Below, piece after piece: positions 1-58,628 of a DNA stretch of 58,628 bases. The notes under the pieces are model-generated. The model saw only the letters and a list, made by a program, of their open reading frames with translations, was not told the origin of the DNA and ran no database searches. Every line of letters starts with the position of its first letter. The stretch's first letter is position 1. Origin of the DNA: an uncultured Candidatus Saccharibacteria bacterium (GTDB taxonomy: Bacteria > Patescibacteriota > Minisyncoccia > UBA11713 > 2-01-FULL-45-33). Both the position numbers and the translations under genes were made by a program. Location of the stretch: NCBI GenBank assembly GCA_964367075.1, contig CAYIWH010000001.1, forward strand, positions 1-58,628, in the 5' to 3' direction.

Positions 1-60
1 AAAGCGAGTTATTATTAACAGAAAGTGTTCGGATTGAGGGGTGCGCGTAGGTCCTTTCCT

Positions 61-92
61 CCAAAGCAAAAATAGCACAGATGGTGCTATTT
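61..92 (-). terminator. Rho-independent terminator downstream of tRNA-Asn
   Basis: 8-bp stem AATAGCAC/GTGCTATT with a 5-6 nt loop. On the minus strand it is followed by TTTTTGCTTT. Confidence 0.6.
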
Positions 93-98
93 TGTCAA

Positions 99-450
99 TG
101 GCTCCCCGGGTAGGGATCGAACCTACGACCTTCTCGTTACATTTGATCCATCATTACTGATGGTATGGACTATATCATCTCCATGTCTATAAAAGATTTA
201 GGAGCGAGGCGCTTCGTCACGCTTCTTGCATGGCTACTCTCTTGCGAGATAGTCTCTGAACCTTCCCAGCACCACTTTTGGTTTTAATTACTTCAAACCA
301 AAAGTGGTGCTGGGCTTGGCTGCGGATTACCGTTTTCGTTTGCTACGAAGTTCGGCTTCCCGCAATTCACCTCATTTTTCAATCCGCCTTTCGACGGAAA
401 GCTGCGTTTAATGCTCACAGCGAGCCGCTCTACCGCTGAGCTACCGGGGA
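99..450 (-). tRNA. tRNA-Asn(GTT), encoded CCA, interrupted by a group I intron (exons 417-450 and 99-139)
   Basis: The joined exons give a 75-nt cloverleaf: TCCCCGG TA GCTC AGCGGTA GAGC G GCTCG CTGT|TAA CGAGA AGGTC GTAGG TTCGATC CCTAC CCGGGGA G CCA. It has anticodon GTT and discriminator G, and strongly resembles bacterial tRNA-Asn. Confidence 0.85.
140..416 (-). ncRNA. Group I self-splicing intron (277 nt, no ORF) in the anticodon loop between positions 35 and 36
   Basis: The 5' exon ends in U and pairs GCUGU:GCAGC (P1, with a U.G wobble at the splice site). The intron ends in G. Core motifs are AATTGCGGGAA, CCGCAGCCAAGCCC and GGTTCAGAGACTA, plus a GCAA-capped hairpin TCTCGCAAGAGA. A 20-bp perfect hairpin lies at 265-314. 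Confidence 0.85.
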
Positions 451-700
451 ATATTAAATTGTCAAACTCACACTATATTCCCCGAGTATCTTTTTGAACG
501 GCTCGATGAGACACTTCGTGTACAGCGGATAACTCTTGCGCCAGCTCAGAGTAGTCCTCCACCGCTGACATGCCCGCCTATGGCGGGGCTACCGGGGAAT
601 ATTAAATTTTTCAAACTGATATTATATTGATGCCGCCCAACTGCGTTGGACGAGCCTCGCCAGCAACTGGCGGGGAATACTAACACTATAATACTAAATT
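441..700 (-). repeat. Three tandem promoter/leader-like units (copies at about 441-480, 589-628 and 671-700)
   Basis: Read on the minus strand, the units are TATAGTgtgagTTTGACAATTTAATATTCCCCGG, TATAATatcagTTTGAAAAATTTAATATTCCCCGG and TATAGTgttagTATTCCCCG. The first abuts tRNA-Asn position +1. Confidence 0.6.
471..598 (-). other. Degenerate tRNA-Asn-derived segment or candidate small RNA
   Basis: It starts with TCCCCGGTAGC, identical to the first 11 nt of the tRNA. A GC hairpin (CCCGCC ATA GGCGGG) and a D-loop-like TCAGCGGTGGAGG follow. It ends in CTCGGGGA, which can pair with the 5' end. It does not fold as a cloverleaf. Confidence 0.3.
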
Positions 701-761
701 TTCTGATAAAAGCAAGCGACTTGCCAGTTTGTTACTTTTGGACGACAATTATATTTATATT

Positions 762-1052
762 ATGGATAATCAAGTGTTGAAGGCAGAGTGCATTGTTCGA
801 GGCAGAGTGCAATTGGTAATGTTTAGAGATTTTGTCGTGCGTCGCGCTCGCGAAAATAATATTATAGGACGTGTAAAAAATTTAAGCGACGGCTCTGTAT
901 ATATTGTAGCCGAAGGACTCCCCGAAAATATGTCTAGCTTTTTGGAATTAATTCAAAAAGGCCCAGCTTTGTCAAAAGTAGAAAGTATAGATATACATTA
1001 TAGTACGCCGCAAGGTGAATTTAACGATTTTAAAATAGATTATGGCAACTAA
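762..1052 (+). CDS. acyP: Acylphosphatase
   Basis: VRGRVQLVMFRDFV...GRVKNLSDGSVYIVAEG fits the acylphosphatase signature. ATG 762 is preferred over the upstream TTG at 729. Confidence 0.8.
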   Translation: MDNQVLKAECIVRGRVQLVMFRDFVVRRARENNIIGRVKNLSDGSVYIVAEGLPENMSSFLELIQKGPALSKVESIDIHYSTPQGEFNDFKIDYGN

Positions 1053-1737
1053 AAATAAAAAAATTCCAACAACCATTGGTATTATTGTTGATGGCAATCG
1101 CAGATGGGCAAAAGCTCGAGGACTGGCCTCTCGAGAAGGACATCGCGCCGGATATAATAAATTGAAAGAAGTATTGAGCTGGGCAAGAGACAGCGGAGTA
1201 AAAAATGCTATTTGCTATGTTTTTTCGACTGAAAATTGGAAAAGGTCAAAAGAAGAAATATCTTTTTTGATGGATCTTCTCCGCTCTCTTTTTATGCAAA
1301 ACGAGGTTGCCGAATTTCGTAAAAATGGAATAAGTATTCGAGTGGCAGGAGATCGTACAATGCTTGACCCCGATTTGCAGACTCTTATCTCTAAGGCAGA
1401 AAAAGATACTCAGAACGAAAACAAAATGATTTTATCGTTTGCGTTGTCCTACGGAGGCAGAAAAGAAATAGTCTCCGCAATCAATCAAGCGCTAATTGAC
1501 GGCAAAAAAATGATTACAGAAAACGAATTTTCAAATTATTTGTGGACAGCCGGCGTCCCCGATCCTGATATTATTATTCGCACAGGAGGGGAGAGGCGAT
1601 TATCTAATTTTTTACCGTGGCAATCTGTTTATAGTGAATTATTTTTTGTTGACACAATGTGGCCTGATTTTTCCAAAGGAGAATTTACCAATATTCTTGA
1701 AGAGTATGCGGAACGCGAGCGCCGGTTTGGAAAATAG
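1042..1737 (+). CDS. uppS: Undecaprenyl-diphosphate synthase (isoprenyl transferase)
   Basis: IIVDGNRRWAKARGL, FSTENWKRS and RTGGERRLSNFLPWQ motifs. It overlaps the acyP stop. Confidence 0.95.
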   Translation: MATKNKKIPTTIGIIVDGNRRWAKARGLASREGHRAGYNKLKEVLSWARDSGVKNAICYVFSTENWKRSKEEISFLMDLLRSLFMQNEVAEFRKNGISIRVAGDRTMLDPDLQTLISKAEKDTQNENKMILSFALSYGGRKEIVSAINQALIDGKKMITENEFSNYLWTAGVPDPDIIIRTGGERRLSNFLPWQSVYSELFFVDTMWPDFSKGEFTNILEEYAERERRFGK

Positions 1738-1769
1738 TTTTTAACATATGCTAAATATATACTATACGT

Positions 1770-2324
1770 ATGAATAGAAATCATATTGCTGTAATTATTT
1801 TAATTATTATATTCGCTGGCTTTATGGAATTGAACATGGATAGAACGTTGATCTATAAATATGGTCCTGTGCGTTTGTGGTCTGGCGATATAAATAGCAA
1901 TCAAAATTCACAACAGATTGCTGACCCATATACATTTACGCACATAATTCACGGATTTGGATTTTACGCACTAGCAAGTTTAATCCCCACGCCATTGTCG
2001 CTTGGCACGCGCGCTATCATTGCCATAGCAGGCGAGTCTTTGTGGGAGGTAATCGAAAACACAGACATGGTAATCAATCGATATCGCGCCGCGACTATCT
2101 CTCTGGACTATTATGGAGATAGTGTAATAAACTCTGTATTTGATATTTTAGCCGCGCTTCTTGGTTTTTGGATTGCTTCGCGCGCGAGAATAATTTGGAC
2201 TATTGTTTTAATGATTGTTATTGAAGTAATTTTATTATTATGGATACGCGACAGCTTGGTTGTTAACATTATAATGTTATTGTATCCAATATCGGCTATT
2301 AAAATTTGGCAAGCTGGTTTATAA
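1770..2324 (+). CDS. DUF2585-like membrane protein
   Basis: NSQQIADPYTFTHIIHGFGFY resembles the UPF0314/DUF2585 family. It has multiple TM segments, and TATACT lies 6 nt upstream of the ATG. Confidence 0.65.
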   Translation: MNRNHIAVIILIIIFAGFMELNMDRTLIYKYGPVRLWSGDINSNQNSQQIADPYTFTHIIHGFGFYALASLIPTPLSLGTRAIIAIAGESLWEVIENTDMVINRYRAATISLDYYGDSVINSVFDILAALLGFWIASRARIIWTIVLMIVIEVILLLWIRDSLVVNIIMLLYPISAIKIWQAGL

Positions 2325-2332
2325 TTAATTAT

Positions 2333-4591
2333 ATGGAAATAATACTTGTTATAGGCGGTTTAGTATGGTTGGCAATATTATCAAATCGAGTTTCAAATAT
2401 TGAGCGTGGATTAGGATTGAAGCGCAAACACGAAGAATCCAAGACATTATATAAACGATGGTTGGAAAATGCAGAGCCAGTCAGCCATCAGGAAACCGTA
2501 CAATCAACAGAAATTAAAAAAGAAAGCGAGCCTGTCCCCGTCGCGCCATATTCAAGTTCTGTGTCTGTTTTGTCGCAGACTCGACAAGATCAAGAATTGG
2601 AATTTAAAATGGGAAGCCGTATTCTCACTGGTGTCGGAGTTGTGGCAGTATTATTTGGAGTCGGATTTTTCTTGCGGTATGCCTTTGACAACAATTTGAT
2701 CACCGAAACCATGCGTGTAGTACTTGGTATCGTTGGCGGATTTATTTTAATTGGTATTGGCGCGACTATTCATCGTTCATACGCGCAGTATGCACAGGTG
2801 CTATCTGGCGGAGGAATTGGTCTTTTATATTTATCTCTTTATGCGGCTTTTAATTATTACCAATTGATCACTCAACCTGTCGCGTTTGCGATGATGGTTG
2901 GCGTGACTGTATTGGGTACAATACTTGCTATATTTTACGATTCACTTCCATTAGCTGGATTTTCTCTTTTCGGAGGTTTTTTGACACCATTTATTTTACC
3001 AGTGGTATCTCCAGATCCAAACGCATTATTTATTTATATATTTCTTCTTGATGTAGGATTTTTTGCTGTAGCATGGCGCAAATTGTGGCATCATTTATCT
3101 ATTGCAAGTTTCGCAGGCACTGTATTAGTTTATACTTCGTGGTATTTGCAAAATTATTCAAGCACGCTTTTTAGCACGGCGTTTATTTATTCAACGCTTT
3201 TCTTTTTGCTATTTTTTATTTTATCGCTGTATTATCAGCAATCGGAATTTCAAAGCAAGTCATCTCTTGAATTGATATTTATCAATCCACTTTTGTATTA
3301 TTTGATAAACGCTTTTGAAATACAACATTTATATAAAGATAATTGGGCCACAGTATTTACATTGGCGCTAGGCATATTTTATTTGACTATGACATTTATT
3401 TCTTCGGGTGTGTTCAAACAATCTATTCGTTCATTTTCAAATCAAGTTCTTTTTGGGATTTCACTTGTATTTTTTGTAGTTGCGGTCCCAATTTATTTTG
3501 ATAAAAATATAATTACTATTATGTGGGGAGCGGAGGCCTGTATTCTGTTGCTGGTTGGATTATTTTCTCGCATGCGAATTGTCAGGTTGTTTGGTCTGGC
3601 AGTTTCCGCGTTGGTGTTTATTAGATTAATAGCGTTTGATTTGGCAACCCCTGTTACAGCGCCGTGGTTCAACGATCGCTTTATTACGTACGCGTTTTCT
3701 TTTGTCTTTTTTGGAGTTGTCGCTATTGTTCATTGGCTTTATCAAAACACAGAACAGGCCGCTTCTTTGTCATCCGAAGAGCGCGACGAAATACAACTCG
3801 TGATTTTTTATTCCACAATAGCCGCGTATCTAATTTCTTTAGCAACAGTTTCCTTGGAAATATTTAATTTTTATGAGCATATGATATTTGGAATATTGTG
3901 GTCATTGTGGGCGCTTGGTGGTGTAGCGCTCGGGGTGGTAGGCCGCAACTCTATACTAAGATTTTGTAGCTATGTTGTTTTTGTTTTTGCGGGTATTCGC
4001 GTAATATTTTTTGACGGCGCAGTAAACTTATATTCGTATACCCCAGTTTTAAATGACAGGGTATTGCGAGTGCTTGTATTTATTGCGACCTTAGGATGTG
4101 CTCTATGGATTATTAAAAAATTCGAAGACAAAATAAGCGCAAGTGAAGGTGCGAATTTGATACAATTGTTCGCTCTTGCAATCAACGCAATTCTTCTTTG
4201 GCTTGTCAGTGTGGAGGTGATAGATTATTTTGACAAACTTATTTTAGAATTGCCGAGAAATACTGTTTCCGGTGGTGCAACCTCTTTGAGATATGTGGAC
4301 ACAAGAAATCTAGAAAATTTTAAGAGTGCTGTTCTTTCAATCGCTTGGACATTGTACGCAATTGTTCTACTTGTGATTGGTATTTACAAAAAATCCAAAA
4401 TTGCGCGCACTGGATCCATCGTGTTATTTGGAGTAGTGGTATTTAAAGTATTCTTGGTGGACACCGCGAGCTTGGATGACTTGTATCGATTTATTTCATT
4501 TATCAGTCTCGGAGTCATATTGCTTGTAGCCGGATTTTTGTACTATAGATTTAAAGATAGGATTATTCATTTTCTCGACGCTAGTGTTTAA
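2333..4591 (+). CDS. Polytopic membrane protein, DUF2339-like
   Basis: About 750 aa: an N-terminal TM, a charged linker, then more than 15 hydrophobic segments. ATG 2333 is preferred because TTG 2306 overlaps the upstream gene. Confidence 0.65.
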   Translation: MEIILVIGGLVWLAILSNRVSNIERGLGLKRKHEESKTLYKRWLENAEPVSHQETVQSTEIKKESEPVPVAPYSSSVSVLSQTRQDQELEFKMGSRILTGVGVVAVLFGVGFFLRYAFDNNLITETMRVVLGIVGGFILIGIGATIHRSYAQYAQVLSGGGIGLLYLSLYAAFNYYQLITQPVAFAMMVGVTVLGTILAIFYDSLPLAGFSLFGGFLTPFILPVVSPDPNALFIYIFLLDVGFFAVAWRKLWHHLSIASFAGTVLVYTSWYLQNYSSTLFSTAFIYSTLFFLLFFILSLYYQQSEFQSKSSLELIFINPLLYYLINAFEIQHLYKDNWATVFTLALGIFYLTMTFISSGVFKQSIRSFSNQVLFGISLVFFVVAVPIYFDKNIITIMWGAEACILLLVGLFSRMRIVRLFGLAVSALVFIRLIAFDLATPVTAPWFNDRFITYAFSFVFFGVVAIVHWLYQNTEQAASLSSEERDEIQLVIFYSTIAAYLISLATVSLEIFNFYEHMIFGILWSLWALGGVALGVVGRNSILRFCSYVVFVFAGIRVIFFDGAVNLYSYTPVLNDRVLRVLVFIATLGCALWIIKKFEDKISASEGANLIQLFALAINAILLWLVSVEVIDYFDKLILELPRNTVSGGATSLRYVDTRNLENFKSAVLSIAWTLYAIVLLVIGIYKKSKIARTGSIVLFGVVVFKVFLVDTASLDDLYRFISFISLGVILLVAGFLYYRFKDRIIHFLDASV

Positions 4592-4615
4592 ATCAAAATT
4601 CGCTATACTCAATAA

Positions 4616-5965
4616 ATGACGCAAAATGAAGCTCTGGATATTTTAAAGATGGGCCACAACATTTTGTTGACTGGGGTCGCTGGTAGTGGAAAGACGCACA
4701 CATTAAATACTTATATCGAGTATTTGAACGGGCACAGTATTGGCGTGGCTGTTACCGCTTCCACAGGTATCGCGGCTACGCATTTGGGAGGGATAACAAT
4801 ACACTCATGGAGCGGTCTCGGTATTCGTGATGATTTGTCTCAATATGAAATGGATATGTTGGAGCAAAGGCCATATCTTTGGAAAAGATATCAAACCACT
4901 CGAGTGCTGATAATTGATGAAATATCGATGTTGCATTATTTTCAATTGGACCTTATTGATAAATTGTGTCGCGTGTTTAAAAGGATTAATGCCCCATTCG
5001 GTGGGATGCAAGTGATATTTTGCGGAGATTTTTTTCAATTGCCTCCTATATCTCGCGCGGCTAGCAAAGAGACAAGCTTTGTATACCGCTCTAAAGTGTG
5101 GAGCGAAATGGGTTTAAAAATTTGTTATTTATCAGAACAGCATCGTCAAAGCGACCAAGGGTTTCTTCGTGTGTTGCACGATATTAGAAGCGACAATGTG
5201 TCTGAAGATACAGTTGAACATTTACAAAACAGATATAACAAAAACTCTACCACCAAAATATTGCCTACAAAACTTTTGAGTCACAACGCAGATGTGGATG
5301 CTATCAATACCACGGAGCTGGCAAAAATATCAGGCACTTCAAAACGGTATTATATGAGCTCTCGTGGCAAAAAGAATTTAGTGGAGACGCTAACAAAAAG
5401 TTGTTTAGCGCCCAGAGAGCTTGTCTTAAAAGTTGGGGTGCGAGTGATGTTTGTAAAAAATAATTTTGAAAAAGGATATGTCAACGGCACGCTTGGCGTT
5501 GTGGATAAATTTGGCGCAAATAACGCGCCAATAATTCGTATTGCAAGTGGCAGAAAAATAACCGTGGAGCAAGCAAGTTGGAGTATTACGGAAGAGGGAA
5601 AGCTCAAAGCGGAAATTACACAAATCCCTTTGCGTCTCGCGTGGGCTATTACTATACACAAAAGCCAAGGGATGAGTTTGGACGCCGCGGAAATCGATCT
5701 TTCTAAATCATTTGTGGAGGGGATGGGGTATGTGGCGCTTTCACGAGTACGGAGCTTGGACGGGCTTAAACTTTTGGGAATCAATAGGATGGCCTTGGCA
5801 GTGCATCCAGAGGTTTTGAAAATAGACGGAATGCTTAAAGAATATTCGGATATGGCGATTTCTATGCTGAAAAATATTGGTATTGAAGAAATAAAAAAAA
5901 GTCAGGCAACATTTTTAAAAAATAATAAACCGCAGAAGAAATACAACGCAGAAATGGAAGAATAA
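4616..5965 (+). CDS. Pif1/RecD-family ATP-dependent DNA helicase
   Basis: Walker A GVAGSGKTH, IIDEISML, CGDFFQLPPI and ITIHKSQGMSLD. TATACT lies 6 nt upstream of the ATG. Confidence 0.85.
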   Translation: MTQNEALDILKMGHNILLTGVAGSGKTHTLNTYIEYLNGHSIGVAVTASTGIAATHLGGITIHSWSGLGIRDDLSQYEMDMLEQRPYLWKRYQTTRVLIIDEISMLHYFQLDLIDKLCRVFKRINAPFGGMQVIFCGDFFQLPPISRAASKETSFVYRSKVWSEMGLKICYLSEQHRQSDQGFLRVLHDIRSDNVSEDTVEHLQNRYNKNSTTKILPTKLLSHNADVDAINTTELAKISGTSKRYYMSSRGKKNLVETLTKSCLAPRELVLKVGVRVMFVKNNFEKGYVNGTLGVVDKFGANNAPIIRIASGRKITVEQASWSITEEGKLKAEITQIPLRLAWAITIHKSQGMSLDAAEIDLSKSFVEGMGYVALSRVRSLDGLKLLGINRMALAVHPEVLKIDGMLKEYSDMAISMLKNIGIEEIKKSQATFLKNNKPQKKYNAEMEE

Positions 5966-5971
5966 ATCCCG

Positions 5972-6005
5972 TTAGAAATAAAATTTCTAATTGTTTATTT
6001 TTTAT
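5972..6005 (+). terminator. Weak AT-rich terminator hairpin
   Basis: TTAGAAAT-AAA-ATTTCTAA followed by TTGTTTATTTTTT. Confidence 0.4.
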
Positions 6006-6020
6006 TGCTATACTTGATGT

Positions 6021-6185
6021 ATGAACAAAAAACAGCTTATTTGGATATTTTTGTTTATCGGTACTACGATAGGAAGTTATTTGCCGACTATTTGGGGTGA
6101 TGGAATATTTTCCATTACTTCTATTATATTGAGTTTTGTTGGTGGAGCGCTTGGTATTTGGGCTGGCTATAAACTCGGAGATTAA
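6021..6185 (+). CDS. Small membrane protein (54 aa, below the ORF-track cutoff)
   Basis: My translation is MNKKQLIWIFLFIGTTIGSYLPTIWGDGIFSITSIILSFVGGALGIWAGYKLGD, with two hydrophobic segments. TATACT lies 6 nt upstream of the ATG. Confidence 0.4.
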   Translation: MNKKQLIWIFLFIGTTIGSYLPTIWGDGIFSITSIILSFVGGALGIWAGYKLGD

Positions 6186-6187
6186 TT

Positions 6188-6382
6188 ATGACATTTAATT
6201 TTATTGTTATATTTTTTGGGATAGCGCTTGGAGGTTATTGCGGTTATTTTATTCATCGTAGAAATAGGGCGCAACAATATGAATCAGCAGGCGAACGCAT
6301 TGGAAAGATGGTGCATATCTCCGAAGGTTTGGATGGTTATTTAGAAAAGAAAATCAATGATTATAAGATTACTGACAAGTAG
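6188..6382 (+). CDS. Small membrane-anchored protein
   Basis: N-terminal TM FNFIVIFFGIALGGYCGYFI followed by a charged tail. Confidence 0.45.
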   Translation: MTFNFIVIFFGIALGGYCGYFIHRRNRAQQYESAGERIGKMVHISEGLDGYLEKKINDYKITDK

Positions 6383-6414
6383 GCAATATTTACAAAGTGA
6401 TATATAATGCAAAC

Positions 6415-6810
6415 ATGAAAGGATACGTAGAAAATATTGAGAAAATTACTAGAGAAAACACAAATTTTCGTACAGTGTTATATACCGGCAAGAATTGCCA
6501 GTTGGTAGTAATGTGTATAGCGCCAAACGAAGAGATTGGGTTAGAGATGCACACACTAGACCAATTTTTGCGCGTAGAAGATGGTGAAGGCAAGGCGATT
6601 TTAGATGGTGTGGAGCATGCTATTTTTGATGGGTCTGCAATTATTGTCCCAGCAGGAACGAATCATAATATCATCAATACATCTGTCACAAAACCATTGA
6701 GGCTTTATACTTTGTATGCTCCGCCAAACCACAAGGATGGCATTGTACATATTACCAAAAAGGACGCGGAAACAAACGAAGAACATTTTGACGGACTGAC
6801 AACAGAATAA
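6415..6810 (+). CDS. Cupin-domain protein
   Basis: A cupin_2-like core: GLEMHTLDQFLRVEDGEG...IIVPAGTNHNIIN. TATAAT lies 6 nt upstream of ATG 6415, which is preferred over GTG 6397. Confidence 0.8.
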   Translation: MKGYVENIEKITRENTNFRTVLYTGKNCQLVVMCIAPNEEIGLEMHTLDQFLRVEDGEGKAILDGVEHAIFDGSAIIVPAGTNHNIINTSVTKPLRLYTLYAPPNHKDGIVHITKKDAETNEEHFDGLTTE

Positions 6811-6815
6811 TTTTT

Positions 6816-7289
6816 ATGAAAAAATTAATTGTTGGTGATAAAGCGCCGGATTTTAAATTGAAAGACAAGAACGAAAAAATATATTCGTTATCAGATTATA
6901 ATGGCAAGTGGATTCTTTTATATTTTTACCCCAAAGATAATACTCCTGGGTGTACTATTGAGGCGTGCTCAATGCGCGACAATTATGATGATTTTAAAAA
7001 AATAAAAGCAATGGTGCTTGGTGTGAGTGTGGATTCTACAAAAAGCCATGAAAAATTTGTTGAAAAATATAATTTGCCATTTCCTTTGCTTTCTGATGAA
7101 AATAAAGAAGTTGTAAATAAATATGGTGTCTGGGGCAAGAAAAAATTTATTGGCAGAGAATATATGGGGACATTTCGCAAATCATTTTTGATCAATCCAA
7201 AAGGTAAGATCGCAAAAATTTACGAAGAGATAAAACCGGCACTTCATGCCCAAGAAGTCATCAATGACCTCAAAACACTATTGGTTTAG
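6816..7289 (+). CDS. bcp: Thioredoxin-dependent peroxiredoxin (Bcp type)
   Basis: GDKAPDFKL...WILLYFYPKDNTPGCTIEAC. Confidence 0.9.
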   Translation: MKKLIVGDKAPDFKLKDKNEKIYSLSDYNGKWILLYFYPKDNTPGCTIEACSMRDNYDDFKKIKAMVLGVSVDSTKSHEKFVEKYNLPFPLLSDENKEVVNKYGVWGKKKFIGREYMGTFRKSFLINPKGKIAKIYEEIKPALHAQEVINDLKTLLV

Positions 7290-7420
7290 GCCAAAACAAT
7301 TTTGGCAGTAGCCAATCCAATGTAGTGCACAGTGTATTTGCAATTTGATTTGCTATAATGAAATTATAACGCCAAAAAATAAAGGCGGCTCTTTTATCAA
7401 TTAAAACTAAATAAAATATT

Positions 7421-9217
7421 ATGGTGGACACAAATTTAGTAAAGTATATAAAAGACAGTTTTGCGGCGGGACATCAACGTCAAGATATTATGACTGCGCT
7501 CCTTGCGGCTGGTTGGGAGCAATCTATGGTTGATGACGGATTTGCGGAGGTTCAAAAAGTACAAACACAGCCACAGCCCTCTCCACAACTATTTCCAAAA
7601 CCTTCTCCACAGCCCGCTTCACAACCTACAACAAAACCTACAGCACAACAAACCCAACAGCCGATACAGCAAAATATTGTTGTGTCATCAAATATTGGTG
7701 GAATAACAATCAAAACAAAAAGAAATTATTTGCGCGCCTTAGTCATTATCATACTTGTTGTGGTTGTTATGGCAGCAATAGGTGGCGTCGCTTATTCGTA
7801 TTTTATGAAAATTGGGCCTTTTGCAAAGGCGCCATATACTGTTGATAATCTTGTACAAGGACTTCTTGGCGCGGCTTCACGTATTGATACATCATCATAT
7901 TTAGTTTCTGGTTTTGCTTCTGTGGGAGCGAGAGATGGAGACGCAAAGCCATTTATATCTAACCTTGCAGACGACAAAGATTTTATCAAACGATATCAAA
8001 ATGACTTAAAGCGTTCTCGAGATATAAATTCAATTTTATCAAGTTTGAAGTTATATAATTCCAACCAAGGAAAATTTCCTCAATCATTAAAATTAATTGC
8101 TAGATACTATACAGTATCACTTCTTGACTCTGCCAATCCGCCGTATGTGTATATGATCATGGACGGAGGAAAAAATTTCTCTCTTACAGTAATATTTGAG
8201 ACAGATGTAGCAATTACACAACTAAAGCAATCCTACAAATACACAGCCTCTACCACACCAATTGATAGAAACAAGGTTACATTTACTAAAGGCAGTTATT
8301 CTATTTACTTGCCAAGTACGCCGCCAAAGCCATTTTTAGCGGAACTTGGTGATATGACCAATTATTTGCCTGCAGAAATGAAGGCCGGTCTTTCCGCTAG
8401 CGCAACGACTGATTGGAAAAAAGAAAATGCTGATTGGAAATTCAATATTAATGCTACCGGCGACTTCGGAGATCTGACATACAAAGTGGATTTGGATGCG
8501 CTAAGGAAAAACAACATATATTATTTCAAAATCAATAATTTGCCAAGCTTATTTTTAAGCTCGTTTGCCACAATCAAAGGAGACTGGATTAAAATTGATG
8601 CAAAAACCGCATCTTCATCGTCCAACGATTATTATAATGAATTTTCTTGGGTTGCGTCTCAATTGCCTGATGTGGAAAAATCATACAAAGAACAGCGCCA
8701 AGAATTTGCGGATATATTAAAAAAAGCCGCGGCCATAGCAGATGAGGAACACCTGTTTGCTTTAAAAAATGAGCAGCAAAGCGAGCGTGTTGACGGCCGA
8801 CTTCTTTATCGTTATGACATCAAAATAAATAAAAACGCAATTGTATCTTTTTATAAACGGCTTATAAATGAAACCTTCGTATCAAAGCTTAATATATTTG
8901 CTATAGCTGATGTTGGATATATTGAGTATCTTCAAAGTTCCGCGTTTAACGAAACATTTGATTATTATGACAAAAATACATCTTTAACGTTTTGGGTTGA
9001 CCCTCAAGGATTCCCGGCTATAGTTAGTTATAATATTAGAGTTGTGCCGTCGGATCTTGCTACACAATTGAAAGATAAGCAAATAAATTTTGTTTTTAAG
9101 CTTGTGTTGTCAGATATCAATAAACCAGTTGTTATTGAAGAGCCGAGTAGCGCAAAATCAATTCAAGATTTGATAAAACAAAGTAGTTCAAGTGTGCCGA
9201 CACTTCCTGTATTTTAA
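7421..9217 (+). CDS. Membrane-anchored hypothetical protein with a P/Q-rich linker
   Basis: A small N-terminal helical domain, a QPQPSPQ...low-complexity linker, one TM (LVIIILVVVVMAAIGGVAYSYF), then a large extracytoplasmic domain with no recognisable family. Confidence 0.65.
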   Translation: MVDTNLVKYIKDSFAAGHQRQDIMTALLAAGWEQSMVDDGFAEVQKVQTQPQPSPQLFPKPSPQPASQPTTKPTAQQTQQPIQQNIVVSSNIGGITIKTKRNYLRALVIIILVVVVMAAIGGVAYSYFMKIGPFAKAPYTVDNLVQGLLGAASRIDTSSYLVSGFASVGARDGDAKPFISNLADDKDFIKRYQNDLKRSRDINSILSSLKLYNSNQGKFPQSLKLIARYYTVSLLDSANPPYVYMIMDGGKNFSLTVIFETDVAITQLKQSYKYTASTTPIDRNKVTFTKGSYSIYLPSTPPKPFLAELGDMTNYLPAEMKAGLSASATTDWKKENADWKFNINATGDFGDLTYKVDLDALRKNNIYYFKINNLPSLFLSSFATIKGDWIKIDAKTASSSSNDYYNEFSWVASQLPDVEKSYKEQRQEFADILKKAAAIADEEHLFALKNEQQSERVDGRLLYRYDIKINKNAIVSFYKRLINETFVSKLNIFAIADVGYIEYLQSSAFNETFDYYDKNTSLTFWVDPQGFPAIVSYNIRVVPSDLATQLKDKQINFVFKLVLSDINKPVVIEEPSSAKSIQDLIKQSSSSVPTLPVF

Positions 9218-9228
9218 AGCGCGCTGTA

Positions 9229-9257
9229 TTGCAATAATTGAAAAATTGTGCTATGCT
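9229..9257 (+). promoter_or_regulatory. Sigma70-like promoter for dsbA-VKOR
   Basis: TTGCAA, a 17-nt spacer ending in TGC, then TATGCT. Confidence 0.5.
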
Positions 9258-9292
9258 AGCTTCATTATCATTTAAGTGGTTTTCTATAAAAC

Positions 9293-9970
9293 ATGACATT
9301 ATTTAACAGGGGTTTTTCATCAAAATTTAAACGCATTTCACTATGGGCAGGCATTACTGTTGTTGTTGTTGGTTCAGTCGTACTCATGGCATATATTGCC
9401 ACAAAACCTGCGAATTTGACCGCGGCGTCATTGGTAAATCCCAATGTTACTCACGAATGGTTTACTGGACCAGAAAATGCAAAAATTACGCTCGTAGAAT
9501 ACAGCGATTTTCAGTGTCCGGCATGTGGCGCGTACTATCCTTTAATTAAGCAGATCAGCGAAGAATACAAATCTAACGTAAAATTTGTGTATCGTCATTT
9601 TCCGTTGCGGAGGATCCATAAAAATACCGATATTACGGCAAACGCGTCCGAGGCAGCTGGCGTGCAAGGAAAATTTTGGGAAATGCACAGTATGATTTTT
9701 GAACACCAGCAAGATTGGGCTGAAAAATCAAATGCCGAAGAAATTATGATAGGATACGCAAAAACATTGTCACTTGATCCTGTCCGATTTAAAAATGATT
9801 TAAATTCGCAGGAAGTAAAAGATATTGTAGAGGCAGATTATCAAAGTGGTATTAAGTCGCAGGTTGATAGCACACCAACATTTTTTCTCAATGGTCAGAA
9901 AATTCAAAATCCAAAAAGTTTGGAAGAGTTTAAGAGTATAATTGATCAAGCCATTGCAAAAAATTCCTAA
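9293..9970 (+). CDS. DsbA-family thiol:disulfide oxidoreductase (membrane-anchored)
   Basis: N-terminal TM. VEYSDFQCPACGAYYP contains the CxxC motif, and there is a thioredoxin-like C-terminal part. Confidence 0.85.
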   Translation: MTLFNRGFSSKFKRISLWAGITVVVVGSVVLMAYIATKPANLTAASLVNPNVTHEWFTGPENAKITLVEYSDFQCPACGAYYPLIKQISEEYKSNVKFVYRHFPLRRIHKNTDITANASEAAGVQGKFWEMHSMIFEHQQDWAEKSNAEEIMIGYAKTLSLDPVRFKNDLNSQEVKDIVEADYQSGIKSQVDSTPTFFLNGQKIQNPKSLEEFKSIIDQAIAKNS

Positions 9971-10394
9971 ATGGATTCCATTTCTTTTTCTTTTGTTTTC
10001 TTTCGCGGGTTTTTTGGACGCGACATATTTGGCCTCAAAACATTATTTGGGTTCTCCTGTAACATGCAGTTTTTTAAAAGGCTGTGAAGAAGTAACTTCC
10101 AGCCAATATGCTGTTGTATTTGGTGTGTCCATTGCTGTGTTTGGCGCGCTTTATTATTTATTGCTTTTAATTTTAGCAATTATATATTTTGATACAAAAA
10201 ATATTCGCGTGCTTACAACGGCAGGATATATAACACTTCTCGGATTTATTTCCTCCATGTTTTTAGTTTATTTGCAAGTATTTGTGATTCGCGCGCTTTG
10301 TTTGTATTGTATGATGTCGGCTATGATTTCAACAATTCTCTTTATATTGGGGTTTTTTGTTATCCACATATCCAGACAATTGAACAAGGAGTAA
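9942..10394 (+). CDS. Vitamin K epoxide reductase (VKOR) family protein
   Basis: Four TM segments. CSFLKGC is a loop cysteine pair and LCLYCM is a CxxC in a TM helix. The start is uncertain (TTG 9942 or TTG 9954), and it overlaps the dsbA end. Confidence 0.78.
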   Translation: MIKPLQKIPKWIPFLFLLFSFAGFLDATYLASKHYLGSPVTCSFLKGCEEVTSSQYAVVFGVSIAVFGALYYLLLLILAIIYFDTKNIRVLTTAGYITLLGFISSMFLVYLQVFVIRALCLYCMMSAMISTILFILGFFVIHISRQLNKE

Positions 10395-10417
10395 AATAAA
10401 AGTATAATAATATCTAT

Positions 10418-10918
10418 ATGATTACATCACAAAAAGTGTCGTTGTTTTTGCTTCGTATTGCTGTTGGGTGGCTTATGTTTTATGCCGGTATTACAAAAAT
10501 TGTTATGTATTCCGTGGAAAAAGGTTGGTACAACCCGCAATTTTCAGCGGCATTTTATTTGAAGGGGGCTAAATTATTTACAGCTTTTTATCAATCGCTT
10601 TTAAGTCCAGATATATTGCCAACAGTAAGTTTTATAAATAAATGGGGACTTACTTTACTGGGTGTATCGCTTATTTTAGGTGTATTTGTCCGTTTTAGTT
10701 CAGTACTCGGTACAATATTAATGCTTTTATATTATTTTCCTCTCGGGTTTCCATATCCAAACACGCACTCATTTATTGTAGACGAACATATTATTTACGC
10801 GCTTGTGCTTTTGGTGCTCGCAAGTTTTCGAGCAGGGCGCGTATGGGGGTTGGAAAATTGGTGTTCCAATTTGCCTATTTGTTCAAAGATTCCAAAATAT
10901 CGCAGTTGGTTGGGATAG
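10418..10918 (+). CDS. DoxX-family membrane protein
   Basis: LLRIAVGWLMFYAGITKI plus four TM segments. Confidence 0.78.
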   Translation: MITSQKVSLFLLRIAVGWLMFYAGITKIVMYSVEKGWYNPQFSAAFYLKGAKLFTAFYQSLLSPDILPTVSFINKWGLTLLGVSLILGVFVRFSSVLGTILMLLYYFPLGFPYPNTHSFIVDEHIIYALVLLVLASFRAGRVWGLENWCSNLPICSKIPKYRSWLG

Positions 10919-10928
10919 ACTCTCTGAA

Positions 10929-11585
10929 TCACAAAACTTGAGCATCTTCAATTTTAAAGTCTCCGATTTTTGTGCGGCGGAGATTTTTTGTTGTGGCAGG
11001 GTATCCAAGACGCCGGCCGATTTCTTCGGCGATTGAACGAATATAAGTACCGCTTGCGACTTCAAGTTCGATAGAAATAATTAAGGAGTTTTTCGGGTTC
11101 GTGCATAGACTTGAATTAATAAGTTTTATCCAAAAAATCTCCATTTCTTTACTTGGCGGCCGGACCGCCAAGTTGGTACGGGCATATTTATAAAGCGGTT
11201 TGCTGGCGATTTTGATTGCCGAGTATATTGGTACGGGCAAAATTATTTTGCCAACCATGTTCTCAAGTACTTTATTAGTGTCATCCATAGAAACAGTTTC
11301 TACATTTTTTTGCGCAATAATTTTTCCTTCCATGTCTCCAGTGGTTGTTTGAATCCCCAAAAGCACTTCTGCTTCGTACACTTTTGGTAGTTTTAGAAAA
11401 TCGTTTAGTTTTTTAGTACCCTTGTCAATGCCAATAATCATGAGTCCCGACGCCAAAGGATCCAAAGTTCCAGCGTGACCCATTTTCTTTTTACCCAATT
11501 TTTTACGCAAAATTCGAATCACATCAAATGATGTAATGCCTTTCAGCTTGTCTATAAGTAAAATCCCAGATGAAGATATTTGCAT
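10929..11585 (-). CDS. truB: tRNA pseudouridine(55) synthase
   Basis: GILLIDKLKGITSFDV...GHAGTLDPLASGLMIIGI contains the catalytic Asp motif. Confidence 0.92.
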   Translation of the reverse strand: MQISSSGILLIDKLKGITSFDVIRILRKKLGKKKMGHAGTLDPLASGLMIIGIDKGTKKLNDFLKLPKVYEAEVLLGIQTTTGDMEGKIIAQKNVETVSMDDTNKVLENMVGKIILPVPIYSAIKIASKPLYKYARTNLAVRPPSKEMEIFWIKLINSSLCTNPKNSLIISIELEVASGTYIRSIAEEIGRRLGYPATTKNLRRTKIGDFKIEDAQVL

Positions 11586-11603
11586 AGAATTTATAGTACA
11601 AGT

Positions 11604-13178
11604 ATGCTTAATGATATGGAAGGCCTACCAAATGAAACAGATGTGCAATATACAAAACACAAACCACTAGAAGCGATTCCCGATTTGCTTACAGAACAAG
11701 AAAAAAAAGATTTAAATGTAGGAACTATTAGAAAAAAATGGGTGACATATTGGATTAAGCGCCTAGCAACAGAAACGAGTACTCTGCCTAATAATATAAG
11801 AGTAATTTTGGAACAGAAGAAGGATATGCAGCATATTGTTTTGAAGTTACGAGATGTTAATTCTTTGTTTGATTATGTAACAGATCGCATCATAGATCTT
11901 AAAAAGAAAGCTGGTATTTTAGAGATTGTTCTTGATACCACAGAAGATTCTGTAGTTACTGTAGAAGCAGACAATTTAGAACAAAATTTGCAAGATGCCG
12001 ATATCGCGAACTGTGCGATTGTTGAACACACACTGCCAAATGTTGCAAGCAAACAAGAAAAAAGAGATCTTGCCATGAATACATCGCAAAAGGGCTGGAC
12101 TAAATATTGGTTGAAACGCCTTGTCCCAGAAATAGATATTTTGCCTACGAATATCAGCAGAGCCGTAAGTACTTATTTAACAACAGGAAAAATCATAAAC
12201 ATCGCGACCCTTCCATCTTATATCAATAAAAGAATAAGCATTTTACAATTTCAAATACAAAAGCGGGAGAAAATGGCAAGACTTAAAAAAGAACTACGCA
12301 GAGTGGACGCGCGCGAAGACTTGCCAGAACATGAAAAAAAACAAAGAAAGGCCATTTCATATGACCATGAAGTCGAATCTTTGTTTGTGATAGAGCGTGG
12401 TAATAAAAAAATTTTTACAATAGGAGATATTATTGGTGATTTAGAATGGGGAATTAAATATTATCCAGACGAATCAGTGCCGTACGCCATTTGGCGCAAA
12501 ATTAGAAAACTTTCAGCATTAAAAGAGACGCGCACAGAATTAGAAGAAATTTTTAATATTGAAATATCACAGATGGAGAAAATTTCTTTGCCTACAACTG
12601 TATATAAGGTTAAAGATATCGAAGCGCATCTAGCTCATATAGGTATTCACGGAGTTGTTGCAGAGCGCATGATTCAAAGCGTATTGGTGCGCATTGCGTA
12701 CAATCATCCAGAATTAAATTTAAAAATTGAACATTCCAATGCTGTTGAGGACAGCGAACTTAAATACGATTTTAAAATTGTGATACCTATTAAAGCGCGC
12801 GGTGTAGCTATTGAGGGAAATAGTTTACCACGAGAAGATTATAAACAAGAAAAGAAACGAATAGGGATTCAATTTACCGTTACAAGAAAGCCCAGTAATA
12901 TTTCTAAAAAGCGCAAACAAGTAGAAGATGCAAAACAGCGACTTACAGATTTACCATACAGAAATTATATAAAAAGACAGGTTGACGATATTGTGTTAAT
13001 TTCTGTTTCGCTGAATTCCTACATAAATTGTTTTAGAAAATGGATTTCAGAAGGAAAGCCAAGTGGAGGCCCGGAACAATACTTAACATCAGAAGAAAAA
13101 GCGTATTTTTTGAAAACCGCATTAAATGGACTTGTTGATTTATCGGATGAAGAAATTGAAAAATTGGCTAATGAATAG
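11604..13178 (+). CDS. Hypothetical protein with an internally duplicated N-terminal module
   Basis: Two repeats (KKWVTYWIKRLATETSTLPNNI and KGWTKYWLKRLVPEIDILPTNI), a lysine-rich centre and no recognised domain. TATAGT lies 6 nt upstream of ATG 11604. Confidence 0.65.
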   Translation: MLNDMEGLPNETDVQYTKHKPLEAIPDLLTEQEKKDLNVGTIRKKWVTYWIKRLATETSTLPNNIRVILEQKKDMQHIVLKLRDVNSLFDYVTDRIIDLKKKAGILEIVLDTTEDSVVTVEADNLEQNLQDADIANCAIVEHTLPNVASKQEKRDLAMNTSQKGWTKYWLKRLVPEIDILPTNISRAVSTYLTTGKIINIATLPSYINKRISILQFQIQKREKMARLKKELRRVDAREDLPEHEKKQRKAISYDHEVESLFVIERGNKKIFTIGDIIGDLEWGIKYYPDESVPYAIWRKIRKLSALKETRTELEEIFNIEISQMEKISLPTTVYKVKDIEAHLAHIGIHGVVAERMIQSVLVRIAYNHPELNLKIEHSNAVEDSELKYDFKIVIPIKARGVAIEGNSLPREDYKQEKKRIGIQFTVTRKPSNISKKRKQVEDAKQRLTDLPYRNYIKRQVDDIVLISVSLNSYINCFRKWISEGKPSGGPEQYLTSEEKAYFLKTALNGLVDLSDEEIEKLANE

Positions 13179-13191
13179 CGTAGTCGTTTTT

Positions 13192-13803
13192 ATGTTTGGA
13201 TTTAATAAAGACGAGCTGAAAATTTTGAAGAAACTAAATTCACCTGTAAAGATACAGGATTTTTTGGAAAGTATTCCTTTCAATTTTGAAAAACATGGGA
13301 TTACGTTGATGTCGCCTAGAAAAGTTTTGCGAGAAAAAAAAGCGCATTGCATTGAAGGGGCGCTTTTTGCGGCAGCGGCTTTATGGGTAAATAGTAAAAG
13401 GCCACTTTTAATGGATTTGCGAGCGCTTGAGCATGATTTTGATCATGTAGTTGCGTTATTTAAAATAGATGGCCATTGGGGAGCGATTAGCAAAACCAAT
13501 CACGTTGTGCTCCGATACAGAGAGCCAATATATAAATCGCCGAGGGAGCTTGCAGTGTCATATTTTCATGAATATTTTTTGGATGACGGCAAAAAAACAA
13601 TGCGAGATTTTTCAAAACCATTTGATTTGAGAAAATATCAAAAACAAAACTGGACCACAGCAGAAGAAGATCTGTGGTTCATTGAGCGCGCGCTCAATAA
13701 ATCATCGCACGAACAAATCCTCACGCGCTCAATGCTTGCGCGCTTGCGCTCAGCAGATAAAATTGAAATTGCTGCTGGCAAACTAACTCAATGGAAAAAG
13801 TAG
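13192..13803 (+). CDS. Transglutaminase-like (papain-fold) superfamily protein
   Basis: AHCIEGALFAAAAL gives a candidate nucleophile Cys, and DHVVALFKIDGHWGAISKTNH a candidate His. The start could also be ATG 13171. Confidence 0.55.
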   Translation: MFGFNKDELKILKKLNSPVKIQDFLESIPFNFEKHGITLMSPRKVLREKKAHCIEGALFAAAALWVNSKRPLLMDLRALEHDFDHVVALFKIDGHWGAISKTNHVVLRYREPIYKSPRELAVSYFHEYFLDDGKKTMRDFSKPFDLRKYQKQNWTTAEEDLWFIERALNKSSHEQILTRSMLARLRSADKIEIAAGKLTQWKK

Positions 13804-13870
13804 AAACCAGCATTCGGCATACTATAAATATTAATATTTTGGTACTCAATTGTAATTCAGGATGCATTGG

Positions 13871-13899
13871 TTGACTTTTAATTTCAATGGGTGTATACT
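13871..13899 (+). promoter_or_regulatory. Sigma70-like promoter of the RRM gene, giving a 5' UTR of about 60 nt
   Basis: TTGACT, a 17-nt spacer ending in TG, then TATACT. Confidence 0.55.
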
Positions 13900-13965
13900 G
13901 GGAGTTATTGTGTAGTAGGAAGGTCTGCCTACAAAGCAATCATTATAAGGGTAAGCACAACGTTC

Positions 13966-14265
13966 ATGGCAAAAAAGCTTTATGTAGGAAGTCTTTCCTA
14001 TAGCACCGACGATGCCAGCTTGAAAAACTTTTTTTCAGGCGCAGGTACAGTTGAGAGCGCTTCAGTCGTTATGGATCGTATGACAGGTCGCTCACGCGGC
14101 TTTGGATTCGTGGAAATGTCCACAGATGAAGAGGCGGCTCACGCGGTTGAAATGTTCAACGGTCAAGATCTCGACGGACGCAAAATCATTGTCAACGAAG
14201 CACGTCCTATGACCGAACGCCCTCCTCGAAGGACAGGCGGCGGTTATGGAGGTCATCGCGGATAA
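13966..14265 (+). CDS. RRM-type glycine-rich RNA-binding protein
   Basis: RNP2 is LYVGSL and RNP1 is RGFGFVEM. The tail is RRTGGGYGGHRG. Confidence 0.9.
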   Translation: MAKKLYVGSLSYSTDDASLKNFFSGAGTVESASVVMDRMTGRSRGFGFVEMSTDEEAAHAVEMFNGQDLDGRKIIVNEARPMTERPPRRTGGGYGGHRG

Positions 14266-14284
14266 TTTTTGTAGCTATTTAAAA

Positions 14285-14322
14285 AGAAACAGTCTCGCTT
14301 AAATGCGGGACTGTTTCTTTTT
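14285..14322 (+). terminator. Rho-independent terminator
   Basis: AGAAACAGTC...GACTGTTTCT forms a 10-bp stem followed by TTTTAT. Confidence 0.75.
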
Positions 14323-14352
14323 ATGCTATTTTATACTACTATAGTAAGTATT

Positions 14353-14511
14353 ATGAAAAAAACTAAATTACTTATTGGGCTTGGAATTGCAATTATTTTA
14401 GTAGAAATGCTTGGTTTTACCGATTTTATAAAACAATATATTACAATCGCGCTTGCGCTGATTATGGTTGTTATTTCTGTTTGGCAGTATTCAGAATCAA
14501 AAGAGCAATAA
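14353..14511 (+). CDS. Small membrane protein
   Basis: MKKTKLLIGLGIAIILV... has two TM segments. TATAGT lies 7 nt upstream of the ATG. Confidence 0.45.
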   Translation: MKKTKLLIGLGIAIILVEMLGFTDFIKQYITIALALIMVVISVWQYSESKEQ

Positions 14512-14517
14512 TTTTTT

Positions 14518-15738
14518 ATGATTTCAGTAGATTATTTGATTATAGGAGGCGGGATAGCAGGGACTACTGCCGCTGAAACTCTTCGCGCCGGAGATTCAAT
14601 TGCTGTCATCGCAATTTTGGAACGAGAACTTAACTGTTTATATTCAAGAGTTTTAATTCCTCATTATCTTAACAATAAAATAAGTCGCGAAAAATTATTT
14701 TTAAGATCGATTGGTAATTACGAATCTCAAAACATCAGTCTTTATCTCAATACCACGGTAATTGGTATCGATTCTGCTCGAAATGAGGTATATGTTGTTT
14801 TCGGCGACAACAATCAAGCATCCCACGAAACGTTTTCATACAAAAAACTTTTGATTGCCTCTGGAGGCGCCCCAAAAGATATTCCAATTGGGTTTAATTT
14901 AGGAGATCAAGCGCAGATTTACAGAATGCAAACATTGCGCGACGCAGACAATATTAAAATGGCAATGAATAACGCAAAAACTAAAGATGTTTTAGTTTTG
15001 GGCGAAGGATTTATCGCGATGGAATTTATGGATGTATTTTTTACGAATGGATTTAAAGTGCATTCACTTTGCAGGGGTGGAATTTTTGGAGAGAAGAAAT
15101 TTGGTATAGTCGGCGCAAGATTGCTGGAAGATTATTATGCGCGCCACGGCATTCAGTTTTATAAGAATATTAAAGACGAAGAGACAGAGCATAAAGACAC
15201 GTGGCTTTCTGTGAACAATAAGCCGATAGAAATATCGCTTGTCGGCGCGAGTATTGGAATTAAGCGCAATATAGATATATTTACCGGTATTGATAAAAAT
15301 ATCGGCATTGTTTCAAACGAGTTTTTGGGAACATCGTGTCCAACAATTTGGTCCGCGGGCGATGTGGCTGAATACTACGATGTGATAAGCAAAAAACATC
15401 AAATAGTCGGCAATTGGAATAACGCATTTATGCAGGGGCATGTTGCCGCGCAGAACATGCTCGGACTTAAAACTCAATTTAAGGTTGTTCCCACATATAG
15501 TATTATAAATTTTGATTTAAATATTACATTTCTTGGTTGTGTTAATGATTATAATGATATTATTGAATTTGTTGGAACAGTTGTAGATCCATTTTTGTTT
15601 CGTGTATTGTTTAAAAATGATATAGTGCGCGGTGCTGTATTAATTAATAGATTTAATAAAAAAGCTCGTCTTGTTCAAATGATTGAACAAGGGGCGTGCA
15701 AAAATGATATTGAAAAAACATTTTATCAAGAATCTTAG
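14518..15738 (+). CDS. FAD/NAD(P)-dependent pyridine nucleotide-disulfide family oxidoreductase
   Basis: DYLIIGGGIAGTTAAE is a dinucleotide fold. There is a second Rossmann motif (VLVLGEGFIAME) and the GD motif WSAGDVAE. Confidence 0.8.
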   Translation: MISVDYLIIGGGIAGTTAAETLRAGDSIAVIAILERELNCLYSRVLIPHYLNNKISREKLFLRSIGNYESQNISLYLNTTVIGIDSARNEVYVVFGDNNQASHETFSYKKLLIASGGAPKDIPIGFNLGDQAQIYRMQTLRDADNIKMAMNNAKTKDVLVLGEGFIAMEFMDVFFTNGFKVHSLCRGGIFGEKKFGIVGARLLEDYYARHGIQFYKNIKDEETEHKDTWLSVNNKPIEISLVGASIGIKRNIDIFTGIDKNIGIVSNEFLGTSCPTIWSAGDVAEYYDVISKKHQIVGNWNNAFMQGHVAAQNMLGLKTQFKVVPTYSIINFDLNITFLGCVNDYNDIIEFVGTVVDPFLFRVLFKNDIVRGAVLINRFNKKARLVQMIEQGACKNDIEKTFYQES

Positions 15739-16906
15739 TATTGTTTGTATTTTTGTTGGCACAAGTATTGTGTTGTTTTTGCTGTTGCCAGACGATAATT
15801 TTCCACAAACTTCTATTTTAAATACTAATGGCGCCGCAGTGATATCAGATATAATAAACTTGCAATCCGAACCCAAGTCTGAACCAAAATCAGCGTTTAT
15901 GGAATCTCCAAAACCAATTCATATAAGCACCCCGCCTACTGTGAAAGCTATTTATATGACTAGTTGGGTTGCTGGAACCAAAGATTGGAGAACACAGCTT
16001 GCGGATTTTGTTTCAAAAACAGAATTGAATGCCATTGTAATTGATATCAAAGACTATAGCGGTTATGTGGCGTTTGATACGGGGGATGAATTTATTAAAT
16101 CAGTTGGCGCGGAAGAAATTCGCGTGGAAGATCTTAAAGAATTTATTGATTATTTACATAGTCGCGAAATTTATGTCATCGCGCGCATTACTGTTTTTCA
16201 AGACCCTGTATACGCTAAAAAGCATTTAGATCAAGCTGTTCAAAAAAAAGATGGCGCATTGTGGAAAGATCGCAAAGGACTTTCGTTTGTAGATCCTTCA
16301 TCGGCACAGCATCGCGAGTATATAGTGCGGATTTCGCGCGCCGCAGAACGAGTTGGATTTGATGAATTGAATTTTGACTATATTCGTTTTCCATCAGATG
16401 GCAATATGCAAGATATTTATTTTCCGCTCTCTGGTAATCGGCTCAAGGCGGATGTGCTTGAAGAATTTTTCCGCAACATTCGACAAGATCTTGCAGATAT
16501 TGGCATTCCGCTTTCAGCAGATCTTTTTGGAATGACGATGACGAATACAGATGATCTAAATATCGGCCAAGTTTTGGAACGTACTGCTCCTTATTTTGAT
16601 TATATTTCACCAATGGTGTATCCGTCGCATTATCCTTCCGGATGGAATAATTTTAAAAATCCAGCCGCAAATCCATATGAAGTCGTTCATATCGCGATGT
16701 CTGCTGGCGCCAAGCGCATGCTAGCCGCTAGCTCTACTCCTGCGAAACTTCGCCCGTGGCTTCAGGATTTTGATTTGGGCGCTGATTATGATGCCGCAAA
16801 AGTTCGCGCGCAGATCAAAGCTACGTATGATTCGGGACTTACTTCATGGATGATTTGGGATTCAAAAAACGAATATACCAGAAGCGCATACGAGTTAGAA
16901 AACTAG
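15704..16906 (+). CDS. DUF4015-type putative glycoside hydrolase (membrane-anchored)
   Basis: VKAIYMTSW...NAIVIDIKDYSG...ARITVFQD...FDELNFDYIRFP. ATG 15704 is preferred over TTG 15683. Confidence 0.72.
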   Translation: MILKKHFIKNLSIVCIFVGTSIVLFLLLPDDNFPQTSILNTNGAAVISDIINLQSEPKSEPKSAFMESPKPIHISTPPTVKAIYMTSWVAGTKDWRTQLADFVSKTELNAIVIDIKDYSGYVAFDTGDEFIKSVGAEEIRVEDLKEFIDYLHSREIYVIARITVFQDPVYAKKHLDQAVQKKDGALWKDRKGLSFVDPSSAQHREYIVRISRAAERVGFDELNFDYIRFPSDGNMQDIYFPLSGNRLKADVLEEFFRNIRQDLADIGIPLSADLFGMTMTNTDDLNIGQVLERTAPYFDYISPMVYPSHYPSGWNNFKNPAANPYEVVHIAMSAGAKRMLAASSTPAKLRPWLQDFDLGADYDAAKVRAQIKATYDSGLTSWMIWDSKNEYTRSAYELEN

Positions 16907-16962
16907 CTTGTGTATAATGATTGATTGACTGGCATTTGTAGTTTGATATCATTGTAGTATCT

Positions 16963-17664
16963 ATGTACAGCACAAATTTATTTGCCTCCGGAGGTAAAAC
17001 AAAATTCACGAAACAGCAAATTGTAGGTATTGTTGTGGTTTGTGTAATTATCGTCGGTTTTTTAGTAAGCAAATTTATTTTCCAGCCATCTTCGGCGGAA
17101 GTACAAGCAAAAGCAGCCGAGGTTATCAAACAAGGGGATATCGCAAAGTGCGATTCCTTTGACGGCAAGGTGATTGAGGGCGTTGATTATGGCGCTGTGT
17201 GTCGGAATAATATTTCCACAAATTTAGCAACACAAAACCTCGATCCATCTTACTGCGACAAGCTTGATGAAACAATGATGAGTGTTCTTGATTGCAAGCG
17301 CACGGTTGTTCAGGCTAAATTGCAAAAGACCGGAGATGTCACGATCTGTAATTTTTGGACCGATGAGTCCATGAAAGCAAATTGCGTGAATTTCTATTGG
17401 CGCAACAAGGCAATACAGTCAAATGATGTTGCGTTTTGTCGCAACTCAACTGATGACAATGCCAACTCTTTTTGCGTTGGTGACGTCCTTATTGGGCAAT
17501 TAATAAGCAACCCTCGCAGTACTCGGTGCGCCAATTTCCCGACATCAATGAGGAGCGACTGTACAGCATACCAAGATGCACAGCGAAAGCCGACGACAAT
17601 ATCAAATCAGTGTATCTACACACACCCGATGTTTATTAATCGTTTTTGCACGGTGACGTTCTAA
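16963..17664 (+). CDS. Membrane-anchored cysteine-rich hypothetical protein
   Basis: One TM, then about 16 Cys in a loosely periodic pattern. Confidence 0.6.
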   Translation: MYSTNLFASGGKTKFTKQQIVGIVVVCVIIVGFLVSKFIFQPSSAEVQAKAAEVIKQGDIAKCDSFDGKVIEGVDYGAVCRNNISTNLATQNLDPSYCDKLDETMMSVLDCKRTVVQAKLQKTGDVTICNFWTDESMKANCVNFYWRNKAIQSNDVAFCRNSTDDNANSFCVGDVLIGQLISNPRSTRCANFPTSMRSDCTAYQDAQRKPTTISNQCIYTHPMFINRFCTVTF

Positions 17665-17668
17665 TGCC

Positions 17669-20600
17669 ATGTCTCACATAAGCAAAAAATGGATAGTAAT
17701 GACAGCGGCAAGCGCATTTTTTGTGATACCGGTCATTTCATTTGCGGTAGTTGCCATAAAATATATTTCTCCTAATCCGACTCTTGGCATGATTGACGTA
17801 GGCTCCAATATGGGGATTTTGTGGCAACGCGCTTTTACGAGCGATACAGCGGGCTATGATACGGACCAGAACGTGAATATCACTACGGACACTTCTGGTA
17901 ATGCGTATGCTGCAATTTCCTGGTGGTCTCAAGAAAATATTATTAAGTACACTAACTCAGGGACACTTAGTGGTAGCGATGGAGATTCAGCTACATCGTC
18001 GCCGCTTTATCTCCGTGGCGTTTCTGCATCATCAAATGGAGATCGGTGGATAGTATATACGCGCTGTTTGAGCACATGTGCAACGTATGATTTTGTTACT
18101 GTGCGGTACCATAATGTTGCAGATAAACGTCTCTTTCAGGCAAGCGGATTTGGAAAGGATACCGTGCGCGCTGTTGTTGTGGACAGTAGCGGAAATGTGA
18201 TCGTGGCTGGAAATTCTTCTCTGGACGGTACTAATTTTAGCTTGCGTCTTATTAAATATGATTCCGAGGGCAACCCCCTATTTAATAAAACGTATCCGCT
18301 GATTTCTTCAACACCAACATCGCCTTACGCTGTGGATGCGGCCCTTGGCCCATCGGGTGGCGTATATGTTTTGGAATATATTGCTGGCGCTGGCCAAGCA
18401 GTTATTCGTAAGTTTGATTCCTCTTTGAACAATACGGGGTGGCAGGTTATACAAAGCGGTGTTAGTAGCGGGGCCACCGACACGTTTCCATCAATAACGG
18501 CGGATACAAGTGGCAATGTGTATAGTTCGTGGATAGACGCTACTTGGAGCAAATATTTAACATTCAAATATAACGCAGACGGCTCTCCTGGATGGAGTAA
18601 AGAATTTTCTGGTGCCACTCCATATTATCTTGGAAGACCATTTGATATCGCAATAGATGGAAATAATAATTTATACGTTGCCGGGTGGGGATGGTGTTCT
18701 CCTAATTGTGATTTGGGCGGCACACCAGCTACTTATAACAATGCTGTTATTCGATATAACGCAAGCAACGGAGACAGAATCGGATATTTTCTTTTTGGTG
18801 ATTATTTAAATAATGCTGGGCCACGCATTTCTGTAGACAGTAGTAATCGTCTTTTCTTAATTTCGCCACTTTATGAGAAAAATTACGTGGTAAAATTTGA
18901 GATTAACTCGCCACCGTCTCTTTTAACTTTCAACGATTCTCCAGATCCAATCGTGGTGGGCAATGCCATCACGCTGTCTGCCACTTGGTCCGATCCAGAT
19001 TCTCCGGAACAGGGAAAAGTTCATTTTTGTAAAACCAACCAAATTGCGCCATCATCTTCCGGTGGTTCATGCACTGGTACTACCATCAAAAGTTCTACTC
19101 TTACCGCTCCCGGATCTGTTAATCTTTCTTATCCCACGCAAAGCAGTGATCTTGGCATGGTTACTTACTATGTGTTTGCGTGCGATGACGGTGGCAAATG
19201 TTCGGGAACGACAGGAAATTCTGGAATGTTTGCTGTCATCGCGTCTAATTTAATTATTTCTACTGCTCCTGCAGCAACAGTTGCCGGCCCATACACAGCA
19301 GAACAATCATTGCAATTTAAAGGTACTGTCCGCAACAGTGGCACAGCGCAGACAACAAGCAGTGTTACGTTCTATAATAGACTTAGAATTGATGTGGATA
19401 ATAACGGATCATTCGATCTAATTTCCGAACCAACATTATCAAATCTTGCCGCTGGAGGCACATCAGATGTTACCTCGTCTTCATGGACAGCGGTTGTCGG
19501 TACTCATCGTGTAGAATTGTGCGCGGATACTTCCAATACCGGGGCGAATAACAACAAAATCAATAATGAAACAAATGAATCGGATAATTGCAATGCGGCA
19601 GGAACAGGGTTGATTACAGTGGGAGCGACATTTAATTATTCTCTTTCTAATTCCGATAATATTTCGGTAACCCAAGGCGGCTCCGGCTCTAATACTATTA
19701 CTAGAACGCTCGGTTCCGGAACTACCCAAGGCGTAACGCTTTCTGTTTCAGGATTGCCATCAGGTGCTTCAGCAAGTTTTACCACTAACCCATGTAGTCC
19801 CACCTGTTCTAGCACACTTACTATTACTACCACTGGTTCAACACCAACTGGCACCTATCTTATTACGGTAACCGGTTCTCCGCTTAATAAAACCACTACC
19901 TTTAATTTGATTGTCAGCGCTTCTCCTGCTTGTAACGACGGCTTGGATAACGATGGAGACGGAAAAATAGATTTCGGTGGAGCAAACCCTGACCCAGGTT
20001 GCTCTGATACTAATGACACTGATGAAACGGATATTGTTGCATTGCCCGATTTAATTCCATCCCGTCCTATACAAATATATAATGCTTCTACAAGCGCGGT
20101 TATAACAACCATGCGAGCTGGAAGCAATTTCGGTGTGATCTTTTCTTCAATGATGAAAAACCAAGGAAATGCGAACGCTGTTCCTGCAAGCGGCAATATT
20201 ACGAGCAGTTTTCGTATTGTAAATCTTAGTCAAGGCTTTGATGCAAATAATTTTCCATCCCTTGGCATTAATGCTGAGCGGTGGTTAAGTTCTACGACAA
20301 CACCTCCGGCATCTCCGCGTGTTTGGTACAACATTCCAGCCGGAACTCATACGATTCGCCTTTGTGTTGATACACCAACTGCTTCCGGTGGTAAAATTAC
20401 AGAGTCTAATGAAAGCAACAATTGTACGAGTGGCGCGACAGACACAATATTTATTGTCACAGCTCCAGATCTTGTTGTATCCACTCCTGTAGCGCAGGGG
20501 ACACTGGAGCCTGATCAACCAATTACATTTATTGCTAATGTACAAAATCAAGGTAATGATCAGGCGTCAAATCTTGTTAATTCGTTTTATGTGGATCTCA

Positions 20601-21292
20601 ACAACGATAATACTGGTTCCATCGACCTTGGTAATGGAGTATATGCAGATACTGTACTTACTAGCAGTCCTTCAAACATGACGCTTGGGATAACAGAAAT
20701 ACAACTTGCAACATCACAAGTATGGACTGGTGTGAGTGGTACTCATCGTATTCTCGTATGTGCTGATACGACTAAAATTACTATGGAATCTAATGAGAAT
20801 AATAATTGTATGAATACGACTTTTACTGTAGCCGTTCCAGCGCAATCAGACCTCATCATCTCAATCGCCCCATCATTAAATTCTGGTGTTCTCATGGCAG
20901 GATTCAATACAACATTTAAGGCAACTGTAAAAAATATTGGTGTATCGGCAACTCCATCCGGATTTACTAGCAGATTCTTTATTGATCTCAACAATGACGG
21001 TACTTTAAATATTGTTCTTACACCAGACCCAACAAAACCTATTTTAAGCAATATTTCTGGTAATAATACTACTCAAATTATTTCTGGCACATGGAATGCA
21101 ATTGCAGGGAAACATCGTGTTGTAGTATGCGCTGATGATCCATCAGCATCAGCATGGGGTTCCAGTAGCTCTGATTTTGGAGACTTCAGAGAATTAGACG
21201 ATATAAACAATTGTAGCAGTGCCACTGCTGGTAGTAGTGATCAGACACAAGGGACAGGCATTATTACAGTTGGGCAATTTCAGGAGTTTTAA
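17669..21292 (+). CDS. Large secreted surface protein: beta-propeller repeats plus multiple CARDB-like domains
   Basis: A signal/TM region, SBBP-like repeats (DTSGNAY, DSSGNVIVAG, DTSGNVYSS, DGNNNLYVAGW), a CNDGLDNDGDGKIDF calcium-binding-like motif, and at least 5 units ending in E(S/T)NE(S/N)NNC, typical of CARDB. Confidence 0.82.
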   Translation: MSHISKKWIVMTAASAFFVIPVISFAVVAIKYISPNPTLGMIDVGSNMGILWQRAFTSDTAGYDTDQNVNITTDTSGNAYAAISWWSQENIIKYTNSGTLSGSDGDSATSSPLYLRGVSASSNGDRWIVYTRCLSTCATYDFVTVRYHNVADKRLFQASGFGKDTVRAVVVDSSGNVIVAGNSSLDGTNFSLRLIKYDSEGNPLFNKTYPLISSTPTSPYAVDAALGPSGGVYVLEYIAGAGQAVIRKFDSSLNNTGWQVIQSGVSSGATDTFPSITADTSGNVYSSWIDATWSKYLTFKYNADGSPGWSKEFSGATPYYLGRPFDIAIDGNNNLYVAGWGWCSPNCDLGGTPATYNNAVIRYNASNGDRIGYFLFGDYLNNAGPRISVDSSNRLFLISPLYEKNYVVKFEINSPPSLLTFNDSPDPIVVGNAITLSATWSDPDSPEQGKVHFCKTNQIAPSSSGGSCTGTTIKSSTLTAPGSVNLSYPTQSSDLGMVTYYVFACDDGGKCSGTTGNSGMFAVIASNLIISTAPAATVAGPYTAEQSLQFKGTVRNSGTAQTTSSVTFYNRLRIDVDNNGSFDLISEPTLSNLAAGGTSDVTSSSWTAVVGTHRVELCADTSNTGANNNKINNETNESDNCNAAGTGLITVGATFNYSLSNSDNISVTQGGSGSNTITRTLGSGTTQGVTLSVSGLPSGASASFTTNPCSPTCSSTLTITTTGSTPTGTYLITVTGSPLNKTTTFNLIVSASPACNDGLDNDGDGKIDFGGANPDPGCSDTNDTDETDIVALPDLIPSRPIQIYNASTSAVITTMRAGSNFGVIFSSMMKNQGNANAVPASGNITSSFRIVNLSQGFDANNFPSLGINAERWLSSTTTPPASPRVWYNIPAGTHTIRLCVDTPTASGGKITESNESNNCTSGATDTIFIVTAPDLVVSTPVAQGTLEPDQPITFIANVQNQGNDQASNLVNSFYVDLNNDNTGSIDLGNGVYADTVLTSSPSNMTLGITEIQLATSQVWTGVSGTHRILVCADTTKITMESNENNNCMNTTFTVAVPAQSDLIISIAPSLNSGVLMAGFNTTFKATVKNIGVSATPSGFTSRFFIDLNNDGTLNIVLTPDPTKPILSNISGNNTTQIISGTWNAIAGKHRVVVCADDPSASAWGSSSSDFGDFRELDDINNCSSATAGSSDQTQGTGIITVGQFQEF

Positions 21293-21307
21293 TTTAATTT
21301 AAATGAA

Positions 21308-22252
21308 ATGCATGATCTTATTATTATTGGCGGCGGACCCGCGGCAATAGGGGCTGGCATATACGCGGCGCGCAAAAAACTAAAAACTCTTCTTATAACC
21401 GAATCCGTAGGCGGTCAATCAGTTGTGTCGGATAAAATTGAAAACTGGATAGGAGAGATAGAAATTTCCGGTTTTGAGCTTGCGGAAAAACTAGAAAAAC
21501 ATTTGCGCGCGAATGATTCCACCGAAATTAAAACAGGAGAACGAGTTAGCGAAGTTGTATCAGATGATGATGACAATTTTACTGTTAAATTACAATCAGG
21601 AATTATTTTTCAATCCCGCGCTGTAATTGTAGCCTCTGGCGGACGAAGAAGAAGACTTGATATACCGGGAGAAAATGAATTTGACGGCAAGGGAGTGGCG
21701 TTTTGCACTACATGTGATGCTCCGTTATTTGGTGGAAAGGATGTCGCAGTGGTAGGCGGTGGAAATTCTGCTTTAGAATCGGTTGTGGATTTATTTGCTT
21801 ACGCAAATAAAATATATTTAATTGTAAGAGGCGACGAACTAAAGGGAGACCCTATCACTCAAGAAAAAATCAAACAAGATTCAAAAGTTGAAATTATCTT
21901 TAATGCCGAACCAAAAGAAATTTTAGGAGACAAATTTGTTACAGGGCTTAAGTATGAGAATAAAAAAAATAATGAAACAAAAGTACTGCAAGTAGAAGGA
22001 GTATTTGTAGAAATTGGATCTGTGCCAAATTCGGAAATGGCAAAGAACTTAGTTGATATAAATACTCTCGGTGAGATTATTGTTGATCATAAAACAGCCG
22101 CGACATCACACCAAGGAATATTTGCGGCTGGTGATGTATCTGATGAAATATATAAACAAAACAATATTTCAGTAGGAGACGGCATCCGCGCGGCCCTCTC
22201 GGCTTATAATTATATTCTGAAAATAAAAAAAGAAGCTCCCGCTCCAATCTAA
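21308..22252 (+). CDS. trxB: Thioredoxin-disulfide reductase
   Basis: IIIGGGPAAIGAGIYAAR, redox-active CTTCDA, VVGGGNSALE and AAGDV. Confidence 0.9.
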   Translation: MHDLIIIGGGPAAIGAGIYAARKKLKTLLITESVGGQSVVSDKIENWIGEIEISGFELAEKLEKHLRANDSTEIKTGERVSEVVSDDDDNFTVKLQSGIIFQSRAVIVASGGRRRRLDIPGENEFDGKGVAFCTTCDAPLFGGKDVAVVGGGNSALESVVDLFAYANKIYLIVRGDELKGDPITQEKIKQDSKVEIIFNAEPKEILGDKFVTGLKYENKKNNETKVLQVEGVFVEIGSVPNSEMAKNLVDINTLGEIIVDHKTAATSHQGIFAAGDVSDEIYKQNNISVGDGIRAALSAYNYILKIKKEAPAPI

Positions 22253-22276
22253 TGTTCAACATCAGATGTTGAACAT
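22252..22276. repeat. Palindrome ATGTTCAACATC-A-GATGTTGAACAT (12-bp arms)
   Basis: A perfect inverted repeat spanning the trxB stop and the transposase stop. Confidence 0.85.
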
Positions 22277-22930
22277 GTTATTTTCTATGTCTTTTGCAGG
22301 GCTTGTTCGAATAAAATGTTTATATTCTTGTTTGTTTTGGAATTGATCTAAAATAATTGATGGACTTAATAATTCTTCCCATCGATTACGAATTATATAA
22401 TCTTGGTAGCTTGACCAAGGGTATTTTTCTTCTTTGTTTGTCCATTTTTTAAGCTCTCTAGGATTACGATGAATGTAGGCAGAAAGGTGTAAAAGATATT
22501 CGTTTGTATCAATAAGCTTTCTATGATATTTGCTACCAAATAAATGTCCATTTCTTTTGTATTTTAAGTTAAAATATTTTGCATAACTATTGCACAGTCT
22601 TTGGGTGAACTTTGCGATACCACCATCCTTTATTTCGCGCACAACACAATGGAAATGATTTGGCATTAATACAAAGCTAACTAATTCTATAATGCGCATT
22701 GCGACAATGTCTTTCTTTATATCTTTTATGTTCAACATCTGATGTTCATCAAATAAGCTAGCAAGGCGACCGATATTGTTAAAATAAACATCTCCTTGCA
22801 TCAACAAAAGAAGAAGTACAAATCTATTATAATCATGTTCGTCTATAAATATATTGCGTTTTTCTACACCACGATTAAAAATATGATAATAAATATTTTC
22901 TCCGAAGAAATTTTTGCTTCTTTTTGTCAT
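22262..22930 (-). CDS. REP-associated tyrosine transposase (RayT)/IS200-like Y1 HUH transposase
   Basis: YHIFNRGVEKRNIF, HUH motif MPNHFHCVV, GHLFGSKYH, and a catalytic Tyr region LSAYIHRNP. The start is ATG 22930, or possibly 22948. Confidence 0.82.
   Translation of the reverse strand: MTKRSKNFFGENIYYHIFNRGVEKRNIFIDEHDYNRFVLLLLLMQGDVYFNNIGRLASLFDEHQMLNIKDIKKDIVAMRIIELVSFVLMPNHFHCVVREIKDGGIAKFTQRLCNSYAKYFNLKYKRNGHLFGSKYHRKLIDTNEYLLHLSAYIHRNPRELKKWTNKEEKYPWSSYQDYIIRNRWEELLSPSIILDQFQNKQEYKHFIRTSPAKDIENNMFNI
22728..22749. repeat. Internal copy of the palindrome (ATGTTCAACATCTGATGTTCAT), inverted relative to the flanking copies
   Basis: It lies inside the transposase CDS and encodes ...EHQMLNIK... 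Confidence 0.75.
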
Positions 22931-22959
22931 ATTGAAACAATGTAACATACCAAAAGTTA

Positions 22960-22981
22960 ATGTGCAACATCAGATGTTCAT
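22960..22981. repeat. Flanking palindrome copy ATGTGCAACATCAGATGTTCAT
   Basis: It shares AACATCAGATGTT with the 22252 copy and lies 12-30 nt upstream of the transposase start. Confidence 0.75.
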
Positions 22982-23016
22982 TATATTATACGAAATAAAA
23001 AAGCCTGACGCGTAGG

Positions 23017-23421
23017 TCAAGATTTAAATTGTTGTGCCCATCTTTCAAGTTCATTGAGAATGACGATGATATCCGCTTCTTCGTAACTTTTCAGTTCAAA
23101 GAGTCGTTTTTTTTGTTGTATGAAGCGCGCGCAATCTCGTCGTGCTCCATTTGATTTATTCCACTCTGGTAGCATAATTCCAGCTTTGCAAGAACTATCA
23201 TATATTGAGTCGTCCAACTCGTGATAATATTGTTCCGGAGCATTTGCAAGCACTTCAAATCGCGCAGTGTGTGTATGTGGGATAAAAAATCCCACCAATC
23301 GTGTTTCTTTAAAATAATTCGCAATGCGTATCCCAATATATTGCGCGTTGGCAATATTGTGTTCGATTTTAAGTCTTTGGAAACCACTTATATAAGGCCC
23401 AATAATGCCGACAATTAGCAT
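23017..23421 (-). CDS. DUF1937/DUF4406-like protein (nucleoside 2-deoxyribosyltransferase-like fold)
   Basis: IVGIIGPYISG...FFIPHTHTARFE...EWNKSNGARRDCA loosely fits the pattern of that family. Confidence 0.45.
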   Translation of the reverse strand: MLIVGIIGPYISGFQRLKIEHNIANAQYIGIRIANYFKETRLVGFFIPHTHTARFEVLANAPEQYYHELDDSIYDSSCKAGIMLPEWNKSNGARRDCARFIQQKKRLFELKSYEEADIIVILNELERWAQQFKS

Positions 23422-23517
23422 TATTAATTCCTGTTCTTTAATCTAGATATAGTAAAACATTGTTTTGTGTATTATGCAAGTTTTTGCTTGTTGTTTTATT
23501 TTTGGTATCATAAATAT

Positions 23518-24531
23518 ATGAATACAACCAAAATCGCAATTAATGGATTTGGGAGGATAGGCAGGTCATTTTTTAGGGCTACATATGAGACAGAAAATTT
23601 TGATATTGTAGCTATAAATGATTTAACTGATACAAAAACACTAGCATATTTGTTGAAGTATGATTCGGTGTACGGGCGATATTCTAAAAATGTGAGTTTT
23701 GCCACAGATTCGTTGTTGATAGATGGCAAAAGTGTTCGAGTATTTGCGGAAAAAGATCCTGCAAATCTTCCATGGCGAGATTTGGATATTGATGTAGTAG
23801 TTGAGTCAACCGGATTTTTTACTGATGGAACAAAAGCAAAAGCGCATCTTACTTCTGGCGCCAAAAAAGTGGTTATTACTGCGCCTGCAAAGGGAGATGT
23901 TGTAACTGCGCTTGTCGGTGTCAATGATGATAGATTTACAAAAGATGCTATTATCACTTGCAACGCATCGTGCACGACAAATTCTGTAGCTCCTGTGATG
24001 GCAATATTATTGGAAAATTTTGGAATTGAAAAATCAAGCATGGTCACGGTACATGGCTATACTGCTACTCAAAAATTAGTTGATGGGCCTGATTCAAAAG
24101 ATGTGCGAAAGGGTCGCGCCGCGGCCACAAATATTGTTCCATCTACTACAGGCGCCGCAGAAGCTGTCATACAATCAATTCCGGTTCTTGAAGGAAAATT
24201 TGGAGCTTCATCTATTCGTGTACCTGTTATTTCAGGATCATTGAGTGTGATTACGGTACTTTTGAACAAGCTAACAACTGCGGAAGAAATCAATAAAATT
24301 TTTGAGAACGCCGCCCAAAATTCTCGATGGTCAAAATCATTAAAGGTGACAAATGATGAAATAGTCTCAACGGATATTATTGGAGAGCCGTACGGAGCCA
24401 TTGTAGATCTTACACTTACTCGCGTCATAGGAGAGAATTTTGTACAAATGTATTCGTGGTATGATAATGAAGCAGGATACACAGCAACATTGGTAGAGCA
24501 TGTTCGCCGTGTTGGCGGTTTTCTTCACTAA
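23518..24531 (+). CDS. gap: Type I glyceraldehyde-3-phosphate dehydrogenase
   Basis: KIAINGFGRIGR, the active site NASCTTNSVAP, and WYDNEAGY. TGGTATCAT lies 6 nt upstream of ATG 23518. Confidence 0.95.
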   Translation: MNTTKIAINGFGRIGRSFFRATYETENFDIVAINDLTDTKTLAYLLKYDSVYGRYSKNVSFATDSLLIDGKSVRVFAEKDPANLPWRDLDIDVVVESTGFFTDGTKAKAHLTSGAKKVVITAPAKGDVVTALVGVNDDRFTKDAIITCNASCTTNSVAPVMAILLENFGIEKSSMVTVHGYTATQKLVDGPDSKDVRKGRAAATNIVPSTTGAAEAVIQSIPVLEGKFGASSIRVPVISGSLSVITVLLNKLTTAEEINKIFENAAQNSRWSKSLKVTNDEIVSTDIIGEPYGAIVDLTLTRVIGENFVQMYSWYDNEAGYTATLVEHVRRVGGFLH

Positions 24532-24562
24532 GCAATCCGATTGATAATTAAGATATAAAAAG

Positions 24563-25771
24563 ATGTTTACATTTTGGAAAACCAAGGATTTAGAAATATC
24601 TCGAACAATTCCGGGTTTTGAGGAAGATGAACGCAAGGTGCCAAAAACCGGTCTTTTACTTTTGATAATTATGTTTATCGCCGGCTTATTTTTTGGCTGG
24701 CGCGCTTTGGATGATGTAGCTCATTTGCCCAGTCAACCCGAGCTTATTTCATATTGCGCCAATCAATTTAAGGGTCAAACACTTATAGTTGAACGCATTG
24801 TATCCCCACCTGAGACAGAATTTCTTTATGGTATTGATTATTACAACAAATATACGCTTTCCGGATGCAAATTTAATCAATTGGAAATATCTGCTGGCAT
24901 CCCAGCTTTAATTGATGAAAAAAATTTACTTACAAAAGAAAGAGAACCGTTGCTGACAGAATATAATAGGACTATCAATCAACTTCAGGATGTAAGATAT
25001 CGTATAGAAAGATCCAGAGAAGAATATAATGTTGGCTTACAAGAAAAGACAGCGAACGTGCCAAAGCCTTTGTATCCAATCATAGATTCTGGAAGTTCAT
25101 TGGAATCCTTGCGCCTAGAAGAAAAAAAATTATTAGCGCAAAAAACAGTGCTTGATCCGAAAATAACGCCTTACGATAATAAATTAAAAGAATTAGATAA
25201 AAAAATAGAGTCGGTATATAAGCCTGTTTTTGAAGCGTACAATAAACAGCTACGCTGGTATGAATTTAAAGTATTTTTACTGCAACTGCTTTTTGTATTA
25301 CCGTTTTTCTGGTTAGTATTTGTTTGGTATTTGCGTCTTCATAAAAAAAATAGTCCATATACTTTAATTATAACAGCGATGGTAATGGTTGCCGGAGTAT
25401 TATTTTTGAGAGTTGTACTATTTTGGTTTTGGGGTCTGTTTTTGGAAGAAGTTTTAAGAATTATATCCGAATGGTTTGTAAAATATGAAATTTTTAGAAC
25501 GCTATTATTTTATGGCGGAATGATTCTTTCATTTGGTGTATTTGGAGGCGCAGTGTATTATCTTCAGAAGAAAATTTTTGATCCAAGACGTATAACAATA
25601 CGCAGATTCCGTACACATCAATGCCCAAAATGTCAGGCCAGCCTTGAATTGTCAGAAGCATATTGTCCAAATTGCGGGTATCATCTTAAAGAAACGTGTT
25701 CGGTGTGCGGCAAAGAAAGATTTATTGATTTGCCGGCATGCCCGCACTGCGGTTCGCAGAAAAACAAATAA
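24563..25771 (+). CDS. Membrane protein with a coiled-coil region and a C-terminal double zinc ribbon
   Basis: About 5 TM segments. The C-terminus is CPKCQ...CPNCG...CSVCG...CPHCG. Confidence 0.65.
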   Translation: MFTFWKTKDLEISRTIPGFEEDERKVPKTGLLLLIIMFIAGLFFGWRALDDVAHLPSQPELISYCANQFKGQTLIVERIVSPPETEFLYGIDYYNKYTLSGCKFNQLEISAGIPALIDEKNLLTKEREPLLTEYNRTINQLQDVRYRIERSREEYNVGLQEKTANVPKPLYPIIDSGSSLESLRLEEKKLLAQKTVLDPKITPYDNKLKELDKKIESVYKPVFEAYNKQLRWYEFKVFLLQLLFVLPFFWLVFVWYLRLHKKNSPYTLIITAMVMVAGVLFLRVVLFWFWGLFLEEVLRIISEWFVKYEIFRTLLFYGGMILSFGVFGGAVYYLQKKIFDPRRITIRRFRTHQCPKCQASLELSEAYCPNCGYHLKETCSVCGKERFIDLPACPHCGSQKNK

Positions 25772-25785
25772 ATAAAAAATAAAAC

Positions 25786-26244
25786 ATGAATATTTTTATT
25801 GGGGCGGATCATCGAGGATTTTCATTGAAAGAAGATATTAAGACCTATCTGCTTTCAAAAGGTTATGTTGTTACTGATGTAGGAGCGCATGAATTAAATT
25901 TAGACGATGATTATCCGGACATTGCGCTTTTAGTGGCAAATGAGGTTGCAAAAGACTTGAATAATAGAGGCATTTTGATTTGCGGTTCTGCCATGGGAAT
26001 GGATGTGGTTGCAAACAAAGTAAAAGGAATACGCGCGACAGTGGCATACTCTAAGATTTCCGCACAGCATGCCAGACAAAATGATAATATTTCTATTATC
26101 TCTCTCGCCGGCGATATATTAAAAGTTCGCGAAGCTCAAGAAATTGTTGATATATTTTTGTCTACTTCATTTAGCGGAGAAGAGCGCTATCTTCGCCGAC
26201 TTCAAAAAATCGCTGATATTGAAAATCAAAATTTTAAAAGTTGA
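25786..26244 (+). CDS. rpiB: Ribose-5-phosphate isomerase B
   Basis: MNIFIGADHRGFSLKEDIK...ILICGSAMGM is the RpiB/LacAB signature. Confidence 0.92.
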   Translation: MNIFIGADHRGFSLKEDIKTYLLSKGYVVTDVGAHELNLDDDYPDIALLVANEVAKDLNNRGILICGSAMGMDVVANKVKGIRATVAYSKISAQHARQNDNISIISLAGDILKVREAQEIVDIFLSTSFSGEERYLRRLQKIADIENQNFKS

Positions 26245-26302
26245 CTATTATACAACATTATGCTTTACTTTGTTTAGATGATCGTGTGATTGGAGAAATT
26301 CT

Positions 26303-26713
26303 ATGGATGAAAAGCCTGTGAAAGACAAAGATGTGCTTGCGCAGTACAATAACAAATTAATTCGTTTGAAAGCTGATATAGATACTGGAAATGGAATTAA
26401 TACCGTCTCGCATTACGTAATTGTTGTTGGTGATAAAACCTATCTTTTGTATTGTTATAGCCTTGGGGAATGCTTCGGTATCAATCCTCAAACAGGTAAT
26501 CCAAGAGTTCTAATTAGCAATATTAATCCAAGTTTGGATTATTTAAAGAACGTAAGCGTTGTTCCAATGGACGAATCAATCTTATCAGCGCTATGTGAAA
26601 TTTTAAAAACAGGGTCTTTTGATGGAGATGGTGAGGCACAAATAAAAATTGGCCCTATTAATTGTGAAGTACGCTTTTTGGCATCATTTAAAGAAAAGGC
26701 TTTGTTGTCTTGA
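26303..26713 (+). CDS. Hypothetical protein
   Basis: GGAG lies 8 nt upstream of the ATG. No recognisable domain. Confidence 0.55.
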   Translation: MDEKPVKDKDVLAQYNNKLIRLKADIDTGNGINTVSHYVIVVGDKTYLLYCYSLGECFGINPQTGNPRVLISNINPSLDYLKNVSVVPMDESILSALCEILKTGSFDGDGEAQIKIGPINCEVRFLASFKEKALLS

Positions 26714-26723
26714 GGTTAAAATT

Positions 26724-26755
26724 GTCCGCAAACTAACGCGGACTTTTTTCTTTTG
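26724..26755 (+). terminator. Rho-independent terminator
   Basis: GTCCGC-AAACTAA-GCGGAC followed by TTTTTTCTTTT. Confidence 0.75.
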
Positions 26756-26760
26756 GATAA

Positions 26761-26914
26761 TTTTGAATTGCAAAAACTGTCATTATTCGCGAGACACCCA
26801 TAATTTTCTGTTGAAAATTTGCTATGCTCCCGTCCTTGGCGAGGCTCGCCCAAATGGGCGGCGCGCCGTCGCACTCCGCAGGTCTCGCTCATAACGAAGT
26901 TTCACAATTCAAAA
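26761..26914. repeat. MITE-like, hairpin-forming element with a GC-rich core (copy E1, 154 nt)
   Basis: Terminal inverted repeats TTTTGAATTGCAAAAAC/GTTTCACAATTCAAAA and an inner inverted pair GCGAGAC/GTCTCGC. The core shares a 23-nt block with 53738-53762 (inverted) and a block of about 26 nt with 631-675. Confidence 0.55.
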
Positions 26915-26935
26915 TAAATGATATATAATTAAATA

Positions 26936-27628
26936 ATGATAGAGATTATCCCATCAATAAATGTTAATAATTTTGAAGAGCTAAAAGAAAAGATTCGCCT
27001 TGTGGAGCCATATGTAAATTGGGCGCATATTGATGTATCCGACGGAGTATTTACCAAACATGTCAGTTGGCATGATCCTAAAGAATTTGTAGGTTTTCAA
27101 ACATCTCTTAAATTAGAGGTACATCTTATGATTGATAGACCAGAACGTGAAATTGATGAATGGGCTATTGTGCCAGCGGATCGTATTATTTTTCATCAAG
27201 AAGCGACAAGTGTTCATAAATTGATATTAGATAAAATTCGCGGTGCCAAAAAAGAAACTGGCATTGCGATAAAACCAGATACTAATTGGATAAAATTGTT
27301 TCCATATTTTGATTCTGTGGATTTATTACAGCTTTTAGCGGTAAATCCTGGACCATCTGGGCAGGAATTTCAAGAAGAAATTCTCCACAAGTTGGGTCAT
27401 ATACATTCGCTCCATCCTCAGGCTATAATAGAAGTTGACGGCGGAGTAAATCCTGCCGTTGCGAGACGATGCACCCGTGCTGGCGCAGAAGCGCTGGTTG
27501 CTGGAAGTTCTGTTTTTTCCAGTAAAGATATCGGTGCGGCGATTGAAAAATTAAAAAATGTCACACAATTCAATAGCGATAAGTTTTTATCACATTTACC
27601 AAAAAAGACTCCAGTCAATTTTGTTTAA
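26936..27628 (+). CDS. rpe: Ribulose-phosphate 3-epimerase
   Basis: IIPSINVNNF...AHIDVSDGVF...HLMI...EVDGGVN is the TIM-barrel Rpe pattern. TATAAT lies 6 nt upstream of the ATG. Confidence 0.85.
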   Translation: MIEIIPSINVNNFEELKEKIRLVEPYVNWAHIDVSDGVFTKHVSWHDPKEFVGFQTSLKLEVHLMIDRPEREIDEWAIVPADRIIFHQEATSVHKLILDKIRGAKKETGIAIKPDTNWIKLFPYFDSVDLLQLLAVNPGPSGQEFQEEILHKLGHIHSLHPQAIIEVDGGVNPAVARRCTRAGAEALVAGSSVFSSKDIGAAIEKLKNVTQFNSDKFLSHLPKKTPVNFV

Positions 27629-27636
27629 TATTTTTT

Positions 27637-28524
27637 ATGGCTCACTTGCACGACGACGATATAAAAAAACTGGAAGAAAAAGCGAATGCCATTCGCCAAT
27701 CAATTCTTGAGATGTTGATAGCGGCCGGCTCCGGACATACCGCGGGCCCATTGGGTATGACCGATATCTTTACCGCATTTTATTTCCATATTTTAAAACA
27801 CGATCCAAAGAATCCTTTGTGGGAAGAGCGTGACAGATTAGTACTTTCCAACGGCCACATTTGTCCTGTGCAATATGCTACTCTTGCGCACGCGGGGTAT
27901 TTCCCAATCGAAGAATTAAATACTTTAAGAAAATTTGGCAGTCGTTTGCAAGGTCATCCACATCGTGGAAAATTGCCAGGCATTGAAACATCTTCCGGAC
28001 CACTTGGCTCAGGGCTTGGCCAAGCGGTTGGCATGGCTATCGGTTTTCGAATGGATAAGAAAAAAAATCAGGTCTATTGTTTTATGGGAGATGGTGAACA
28101 AGATTGTGGCATAGTATGGGAATCAATGATGATGGCTGGCAAATTAAAATTGGACAATCTTACAACAATTATTGATAGAAATAATATTCAAATTGACGGT
28201 ATGACAGAAGATATCATGCCACTTGAGAATTTGCGCGCAAAATATGAAGCATTTAATTGGCACGTGCTTGAAATTGATGGACACAATATGGAAACAATCG
28301 TAAACGCAGTTGAGGAAGCGCGTGCGATTTATGAAAAACCAGTAATGATTATCGCGCATACAATCCCAGGCAAAGGAGTCCCTGAAATTGAATTTGATTA
28401 TCGTTGGCATGGCAATCCTCCAGGTAAAGGCCCTACTGATTTAATCCCAGCGGTAGAACAAGGCAAACGAATGCTTGCAGAACTTCGTACACTGGGAGGT
28501 AGAATTAAAAGCGAACATCAATAA
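27637..28524 (+). CDS. Transketolase, N-terminal (thiamine diphosphate-binding) subunit
   Basis: SGHTAGPLGMTDI, LSNGH and GDGEQDCG are the N-half of a split transketolase. Confidence 0.92.
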   Translation: MAHLHDDDIKKLEEKANAIRQSILEMLIAAGSGHTAGPLGMTDIFTAFYFHILKHDPKNPLWEERDRLVLSNGHICPVQYATLAHAGYFPIEELNTLRKFGSRLQGHPHRGKLPGIETSSGPLGSGLGQAVGMAIGFRMDKKKNQVYCFMGDGEQDCGIVWESMMMAGKLKLDNLTTIIDRNNIQIDGMTEDIMPLENLRAKYEAFNWHVLEIDGHNMETIVNAVEEARAIYEKPVMIIAHTIPGKGVPEIEFDYRWHGNPPGKGPTDLIPAVEQGKRMLAELRTLGGRIKSEHQ

Positions 28525-28529
28525 TATTT

Positions 28530-29570
28530 GTGCCAATAAATCCAAATCAAAAATTAGTTGAAAATGTATTAGATCTCAAAACAGTTGAGCAGGCGCCGAC
28601 GCGCAAGGGTTTTGGTGAAGGGCTTTTGGAAATTGGAGAGAAAGATCCGAGAGTGGTTGGGCTGTGCGCTGATCTGACGGAATCCACGCAAATGTATTTG
28701 TTTGCTAAAAAATTCCCAGACAGGTTTATTGAAATGGGTATTGGAGAACAAAATATGGCGGTTGTTGCATCAGGCCTTGCGTCTGTTGGCAAAATCCCAT
28801 ATATCACATCTTACGCGATGTTTAGCCCTGGTAGAAATTGGGAGCAAATTCGTACTACAATTTGTTATAATAATGTTCCTGTAAAAATTATTGGTTCGCA
28901 TTCCGGCGTGTCTGTTGGACCGGATGGTGCCACACATCAAGCAATTGAAGATATTGCAATTACGCGCGCAATTCCAAATATTACAGTGATTGCGCCATGC
29001 GATATGCACGAAGGAAAAAAAGCCGCAATTGCCGCCGCATCCATTGATGGGCCAGTATATATTCGCTATACGAGAGAAAAAACACCAATACTTACTACGA
29101 TTGATACTCCGTTTGAGGTTGGAGAAGCGGAAGTTTTGTTTGATTCTAACTTTGCGGCCGTCCCGCTAAGTAGCGGTCCGGCCGCTAAGTCTACGATCGA
29201 CATAGCTATTATTGGATGTGGGCCGCTTGTTCATAATGCTTTGCTTGCCGCCGGAGAGCTTGAAAAGGAAGGCATCAAGGTTCGTGTAATAAATAACCAC
29301 ACAATCAAGCCAATGGATGAGGCTACAATTATTCAGGCGGCAAAAGATGCCGGAGCAATTGTGACCGTAGAAGAGCATCAAGTACATGGAGGTATGGGCT
29401 CTGCGATCGCAGAAGTTTTAGCAAAAAATTATCCGGTACCTATTGAATTTATAGGTGTCCAAAATCGTTTTGGCGAATCCGGCGAGCCAAATGAATTAAT
29501 TGAAGCGTTTGGTATGGGAGTATCGCATATTAAAGATGCGGTTAAAAGAGTTATTTTAAGAAAAAAATGA
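28530..29570 (+). CDS. Transketolase, C-terminal (pyrimidine-binding) subunit
   Basis: FIEMGIGEQNMAVVASGLA, GPDGATHQAIEDIA and EEHQVHGGMGSA. It has a GTG start. Confidence 0.92.
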   Translation: MPINPNQKLVENVLDLKTVEQAPTRKGFGEGLLEIGEKDPRVVGLCADLTESTQMYLFAKKFPDRFIEMGIGEQNMAVVASGLASVGKIPYITSYAMFSPGRNWEQIRTTICYNNVPVKIIGSHSGVSVGPDGATHQAIEDIAITRAIPNITVIAPCDMHEGKKAAIAAASIDGPVYIRYTREKTPILTTIDTPFEVGEAEVLFDSNFAAVPLSSGPAAKSTIDIAIIGCGPLVHNALLAAGELEKEGIKVRVINNHTIKPMDEATIIQAAKDAGAIVTVEEHQVHGGMGSAIAEVLAKNYPVPIEFIGVQNRFGESGEPNELIEAFGMGVSHIKDAVKRVILRKK

Positions 29571-30559
29571 AACACAACTATGATTTTATTGCGATAGGGG
29601 ATACGGCGACGGATGCATTTATTCGTATTGCAGACGCATCGGTGAATTGCGATATCAATCGCGAAAACTGTATGCTTTGTATGCGTTTTGGCGACAAAAT
29701 TCCTTATGAAGCAGTTTATGTGGTTCCTGCGGTTGGTAATGCTGCTAACGCGTCAGTGAGCGCGGCAAGACTTGGACTAAAAAGCGCGTTTGTTACAAAT
29801 ATTGGCGCGGGACACAATGGCTCTCAATGTCTTGAGACACTAAAGGCGGAAAAAGTTTCAACAGAATTTGTTGTAGTTAATAAAAACAAGCACACAAATT
29901 ATCACTATGTCCTATGGTTTGAAGACGAACGTACTATTTTAATAAAACACGAATCATATGATTATGAATTTCCAGAAATAGACGATCCAAGGTGGATTTA
30001 TTTTTCTTCGATGGGCGAAAATTCACTGCCATTTCATGATAAACTTGCTGAGTATCTTGAATCGCATCCGGATGTAAAATTGGCTTTTCAGCCAGGCACA
30101 TATCAAATGAAATTTGGACGAGAGCGCCTTACCAAAATTTATAAACATACAGAAGTATTTTTTTGCAATAAAGAAGAATATCAGCAAGTTTTAGGAATAG
30201 ACGAACACGATATAAAAAAATTGCTTTCTATGATGCGGGATCTCGGTCCAAAAATTGCAGTGTTAACCGACGGCGTAAAAGGCGCATATACTTATGATGG
30301 TAACGAATATCTTTTTTTGAAAGAGTATCCAGACCCAAAACCTCCATTAGAACGGACAGGCGCAGGGGACGCGTTTTCTTCTACATTTACAGTAGCATTA
30401 GCATTGGGTCACGATATACGTACAGCGCTTATGTGGGGGCCAATTAATTCAATGTCTGTGGTACAGCGTGTTGGCGCACGCGCTGGACTTCTCTCGCGTC
30501 CAGAAATTGAAGAATTCCTCAAAAACGCACCAGCAGATTATATGCCAAGAGCAATATAA
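29567..30559 (+). CDS. PfkB-family carbohydrate kinase
   Basis: It has the ribokinase-like fold with the C-terminal TGAGDAFSSTF motif. The substrate cannot be determined. Confidence 0.85.
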   Translation: MKHNYDFIAIGDTATDAFIRIADASVNCDINRENCMLCMRFGDKIPYEAVYVVPAVGNAANASVSAARLGLKSAFVTNIGAGHNGSQCLETLKAEKVSTEFVVVNKNKHTNYHYVLWFEDERTILIKHESYDYEFPEIDDPRWIYFSSMGENSLPFHDKLAEYLESHPDVKLAFQPGTYQMKFGRERLTKIYKHTEVFFCNKEEYQQVLGIDEHDIKKLLSMMRDLGPKIAVLTDGVKGAYTYDGNEYLFLKEYPDPKPPLERTGAGDAFSSTFTVALALGHDIRTALMWGPINSMSVVQRVGARAGLLSRPEIEEFLKNAPADYMPRAI

Positions 30560-30723
30560 TGAAAAAAATTTCAAAAATTATTTCCATTATCTTTCTTGTT
30601 GTAATTGTATTAATCTTAACAATTGTTCTACAAACAAAATTTTTAAACTGCAAATTAACCATTTTTCCATTTTTAGGATCTGCGCAAGAACATTGGTACT
30701 GTATTATTCAATGGTTTTTTTAA
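30559..30723 (+). CDS. Small membrane protein (54 aa, below the ORF-track cutoff)
   Basis: My translation is MKKISKIISIIFLVVIVLILTIVLQTKFLNCKLTIFPFLGSAQEHWYCIIQWFF. The ATG overlaps the pfkB stop. Confidence 0.35.
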   Translation: MKKISKIISIIFLVVIVLILTIVLQTKFLNCKLTIFPFLGSAQEHWYCIIQWFF

Positions 30724-30724
30724 T

Positions 30725-30781
30725 ATGATCTTCCAAAAAATATTACTTAAAGCAACACAAGAGCACTGGGCGACTGGGCAA
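30725..30781 (+). pseudogene. Decayed duplicate of the fba 5' end (first ~19 codons)
   Basis: MIFQKILLKATQEHWATGQ compares with the intact fba N-terminus MTYQEILKKATSEHWATGH. About 41 of 57 nt are identical without gaps. The frame ends after 24 codons. Confidence 0.7.
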
Positions 30782-30801
30782 AAATATGCTATAATGTGAT
30801 T

Positions 30802-31116
30802 ATGAGTACAGTTGTATTGCCCGAAAATTTTAAACCACTTTTGTGGTCATATGATATTTCTAAGATTGATTTAGAAAAAGATAAAAATCGTATTATTGTT
30901 AATGTGATTAATTACGGTGATTTATCACATTGGCGATGGCTGTTGAAAACCTACTCCATAGAAGAAGTAAAAAAAACAATTTTGTCTCTCCCATCATCAG
31001 AGTTTCGACCGCAGGTTTTAAAACTTATTTCATTATTATTGGATATTCCGCAAAATGCTTATGATACATACAGAATCACTAACCGAGGAAGGAAAATCGT
31101 TTCTGCCACAGCTTAG
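30802..31116 (+). CDS. Small partner protein of the AbiEii toxin (putative antitoxin, DUF6922-like)
   Basis: It lies immediately upstream of, and overlaps, the nucleotidyltransferase toxin gene. TATAAT lies 6 nt upstream of ATG 30802. Confidence 0.55.
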   Translation: MSTVVLPENFKPLLWSYDISKIDLEKDKNRIIVNVINYGDLSHWRWLLKTYSIEEVKKTILSLPSSEFRPQVLKLISLLLDIPQNAYDTYRITNRGRKIVSATA

Positions 31117-31690
31117 AAAACTTGGTGGCAGTTATTATTTGGCAGGAGGTACCGCGCTTGCACTTCAACTGGGGCATCGCGTTTCTGTTGATTTCGATTT
31201 TTTTTCTTCTAATGAAATTTCTTCGGATTTACTGACATTTGTTGAAAAATTATTTGCTGGGCTACCACAAAGAATTTTAGTAAATAATAAAAATGAGTTT
31301 ACTCTTATTGTAGGTGAAACCAAAATTACCTTTCTTTACTATCCATTTTCATTGCTATATTCACTTGTGGATTGGGAAAATATTAAACTTTCATCTATAG
31401 AAGAAATAGCGGCGATGAAAGCTTACACGATAGGAAGACGCGGCACATTTAAAGATTACGTTGATTTATATTATGTACTTATCTCAGGTGCTACTCTAGA
31501 ATCAATTATTGAATCAGCAGAAAAAAAATATAATGATGCTTTCAATTCGCGTTTGTTTTTGGAACAACTTGTTTATTTTGAAGATATTACTGATACAAAT
31601 ATTCGTTTTATTAAGCCCGCTGTTTCGCCCAAAGCAATAGAAGATTTTTTTGAAGAAGAAATAAAAAAGATTAAACTATCACAATCATGA
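31055..31690 (+). CDS. Nucleotidyltransferase AbiEii/AbiGii-family toxin (type IV TA)
   Basis: YYLAGGTALALQLGHRVSVDFDFF is the hallmark N-terminal motif. Confidence 0.8.
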   Translation: MLMIHTESLTEEGKSFLPQLRKLGGSYYLAGGTALALQLGHRVSVDFDFFSSNEISSDLLTFVEKLFAGLPQRILVNNKNEFTLIVGETKITFLYYPFSLLYSLVDWENIKLSSIEEIAAMKAYTIGRRGTFKDYVDLYYVLISGATLESIIESAEKKYNDAFNSRLFLEQLVYFEDITDTNIRFIKPAVSPKAIEDFFEEEIKKIKLSQS

Positions 31691-32556
31691 CTTACCAAGA
31701 AATACTTAAAAAAGCAACAAGCGAGCATTGGGCGACGGGACATTTTAATTTTTCCGAGTCTGACCAGGCGCGTGCTATTTGCGAAGCAGCAAAAGAAGTG
31801 GGCACTTGCGCAATTTTGGGGACATCTGAAGGCGAAGCAAAACATTTGGGTTATTTGGAAGCGGTTGCCTTAAGAGACGCATTTCGCAAAGAACTTGACA
31901 TTTCGGTATTTTTAAACTGTGACCACCACAAAAGTATAGAATCTGCCAAGAAAGCGGTAAACGCTGGATACGATTCGATCCACATTGATTTATCAGCTGA
32001 AGAATTTGAAAAAAACATAGCAGGCACAAAAGAAGTTGTTGATTATTCTAGAAAATTAGCTGGTGAAAATGGGATAATAATTAGTGTTGAAGGAGAATTA
32101 GGATATTTGCGAGGCGAATCAAAAATACAAAAAGAAAAAATTGAAGTAAAACAGGAGGATTATACAAATTCAGAAAAAGCAAAAGAATTCGTTGCCAGAA
32201 CAGGCGTGGACAGATTGGCAATAGCAATAGGGAATATTCACGGTATATCGCTTGATGAGCCTGTTTTAGATATTTCACGCATTAAAACTATTCGAGAAGT
32301 GGTGCCAGAAAATGTGGCTTTAGTCCTACACGCAGGTTCCGGTATTCCAGATGATAAAATTAAAGCGGCAATTGCGGCTGGAATCGCAAATATTCATATC
32401 AACACCGATATTCGAGTCGCATACACAAATGCGCTTAAAGAAGAAATTTTAAAAGACTCGGAAAATGTAGTACCATATAAATATGATGCGTCGGCTAAGG
32501 ACGCAATGAGGCGCGTTGTTAAAGAAAAATTATTATTATTCGACGCTAAATTATAA
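31687..32556 (+). CDS. fba: Class II fructose-bisphosphate aldolase
   Basis: HWATGHFNF, LNCDHH, GELGYLRG, GNIHG and LVLHAGSG. The start overlaps the toxin stop (ATGA). Confidence 0.9.
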   Translation: MTYQEILKKATSEHWATGHFNFSESDQARAICEAAKEVGTCAILGTSEGEAKHLGYLEAVALRDAFRKELDISVFLNCDHHKSIESAKKAVNAGYDSIHIDLSAEEFEKNIAGTKEVVDYSRKLAGENGIIISVEGELGYLRGESKIQKEKIEVKQEDYTNSEKAKEFVARTGVDRLAIAIGNIHGISLDEPVLDISRIKTIREVVPENVALVLHAGSGIPDDKIKAAIAAGIANIHINTDIRVAYTNALKEEILKDSENVVPYKYDASAKDAMRRVVKEKLLLFDAKL

Positions 32557-32559
32557 AAA

Positions 32560-33531
32560 ATGGCAAAAATATTTATAACAAGGCAGATTCCAAAAACAGG
32601 CCCAGATAAATTGCGAGCATCTGGGCACGAAGTAGTAGTTAGCGAAAAAGACGGAGTGCTTACAAAAGATGAATTAGTTGTCGCGCTTCAAGGAAAAGAG
32701 TACGACGCAGTGCTTTGTTTATTAACCGATAAAATTGATGATGATATTTTTATAGCGGCAGGCACTCAATGTAAAATATTTGCCAATTATGCTGTCGGGT
32801 TTGACAATATAAATTTGGATGTTGCAAAAGTTCGTGGGATAATGATAACAAATACCCCGGGTGTGCTTACGGATACAGTCGCAGAACATGCTTTTGCACT
32901 GATGTTGTCTATTGCGCATCGAGTAGCAGAGGCAGATAGATTTACCAGAGCAGGTAAGTATACAGGATGGGCTCCCATGATGCTTTTGGGGACAGATGTA
33001 TCCAAAAAAACAATCGGCATAGTTGGCTTGGGAAGAATTGGTTCTCGCGTAGCATATCATGCGGCAAAAGGGTTTGACGCAAAGATTATTTATTATGATA
33101 TAAGGCGCGATGAAAATTTTGAAAAAGAATTTAGTGCGGAATTTAAAGAAAATGTAGATGATATATTTCGCGAAGCGGATTTTATATCAATCCATGTGCC
33201 GCTTTTGCCGACCACCAAACATCTTGTTGACGCTCGGCGCCTCGGCTTGATGAAGAATACAGCATACTTGATCAATACTTCGCGCGGACCTATTGTTGAT
33301 GAAAAAGCGCTTGCCGATGCATTAAGTGTTAATATTATAAAAGGAGCCGCCATAGATGTATTTGAACATGAACCCGCGGTATATTCAACATTACTAGATT
33401 TAGAAAATATTATTTTAACGCCTCACATTGCTTCCGCCACTGACGAAACACGCTCAAAAATGGCTGAATTAGCGGCGGATAATATTATTTCAGCGCTTTT
33501 AGGTCAAACTCCGCCAAATCTTGTAAAATAA
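32560..33531 (+). CDS. D-isomer-specific 2-hydroxyacid dehydrogenase (glyoxylate/hydroxypyruvate reductase-like)
   Basis: IGIVGLGRIGSRVA, NTSRGPIVDE and TPHIASAT. Confidence 0.88.
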   Translation: MAKIFITRQIPKTGPDKLRASGHEVVVSEKDGVLTKDELVVALQGKEYDAVLCLLTDKIDDDIFIAAGTQCKIFANYAVGFDNINLDVAKVRGIMITNTPGVLTDTVAEHAFALMLSIAHRVAEADRFTRAGKYTGWAPMMLLGTDVSKKTIGIVGLGRIGSRVAYHAAKGFDAKIIYYDIRRDENFEKEFSAEFKENVDDIFREADFISIHVPLLPTTKHLVDARRLGLMKNTAYLINTSRGPIVDEKALADALSVNIIKGAAIDVFEHEPAVYSTLLDLENIILTPHIASATDETRSKMAELAADNIISALLGQTPPNLVK

Positions 33532-33556
33532 TTTTAACTATTATATAATATTAAAT

Positions 33557-34237
33557 ATGGAATCTATTATTGCTGAACCACGAACAGTGGTAGGAAAAGC
33601 CGTTAAATCTCTTCGTAAAAGAGGCATGTTACCAGCAGTTGTATATGGCAAGGGAAAAGACGCTTTATCTATTAGTGTATTGCAATCAGAGTTTCTAAAA
33701 TTATGGAAATCAGCCGGAGAATCTTCTCTGGTTTCGTTAAAAATAGGTAAAGAAGAAAAAAATGCATTGATACACGATGTCTCTTTTGATCCTATAAAAA
33801 GTACGCCAACTCATGTAGATTTTTACTTGGTAGATATGACTCATGAAGTAGAAGTAGATGTCCCAATAGAATTTATTGGCGATGAGGAAGCAGGCAAAGC
33901 ATCTGGCGGTATTTTACTTAAAATATTGCATGAATTAAAAATAAAGGCGCTTCCACAAAATTTGCCGCATACAATAGTTGTAGATGTTTCTACTTTACAA
34001 AATCCAAAGGATTCTATTTTAGTTAAAGATATAAAAACTACGCCCGGAGTTGTCATTATAAACGATGTCGGAGATCTTGTTGCTATTATTGAAGAAGCTC
34101 GCGCTTCTGAAGCAGAGGAGGTCATTTCAACGGATGTTGCTGGAATTTCCGCAGAAGCAATTAAGAACATAGAAGTTGTAAAGGAAAAAAAGATTTCAAA
34201 AGAGGACGCGGAATCTGCTGGATCTGAAGAAAAATAA
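33557..34237 (+). CDS. rplY: 50S ribosomal protein L25/Ctc
   Basis: RKRGMLPAVVYGKGK, with an acidic C-terminal extension. TATAAT lies 7 nt upstream of the ATG. Confidence 0.9.
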   Translation: MESIIAEPRTVVGKAVKSLRKRGMLPAVVYGKGKDALSISVLQSEFLKLWKSAGESSLVSLKIGKEEKNALIHDVSFDPIKSTPTHVDFYLVDMTHEVEVDVPIEFIGDEEAGKASGGILLKILHELKIKALPQNLPHTIVVDVSTLQNPKDSILVKDIKTTPGVVIINDVGDLVAIIEEARASEAEEVISTDVAGISAEAIKNIEVVKEKKISKEDAESAGSEEK

Positions 34238-34287
34238 TAGCGATTTAATCACTGTGATCTTTTTTACGCATCAATACAAGGATTACT

Positions 34288-35622
34288 ATGCAAACAATAT
34301 TTTTTGGTTTGATTACTCTATTGATAATACCCACACTTGTGATGGCAGAAGTGAGCCCTTCGTTGGTGCAATCACGTCGAGTTGAATTGGAAAATCAACT
34401 TAAAAACTATGAACGTCAAATTGTTGAAACAGAAAAGTTAGTTTCTCAAAAACGCAAAGAGGCTGAATCATTACAACGCGACATTGCAATATTGGATGCA
34501 AATATTAAGTTAAAGAAACTCAATATCAAAGCCCAAGCTCTTTCTATTACTAAATTAGAAGGTCAGATTGGCCAAAAAAATCAAAATATTAACGAACTTG
34601 AAATTACCATTGCGCGCAATAAGGTAACGCTTGGCGAATCTATTCGACAACTAAACGAGCGAGATCACAGATCTGTAATTGAATTAGCCATTGAATTTAA
34701 TAATTTAACTAATTTTTTCGACGAAATAGAATCCACACAAAGATTGCAAAACGCAATTCAAGATTCAGTAACGACTCTTTCTTATTTAAAGACAGAAGAA
34801 GAATCAGCTCGTGTTGCTTTGGAAAACGACAAACAAGAAGAAATTCAATTAAAAACACTGCAAGAGCTTGAAAAAAAACGACTTGAACAAGAAGAGAGTC
34901 AAAAAAATTCTATTTTAAAAGCTACCAAAGGCAAAGAATCGGAATACAAAAAAATATTAACCAATAAACAAAAAGAAGCAGCTTCTATTCGCAGTCAGCT
35001 ATTTCTTTTGCAGGGCTCTCCATCAATATCATTTGAAAAGGCCCTGGAATACGCAAATTCAGCCTCGCGTCTTACTGGGGTAAGAGCGGCATATATTTTA
35101 GCAATAATTTCTCAAGAGTCGGATTTGGGGCGGAATATTGGCCAATGTAATTTGCCAAATGATCCTCCATCGGATCGTTGGCAAGCAGTAATGAAGCCAT
35201 CTCGCGATCATGAACCATATCTTGCTATTACCGCGGAACTTGGATTGGATCCGGAAAAAATGCCAGTATCGTGTCCATTGCGCGATCGCTATAAACGCAG
35301 AATTGGTTGGGGTGGAGCCATGGGTCCTGCTCAATTTATACCATCTACATGGATGCTTTATAAAGATGAAGTCGCGCGGCTTATTAGTCATAGCCCGGCA
35401 AATCCATGGAGTCCTCAAGACGCGTTTGTGGCTTCAGGACTTCTTTCAAAGGACAATGGAGCGATTGGTACTCGTGAAAATGAGCGCGTTGCCGCCGCAA
35501 AATATTTTGCAGGAGGCAATTGGAATACATCACTTGGTCGCTCATATGCCAGCCAAGTCCTCGCCCGCGCGGATACTTACCAAGAACAAATTGATCTTTT
35601 GCAATCCGTCGCGCAAAGATAG
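34288..35622 (+). CDS. Secreted coiled-coil protein with a C-terminal lytic-transglycosylase-like domain
   Basis: A signal peptide, about 230 aa of coiled coil, then ISQESDLGRN...GGAMGPAQFIPSTW (MltB/SLT_2-like). Confidence 0.72.
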   Translation: MQTIFFGLITLLIIPTLVMAEVSPSLVQSRRVELENQLKNYERQIVETEKLVSQKRKEAESLQRDIAILDANIKLKKLNIKAQALSITKLEGQIGQKNQNINELEITIARNKVTLGESIRQLNERDHRSVIELAIEFNNLTNFFDEIESTQRLQNAIQDSVTTLSYLKTEEESARVALENDKQEEIQLKTLQELEKKRLEQEESQKNSILKATKGKESEYKKILTNKQKEAASIRSQLFLLQGSPSISFEKALEYANSASRLTGVRAAYILAIISQESDLGRNIGQCNLPNDPPSDRWQAVMKPSRDHEPYLAITAELGLDPEKMPVSCPLRDRYKRRIGWGGAMGPAQFIPSTWMLYKDEVARLISHSPANPWSPQDAFVASGLLSKDNGAIGTRENERVAAAKYFAGGNWNTSLGRSYASQVLARADTYQEQIDLLQSVAQR

Positions 35623-35629
35623 GCTGTGT

Positions 35630-36586
35630 TTATTTTTTTTGCTTGTTTATAAATGCCCCTATAATTGGGTCTAAATTCCCGTCCATTATTGTTTGAATAT
35701 TGTGCCATGATTCTTTAATACGATGATCAGTTATACGATCTTGCAGGAAATTGTATGTGCGGATTTTTTCAGAGCGATCAGCAGTGCCGATTTGTTCTTT
35801 GCGTTCACGGCGCAACGCCTCTTCTTCTTTGTGGAGCTGTTCATCAAGAAGTTTGGAGCGCAATACTTGCATGGCGCGCTCTCTATTTTTCAATTGAGAT
35901 CGTTCTTCGCGTGAAGAAATAACGATACCTGTAGGTTTGTGAAGTATTCTTACTGCAGTTTCAACCTTGTTTACATTTTGTCCTCCGGGGCCTCCAGCGC
36001 GTGAAAAACTAACTTCAATATCCGATTCTTTTATATCAATTTCTTTCTCTTCTGCGATAGGCAAAATTGCAACAGACGCGGTTGATGTGTGTATTCTGCC
36101 GGATTTTTCCGTTGATGGTATTCGTTGAATTCTATGCACGCCAGACTCGTATTTAAGCATATCATAGACTCCATTGCCTTTGATTTCCGCAATTACTTCT
36201 TTGTATCCGCCGACTTCATTTTTTGATTCATCAATAATACTAAAACTCCAGCCTCGTTTTTGTGAGTATGTTTGATACATTCTAAACAAATCTGCCGCGA
36301 ATAATGCAGCCTCATCTCCTCCAGCTCCTGCGCGTAATTCCAAAATAGCGTTATCTTTATTATAGCCTTGCCTAATCCCTAACATTTCTGCAAATTTTAT
36401 TTCAATTTCTTTTTTTCTCATATCAGCCGCTTCGGTGTATTCTCCATAGAGTGTTTTAACTTTAGACAATTCACCGAATTTAATCATTTTATCTCTTGAC
36501 CATTTGAAGCTTTCTGCAACATCAAGTTCCATTGCGTCATATTCCGCGATAGATTCCTCAAGTTTTTTTTGTAATTCAACATTCAT
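35630..36586 (-). CDS. prfA: Peptide chain release factor 1
   Basis: A PST tripeptide ([14 protein letters not shown]) and GGQ ([10 protein letters not shown]). The start is ATG 36586, or possibly TTG 36628. Confidence 0.9.
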
Positions 36587-36644
36587 AAATATAAGATTTT
36601 TGTACACGGAAAAAATCTGCGCATACAATTATAGAGAAATTAAG

Positions 36645-36869
36645 TTATTTTTTTGAGGATGATTTATGTGCTTTTGCCGCTCGCGTTTTATATTTTTCTA
36701 CGCGTCCGGCCGCATCAATAATCTTTTCCTTTCCAGTATAATACGGATGACACTGTGAGCAAATTTCAACAGCAACATTTTCTTTTGTAGCGCCCCTTTT
36801 TAAGCCTGCTCCGCACGCGCACTGGATATTGGATTTTGGATAATATTGCGGATGAATATTCTGTTTCAT
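36645..36869 (-). CDS. rpmE: 50S ribosomal protein L31 (zinc-binding type)
   Basis: MKQNIHPQYY, CACG...CSQCHPYYTG. Confidence 0.92.
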   Translation of the reverse strand: MKQNIHPQYYPKSNIQCACGAGLKRGATKENVAVEICSQCHPYYTGKEKIIDAAGRVEKYKTRAAKAHKSSSKK

Positions 36870-36875
36870 ATAGAT

Positions 36876-36904
36876 ATCATATCATAGTCTACTTGCATTT
36901 GCAA
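36876..36904 (-). promoter_or_regulatory. Sigma70-like promoter of rpmE (leaderless)
   Basis: On the minus strand: TTGCAA, a 17-nt spacer, TATGAT, then 6 nt to the ATG. Confidence 0.6.
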
Positions 36905-36921
36905 CTTTATTTATGTATACT
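36893..36921 (+). promoter_or_regulatory. Sigma70-like promoter of rpsB (leaderless or nearly so)
   Basis: TTGCAT, a 17-nt spacer ending in TG, TATACT, then 9 nt to ATG 36931. It overlaps the divergent rpmE -35 element. Confidence 0.62.
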
Positions 36922-36930
36922 CTTTTTTAT

Positions 36931-37680
36931 ATGACAGATACAAATACCAAAATAAACAATATCAACGATAAACCAACTTCCACTGATTTAGAAAGGCTTT
37001 TTGAAGCTGGAGCACATATTGGACATTCCAAAGTTCGCAGAAACCCAAAAATGAGTAAATACATATTCGGGATACGTAATAATATTGAGATTTTCAATTT
37101 ACAACTTACGGAATCAAAACTAAAAGAAGCAGAAGGGTATATGTATGAATTAGGCAAAAATAAAAAACTAGTTCTTTTTGTTGGATCAAAACCAGCGGCG
37201 CGCAAATACGTGAGCATGGCGGCAAAGCGCCTTGGGATGCCATGTGTTACTGAACGATGGCTTGGCGGAGTGCTTACAAATTTTAAAGCCATGGAAGCTC
37301 GACTTGCTTATTGGCAAAATCTTGAACGAGAGGTCAATGACGGAGGTCTTGATAAATATGTCAAAAAAGAACGCATATTAAAATTAACAGAATTACGGAA
37401 ATTAACTCGCATGTTCGGCGGGCTTCGATCATTAACAAGAATACCAGACGCAATAGTCATTATAGACCCTAAAGAAGAGAATACCGCGACACAAGAGGCT
37501 CGCAAAAAGAATTTAAAAATTATTGCGTTGTTGAACAATGATTGTAATCCAGAAGAGATTGCGTATCCAATACCCGCCAATGATGATTCAGCAGAGGTTA
37601 TTTCGGTTATTCTCGATCATCTTACAAATGCGTACGAAACTGGAAAGCGTACTAATACAGAACCATCGATTATCGTCTAA
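36931..37680 (+). CDS. rpsB: 30S ribosomal protein S2
   Basis: LFEAGAHIGH...IFGIRNNIEIFNL...VIIDP. ATG 36913 lies inside the promoter, so 36931 is preferred. Confidence 0.93.
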   Translation: MTDTNTKINNINDKPTSTDLERLFEAGAHIGHSKVRRNPKMSKYIFGIRNNIEIFNLQLTESKLKEAEGYMYELGKNKKLVLFVGSKPAARKYVSMAAKRLGMPCVTERWLGGVLTNFKAMEARLAYWQNLEREVNDGGLDKYVKKERILKLTELRKLTRMFGGLRSLTRIPDAIVIIDPKEENTATQEARKKNLKIIALLNNDCNPEEIAYPIPANDDSAEVISVILDHLTNAYETGKRTNTEPSIIV

Positions 37681-37702
37681 TTATTATAAATTATTTTTTA
37701 AT

Positions 37703-38290
37703 ATGAGTGTGTCAAATGATCTTGTTAAACATCTTCGGCAAATTACTGGAAACTCCATCTCTCTTTGTAAAAAAGTTTTGGATGAATCTGGTGGGGACAT
37801 GGAAAAGGCTCTTATACTTTTAAGAAAATCTTCTGACGCGCTTGCTGTTAAAAAAGAAGGACGAACAACAGGCGCCGGCATTATAGAAACATATCTTCAT
37901 GGAAACAAAAAAATCGGAGTATTATTGGATATTCGATGTGAGACAGATTTTGTGGCTCGTAATAACGAGTTTCAATCATTAGCGCACGACATCGCGCTTC
38001 ATATCGCGGGAGCACGGCCTTTGTATATCAATAAAGATGATATACCATCCGATGTGCGCGAAGAAGCAGAGCGACTTTTTATGGATGAATCTCAAAATCT
38101 TGGTAAATCTCCAGATATGACAAAAAAGATTGTTGAAGGAAAGTTGAAAGCTCATTTTCGAGATACATCTCTTTTGTCTCAATCGTTTGTCAAGGATCCG
38201 AATATTACCATTGAAGAACTTATAACAAGAGGTATTACGCATTTTGGAGAAAAAATAGAAATAGAAAGATTCACGCGTTTTGAAATATGA
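37703..38290 (+). CDS. tsf: Elongation factor Ts (short form)
   Basis: VKHLRQITGNSISLCKKVLDESGGDMEKALILLRK is the UBA-like N-terminus, and ETDFVARN is present. Confidence 0.88.
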   Translation: MSVSNDLVKHLRQITGNSISLCKKVLDESGGDMEKALILLRKSSDALAVKKEGRTTGAGIIETYLHGNKKIGVLLDIRCETDFVARNNEFQSLAHDIALHIAGARPLYINKDDIPSDVREEAERLFMDESQNLGKSPDMTKKIVEGKLKAHFRDTSLLSQSFVKDPNITIEELITRGITHFGEKIEIERFTRFEI

Positions 38291-38646
38291 TATTTTATAT
38301 AATCTTATTATTTTTAAGTGTTGCCGCGTTATTCTATATTGTGTTTCGTCATAAAAACGAACTTACGGAACGATACGAAACGTTTTTCACGGAATACCCC
38401 GCAAATTTTTCGCATTTTATGAATGATATTTCAAAAGAATTCCGCGAAATATGGAATATCCACATGAGAGATCAAATTCTTTTATTTATAGAAAAGCGTT
38501 TGCGGTGGTTTCGCATTATTGCGTTACGGATTGAGCACTTATTGTTTCGCGCGACACACCATGTGCGCGATGCATCTAATCGCAATGGCGTGTCTGCAGA
38601 TAAGATAGTTGATGCTAATCTAGAACAAGATAAAGATATAAAATAA
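38287..38646 (+). CDS. Hypothetical membrane-anchored protein
   Basis: An N-terminal TM. It overlaps the tsf stop (ATGA). Confidence 0.55.
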   Translation: MIFYIILLFLSVAALFYIVFRHKNELTERYETFFTEYPANFSHFMNDISKEFREIWNIHMRDQILLFIEKRLRWFRIIALRIEHLLFRATHHVRDASNRNGVSADKIVDANLEQDKDIK

Positions 38647-38663
38647 TATTTTGTAAAAATTTT

Positions 38664-38735
38664 GCCGGAGTAGCTCAATGGCAGAGCAGTGCTTTTGTAA
38701 AGCAAAGGTTGGAGGTTCGACTCCTCTCTCCGGCT
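38664..38735 (+). tRNA. tRNA-Thr(TGT), CCA not encoded
   Basis: GCCGGAG TA GCTC AATGGCA GAGC A GTGCT TTTGTAA AGCAA AGGTT GGAGG TTCGACT CCTCT CTCCGGC T. Confidence 0.9.
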
Positions 38736-38763
38736 CAAAATAGGCAAAATTTTATTTATCTTG

Positions 38764-38801
38764 AATAAAACGAGACTTTCTGCGTTTGAGCAGAAAGTCT
38801 C
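38764..38801 (-). terminator. 12-bp hairpin with a minus-strand T-tract (a possible terminator with no annotated minus-strand gene)
   Basis: GAGACTTTCTGC-GTTTGA-GCAGAAAGTCTC. On the minus strand it is followed by GTTTTATT. Confidence 0.35.
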
Positions 38802-38828
38802 CCGGTTCAAATCCGAGAGGTGGCTCCA
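38801..38828 (+). other. Orphan fragment resembling a tRNA 3' end (T-arm, acceptor 3' strand, CCA)
   Basis: CCCGG TTCAAAT CCGAG AGGTGGC T CCA, with one mismatch in the T-stem. No complementary 5' acceptor strand lies within 300 nt on either side. Confidence 0.35.
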
Positions 38829-39059
38829 GAATCAGACTTTCAGAAAAAACACCGACTTTTTGATGGGACGCGCGAAGCGCGTCCCACGCTCTCGGGTCTT
38901 CTGTGTCTTTTTCTACAAAAGTGGAGTATCTTTACGACCTCGCTCGAACTTACTTTATCAAAAATTCGTGATGAACGAAAGCCAATACCCAAATAATCTA
39001 TACTGTGCTATATTTAAAGCACTAAGGTCGCTTAATTAATAAATTAAAATAACAATTAT

Positions 39060-39503
39060 ATGAGTATAGAGAATATGTCTGCTGGCGTTCCTCAAGAAAG
39101 TGAGGAAGAAATTGAAGCTAAACAGCGCAAAAACGATCAACTATTTAAAGAACAAGCTGATGTTCGCAATAAAGATCGTAGCACTGTGAAAAAAATGTTT
39201 GGAGTAGGCAAAGTGTCGGGTGTAGATATGGCCCATGAAGAAGCTCTACGTATTAACCAGTTGGTTGACGAAAAAGTTAAACGAGAAGGCGAAAAAACAT
39301 CGCCCCAATTGGCTGCTGATGAGATTCTAAAATTTAGTCGGAAACATGATGCCACAGTAGATGCAAGTGGAAATGTCAAAAGAGAACGGTTTTCTTGGAA
39401 CCACGAAAGCGACATGAAAAAATTATCAGAAGGTTTAAAAATTGCGCAGAGAGAGAGAGAGAGATGCAAAGATTATATGAAGCATATACTAAACAAAATT
39501 TAG
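39060..39503 (+). CDS. Hypothetical charged protein (possibly the N-terminal part of a frame-split gene)
   Basis: A 147-aa ORF that ends 37 nt after the (AG)8 tract. Confidence 0.55.
   Translation: MSIENMSAGVPQESEEEIEAKQRKNDQLFKEQADVRNKDRSTVKKMFGVGKVSGVDMAHEEALRINQLVDEKVKREGEKTSPQLAADEILKFSRKHDATVDASGNVKRERFSWNHESDMKKLSEGLKIAQRERERCKDYMKHILNKI
39448..39464. repeat. (AG)8 dinucleotide repeat
   Basis: AGAGAGAGAGAGAGAGA lies at the frame junction of ORFs 39060-39503 and 39395/39464-39841. Confidence 0.95.
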
Positions 39504-39841
39504 GATATGTAACGAAGGGAATGATTGACAGTGTACCAAATCCTAGCGAAATAACTATCGCAGAAGCGCTTGATTTGTTACAAATCCTTGAAAGAGTAGT
39601 GCGTGAGAAGGTGGGGCAGATGAAATCAGAAGTGGGTACTGATAGTACTGCATATTCAAAAGAATTATTTGATGTATTCGAAACGCGTGAGAAAGAATTA
39701 AACGATATCAGTATAGCGTTGTGTCAGCTAAAAGAATTACCCGATCAAGGTCGTGGTTTGAATGAAGTTTATACTGATTTAAAAACACATTTGATCAAAA
39801 AAGAAATTCTAAAAGACGCCAATTCGCAGGAATTGAAATAG
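39464..39841 (+). CDS. Hypothetical protein (possibly the C-terminal part of a frame-split gene)
   Basis: The ATG immediately follows the AG tract. The open frame extends upstream to 39395. Confidence 0.55.
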   Translation: MQRLYEAYTKQNLGYVTKGMIDSVPNPSEITIAEALDLLQILERVVREKVGQMKSEVGTDSTAYSKELFDVFETREKELNDISIALCQLKELPDQGRGLNEVYTDLKTHLIKKEILKDANSQELK

Positions 39842-40251
39842 AAAAATAGAAGTTTCGTTTCAATATAATCCAATCAGGATCCAAGCAAAACGTTTCTTTC
39901 TTTTTTAGAAGAATTTTTTGGCGGCGTGCGTAAATCAAACTAGCCAGGAGTGTTTGCTTTCGGGGTTTTGCCATCCAAGTATTCTGGCAGTGTGGTGTGG
40001 CTTCAATTTGGACTCGGTAAAGCGAAAATCTTTTTTCTGGGGATTTTTTGATTTTTTGCTTTACCTCAACTGATTTCCCGCCCGCAGGAGTGGTCTGGGG
40101 AGGAATGTGGGCGGGCTTCGCTTTCGGATTTTTTTGGGATATAAAATAATAATGTTATACTATTTAAACACTTGCAAATATGCGTTTTGTTTGTAGTTTT
40201 TATCTTTTTAAAGTTGCACTCTTTATTTAAAATATGGTATTATAATTTTAT

Positions 40252-40677
40252 ATGAAGTTTTTATTCACAATATTTCTAATCACTAGTTTTATTGGTGTTG
40301 CCGTATTTGGTGTTTTTGGTATGCACTCTGATATGCAAAATCATGACGATGGGTGCATTTTTGCAGTATCTCAAAGAGCTGATTGCACTAAACGAATTAA
40401 TCCTATTGATTATCTTGCCTTTCATTTTGATAGTTTCAAAAATTTTCTTGCCACCACTTTTAATAACAATCTTTTTGTTTTGCTTTTACAGCTTTTTGTG
40501 TTTATCGCAGGAGCAAGTTTTTGGGCTTGGCGCGGCGCTTATTTGATTTTGCTAAAATTACATCCAGCTCATTATTTCCATAGGCTGGAATTATTTAAAA
40601 AACATCCACAGCGCGAGTTTTTGAAATGGCTTGCTTTTCATGAAAACAGCCCTACATTTTTAAGGACGCTGATATAA
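40252..40677 (+). CDS. Hypothetical membrane protein with an HDDGC...ADC motif
   Basis: Two or three TM segments. TATAAT lies 5 nt upstream of the ATG. Confidence 0.6.
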   Translation: MKFLFTIFLITSFIGVAVFGVFGMHSDMQNHDDGCIFAVSQRADCTKRINPIDYLAFHFDSFKNFLATTFNNNLFVLLLQLFVFIAGASFWAWRGAYLILLKLHPAHYFHRLELFKKHPQREFLKWLAFHENSPTFLRTLI

Positions 40678-40785
40678 AGCTGTACGCCAAATTGTGGAGT
40701 ATCATAAGGCTTGTATTGCGCGTCGTTTTTGTTTCTCTATTTTACAGAGATTTTTATTTGTAAATTTTAACTAACAATTAATTAT

Positions 40786-41292
40786 ATGAACATAAAAACA
40801 ATTATTATTTCAGTGTTTGTTGTTTTAGCTCTCTTGGTGGCGCTTGCATGGATGGGCTATAAAAACACATCATCAGCTCTATTGTCACAGGATTCAAATT
40901 CAGCAAAAAGTCAACTTACTGCGTCGGAAATACTCCACGACTTTGGAACGATATCAATGGCAAATGGAAAAGTGGACACAACATTCAAAATCACCAATCC
41001 TACAAGCAAGGGTATTGTGTTATCTAGTATCGTAACATCTTGTATGTGTACTAATGCGTATATTGTGAAAAATGGAAGAGAAAGAGGTCCGTTTGGTATG
41101 TCTGGACACGGCGGGCTGGTTCCTTCGGCAGACGAGACTATAAAGACTGGCGAATCTTTGGATATAAAAGTCGTTTATGATCCAAACGCTCACGGGCCAG
41201 CCGGAGTCGGGTCAATAGATAGAATTGTTGAACTTACCGATGCCGATGGAGGAATGTTGCATCTCGAAATAAAAGCGTCAGTAACTCCATAA
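40786..41292 (+). CDS. DUF1573-domain protein (membrane-anchored, extracytoplasmic)
   Basis: HDFGTISMANGKVDTTFKITNPTSKGIVLSSIVTSCMCT. Confidence 0.75.
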   Translation: MNIKTIIISVFVVLALLVALAWMGYKNTSSALLSQDSNSAKSQLTASEILHDFGTISMANGKVDTTFKITNPTSKGIVLSSIVTSCMCTNAYIVKNGRERGPFGMSGHGGLVPSADETIKTGESLDIKVVYDPNAHGPAGVGSIDRIVELTDADGGMLHLEIKASVTP

Positions 41293-41298
41293 CTATTT

Positions 41299-42078
41299 AT
41301 GAAAAGAATATTCATAATTTTTTCAATTGTTCTAGTTATTATCACTGGACTTGTAATACTCAAAAATACACCTGCTACAGCTTCATTGATTTGGAATTTT
41401 AGCAACAATGGAAAATGGCTTTTGCCTCTTGTCTTGTTGTCAGCGCTTCTTGATAGTGTGCATCCGTGTTCATTTTCTATTTTGCTTATTACTATTGCAT
41501 TTTTGTTTGGGATGCAGATGACGAGAAAAAAAATTCTTCGGATTGGCGGAACATATATTATTGGTATTTTTATAGCATATCTTTTAATTGGACTCGGAAT
41601 TTTACAGGTTTTACATTTATTCAATACCCCCCACTTTATGGGTAAGCTTGGTGCAACTATCCTTATTATTTTTGGAGTTCTTAATCTAATCAATAGATTT
41701 TTCCCGAGATTCCCAATAAAACTAAAAATGCCGTCAGTTTCCCATAATACAATGAGTTGGCTTATGGATAAAGCGTCAATTCCTTCTGCGTTTGGACTTG
41801 GCCTTCTGGTTGGTATATGCCAGTTTCCGTGTATGGGAGGGCCATATTTGATGGTTATTGGGCTTTTGCGCGATCAAGTAACATATTTTATTGGGTTTAG
41901 TTATTTGATTCTATATAATCTAATTCTTGCCTTACCACTTGTGGTAGTTCTTTGGATTGCCGCGGACAAAACAATGGTGGATAAAATGCAAGAATGGAAA
42001 ATAACGAATATGCGTGGAGTGCGACTTTGGGCAGGACTTGCTATGATCATTATAGGTAGTTTAATTTTTTTCATCTAA
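41299..42078 (+). CDS. CcdA/DsbD-family transmembrane thiol-disulfide electron transporter
   Basis: Six TM segments, with LDSVHPCSFSIL and CQFPCMGGPYL cysteine motifs. Confidence 0.72.
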   Translation: MKRIFIIFSIVLVIITGLVILKNTPATASLIWNFSNNGKWLLPLVLLSALLDSVHPCSFSILLITIAFLFGMQMTRKKILRIGGTYIIGIFIAYLLIGLGILQVLHLFNTPHFMGKLGATILIIFGVLNLINRFFPRFPIKLKMPSVSHNTMSWLMDKASIPSAFGLGLLVGICQFPCMGGPYLMVIGLLRDQVTYFIGFSYLILYNLILALPLVVVLWIAADKTMVDKMQEWKITNMRGVRLWAGLAMIIIGSLIFFI

Positions 42079-42079
42079 T

Positions 42080-42436
42080 ATGAACATCAAAATTTGCCCA
42101 ATATGTGTCGCGGTTAGCGGGACATGGTTATTAATACAAATCGGCGTATATGGCGGATTATTAATGGCAAACAATTGGATACTTGTTGCTGCGATTGCTA
42201 TGGGCGGGACGGTTGTCGGAATAGCGTATCAAAAACAATCGTTGTTTTGGAAATCAATTGTCATTACAATTGGCATGCCGGTGGCATATTTATTTGTTAC
42301 GCACATCAATCCACTTGTTATCGTTCTAGAAATTATTATCTTGCTCATTTTCGCATATATGTTTTTTTTGAAGCAAGGGTCAACTAGAAATTACAATGTG
42401 CGCGATCTAGAAACTAAATTAAAAAATTGTTGTTAA
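42080..42436 (+). CDS. Small membrane protein with an N-terminal CPIC motif
   Basis: MNIKICPICVAVSGTW followed by 4 TM segments. Confidence 0.55.
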   Translation: MNIKICPICVAVSGTWLLIQIGVYGGLLMANNWILVAAIAMGGTVVGIAYQKQSLFWKSIVITIGMPVAYLFVTHINPLVIVLEIIILLIFAYMFFLKQGSTRNYNVRDLETKLKNCC

Positions 42437-42452
42437 TTAAAATTAAAAAACT

Positions 42453-43448
42453 ATGGAAAATGAAACACAAAACAAAATAGTTGAAAATAATCCGCCTGCT
42501 GAGGAGCAATCAAAAAAAGATCACACGCTTGCGGCAAGCATTTTGGTTTCTGCTCTTATTCTCGCAGGCACATGGATATATATGACAAATAGAGCAAACC
42601 TCAATCTGCTCTCGGTGAATAGTGATATACAAGCTATAAAGAGCGTTGAAGAAAAAGTTTTGCCTTCCAATGGAGCTGTCCTTCCGGCTAGTTGGGGCAA
42701 TTTGGGATCACAGCTAGTTAGCGCTGGAGTGATAGATGTTGATAAACTCAAGGCAATATATAACGCAAGGGGAACATTTACAGAAGAATACAATACGCTT
42801 CTTCTCGGACAAAATAATGGCAATCTTAAAATTACAAAAGATAACGCGGATTATCTGTTGAATTTATTTTGGGCGCTTGGCCTTGCCAATAAAAATTCTA
42901 TTTTAGAAACTGGCGAAATGATGAACCCGGAGTTTGGGGGACCACAAAATTTTGCTTCTATCGGCGGTTGGACAATTTCAAAAGGTAATCCAATGAATTA
43001 TTACAGTAAATATCAGTTTTTAAGTTTAACTTCGCAACAACAGGCTCTTGTAGAAAAAATATCAAAGGGTATTTATAGGCCTTGTTGCGGTAATTCAACC
43101 CATTTTCCTGATTGTAATCATGGTATGGCTATGCTCGGACTTTTGGAATTAATGGCTTCACAAGGCGCAAGCGAGCAAGATATGTGGAAAACCGCCCTCA
43201 TTGTAAATTCTTATTGGTTTCCGGACAACTATCTTACAATCTCTAAATATATGCAAAACAAGGGTATTGATTGGAAAGATGTAAATCCGCAGGAAATTCT
43301 CGGAGCAAATTATTCCAGCGCATCTGGATACAAACAAATTGCAGCACAAGTGACTAAACCGAAGCAACAGCAAAATGAAGGAGGTTGTAGTGTAGACACT
43401 GGAGAATCATCAACACCGCAACGCCAGCAAGGCGGTTGTGGAATATAA
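42453..43448 (+). CDS. Membrane-anchored extracytoplasmic protein with a PCCG-x6-DCNHG motif (PCYCGC-family-like?)
   Basis: One TM, then RPCCGNSTHFPDCNHGMAMLG. The C-terminus has GGCS...GGCGI. Confidence 0.6.
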   Translation: MENETQNKIVENNPPAEEQSKKDHTLAASILVSALILAGTWIYMTNRANLNLLSVNSDIQAIKSVEEKVLPSNGAVLPASWGNLGSQLVSAGVIDVDKLKAIYNARGTFTEEYNTLLLGQNNGNLKITKDNADYLLNLFWALGLANKNSILETGEMMNPEFGGPQNFASIGGWTISKGNPMNYYSKYQFLSLTSQQQALVEKISKGIYRPCCGNSTHFPDCNHGMAMLGLLELMASQGASEQDMWKTALIVNSYWFPDNYLTISKYMQNKGIDWKDVNPQEILGANYSSASGYKQIAAQVTKPKQQQNEGGCSVDTGESSTPQRQQGGCGI

Positions 43449-43511
43449 GATATCCACACCATAACTGTAATAACTGTTGATTTATAGGTAATAGGGGTAT
43501 AGGATATATTC

Positions 43512-43784
43512 ATGGTAGATCAAAAATTAAAAAAGAGAGCAATTCATAGGGCAAAGATCATTTGTGGACAGCTGGAAGGACTTATTAGCGCTATTGAGAA
43601 AGAAGCATATTGTCCAGAGCTTTTAAGACAGTCTTTCTCTATTCAAAGGTCGCTTAAAAGCCTTGATGCATTTCTTCTTGAGAATCATTTACGGACACAT
43701 GTAAAGCACCAGCTGTCTAACAAAGAAAAAGAAGAAAATTCTATCAAGGAGCTTATAAAAATTTATACATTATCAAATAAATAA
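43512..43784 (+). CDS. csoR: CsoR/RcnR-family metal-sensing transcriptional repressor
   Basis: RAKIICGQLEGLISAIEKEAYCPELLRQSFSIQRSL is the DUF156 pattern, with Cys and His ligand positions. Confidence 0.85.
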   Translation: MVDQKLKKRAIHRAKIICGQLEGLISAIEKEAYCPELLRQSFSIQRSLKSLDAFLLENHLRTHVKHQLSNKEKEENSIKELIKIYTLSNK

Positions 43785-43791
43785 AAAAAAT

Positions 43792-44058
43792 ATGGATAAA
43801 TTATCTTTAAAATTATACGGCTGGAAATGTGTTCTTGGAACTGAAGTAGTGTATATTATTTGCCTTGTTGGCGGATTTTTGCCGCTTCGGAGTGTACGAG
43901 GTATGGAATTGCATCATACTTTGTTCGAAACATTACCAGGCTTTACGTGGATTAATTTCGGAAGCATAATGCTTGGTCTAATCTATATGTTTGTATTTTC
44001 ATGGATATTCACTTGGTACTATGTATGGATGCACAATTCCAGCTTGATTAAAGAATAG
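43792..44058 (+). CDS. Small membrane protein
   Basis: Two or three TM segments, in the csoR-copA operon context. Confidence 0.55.
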   Translation: MDKLSLKLYGWKCVLGTEVVYIICLVGGFLPLRSVRGMELHHTLFETLPGFTWINFGSIMLGLIYMFVFSWIFTWYYVWMHNSSLIKE

Positions 44059-44063
44059 TCTAT

Positions 44064-44702
44064 ATGGAAAACTCTTATGGCCTTTGGTCGCTTGTTATCA
44101 TAAATTCGTTAATTTTCATTATTTTTGCTTTCAGTTTTACTAAGCCAAAAACACCAAGAGATTGGCGGTCATTCGGTGCATTCTCTGCGTTTCTTGTCGC
44201 TCTGTTTACAGAGATGTACGGCTTTCCTTTAACAATATATTTATTTTCCGGTTGGTTTTCTACAAAATTTCCCGGCACTGATTTTTTTACGCATAATTCC
44301 GGACATTTATTTGAAGATTTTTTTGGCTGGGGCGGGGACCCGCATTTTGGACCATTTCATATTGTGAGCTATATATTGATTATTTATGGATTTATGTTGC
44401 TTTCAAGCGCATGGACGATTCTCTATAAAGCTCAACGCGAGCATGTTCTTGCAACAGATGGTCCTTATGTTCAAATTCGTCATCCTCAATACGCTGGATT
44501 TGTAATTATTATGTTTGGATTTTTCTTACAATGGCCGACGATTCTCACGTTTATTATGTTTCCTATACTTATTTTGATGTATATAAAGCTCGCGCATAGC
44601 GAAGAGTTAGAAGCTAAAAGAGAATTTGGAGAAACATGGAATGTGTATGCCAAACAAACCAACGCGTTTATTCCAAAATTTAAATTACGTCAACATAATT
44701 AA
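44064..44702 (+). CDS. ICMT/PEMT-family membrane methyltransferase
   Basis: ATDGPYVQIRHPQYAGFVIIMFGFFLQ...EE is the isoprenylcysteine carboxyl methyltransferase-like motif. Confidence 0.75.
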   Translation: MENSYGLWSLVIINSLIFIIFAFSFTKPKTPRDWRSFGAFSAFLVALFTEMYGFPLTIYLFSGWFSTKFPGTDFFTHNSGHLFEDFFGWGGDPHFGPFHIVSYILIIYGFMLLSSAWTILYKAQREHVLATDGPYVQIRHPQYAGFVIIMFGFFLQWPTILTFIMFPILILMYIKLAHSEELEAKREFGETWNVYAKQTNAFIPKFKLRQHN

Positions 44703-44732
44703 TTGATATAATTTTAAAATACAAATTGTAAT

Positions 44733-47276
44733 ATGAAAAAAGAAACATATAAAATTTCCGGAATACATTGCGCAAGTTGTACGGGGACAATTGAGCGTGT
44801 GCTTACGAAAACGGCTGGCGTACATTCGGCTTCAGCTAATTTTGCTTCAGAATCGGCGCTAATTGAGTTTGATGAAAATATTATTTCTGAATCGGATCTT
44901 GCAAAAGCGGTCGAATCGGTAGGATACAAGCTTAATATTAATGATACAGTTAAAGAAAAAACAATTAATAATACAGAATTTGAAACAATTTTACTAAAAG
45001 TATTGGGAATGGATTCTCCGCATTGCGCGATGATTGTAGAGGGTGCTATAAAAAAATTATCAGGTATAAAAAATATTGATCTAGATTTTGCAAATCAACG
45101 CGCAAAAATTGTTTTTGATTCTAAACAACTTGCTTTAAGCGAGATTTTTAAAGTAATTATCGACGCTGGCTATAAACCAATTGAAGAAGAAGGCAGGGCA
45201 GAGGAGCTGTTGGACAAAGAAAAAATTGAGCGGGAAAAACAAGTAAAAATTCTAAAAAGAAAACTTATCGGCGGTGGAATTTTATCAATTATCATATTTT
45301 TAGGCAGTTTCCCGGAATGGTTTTCTTTTGTGCCGTTATTTTTAAATAACTATGCCGTTCTTTTTGTTTTAACCACTCCAGTACAATTTTGGGTAGGTTG
45401 GCAATTCTACAGTGGCCTAAAACTTCTTATAAAATACCGCACAGCAGATATGAATACATTGATTTCTATCGGGACTTTGGCGGCATATTTTTATAGCACA
45501 GCAGTTGTACTATTTCCATATTTTTTTACCAAAGGAGGAATTACGCCGACGATATATTTTGATACATCCGCTATTATTATTGTTCTTATTCTTTTGGGAA
45601 AATACTTTGAGGTTTTAATGAAGGGAAGAGCTTCCGAAGCAATCAAAAAACTTATTGGTTTACAGCCAAAAACAGCGAAAATTTTAAGCAATGGGAAGGA
45701 GATTGAAATACCGATTTCTGATGTTGTGGTCGGCGATTTTATTGTAGTAAGGCCGGGAGAAAAAATTCCGGTAGATGGCAAAATTACCGAAGGTGATTCG
45801 GAAATTGATGAATCAATGGTAACCGGCGAATCAATGCCAGTTCACAAAATGGTTGGAAGTATTGTTATTGGTAGTACTGTAAATAAATTTGGAACTTTTA
45901 CCTTTCGAGCTACAAAGGTTGGCAAAGACACCGTGCTTTCGCAAATTATTAAAATGGTAGAAGAAGCACAAGGTTCCAAAGCGCCAATTCAGCGTTTAGC
46001 AGACCTAGTTTCTTCTTACTTCGTTCCAGTAGTATTTGTTATTGCTGTACTGACTTTTGCTATATGGCTTTTTTTTGGCCCTGTGCCGGCATTTAATTTT
46101 GCTCTCATTAATTTTGTCGCTGTTTTAATAATAGCGTGTCCATGTGCGCTAGGTCTTGCTACTCCAATGGCAATTATGGTTTCTTCTGGTAGCGCGGCAA
46201 CAAAAGGAATTTTAATCAAAGACGCTACTTCACTTGAAATTGCGGGCAAACTCAACACAATTATTTTGGATAAGACAGGCACTCTTACTCAAGGAAAGCC
46301 ACAATTGACAGATATTGTGGCGTTTGAAAATGAAAAACAAACAGATGTTATTATTATTGCCGCTTCGCTTGAACAAAGGTCAGAACATCCGCTGGCAAAA
46401 GCAATTTTGCAATATATCGCAAGTCTAGATCAAAAATCATCACATCCTCTTGATAAAGCAGTAATAGATGAGGCAAAAAAAGAAAATATTTCTTTTTATG
46501 CTCTTGATGAATTTAAGGCAATTTCCGGCAAAGGATTGCGCGGATTTTTGCAAATTGACGGTTACAGAAAAGAAGCGTATTTGGGAAATAGAGCCCTTAT
46601 GACAGATATTGGATTGAATGCCTCTTTTTATGAAGATAAAATTAGTAAATTGGAACATGAAGGCAAAACGGTAATGATTTTGGCTGTAGATAAAAAAATT
46701 AAAGGCGCTTTGGCTGTTGCCGATGTGTTAAAAAAAGAATCAGTTGAAATGGTGAGTATTCTTAAAAAAAATAATATTGATGTGTGGATGTTGACGGGAG
46801 ACAATGACAGAACCGCCAAGGCAATCGCGGCGCAGGCTGGTATAGATAATATCATGAGTGAGGTATTACCAGACAAAAAATCAGAAAAAGTGCGAGAGCT
46901 ACAAATGCAGGGTAAAATTGTGGCAATGGTTGGCGATGGTATCAACGACGCGCCTGCGCTTACTCAAGCAAATATAGGTATTGCTATGGGTGAAGGCACT
47001 GATATCGCAATGGAATCAGCCAACATTACTTTAATGAGAGGAGACTTGATGCTTATTCCAGAAGTGATTAAACTTTCAAAAAGAACAATGAGGATAATTA
47101 AACAAAATCTTTTTTGGGCTTTCTTTTATAATTCCGCTTTTATTCCTGTCGCGGCAGGAGTCCTATATCCATTTTTCGGCATTTTGCTTAATCCAATTTT
47201 CGCCGCCGCCGCAATGGCATTTAGCAGTATTAGCGTTGTTTTGAATTCATTGCGATTAAAAAAGATCACAAGATAG
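44733..47276 (+). CDS. copA: Copper-translocating P1B-type ATPase
   Basis: HMA domain [12 protein letters not shown], a second degenerate HMA domain, [21 protein letters not shown] and GDGINDAP. Confidence 0.95.
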
Positions 47277-47292
47277 TGTATAATTATTGTAT

Positions 47293-48555
47293 ATGATCAA
47301 AGAAATAATTATTGTTGGCGGAGGGTTTGGGGGTGTGCGCGTTGCTAAAAAGCTTGCAAAATCAAACAATGATATTCACATTACTTTAATTGATAAAAGC
47401 CATTATCATACTTTTTATTCTGATTTATATGAAGTAGCGACAGCAAATCTCGCGGAAACTGTCGCGCATGTGCCTAATGAATTTTATGAACTCAAATCAA
47501 CATCAGCATATCCTCTCGAAAATATATTTTCTAATAATCTAAATGTAACGGTTTTATACGACGAGGTAGTTGGAATAAATTTTCAAAAAAATGAAGTTTT
47601 ATTAAAGTCTGAAGTAACAAAACGATACGATTATTTAGTATTAGGAGCCGGAAGTGAGACAAATTATTATAATATTTCTGGACTTTATGAATGCGTCTTT
47701 CCATTAAAAAGTTTGTGGGACGCAATGTCCATCCGCAACGCGATTGACGAAGTCTTTTTTAATGCCGCCAAAAAATCAACTATTACTATTGTAATCGGAG
47801 GAGGTGGATTTACTGGGTGCGAATTTGCAGGCGAACTTTGTTATTTTGTCAGGCAACTGGCAAAACAGCATGGACATTCGCTGGATGCGATAGGTGTTGT
47901 CATGATCGAAGGATCCACCTCATTATTATCTGGCTTAGACGCTTGGGTCCAAAAAAAGACACGCAAACGGCTGGAAAGCATTGGATTGAAAGTAATGGTT
48001 AATTCTATAATCAAGTCGATTGAGGATCAAACAATTATACTAGATGATGAATCAAAGATCCCGTTTGATATTTTAATTTGGACAGCAGGTGTGCGCGCAA
48101 ACAAATTGACTAGCGGAATTTCAGGACCCAAATTGGAAAAGGTGTCTTGCGTTGTTGTGGACAAATCATTGCGAATTTCCCCCTTTGATAATGTTTTTGG
48201 CGTTGGTGATATGACTTACTGCGTTGACGAAGTTACCGGTAGACCAATGCCTATGACAGCGATGACAGCGCTCGGTCAAGCAAATATTGTTGCCAAAAAT
48301 ATAAAAAATGCCATATCAAAAAAACCACTTAAAACATACAGACCATCTCATTTAGGATTTATTATTCCATTAGGAGGCAAGTTTGGAATTATTGAAAGCC
48401 ACGGATTTCATATCTCTGGGATTATACCTTGGATAGCAAAGCGTCTAGTTGCTATACACTATTGGTCAGGAATTATTGGATTTAAAAAAGCAATTTTGTT
48501 ATCAAAAAATGGAATAAAAATATTTATTCGCAATGATAAGCGAATAAATTCATAA
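47293..48555 (+). CDS. ndh: Type II NADH dehydrogenase-like FAD oxidoreductase
   Basis: IIIVGGGFGGVRVAKKL, IVIGGGGFTGCEFAGEL and GVGDM. TATAAT lies 8 nt upstream of the ATG. Confidence 0.82.
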   Translation: MIKEIIIVGGGFGGVRVAKKLAKSNNDIHITLIDKSHYHTFYSDLYEVATANLAETVAHVPNEFYELKSTSAYPLENIFSNNLNVTVLYDEVVGINFQKNEVLLKSEVTKRYDYLVLGAGSETNYYNISGLYECVFPLKSLWDAMSIRNAIDEVFFNAAKKSTITIVIGGGGFTGCEFAGELCYFVRQLAKQHGHSLDAIGVVMIEGSTSLLSGLDAWVQKKTRKRLESIGLKVMVNSIIKSIEDQTIILDDESKIPFDILIWTAGVRANKLTSGISGPKLEKVSCVVVDKSLRISPFDNVFGVGDMTYCVDEVTGRPMPMTAMTALGQANIVAKNIKNAISKKPLKTYRPSHLGFIIPLGGKFGIIESHGFHISGIIPWIAKRLVAIHYWSGIIGFKKAILLSKNGIKIFIRNDKRINS

Positions 48556-48572
48556 TTAAAATTAATACTCTA

Positions 48573-48600
48573 AATCGGACTTGCGGAGTCCGATTTTATT
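48573..48600 (+). terminator. Rho-independent terminator
   Basis: AATCGGACT-TGCGG-AGTCCGATT followed by TTATTATTT. Confidence 0.65.
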
Positions 48601-48616
48601 ATTTATACTATTATAT

Positions 48617-48931
48617 ATGAAATCTATCAAAAGTATTGATTATGGAATGGTACTTCTGACAAGCCTTATGCCAACTTACGGATCCGGAGATTATTTTAAC
48701 GTGCGGACTATCGCGCGCTCATATAAATTACCAGCGCCATTTTTAGAAAAATTAGCGCAAAGATTTAAACGCGCAGGCATTTTAGAATCGCGGCGCGGAA
48801 TTGGAGGAGGATATTGTTTAGTAAAAAATCCAAACTCAATTTCCATAGAAACGGTAATTTCTGTATTAGATAACAAATATCAATATTGTCCAATAAACCA
48901 CCACTTAGTAACTAAGTCACTAAGTAAATGA
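48617..48931 (+). CDS. Rrf2-family transcriptional regulator
   Basis: A winged helix: IARSYKLPAPFLEKLAQRFKRAGILESRRGIGGGYCL. TATACT lies 7 nt upstream of the ATG. Confidence 0.85.
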   Translation: MKSIKSIDYGMVLLTSLMPTYGSGDYFNVRTIARSYKLPAPFLEKLAQRFKRAGILESRRGIGGGYCLVKNPNSISIETVISVLDNKYQYCPINHHLVTKSLSK

Positions 48932-50235
48932 AAAGAGTATATTTAGATAATGCGGCGGCTACCAAAATGGATCCACGAGTTAGAGAAACAATGAAGCCGT
49001 ATTTTGTTGGCGAATTTGGAAATGCAGGTGGATTATATCAAGAAGGCAGGCGTGCAAAAAAAACACTTGATGATGCAAGAGAATCGATTGCCCGCAATTT
49101 AGGTGCGCGCGCGGAAGAAATTATTTTTACTTCAGGTGGCACAGAGTCAGACAATCTAGCTATTTTTGGTGTTGCGGACGCAGTCCGCCTCGAGTTTTGT
49201 CTAGGAACCTCATTTCACATTATTACCACAAAATTTGAACATCACGCTGTGCTTGAGCCAGTAAAACAGCTTGAAAAAAAAGGATTTAATGTTACATATC
49301 TTGATGTTGGATCAGAAGGAATTATAAATCCAAATGATGTTAGGACGGCTTTGCGGCCAGAGACAATCCTTGTAACCATTATGTATGCCAATAATGAGAT
49401 AGGGACTATACAACCAATTCGAGAAATATCAAAAATTATTAAAGAATATCGAACTCAAAAACACGTAGCTATCTCATCTTCAAGTGGCGGCGAGATAGCC
49501 AAGTGGCCATATTTTCATACCGACGCGTGCCAAGCCTCAGGATATTTGGATACTAATGTAAATAATTTAGGCGTTGACTTGATGACAATTAACGGGTCCA
49601 AAATTTACGGTCCCAAGGGCATTGGTTTGTTGTATAGACGAATGGGTACAAAAATAAAACCAATGATATACGGAGGAAACCAAGAAATGCGTTTACGCGC
49701 TGGCACAGAAAATATTTCATTAATCGTTGGGTTGGCAAAAGCCATCAAAATTGTTCAAGAGGCGCGTATAACAGAAACAAAACGTCTTACCTCATTAAGA
49801 GATTATTTTATTTTTGAACTTCAAAAAAGAATTCCAAAAGTTGTGTTAAATGGACACGCCACAAAAAGGCTTCCAAATAATATCAATGTTTCTATTCTTG
49901 ATATTGAAGGTGAATCGTTGCTTTTATATTGTGACGCCAAGGGTATTTCATTTTCCACTGGGTCCGCGTGCACATCAGATTCGCTTGATCCTTCGCATGT
50001 GATTTTAGCGCTAGGCAAACCATACGAATTTGCACATAGTTCTATGCGTTTTACTCTAGGAAGAGATACCACAAAAGAAGATATTGATTATGTGCTTGCC
50101 AAGCTTCCAACAATTGTTGAACGGTTACGCGTAATTTCTCCGATTAAAATTGATATAAATGCAAAAAGCATATCACACCCTGAAGCGTTCGCTGGGAAAT
50201 TAAAAGGCAAGGCAAAAGGTCGAAATTATAAGTAA
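48928..50235 (+). CDS. Cysteine desulfurase (NifS/IscS class)
   Basis: YLDNAATT-like N-terminus, FTSGGTESDN, the PLP lysine region INGSKIYGPKG, and the active-site SGSACTS. Confidence 0.92.
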   Translation: MKRVYLDNAAATKMDPRVRETMKPYFVGEFGNAGGLYQEGRRAKKTLDDARESIARNLGARAEEIIFTSGGTESDNLAIFGVADAVRLEFCLGTSFHIITTKFEHHAVLEPVKQLEKKGFNVTYLDVGSEGIINPNDVRTALRPETILVTIMYANNEIGTIQPIREISKIIKEYRTQKHVAISSSSGGEIAKWPYFHTDACQASGYLDTNVNNLGVDLMTINGSKIYGPKGIGLLYRRMGTKIKPMIYGGNQEMRLRAGTENISLIVGLAKAIKIVQEARITETKRLTSLRDYFIFELQKRIPKVVLNGHATKRLPNNINVSILDIEGESLLLYCDAKGISFSTGSACTSDSLDPSHVILALGKPYEFAHSSMRFTLGRDTTKEDIDYVLAKLPTIVERLRVISPIKIDINAKSISHPEAFAGKLKGKAKGRNYK

Positions 50236-50242
50236 TACAATT

Positions 50243-50881
50243 ATGGATGTAATAAATCAAAATACTGGTGAAACGTGGTATTATAGCGATATTGTAAAGG
50301 ATCATTTTTTTCGTCCTCGCAATTTATTATTAGAAAAACCAAAAGATGAAAACGAATTTGATGCTCATGGTATGGTCGGGTCTCCTGCGTGTGGAGATAT
50401 GATGGAGATGTGGATGAAGATTGATAAAAATACAGAGCGAATTTCTGAATTGAAATGGAAAACATTTGGATGCGCGTCAGCAATAGCGGCAACAAGTATG
50501 TACTCGGTGATGCTTACTGAAAACGAAGGAATGATGCTGGATGAGGCACTTAAAGTTCGGCCACAAGACGTGATGATACGCCTTGGCGGTCTTCCAAATA
50601 GGAAAATTCACTGTTCTGTTTTGGCTGATAAAGCGTTTCAAAAAACCGCAAATGATTATTTTCGAAAAACTGATCAGTATGATAAGATAATTGTAGATGG
50701 CGCACGAGTGATTGATCCACTACTTAACATTACCGATAAAGATATTGAAGAGGCGGTTTTAGAAGGCTCGCAAACTCTAGAAGAAGTACAAAAAAAGCTC
50801 AAGGTGGGCATTGGTTCACCAGAGCTTGAGACTGAAATTGAACAGCTTATTCGATTTTATATTGAAAAATATTACGGATAA
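50243..50881 (+). CDS. NifU/IscU-type Fe-S cluster scaffold with a C-terminal extension
   Basis: GSPACGDMM, FGCASAIA and HCSVLA are the three scaffold Cys motifs. Confidence 0.88.
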   Translation: MDVINQNTGETWYYSDIVKDHFFRPRNLLLEKPKDENEFDAHGMVGSPACGDMMEMWMKIDKNTERISELKWKTFGCASAIAATSMYSVMLTENEGMMLDEALKVRPQDVMIRLGGLPNRKIHCSVLADKAFQKTANDYFRKTDQYDKIIVDGARVIDPLLNITDKDIEEAVLEGSQTLEEVQKKLKVGIGSPELETEIEQLIRFYIEKYYG

Positions 50882-50882
50882 T

Positions 50883-51026
50883 TTATTTAGAAAGAAGTAT
50901 AGCGCTAGAGATAATATAGGTTATTATTCCTACCAAAATGTAAGCCGTTACACTCCATAAAGGCCAAATGATATATGAACACAAACCAATGCAAATACCA
51001 TCTAATATTGCTACAAAGATTTTCAT
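50883..51026 (-). CDS. Small membrane protein (47 aa, below the ORF-track cutoff)
   Basis: My translation is MKIFVAILDGICIGLCSYIIWPLWSVTAYILVGIITYIISSAILLSK. GGGAG lies 9 nt upstream of the ATG. Confidence 0.4.
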   Translation of the reverse strand: MKIFVAILDGICIGLCSYIIWPLWSVTAYILVGIITYIISSAILLSK

Positions 51027-51092
51027 AAACATTATCTCCCGCTTCTAAAAATAAGCTATCATGTTTTATTTTATAAGTCAATACTTTATTAT

Positions 51093-51344
51093 ATGAGTCA
51101 AATAGAACCAAGCGAAAAACCAAAAAAGAAAATAGGACGAATATTTATTAATCGCGATTTGTGTATTGGTGCGGCAAGTTGTATTGCTGTAGCTCCTGGA
51201 GTATTTCAGCTGGACGGTGAAAATAAAGCAGTCGTAATTGATGAAAATGGAGCTGACCAACAAACAATAATGCTCGCCGCACAATCATGCCCAACTCGCG
51301 CAATTTTTTTGTATGATGAAGAAGGAAAACAAATTTATCCATAA
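51093..51344 (+). CDS. Small [4Fe-4S]/[3Fe-4S] ferredoxin
   Basis: INRDLCIGAASCIAVAP...AAQSCPTRAI. Confidence 0.85.
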   Translation: MSQIEPSEKPKKKIGRIFINRDLCIGAASCIAVAPGVFQLDGENKAVVIDENGADQQTIMLAAQSCPTRAIFLYDEEGKQIYP

Positions 51345-51366
51345 ATTATTAAATTAATAAAATATT

Positions 51367-51966
51367 ATGAAAGAACCAAGACCATTGAAGTATAAGGAGT
51401 TAGAGGGATTATCGGAGAGGCAATTGAAAGAGCACCATGATGTGCTCTATGCGGGGTATGTAAAGAAAGTAAATGAGATTGAGGAAAAATTGAAACAGGT
51501 TGATACATCAACGGCGAATGCAACCTACAGTGATTTGCGTGAGCTAAAAATGGAGGAGACGTTTGCAATTAACGGGGTAAAATTGCACGAAGGATATTTT
51601 GATAATCTTTTTTCTTCGTCAAGCTCGGAAAGAAGTATAGCTGGAAAAATTAAATTATTAATAGATCGCGACTTCGGTTCATATGAAAATTGGGAGAAAG
51701 AATTTAAGGCGATTGGGTTTTGCGCGAGAGGATGGGTTGTTTTGGGATATGATTTGGATGAAAAAAAATTGAAAAATATTTTATGCGATTCTCACAATCA
51801 AGGCGGTGTATGGAATATGGTAGCCCTTTTAATTATGGATGTCTATGAACATGCGTATTTTCTGGATTATGCCACAGGCCGCAAGGCATATATTGAAGCA
51901 TTCTTTAAAAATATTGATTGGAACGAAGTAAATCAGAGAGTTATTTGGTATACTCTCATTGTATAA
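51367..51966 (+). CDS. Fe/Mn superoxide dismutase
   Basis: LKEHHDVLYAGYV...GWVVLG...DVYEHAYFLDY. Confidence 0.88.
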   Translation: MKEPRPLKYKELEGLSERQLKEHHDVLYAGYVKKVNEIEEKLKQVDTSTANATYSDLRELKMEETFAINGVKLHEGYFDNLFSSSSSERSIAGKIKLLIDRDFGSYENWEKEFKAIGFCARGWVVLGYDLDEKKLKNILCDSHNQGGVWNMVALLIMDVYEHAYFLDYATGRKAYIEAFFKNIDWNEVNQRVIWYTLIV

Positions 51967-51970
51967 TATT

Positions 51971-52762
51971 ATGTTTTTTGAAAGATTATTTGGCATCACA
52001 AGTAGTGAGAATACGGAAATGAGACATTCTTCCATTTCTCCAGAATTATTGCCTTCGAGTTCTCCAAAGGAGCGCATACTCTTAGAAAACAAAATAGAAA
52101 AAGCAACGTACCTATTAGGTGGCAGTATTGGTGACGCACAATACGTCAAAATTGAAGGCAATGGTAGCGGTGTTTTTAAACCTCATAGGCGATTCTCAGA
52201 GAAAGATCAAACACAATATATAAATAACGAAAGAGCAGCATATTTAATAGATAGATTTTTGGGGTTTAACTTTGTACCACCAACGGTGATTCGTGAAATT
52301 AACAAAGAAAGAAGAAGTTTGCAAGAGTTTATAGAAGATGCACAAATTGCCGAAAATGTAAAAAAAGGCAAGGTTTCTTCCGAAGAACTAGTTAAGTTGG
52401 ACTTATTTGATCTCATTATTCAAAACGTTGATCGTCATCGCGGTAATTATTTGGTTAAAGAAAATAAAATTTGGGCAATAGATCACGGTTGTACTTTCGA
52501 TGAAAACATGCGTTCACATATTCCGTCTTATTTAGATGGTAAACAGATTCCATACAGTACAGTTGAAAGTTTAAGAAAATTCATTGGATGGAAAGAAGGC
52601 GTTGGCCTCCTTCGTGATTTGCTTTCCGAGCTGTTGCCTAATGCCGATAAGTATATTGCAAGAATTTTTGCAATTGCGGAAGCTGTAGATACAGATAACA
52701 TAATTACTAAAGAAAGATTTGAGGTTGCACTACAAAAACACCAAGAACTATCTTACTACTAA
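51971..52762 (+). CDS. PI3/PI4-kinase-like catalytic domain protein
   Basis: GVFKP, ERAAYLIDRFLGFNFVPPT, the catalytic loop NVDRHRGNYL, and IDHG in place of DFG. Confidence 0.7.
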   Translation: MFFERLFGITSSENTEMRHSSISPELLPSSSPKERILLENKIEKATYLLGGSIGDAQYVKIEGNGSGVFKPHRRFSEKDQTQYINNERAAYLIDRFLGFNFVPPTVIREINKERRSLQEFIEDAQIAENVKKGKVSSEELVKLDLFDLIIQNVDRHRGNYLVKENKIWAIDHGCTFDENMRSHIPSYLDGKQIPYSTVESLRKFIGWKEGVGLLRDLLSELLPNADKYIARIFAIAEAVDTDNIITKERFEVALQKHQELSYY

Positions 52763-52796
52763 GTTGTATCATTTTTATTAAATAAATTATAACAAT

Positions 52797-53060
52797 ATGT
52801 CTTACGTTGAATTTTATAAATTACAAAATGATGGTACACAAAAAGTATTAGCCAAATGTTTTTTGGGACAAGAAAACATTGTAATCTGCGAAGGAGAAGA
52901 TATATTTGTTAAAAATTTAGAAACGAATGGCATCAAGGACTACAATAGCCAAACAGAGGATAAGTTATTTTTTAAGGATGGGATTAAATTTCTTGAGCAG
53001 TTGAAGTTTAATTTTACATCAGGATATCTCAATGCCTCCGATGTAAAAGAAGAATCGTGA
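52797..53060 (+). CDS. Hypothetical protein
   Basis: An 87-aa ORF with no recognisable domain. Confidence 0.45.
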   Translation: MSYVEFYKLQNDGTQKVLAKCFLGQENIVICEGEDIFVKNLETNGIKDYNSQTEDKLFFKDGIKFLEQLKFNFTSGYLNASDVKEES

Positions 53061-53103
53061 TAATTACGCAAACAAGTGGAGAAATTTAGTTCTTTGATTG
53101 ATT

Positions 53104-53127
53104 AAAAAAAACCGCGCAGTGCGCGGG
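53104..53127 (-). terminator. Rho-independent terminator of the lipoprotein gene
   Basis: On the minus strand: CCGCGC-ACT-GCGCGG followed by TTTTTTTT. Confidence 0.7.
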
Positions 53128-53145
53128 ATTCTGAAATTTGAAAAA

Positions 53146-53394
53146 TTATTTATTCTTTATGTGTACCGATGTCACATCCTTTACCATAAAAATTGCGTCG
53201 CCATATTTAAAATAACATCTTAAAGTACAGTTTGGGACAAGCAAAAACAATGAATCGCACACAAGTTTAATGCCACGAGGGCATTCAACAATTTCCTCAT
53301 TTTCTAGTATGATAGTACCGGAATTGGCATTGTGCCACCCAGCACATCCACTTAAAAGAACTAGCAATCCAATAATTACACCACTTTTCTTCAT
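53146..53394 (-). CDS. Small lipoprotein
   Basis: MKKSGVIIGLLVLLSGC has a lipobox. Confidence 0.65.
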   Translation of the reverse strand: MKKSGVIIGLLVLLSGCAGWHNANSGTIILENEEIVECPRGIKLVCDSLFLLVPNCTLRCYFKYGDAIFMVKDVTSVHIKNK

Positions 53395-53442
53395 TTCGTT
53401 CCGCCTCCTTTACCCATTTATATATATAGCATTTAAACTTTT

Positions 53443-53706
53443 ATGAGTCAAGATGAATCCTTCTTCGCTAAAGCTACGAAGGACAAGGCAAAAATTAAAG
53501 CAGTTCTAGAAAAAGAGATAAAGCCAATGCTCGCGATGCATTTGGGGTCTTTGGATTTTATAGATTTTAAGGATGGCATTGTGAAGGTACGATTTCAAGG
53601 TACTTGCAAAGGATGTTCTCTGGCATCTCTCACTTTAAAAGCAGGGATTGAATCAATATTAAAGTCAAAATTTTCAAACATTAAATCAGTAGAAGCAGTT
53701 CAATGA
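53443..53706 (+). CDS. NifU C-terminal-domain (Nfu-type) Fe-S carrier
   Basis: IKPMLAMHLGSLDFIDF...VKVRFQGTCKGCSLASLTLK contains the CxxC motif. Confidence 0.85.
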   Translation: MSQDESFFAKATKDKAKIKAVLEKEIKPMLAMHLGSLDFIDFKDGIVKVRFQGTCKGCSLASLTLKAGIESILKSKFSNIKSVEAVQ

Positions 53707-53715
53707 TTATTGATT

Positions 53716-53823
53716 TTTCATAAACATAGTGAATTTAGAGACTTGCGGAGCGCGACGGCGTGAGCAGGAGTAATTTTTCAGTAAGAAAAATATGCGTGCT
53801 CTAAATTTGCTATGTTTGTGAAA
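53716..53823. repeat. MITE-like, hairpin-forming element with a GC-rich core (copy E2, 108 nt)
   Basis: 25-nt arms TTTCATAAACATAGTGAATTTAGAG/CTCTAAATTTGCTATGTTTGTGAAA. The core GAGACTTGCGGAGCGCGACGGCG is the reverse complement (21 of 23 nt) of 26866-26888. Confidence 0.55.
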
Positions 53824-53903
53824 GATTTAATTTAAAATGCAACCTTTTTATGATATAATATGTTTATAGTATAGTTATTGGCAAATAATTATTTATAAAA
53901 ACT

Positions 53904-55181
53904 ATGGAAGACATAACAAAAAAACAATTATTTTTACTTTTATTGTTGGTTAGTATTGTTACCGGCGTATCATCTGGAATTATCGTATATTCGCTTATTT
54001 TTCAAACCTCTCAGCCAATTACGCAGGTTATACAAAATGTTATTGATAAGACTAAAGAATCTCCAAAAGAAGCTCTGCCTCCGGAAGACGTGATCACTCT
54101 TGAAAAAGCGGCTCTCGCGCGTGATACGCTTATTCAAGATATAGCGATACGAGTGTCTCCTGCAGTGATAAGTATAATAGCCACGAAAGATGTTCCTGTT
54201 TTGGAACAATATTTTACCACTCCATTTTCACAAGACGATTTATTTAGTCAATTTTTTCCAGAATTTAATTTACAAGTTCCTCAATTGCGCAATCCGCCAA
54301 CTGGCGGAGGAATTGAAAAAAAACAAGTATCAGCCGGAAGCGGATTTTTAATATCAAAAGATGGATTCATTATAACCAATCGTCATGTTGTTGAAGATAA
54401 AGACGCGGAATATACAGCAATTCTCAATGATGGCAAAAAAATGCCCGCAAAGGTTATCGCGCGCGATCAACTAAAAGACTTTGCCGTACTTAAAGTGGAA
54501 GGAAATGATTTTTTGTTTCTTTCTTTGGGAGATTCTGATTTGGTCAAGCTTGGACAAACTGCGATTGCTATTGGTAATGCGTTGGGTGAGTTTCAAAATA
54601 CAGTTTCAATCGGCATAATTTCTGGACTTCGGAGGACCCTAACTACTTCCGGCGCGGCATCCGGCCCAGAAGAGTTGTCTGGTGTGTTTCAAACAGACGC
54701 GGCAATCAATCCTGGCAATTCCGGAGGCCCGCTGTTAAATTTGAAAGGAGAGGTAATTGGGCTTAATACAGCAATTGCGGAAGGAGCTCAAAATATTGGA
54801 TTTGTTATTCCTATTAACCAAATAAGAAAAAGCCTGGAATCAGTTAAATCTACCGGACGGATTATTTATCCATTTTTGGGTATACGATATTCTATTATTA
54901 CGCCAGAAATAAAAACAAAAAATAATTTGTCAGTTGATTACGGAGTTCTTATTGACAAGGGCGCGCAAGGAGAAGCATCTATTACAACTGGTTCTCCAGC
55001 CGACAAAGCAGAACTTAAAGAAGGCGATATTATTTTAGAATTTGATGGTTCAAAAATTACTATTGATAATCCATTAGATAAGCTGATTCAGTCCAAGAAA
55101 GTTGGAGACAAGATTGTTCTTAAAATTTTAAGAGATGACAAAGGACAAAAAGTGGAAGTAATTTTAGAAGAACGAAAATAG
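53904..55181 (+). CDS. htrA: HtrA/DegP-family serine protease with a PDZ domain
   Basis: An N-terminal TM, GSGFLISKDGFIITNRHVV, DFAVLKV, GNSGGPLLN and a PDZ domain at the C-terminus. Confidence 0.92.
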   Translation: MEDITKKQLFLLLLLVSIVTGVSSGIIVYSLIFQTSQPITQVIQNVIDKTKESPKEALPPEDVITLEKAALARDTLIQDIAIRVSPAVISIIATKDVPVLEQYFTTPFSQDDLFSQFFPEFNLQVPQLRNPPTGGGIEKKQVSAGSGFLISKDGFIITNRHVVEDKDAEYTAILNDGKKMPAKVIARDQLKDFAVLKVEGNDFLFLSLGDSDLVKLGQTAIAIGNALGEFQNTVSIGIISGLRRTLTTSGAASGPEELSGVFQTDAAINPGNSGGPLLNLKGEVIGLNTAIAEGAQNIGFVIPINQIRKSLESVKSTGRIIYPFLGIRYSIITPEIKTKNNLSVDYGVLIDKGAQGEASITTGSPADKAELKEGDIILEFDGSKITIDNPLDKLIQSKKVGDKIVLKILRDDKGQKVEVILEERK

Positions 55182-55225
55182 TTGCAAAATAATAAAAGCT
55201 ATGGTATTATAAACACATTAAATAT

Positions 55226-57898
55226 ATGCCTCCATATTCACAATTTACAATAAAAGCACAGGAAGGCTTAAAAAAAGCCCACGAGCTAGCAATAGAAAGA
55301 GGCGCTTCACAAATTGATGCATTGCATCTTTTATCCGCACTTTTATTGCAAGAGGAGGGTTTAGTGCCGTCTATTTTGGATAAACTGGAAATTGATGATA
55401 CCGGCCTTCTTGACTTAGTTTTAGGGGGGCTTGATGCCTCACTTCGAACAAATATTTTGTCACCATCACATCAAATTTATTTGACTCCAGAGCTCGCACG
55501 CGTGCTAGAGGAAGCGCATAAAGCGGCTGTTTTGCTGAAAGACGATTATATTTCTACCGAACATTTATTTTTAGGCTTATTGGAGGCACCATCTCGAGCA
55601 CGCGACTTACTTACGAGATTTGCTCTTAATAAAGAGACTGTATTGCGAGCGCTAGCAGATCTTCGCGGATCACAACGTGTAACGGATGTTGAGCCGGAAA
55701 ACAAATATCAAGCATTAGAAAAATATGCACGCAATCTTACACGGCTAGCTCGTGAAGATAAATTAGACCCAGTAATAGGACGCGATGAAGAAATTCGTCG
55801 AGTCATGCAGATACTTTCACGGCGCACAAAAAACAACCCTGTGCTTATTGGTGAAGCCGGGGTTGGGAAGACTGCCATTGTTGAGGGATTGGCGCGTCGT
55901 ATAGCATCTGGAGATGTGCCGGAAACGCTCAAAGATAAAGAGCTCATTTCTCTTGATTTAGGATCTCTTATCGCTGGTACCAAATATCGAGGAGAATTTG
56001 AAGAACGACTCAAGGCTGTAATGAAAGAGATGGAGCGCTCTGCTGGGCGCACGCTTCTTTTCATTGATGAATTACATACTCTTGTTGGTGCTGGAGCCGC
56101 TGAAGGCGCAATTGACGCGTCAAATATGTTAAAACCGGCATTGGCGCGTGGAGAATTGCATGCTATCGGCGCTACAACAATTAAAGAATATCAAAAATAT
56201 ATTGAAAAAGATGCGGCGCTTGCGCGCAGATTTCAGCCTGTATTTGTAGAAGAGCCAACGGTTGATGATACAATTTCTATTTTGCGCGGCATAAAAAATA
56301 AATATGAATTGCATCATGGTATTCGTATTACAGATTCGGCAATTGTTTCGGCGGTAAATCTATCTGCCAGATATATCACTGATAGATTTTTACCAGACAA
56401 AGCCATAGATCTTGTTGACGAGGCGGCATCTTCAATTCGTTTGCAGATGGATAGTATGCCAAATGATTTGGAAAGCGCGCATAGGGATATTATGCGACTT
56501 GAAATTGAACGTGAAGCATTAAAAAAAGAAACTGACCAAGATGCCAAACAAAAGCTTAAAAAGATTCAAAAGCAAATTGAGGAATTAAAAGAAGAAACAT
56601 CAGGACTTGAATTGAGGTGGAAAAACGAAAAAAATACCATTTCTTCAATTCGCCAATTTAAAAAAGATCTAGAAATATTGCGTCAAGAATCTGATCTTGC
56701 TGAAAGGCAGAGCGATTTTTCAAAAGTAGCAGAAATACGCTATGGCAGAATTCCTGAAATAGAACGAAAAATTCAAACAGAAGAAAATAGACTACGTAAA
56801 TTACAAGGCAAGGGGCGAATTGTGAAAGAAGAAATTACCGGAGAAGATATAGCTGATATTGTATCTAGATGGACAGGCATACCCGTAACAAGAATGCTTG
56901 AATCGGAAGTAAAAAAATTGTTACGAATGGAACAAGAGCTCGAAACACGTGTTATTGGTCAGCGTGAAGCAATAGAAAAAGTATCTGCGGCGATTCGTCG
57001 TTCACGCGCCGGTATTTCAGATGAAAAACGTCCAATTGGCTCATTTATGTTTTTGGGTACGACCGGCGTAGGAAAAACCGAACTTGCTTTGGCGCTCGCC
57101 GAATTTTTATTTAACGATGAAAAATCATTGATTCGTGTAGATATGTCGGAGTTTATGGAGCGTCATGCTGTTTCCAAATTAATAGGCTCGCCTCCTGGGT
57201 ATGTAGGATATGAAGAAGGCGGCAATCTTACAGAATTGGTTCGTCATAGGCCATACGCCGTGCTTTTATTTGATGAAATTGAAAAAGCGCATCCCGAAGT
57301 ATTTAATATTATGTTACAAATTCTAGATAATGGTTCTCTAACTGATTCAAAAGGAAGACACGTAAATTTCAAGAATACTGTGATAATCATGACATCCAAT
57401 ATTGGAGGCGAATTTATTCGTGAGATGGGGAGTCTCGGTTTTGTAAGCGAAAATGGAAAAGGAAAACGGGAAGAGGAATTAAAATCAAAAATTCGCAGAT
57501 CTTTGGAAGATTATTTTAGGCCCGAATTTTTAAATCGACTCGACGAAGTTATAATTTTTAATCCTTTGGACATGCAAGCGTTAAAGCAAATTGTAAAAAT
57601 TCAATTAACTCGCCTTACTGCTAAAATACTTACTCGAGGAATTACTATAGACATAACATCTGAAGCTGAAGCTGCTATAGCGAAAGATGGATATGATTCT
57701 AACTATGGAGCAAGGCCACTTCGCCGGCTTATTCAAACAAAGATTTTAAATCCTTTGGCGTCAAAAATTATTGCTCACCAAATAAAAAGCGGAGACAGTG
57801 TAAGGGTTGGATTTTCCAAAAATAATATCACAATAGAAACCAGAAAAGACGTGCGCAATAAAAACAAGGAACAAGAAATGGCACACAAGGCACACTAG
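55226..57898 (+). CDS. clpB: ATP-dependent chaperone ClpB
   Basis: A Clp N domain, two AAA+ modules (GEAGVGKT and GTTGVGKT), and a long coiled-coil middle domain. Confidence 0.96.
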
Positions 57899-57934
57899 TA
57901 ATTTAAAACATTTTTATTCTATAAAATACATAGC

Positions 57935-57962
57935 TTGAAAAAACAGCATATTTTTGTATAAT
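57935..57962 (+). promoter_or_regulatory. Sigma70-like promoter upstream of tRNA-Tyr (leader of about 95 nt)
   Basis: TTGAAA, a 16-nt spacer, then TATAAT. Confidence 0.4.
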
Positions 57963-58063
57963 TAGAAAAATCAAGGAAATGCGGAGTTTACCCTCCTTTG
58001 GTGTAAAGACTGTTTTATCACTATTTTGATAAATAAATAAAATACTAGATAATAGAATAATAT

Positions 58064-58151
58064 GCAGGGATGGCAGAGTGGACAATTGCAATGGACTGTA
58101 AATCCATCGCCCGGAAGGGCTCCGAAGGTTCGAATCCTTCTCCCTGCACCA
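58064..58151 (+). tRNA. tRNA-Tyr(GTA), class II long variable arm, CCA encoded
   Basis: GCAGGGA...ATGGA CTGTAAA TCCAT, variable arm GCCC GGAA GGGC, T-arm GAAGG TTCGAAT CCTTC, then TCCCTGC A CCA. Confidence 0.9.
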
Positions 58152-58233
58152 AGATTTTAAAATAGTGAGTAGCGAAAATCCATTCCTGCGCAAAAACAAA
58201 AATTATTATTTAATTTTAGTTTAATTAAATAAT

Positions 58234-58446
58234 ATGAGCAATTCATTTTTAAAAGACAGCCAAGCAGGACAAGAGCGCAAAGTTTTGCCAGCAGACGATT
58301 ATCTTAAATATTTACAAACACTTTCAACAGGAGAAAACGATCGCGAGATAGAACAAACTATTTCTTTTATTCAAAAAATGAGAAAAGAAATGGAAAACGT
58401 CGCTGGCGAAGAAAACGAAAAAGTACACGGCCCATTATTCGTATGA
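58234..58446 (+). CDS. Hypothetical small protein
   Basis: A 70-aa charged ORF with no recognisable domain. Confidence 0.4.
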   Translation: MSNSFLKDSQAGQERKVLPADDYLKYLQTLSTGENDREIEQTISFIQKMRKEMENVAGEENEKVHGPLFV

Positions 58447-58475
58447 GCTGGGAAAATTCGTAGTTTTAGAATTCA

Positions 58476-58628
58476 TTAAATACCAACAGGACTTGTCTGT
58501 GACGGATTTGTTGTTGATTGATTTTGGACACGACGACCAGCATATACTGATCCTAAGATCAAGAATGGAGCGATGAACTGGAAAAATACACTGGAAATAA
58601 GACCAATATCTACTTGAGTAGAAAAAAG
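58476..58628 (-). CDS. C-terminal end of a gene running off the window (partial)
   Basis: An open minus-strand frame from the window edge, ...GLISSVFFQFIAPFLILGSVYAGRRVQNQSTTNPSQTSPVGI*, with a stop at 58476-58478. Confidence 0.3.
   Translation of the reverse strand, partial: LFSTQVDIGLISSVFFQFIAPFLILGSVYAGRRVQNQSTTNPSQTSPVGI

Follow-up and report, generated by a model that had tools for sequence, protein, structure and literature searches.

Positions 99-450 of the window, by which we mean the whole stretch of 58.6 kb that was analysed, carry on the minus strand a gene for tRNA-Asn(GUU), and the 277 nt at 140-416 that split this gene between tRNA positions 35 and 36 are a real group I intron without an open reading frame (ORF). 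It is very likely that the locus as a whole represents a tRNA-Asn(GUU) gene with an ORF-less group I ribozyme of the type catalogued as Asn.4Ug, and that this ribozyme is a member of a mobile family that targets the site. That the tRNA-Asn(GUU) gene contains a group I intron without an ORF had already been proposed in a first look at the letters, here called the sequence-only reading, and the proposal is supported by the Rfam intron model RF00028, by ARAGORN, by a complete paired core and by covariation. The locus has the following parts:

417..450, minus strand: 5' exon of tRNA-Asn, tRNA positions 1-35 (ARAGORN), ending in C32 U33 G34 U35
140..416, minus strand: group I intron, 277 nt, ORF-less (RF00028, ARAGORN), with G1 at 416 and the terminal omegaG at 140
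99..139, minus strand: 3' exon of tRNA-Asn, tRNA positions 36-76 (ARAGORN), with G73 and with CCA at 101-99
63..93, minus strand: terminator-like hairpin (69-93) with a U-rich tail, adjoining the tRNA 3' end (-12 kcal/mol, z = -3.4)

When the exons at 450-417 (34 nt) and 139-99 (41 nt) are joined to TCCCCGGTAGCTCAGCGGTAGAGCGGCTCGCTGT|TAACGAGAAGGTCGTAGGTTCGATCCCTACCCGGGGAGCCA, ARAGORN recognises a 75-nt tRNA-Asn(gtt) with a canonical fold, a 7-bp acceptor stem, the discriminator G73 and an encoded CCA. Also in the native sequence, with introns allowed, ARAGORN calls a tRNA-Asn i(35,277) with the anticodon gtt and thus returns the same boundaries, and this intron-aware run, which had been suggested as a check, bears out both the two exons and the 277-nt interruption between positions 35 and 36 that had been claimed. 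In these boundaries, G140 stands directly before U36 of the tRNA, and the predicted spliced junction is CTGT|TAAC, i.e. ...GGCTCGCTGT|TAACGAGAAGG. The split gene is missed by ARAGORN in its default mode as well as by the Rfam tRNA model, and it is the sole tRNA-Asn gene within the 58.6-kb window, as had been stated, since the tRNA scan of the window found no second one. Its splicing may be essential, as the sequence-only reading supposed, provided that the rest of the genome has no intact copy. Just upstream, at 462-600 on the minus strand, there is a decayed tRNA-Asn-like copy.

The group I identity of the interruption can be seen from the match of RF00028 (Intron_gpI) to positions 147-426 on the minus strand, which covers the full model (1-253 of 253) with 78.9 bits and an E value of 2e-18, the gathering score being 50 bits. 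This is the only RF00028 match in 58.6 kb, and the covariance-model search that the sequence-only reading had recommended hence speaks for the intron. The 5' exon ends in a U that forms a U.G pair with G12 of the intron (GCUGU with GCAGC, intron nt 12-16), and together with the score, this U.G pair in a P1 with an internal guide, the omegaG and a covarying P3-P8 core with the P3/P7 pseudoknot are the features expected of a member of RF00028. The fold is far more stable than that of shuffled sequences (minimum free energy, MFE, -101.9 kcal/mol vs -65.1 +/- 4.4 kcal/mol; z = -8.3), and when the intron is folded by itself without constraints, the MFE structure recovers every helix that is not part of a pseudoknot. 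The helices were assigned manually on the basis of the cmscan alignment and verified by a script, which gave 13 helices with 83 pairs that are all Watson-Crick or G.U. A failure of P3-P9 to fold had been named as an outcome that would speak against the intron, and the opposite was found, as every helix is fully paired and the MFE fold agrees. In window coordinates, the helices are:

421-417/405-401, minus strand: P1, GCUGU with the guide GCAGC, U417.G405 at the splice site, plus G416-C406; L1 has only 9 nt
397-393/388-384, minus strand: P2, GAAA tetraloop; all 5 pairs doubly changed in the family, 96% paired
374-368/211-205, minus strand: P3, UGAGGUG with CGCCUCG; 5 of 7 pairs doubly changed, 96% paired
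364-359/326-321, minus strand: P4, with the J3/4-P4 core AAUUGCGGGAA; invariant in 44 of 44
356-353/332-329, minus strand: P5, from the cmscan map and the MFE fold
349-345/339-335, minus strand: P5a, covaries in the family
320-318/262-260, minus strand: P6, invariant in the family
314-295/284-265, minus strand: P6a, 20 perfect bp with a 10-nt loop
256-250/172-167, minus strand: P7, G-A-GACUA with UAGUCC, in a pseudoknot with P3; 100% paired and near-invariant
249-246/241-238, minus strand: P7.1, GCAA loop; covariation in the 13 members of the family with this hairpin
232-228/222-218, minus strand: P7.2, kept in the closest relative (L165) via compensatory changes
204-194/188-179, minus strand: P8, the 4 outer pairs 97% paired and doubly changed
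163-158/153-148, minus strand: P9, GUAA tetraloop, covaries; followed by AUCAAAUG, which ends in omegaG140

P7 is the guanosine-binding helix, its 5' strand being preceded by J6/7 (GGUUCA) and its 3' strand by J8/7 (AUGAUA). All core strings quoted in the sequence-only reading are present in the intron, but the label P7/P3' that had been given to GGTTCAGAGACTA does not hold, as this string is J6/7 together with the 5' strand of P7. Between P7 and P3' there are 36 nt that form the two hairpins P7.1 and P7.2, and because of this position the GCAA-capped hairpin at 238-249, which had been taken for a P8-like element, must be renamed P7.1. The perfect 20-bp hairpin at 265-314, on the other hand, is real and corresponds to P6a. 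There are no further copies of the P6a stem in the window above chance, which is why its interpretation as a dispersed palindromic repeat or MITE was rejected. A sensitive Rfam scan of 451-700 yielded no RNA family, the only matches being spurious ones of miRNA models on the P6a hairpin. No credible ORF exists within 140-416, in agreement with the claimed absence of a homing-endonuclease gene; the largest ORFs overlapping the region have 40-53 aa and are without support.

Introns of this kind are found in many other genomes. Species-representative genomes and viral contigs were scanned for a pattern in which the D-arm of a tRNA and an anticodon loop with CTGT at its end are followed, at an appropriate distance, by the J3/4-P4 core; this pattern matched at least 119 genome loci and 36 viral contigs. 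Among the 163 pattern matches listed, 100 were rejected, as they are uninterrupted tRNA-Asn genes that happen to have ATTGCGGG downstream; these false positives include Photobacterium, Azospirillum, Acinetobacter and nearly all viral matches. One further locus (L014) was excluded as a false 'intron'. At least 44 further tRNA-Asn(GUU) genes are split at the very same site, by introns of 194-266 nt, and among the split genes listed, 44 of 44 have U-1, omegaG and a GCAGC guide, and the introns of this genome set are likewise ORF-less in 44 of 44 cases. The U.G pair in P1 and the terminal G, both of which had been read correctly from the letters, are thus invariant throughout the listed relatives. 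The hosts of the split loci were taken from record titles; the counts are lower bounds, and the labels of metagenome-assembled genomes (MAGs) may be wrong:

Saccharibacteria/Saccharimonadales, including Ca. Saccharimonas aalborgensis: at least 16 split loci
other CPR (Daviesbacteria, Berkelbacteria, Peregrinibacteria, Peribacteria, Giovannonibacteria, Wildermuthbacteria and unnamed Patescibacteria): at least 11 loci
MAGs of unclassified "bacterium": at least 6 split loci
MAGs labelled Gammaproteobacteria: at least 5 split loci
Chloroflexota: at least 3 split loci
Omnitrophota: at least 2 split loci
Planctomycetia: at least 1 split locus

The paired core is under selection as a structure throughout this family, judged by an alignment of the window intron with 43 distinct relatives (44 introns), which was made by MAFFT with no structure fitted. 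In this alignment, 87.4% of the cells are paired, vs 36-42% with slid partners, and 499 cells are doubly changed, vs 110-150 in the slid controls; not one of 500 shuffles reached the observed covariation values. Compensatory changes are plentiful in P2, P3, the base of P6a, P5a, P8 and P9. The first nucleotide of the intron is paired with the nucleotide that precedes the guide G in all 44 introns (CG 18, AU 14, GC 11, GU 1), and as this P1 pair is internal to the intron and occurs in three Watson-Crick types, it defines the 5' splice site regardless of constraints on the exon. With its 277 nt, the window intron is the longest among the introns listed, and the excess length is due to P6a: the P6 region comprises 58 nt in the window vs 18-46 nt in the other listed introns, and of P6a the basal 7 bp alone are common to the family, where they covary. 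An insert separates P7 from P3' in about three-quarters of the family, and the form found in the window, P7.1 followed by P7.2, recurs in several members (L073, L096, L077 and others). A conserved P10 was not found across the family; with no more than 3 contiguous pairs in the window (UAA with UUA in L1) and at most 2 in 33 of the 44 relatives, this helix is weak or absent.

The sequence-only reading had considered Asn(GUU) as a possibly new host with a new insertion site. In favour of this, the hosts given in the classical reviews and in the group I intron database are limited to Leu(UAA), fMet, Ile(CAU) and Arg(CCU), as restated in a preprint by Williams (2020, bioRxiv 10.1101/2020.01.27.920355), and in a keyword search of the literature no peer-reviewed paper was found that names a group I intron in a bacterial tRNA-Asn. 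A paper on cyanobacterial tRNAs (PMC5733544) does not fill this gap, because its 'group I introns' have 22-49 nt and are not ribozymes, and Asn is absent from it. It is nevertheless highly improbable that the tRNA-Asn(GUU) site has escaped notice so far. The preprint (10.1101/2020.01.27.920355) describes the use of RF00028 together with intron-aware ARAGORN on about 80,000 genomes, by which the number of split bacterial tRNA types was raised from 4 to 21, 17 of them being new, and its seed alignment contains Pam37.Asn.4Ug, where site 4 denotes the position between 35 and 36. Lui et al. (2021) noted in passing group I introns in tRNAs of circularised metagenome-assembled genomes, and the at least 44 public genomes with an intron at this site add to the count. 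The claim of a new host or site had therefore to be given up. By its tRNA-Asn(GUU) host, site 4, U-1 and omegaG, the window locus can be assigned to the Asn.4Ug type, and this type is clearly already on record and abundant in public genomes.

Among ultra-small (CPR) bacteria, Asn.4Ug introns are common, and the locus is a good annotation catch and not a discovery. It adds a clean example to a family that is known only from a preprint catalogue, and it changes nothing in what is known about group I introns. The practical side is more relevant: as the default tRNA finders miss the gene, genomes like that of the window will be reported as lacking tRNA-Asn, and such a missed tRNA-Asn distorts inferences on completeness and on the genetic code for CPR and other uncultured bacteria. 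The same problem was encountered by Lui et al. (2021).

The closest catalogued counterpart, Pam37.Asn.4Ug, shares with the window intron the tRNA-Asn(GUU) host, the 35/36 site, U-1, omegaG and the order of the core helices, and here, too, P7 and P3' are separated by a further hairpin, after which AGCGCC forms P3'. It differs in the guide, which is UGUA in Pam37 and GCAGC in the window, in an additional hairpin after P2, and in having a single P7.1 of the Saccharibacteria type, whereas the window intron has P7.1 and P7.2 as well as the 20-bp P6a. The classical IC3 introns that were compared (Azoarcus tRNA-Ile(CAU) and cyanobacterial tRNA-Leu(UAA), tRNA-fMet and tRNA-Arg(CCU)) resemble the window intron in being small (about 200-250 nt) and ORF-less, in their position in the anticodon loop, in a P1 that is formed by loop bases with a U.G pair, and in GNRA-capped P2 and P9. 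Also the core of these introns (Aol6.Ile2.5Ug and others) is that of the window, with AAUU(C/G)...GGGAA, ...GCC-AAG... and ...AGAGACUA. The insertion sites are different, namely 34/35 in Leu, 33/34 in fMet and 36/37 in Ile and Arg, in contrast to 35/36 in the window, and in the IC3 seeds P7 leads straight to P3' (GACUA-GA-C-GG...), without P7.1/P7.2 and with a short P6a, whereas the window intron has both hairpins. The direct passage from P7 to P3' that marks IC3 introns is therefore not found in the window intron, and as P7.1/P7.2 are a hallmark of IA-type introns, such as the td intron of phage T4, it was not filed under IC3. Hairpins between P7 and P3' as at 218-249 of the window occur in the tmRNA introns Cbo40.tmRNA and Tsu4.tmRNA of the Williams seeds, and inserts similar to those of the window are present in the seeds Asn.4Ug, Lys.2Ug, Phe.2Ug and Leu.1Ug. 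The tmRNA and IA-type introns reside in a different host gene and the window inserts are much shorter, and the likeness is architectural only.

As to the function of the intron, we infer from fold and conservation that conventional self-splicing is the best-supported reading. The precursor would fold into P1-P9 with the extra P7.1/P7.2 and the long P6a, and an external guanosine bound in P7 would attack the phosphate after U35, which would be held in the U.G wobble by the guide GCAGC. G140, the omegaG, would then take the place of the guanosine in P7, and the freed 3'-OH of U35 would attack the G140|U36 bond, whereby the exons would be ligated to tRNA-Asn and the intron released. Alternatively, the intron, though of genuine group I type, could depend in the cell on a host protein, such as a chaperone or a maturase-like factor. 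Many group I introns need such help in vivo, no P10 is evident, and the products of ORFs found in sister introns (see below) could double as maturases, while the window copy has no ORF. This dependence is nevertheless unlikely in view of the compact and highly stable fold described above and of the GNRA tetraloops on L2 and L9, which are found also in the self-splicing tRNA introns of the Azoarcus type; moreover, the ORF-less copies form the majority of the family, including all 44 of the listed genome set.

The immediate relatives of the window locus were collected by scanning metagenome contigs for the exact 29-nt end of the 5' exon (417-445), which is present in 35 contigs. In five independent assemblies of Hainich groundwater (0.1/0.2 um fractions), the tRNA with its intron is identical base for base, and this identity argues against an assembly artefact. 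One could think of a chimera in which a foreign intron was joined to the tRNA-Asn halves by the assembler, as the metagenome coverage is low (about 5x in the contig names) and some contigs break in the tRNA 5' exon, at window positions 426-427. Such an error is hardly conceivable, however, when the complete tRNA with intron recurs in five separately assembled samples, when the P1 guide is complementary to the anticodon loop of its own tRNA, and when the same architecture is found in at least 44 unrelated genomes.

The tRNA-Asn gene is uninterrupted in 28 of the 35 contigs with the identical 5' exon end, and in three of these (L189, L193, L195) also the 3' exon is identical to that of the window, so that these three are true intron-less alleles, exons being identical on both sides. 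The survey for intron-less alleles that the sequence-only reading had advised was thus fruitful. In the remaining 7 of the 35 contigs the site is occupied by an intron, which is either short (219-222 nt) or long (542-595 nt). RF00028 matches 4 of the 5 long introns, with 55-72 bits, and the P1 loop of each long intron contains a conserved ORF, about 105 aa in length, with the motif CxxC...HH...CANCHxEI (L165, L187/L198, L190, L192). The ORF matches the Pfam HNH model with 19.1 bits, which is below the cut-off of 21.4, and PDB profiles of a group II maturase En domain, of McrA and of IscB at E values of about 0.05-0.09. As these matches are all sub-threshold, a firm HNH assignment was rejected, and by weak but consistent matches the sister ORFs can be called HNH-like, nothing stronger.

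The closest relative of the window intron is one of these ORF-bearing introns, L165. From the guide to omegaG, both ribozymes comprise 268 nt, with 82% identity, and the differences are concentrated in P2, P6a and P7.2, with preserved pairing. The P6a of L165 is again a stem of at least 20 bp, of largely different sequence, and the fact that a long P6a is kept while its sequence has changed indicates that this arm is a conserved RNA feature of the branch and no accident. These data also bear on the question of whether the window intron is a dead relic that no longer splices, in which case this copy of tRNA-Asn would be a pseudogene and the cell would rely on another, intact tRNA-Asn gene elsewhere. 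Only 58.6 kb of the genome are visible, the decayed tRNA-Asn-like copy at 462-600 on the minus strand indicates that duplication and decay do happen at the locus, and no conserved P10 was found. A relic is still very improbable, because the window copy has kept all core helices and all invariant family positions, its two exons match those of functional intron-less alleles exactly, the compensatory differences from L165 point to continuing selection on the RNA fold, and the sequence is identical in five assemblies. Most likely, the window copy would persist because it is spliced efficiently enough to do no harm.

An endonuclease-like ORF in the sister introns together with coexisting intron-less alleles is the expected signature of intron homing. 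A tRNA intron with an endonuclease gene is known from Synechocystis, where the tRNA-fMet intron encodes the endonuclease I-Ssp6803I, and in this respect the sisters of the window intron are comparable. Unlike that intron, the window copy is ORF-less, and the sister ORFs, which would code for putative nucleases, are HNH-like and not of the PD-(D/E)xK type and are located in the P1 loop. Of the traits of a homing intron, a patchy distribution with empty sites was found, and an encoded endonuclease is absent from the window copy. With its ORF-bearing sisters, the intron-less alleles and the kinship with L165, the window copy is best read as an ORF-less form of a mobile intron family, which may either have lost the endonuclease gene or never have acquired it. 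The coexistence of ORF-less, ORF-bearing and empty alleles of one site fits a homing cycle, and since all three states (no ORF, an HNH-like ORF, or no intron) occur at site 35/36 in contigs that share the exact 5' exon, this textbook pattern is open to experimental testing.

It is more doubtful, though conceivable, that the window intron and its relatives form a structurally distinct lineage, with an IC3-like core, IA-like P7.1/P7.2 and, in the window and L165, a P6a of at least 20 bp, which would at present be mobile among ultra-small groundwater bacteria. This mobility would be driven by an HNH-like endonuclease that has its gene in the P1 loop and acts on the anticodon loop of tRNA-Asn, and the copy in the window would be a survivor without ORF, on which the only tRNA-Asn of its cell would depend. 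Should this be true, the trio of ORF-plus, ORF-less and empty sites would make homing in CPR bacteria directly testable.

A phage origin of the locus was rejected, as a megablast of positions 1-3000 against a phage collection gave no match and the locus is surrounded by common housekeeping genes of bacteria. The proteins of the first 12 kb had no match among taxon-labelled genome loci, and for all 38 large ORFs the labelled matches were to a few widely shared proteins of unrelated lineages (CopA with 34-45% identity, a protease with about 32-36%), which give no position for the host. Judged by the 0.1-um filter fraction and by the relatives of the intron, the host would be an ultra-small bacterium of the CPR type. 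At distances of up to about 10 kb from the tRNA-Asn, the window encodes a PIF1-like helicase, DsbA, VKOR and a DUF2585 protein, and several contigs with intact tRNA-Asn genes encode proteins with 44-54% identity to these four. Four contigs with intact tRNA-Asn genes (L185, L170, L177, L178) are loosely syntenic with the window, and as such relatives combine an uninterrupted tRNA-Asn with related neighbour genes, the intron is patchily distributed within the broader lineage.

The tRNA-Asn intron family probably has a homing endonuclease of its own. Five metagenome contigs that share the exact 29-nt 5' exon end of the window carry, at the same 35/36 site of tRNA-Asn, introns of 542-595 nt with an open reading frame:

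L165, 52-646: ORF-bearing intron
L187, 2467-3026: ORF-bearing intron
L198, 13043-13602: ORF-bearing intron
L190, 245-787: ORF-bearing intron
L192, minus strand: ORF-bearing intron

The conserved ORF of about 105 aa lies inside the P1 loop, its four versions (L165, L187/L198, L190, L192) are 62-73% identical in pairwise comparison, and it has the HNH-like signature CxxC...HH...CANCHxEI, with every match to HNH models below threshold. The product is probably the family's homing endonuclease. The site holds two different ribozyme cores, both with homologous HNH-like ORFs (L190 and L192 versus L165 and L187/L198). One core, AATTGCGGGAA...GGTTCAGAGACTA, is that of the window, and the other, GATAACGGTG...CCGTAGAGACTAGATACC, is like that of the Tyr.4Ug and Thr.2Ug seeds in the alignment of bacterial tRNA group I introns by Williams (2020). 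As two different cores at one site carry homologous ORFs, the sequences suggest that endonuclease gene and ribozyme have been swapped as separate modules.

Another feature of the tRNA-Asn locus is a tRNA-like unit directly upstream of the gene, in a neighborhood with several related strings:

462-608, minus strand: tRNA-Asn-like unit of about 140 nt
445-457, 593-605 and 671-683: related strings near tRNA-Asn

The unit contains a second occurrence of the 20 nt that precede the tRNA-Asn gene, repeats the acceptor 5' strand (TCCCCGGTAG) and the D-loop (TCAGCGGTgGAG), and has a matching acceptor 3' strand (CTCGGGGA) at its end. Aligned to the mature tRNA, the unit scores 71 (shuffles 50 +/- 4), and it looks like a decayed copy derived from tRNA-Asn. 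The region has no match to any Rfam family and its fold stability is not above that of shuffled sequence. The string at 671-683 is a third copy of the promoter-like CGGGGAATAyTAA. Among the assemblies sharing window sequence, three independent ones start exactly at window position 1 and three others break at 426-427, within the tRNA 5' exon, which is consistent with assembly-graph branching, with either the repeat of the 5'-exon sequence (578-608) or other tRNA-Asn alleles of the same community as its cause.

The anticodon stem has a G27-A43 mismatch as its top pair (window 424/132). Many uninterrupted tRNA-Asn genes with the same anticodon arm have it too, including those of three metagenome contigs with exons identical to the window's (L189, L193, L195), which makes the mismatch a feature of the lineage rather than damage.

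Intron-aware ARAGORN misreads several split tRNA-Asn genes of public genomes (L018, L020, L043, L045, L046, L049) as tRNA-Thr, tRNA-Tyr or tRNA-Leu, with the intron placed at position 30-34, and host identity from automatic split-tRNA calls therefore needs a manual check. In a sensitive Rfam scan, the P6a hairpin region (258-328) gave sub-threshold matches to microRNA precursor models (mir-4433, mir-4889 and others), which are spurious and drawn by the 20-bp hairpin, an example of how long perfect hairpins generate such matches.
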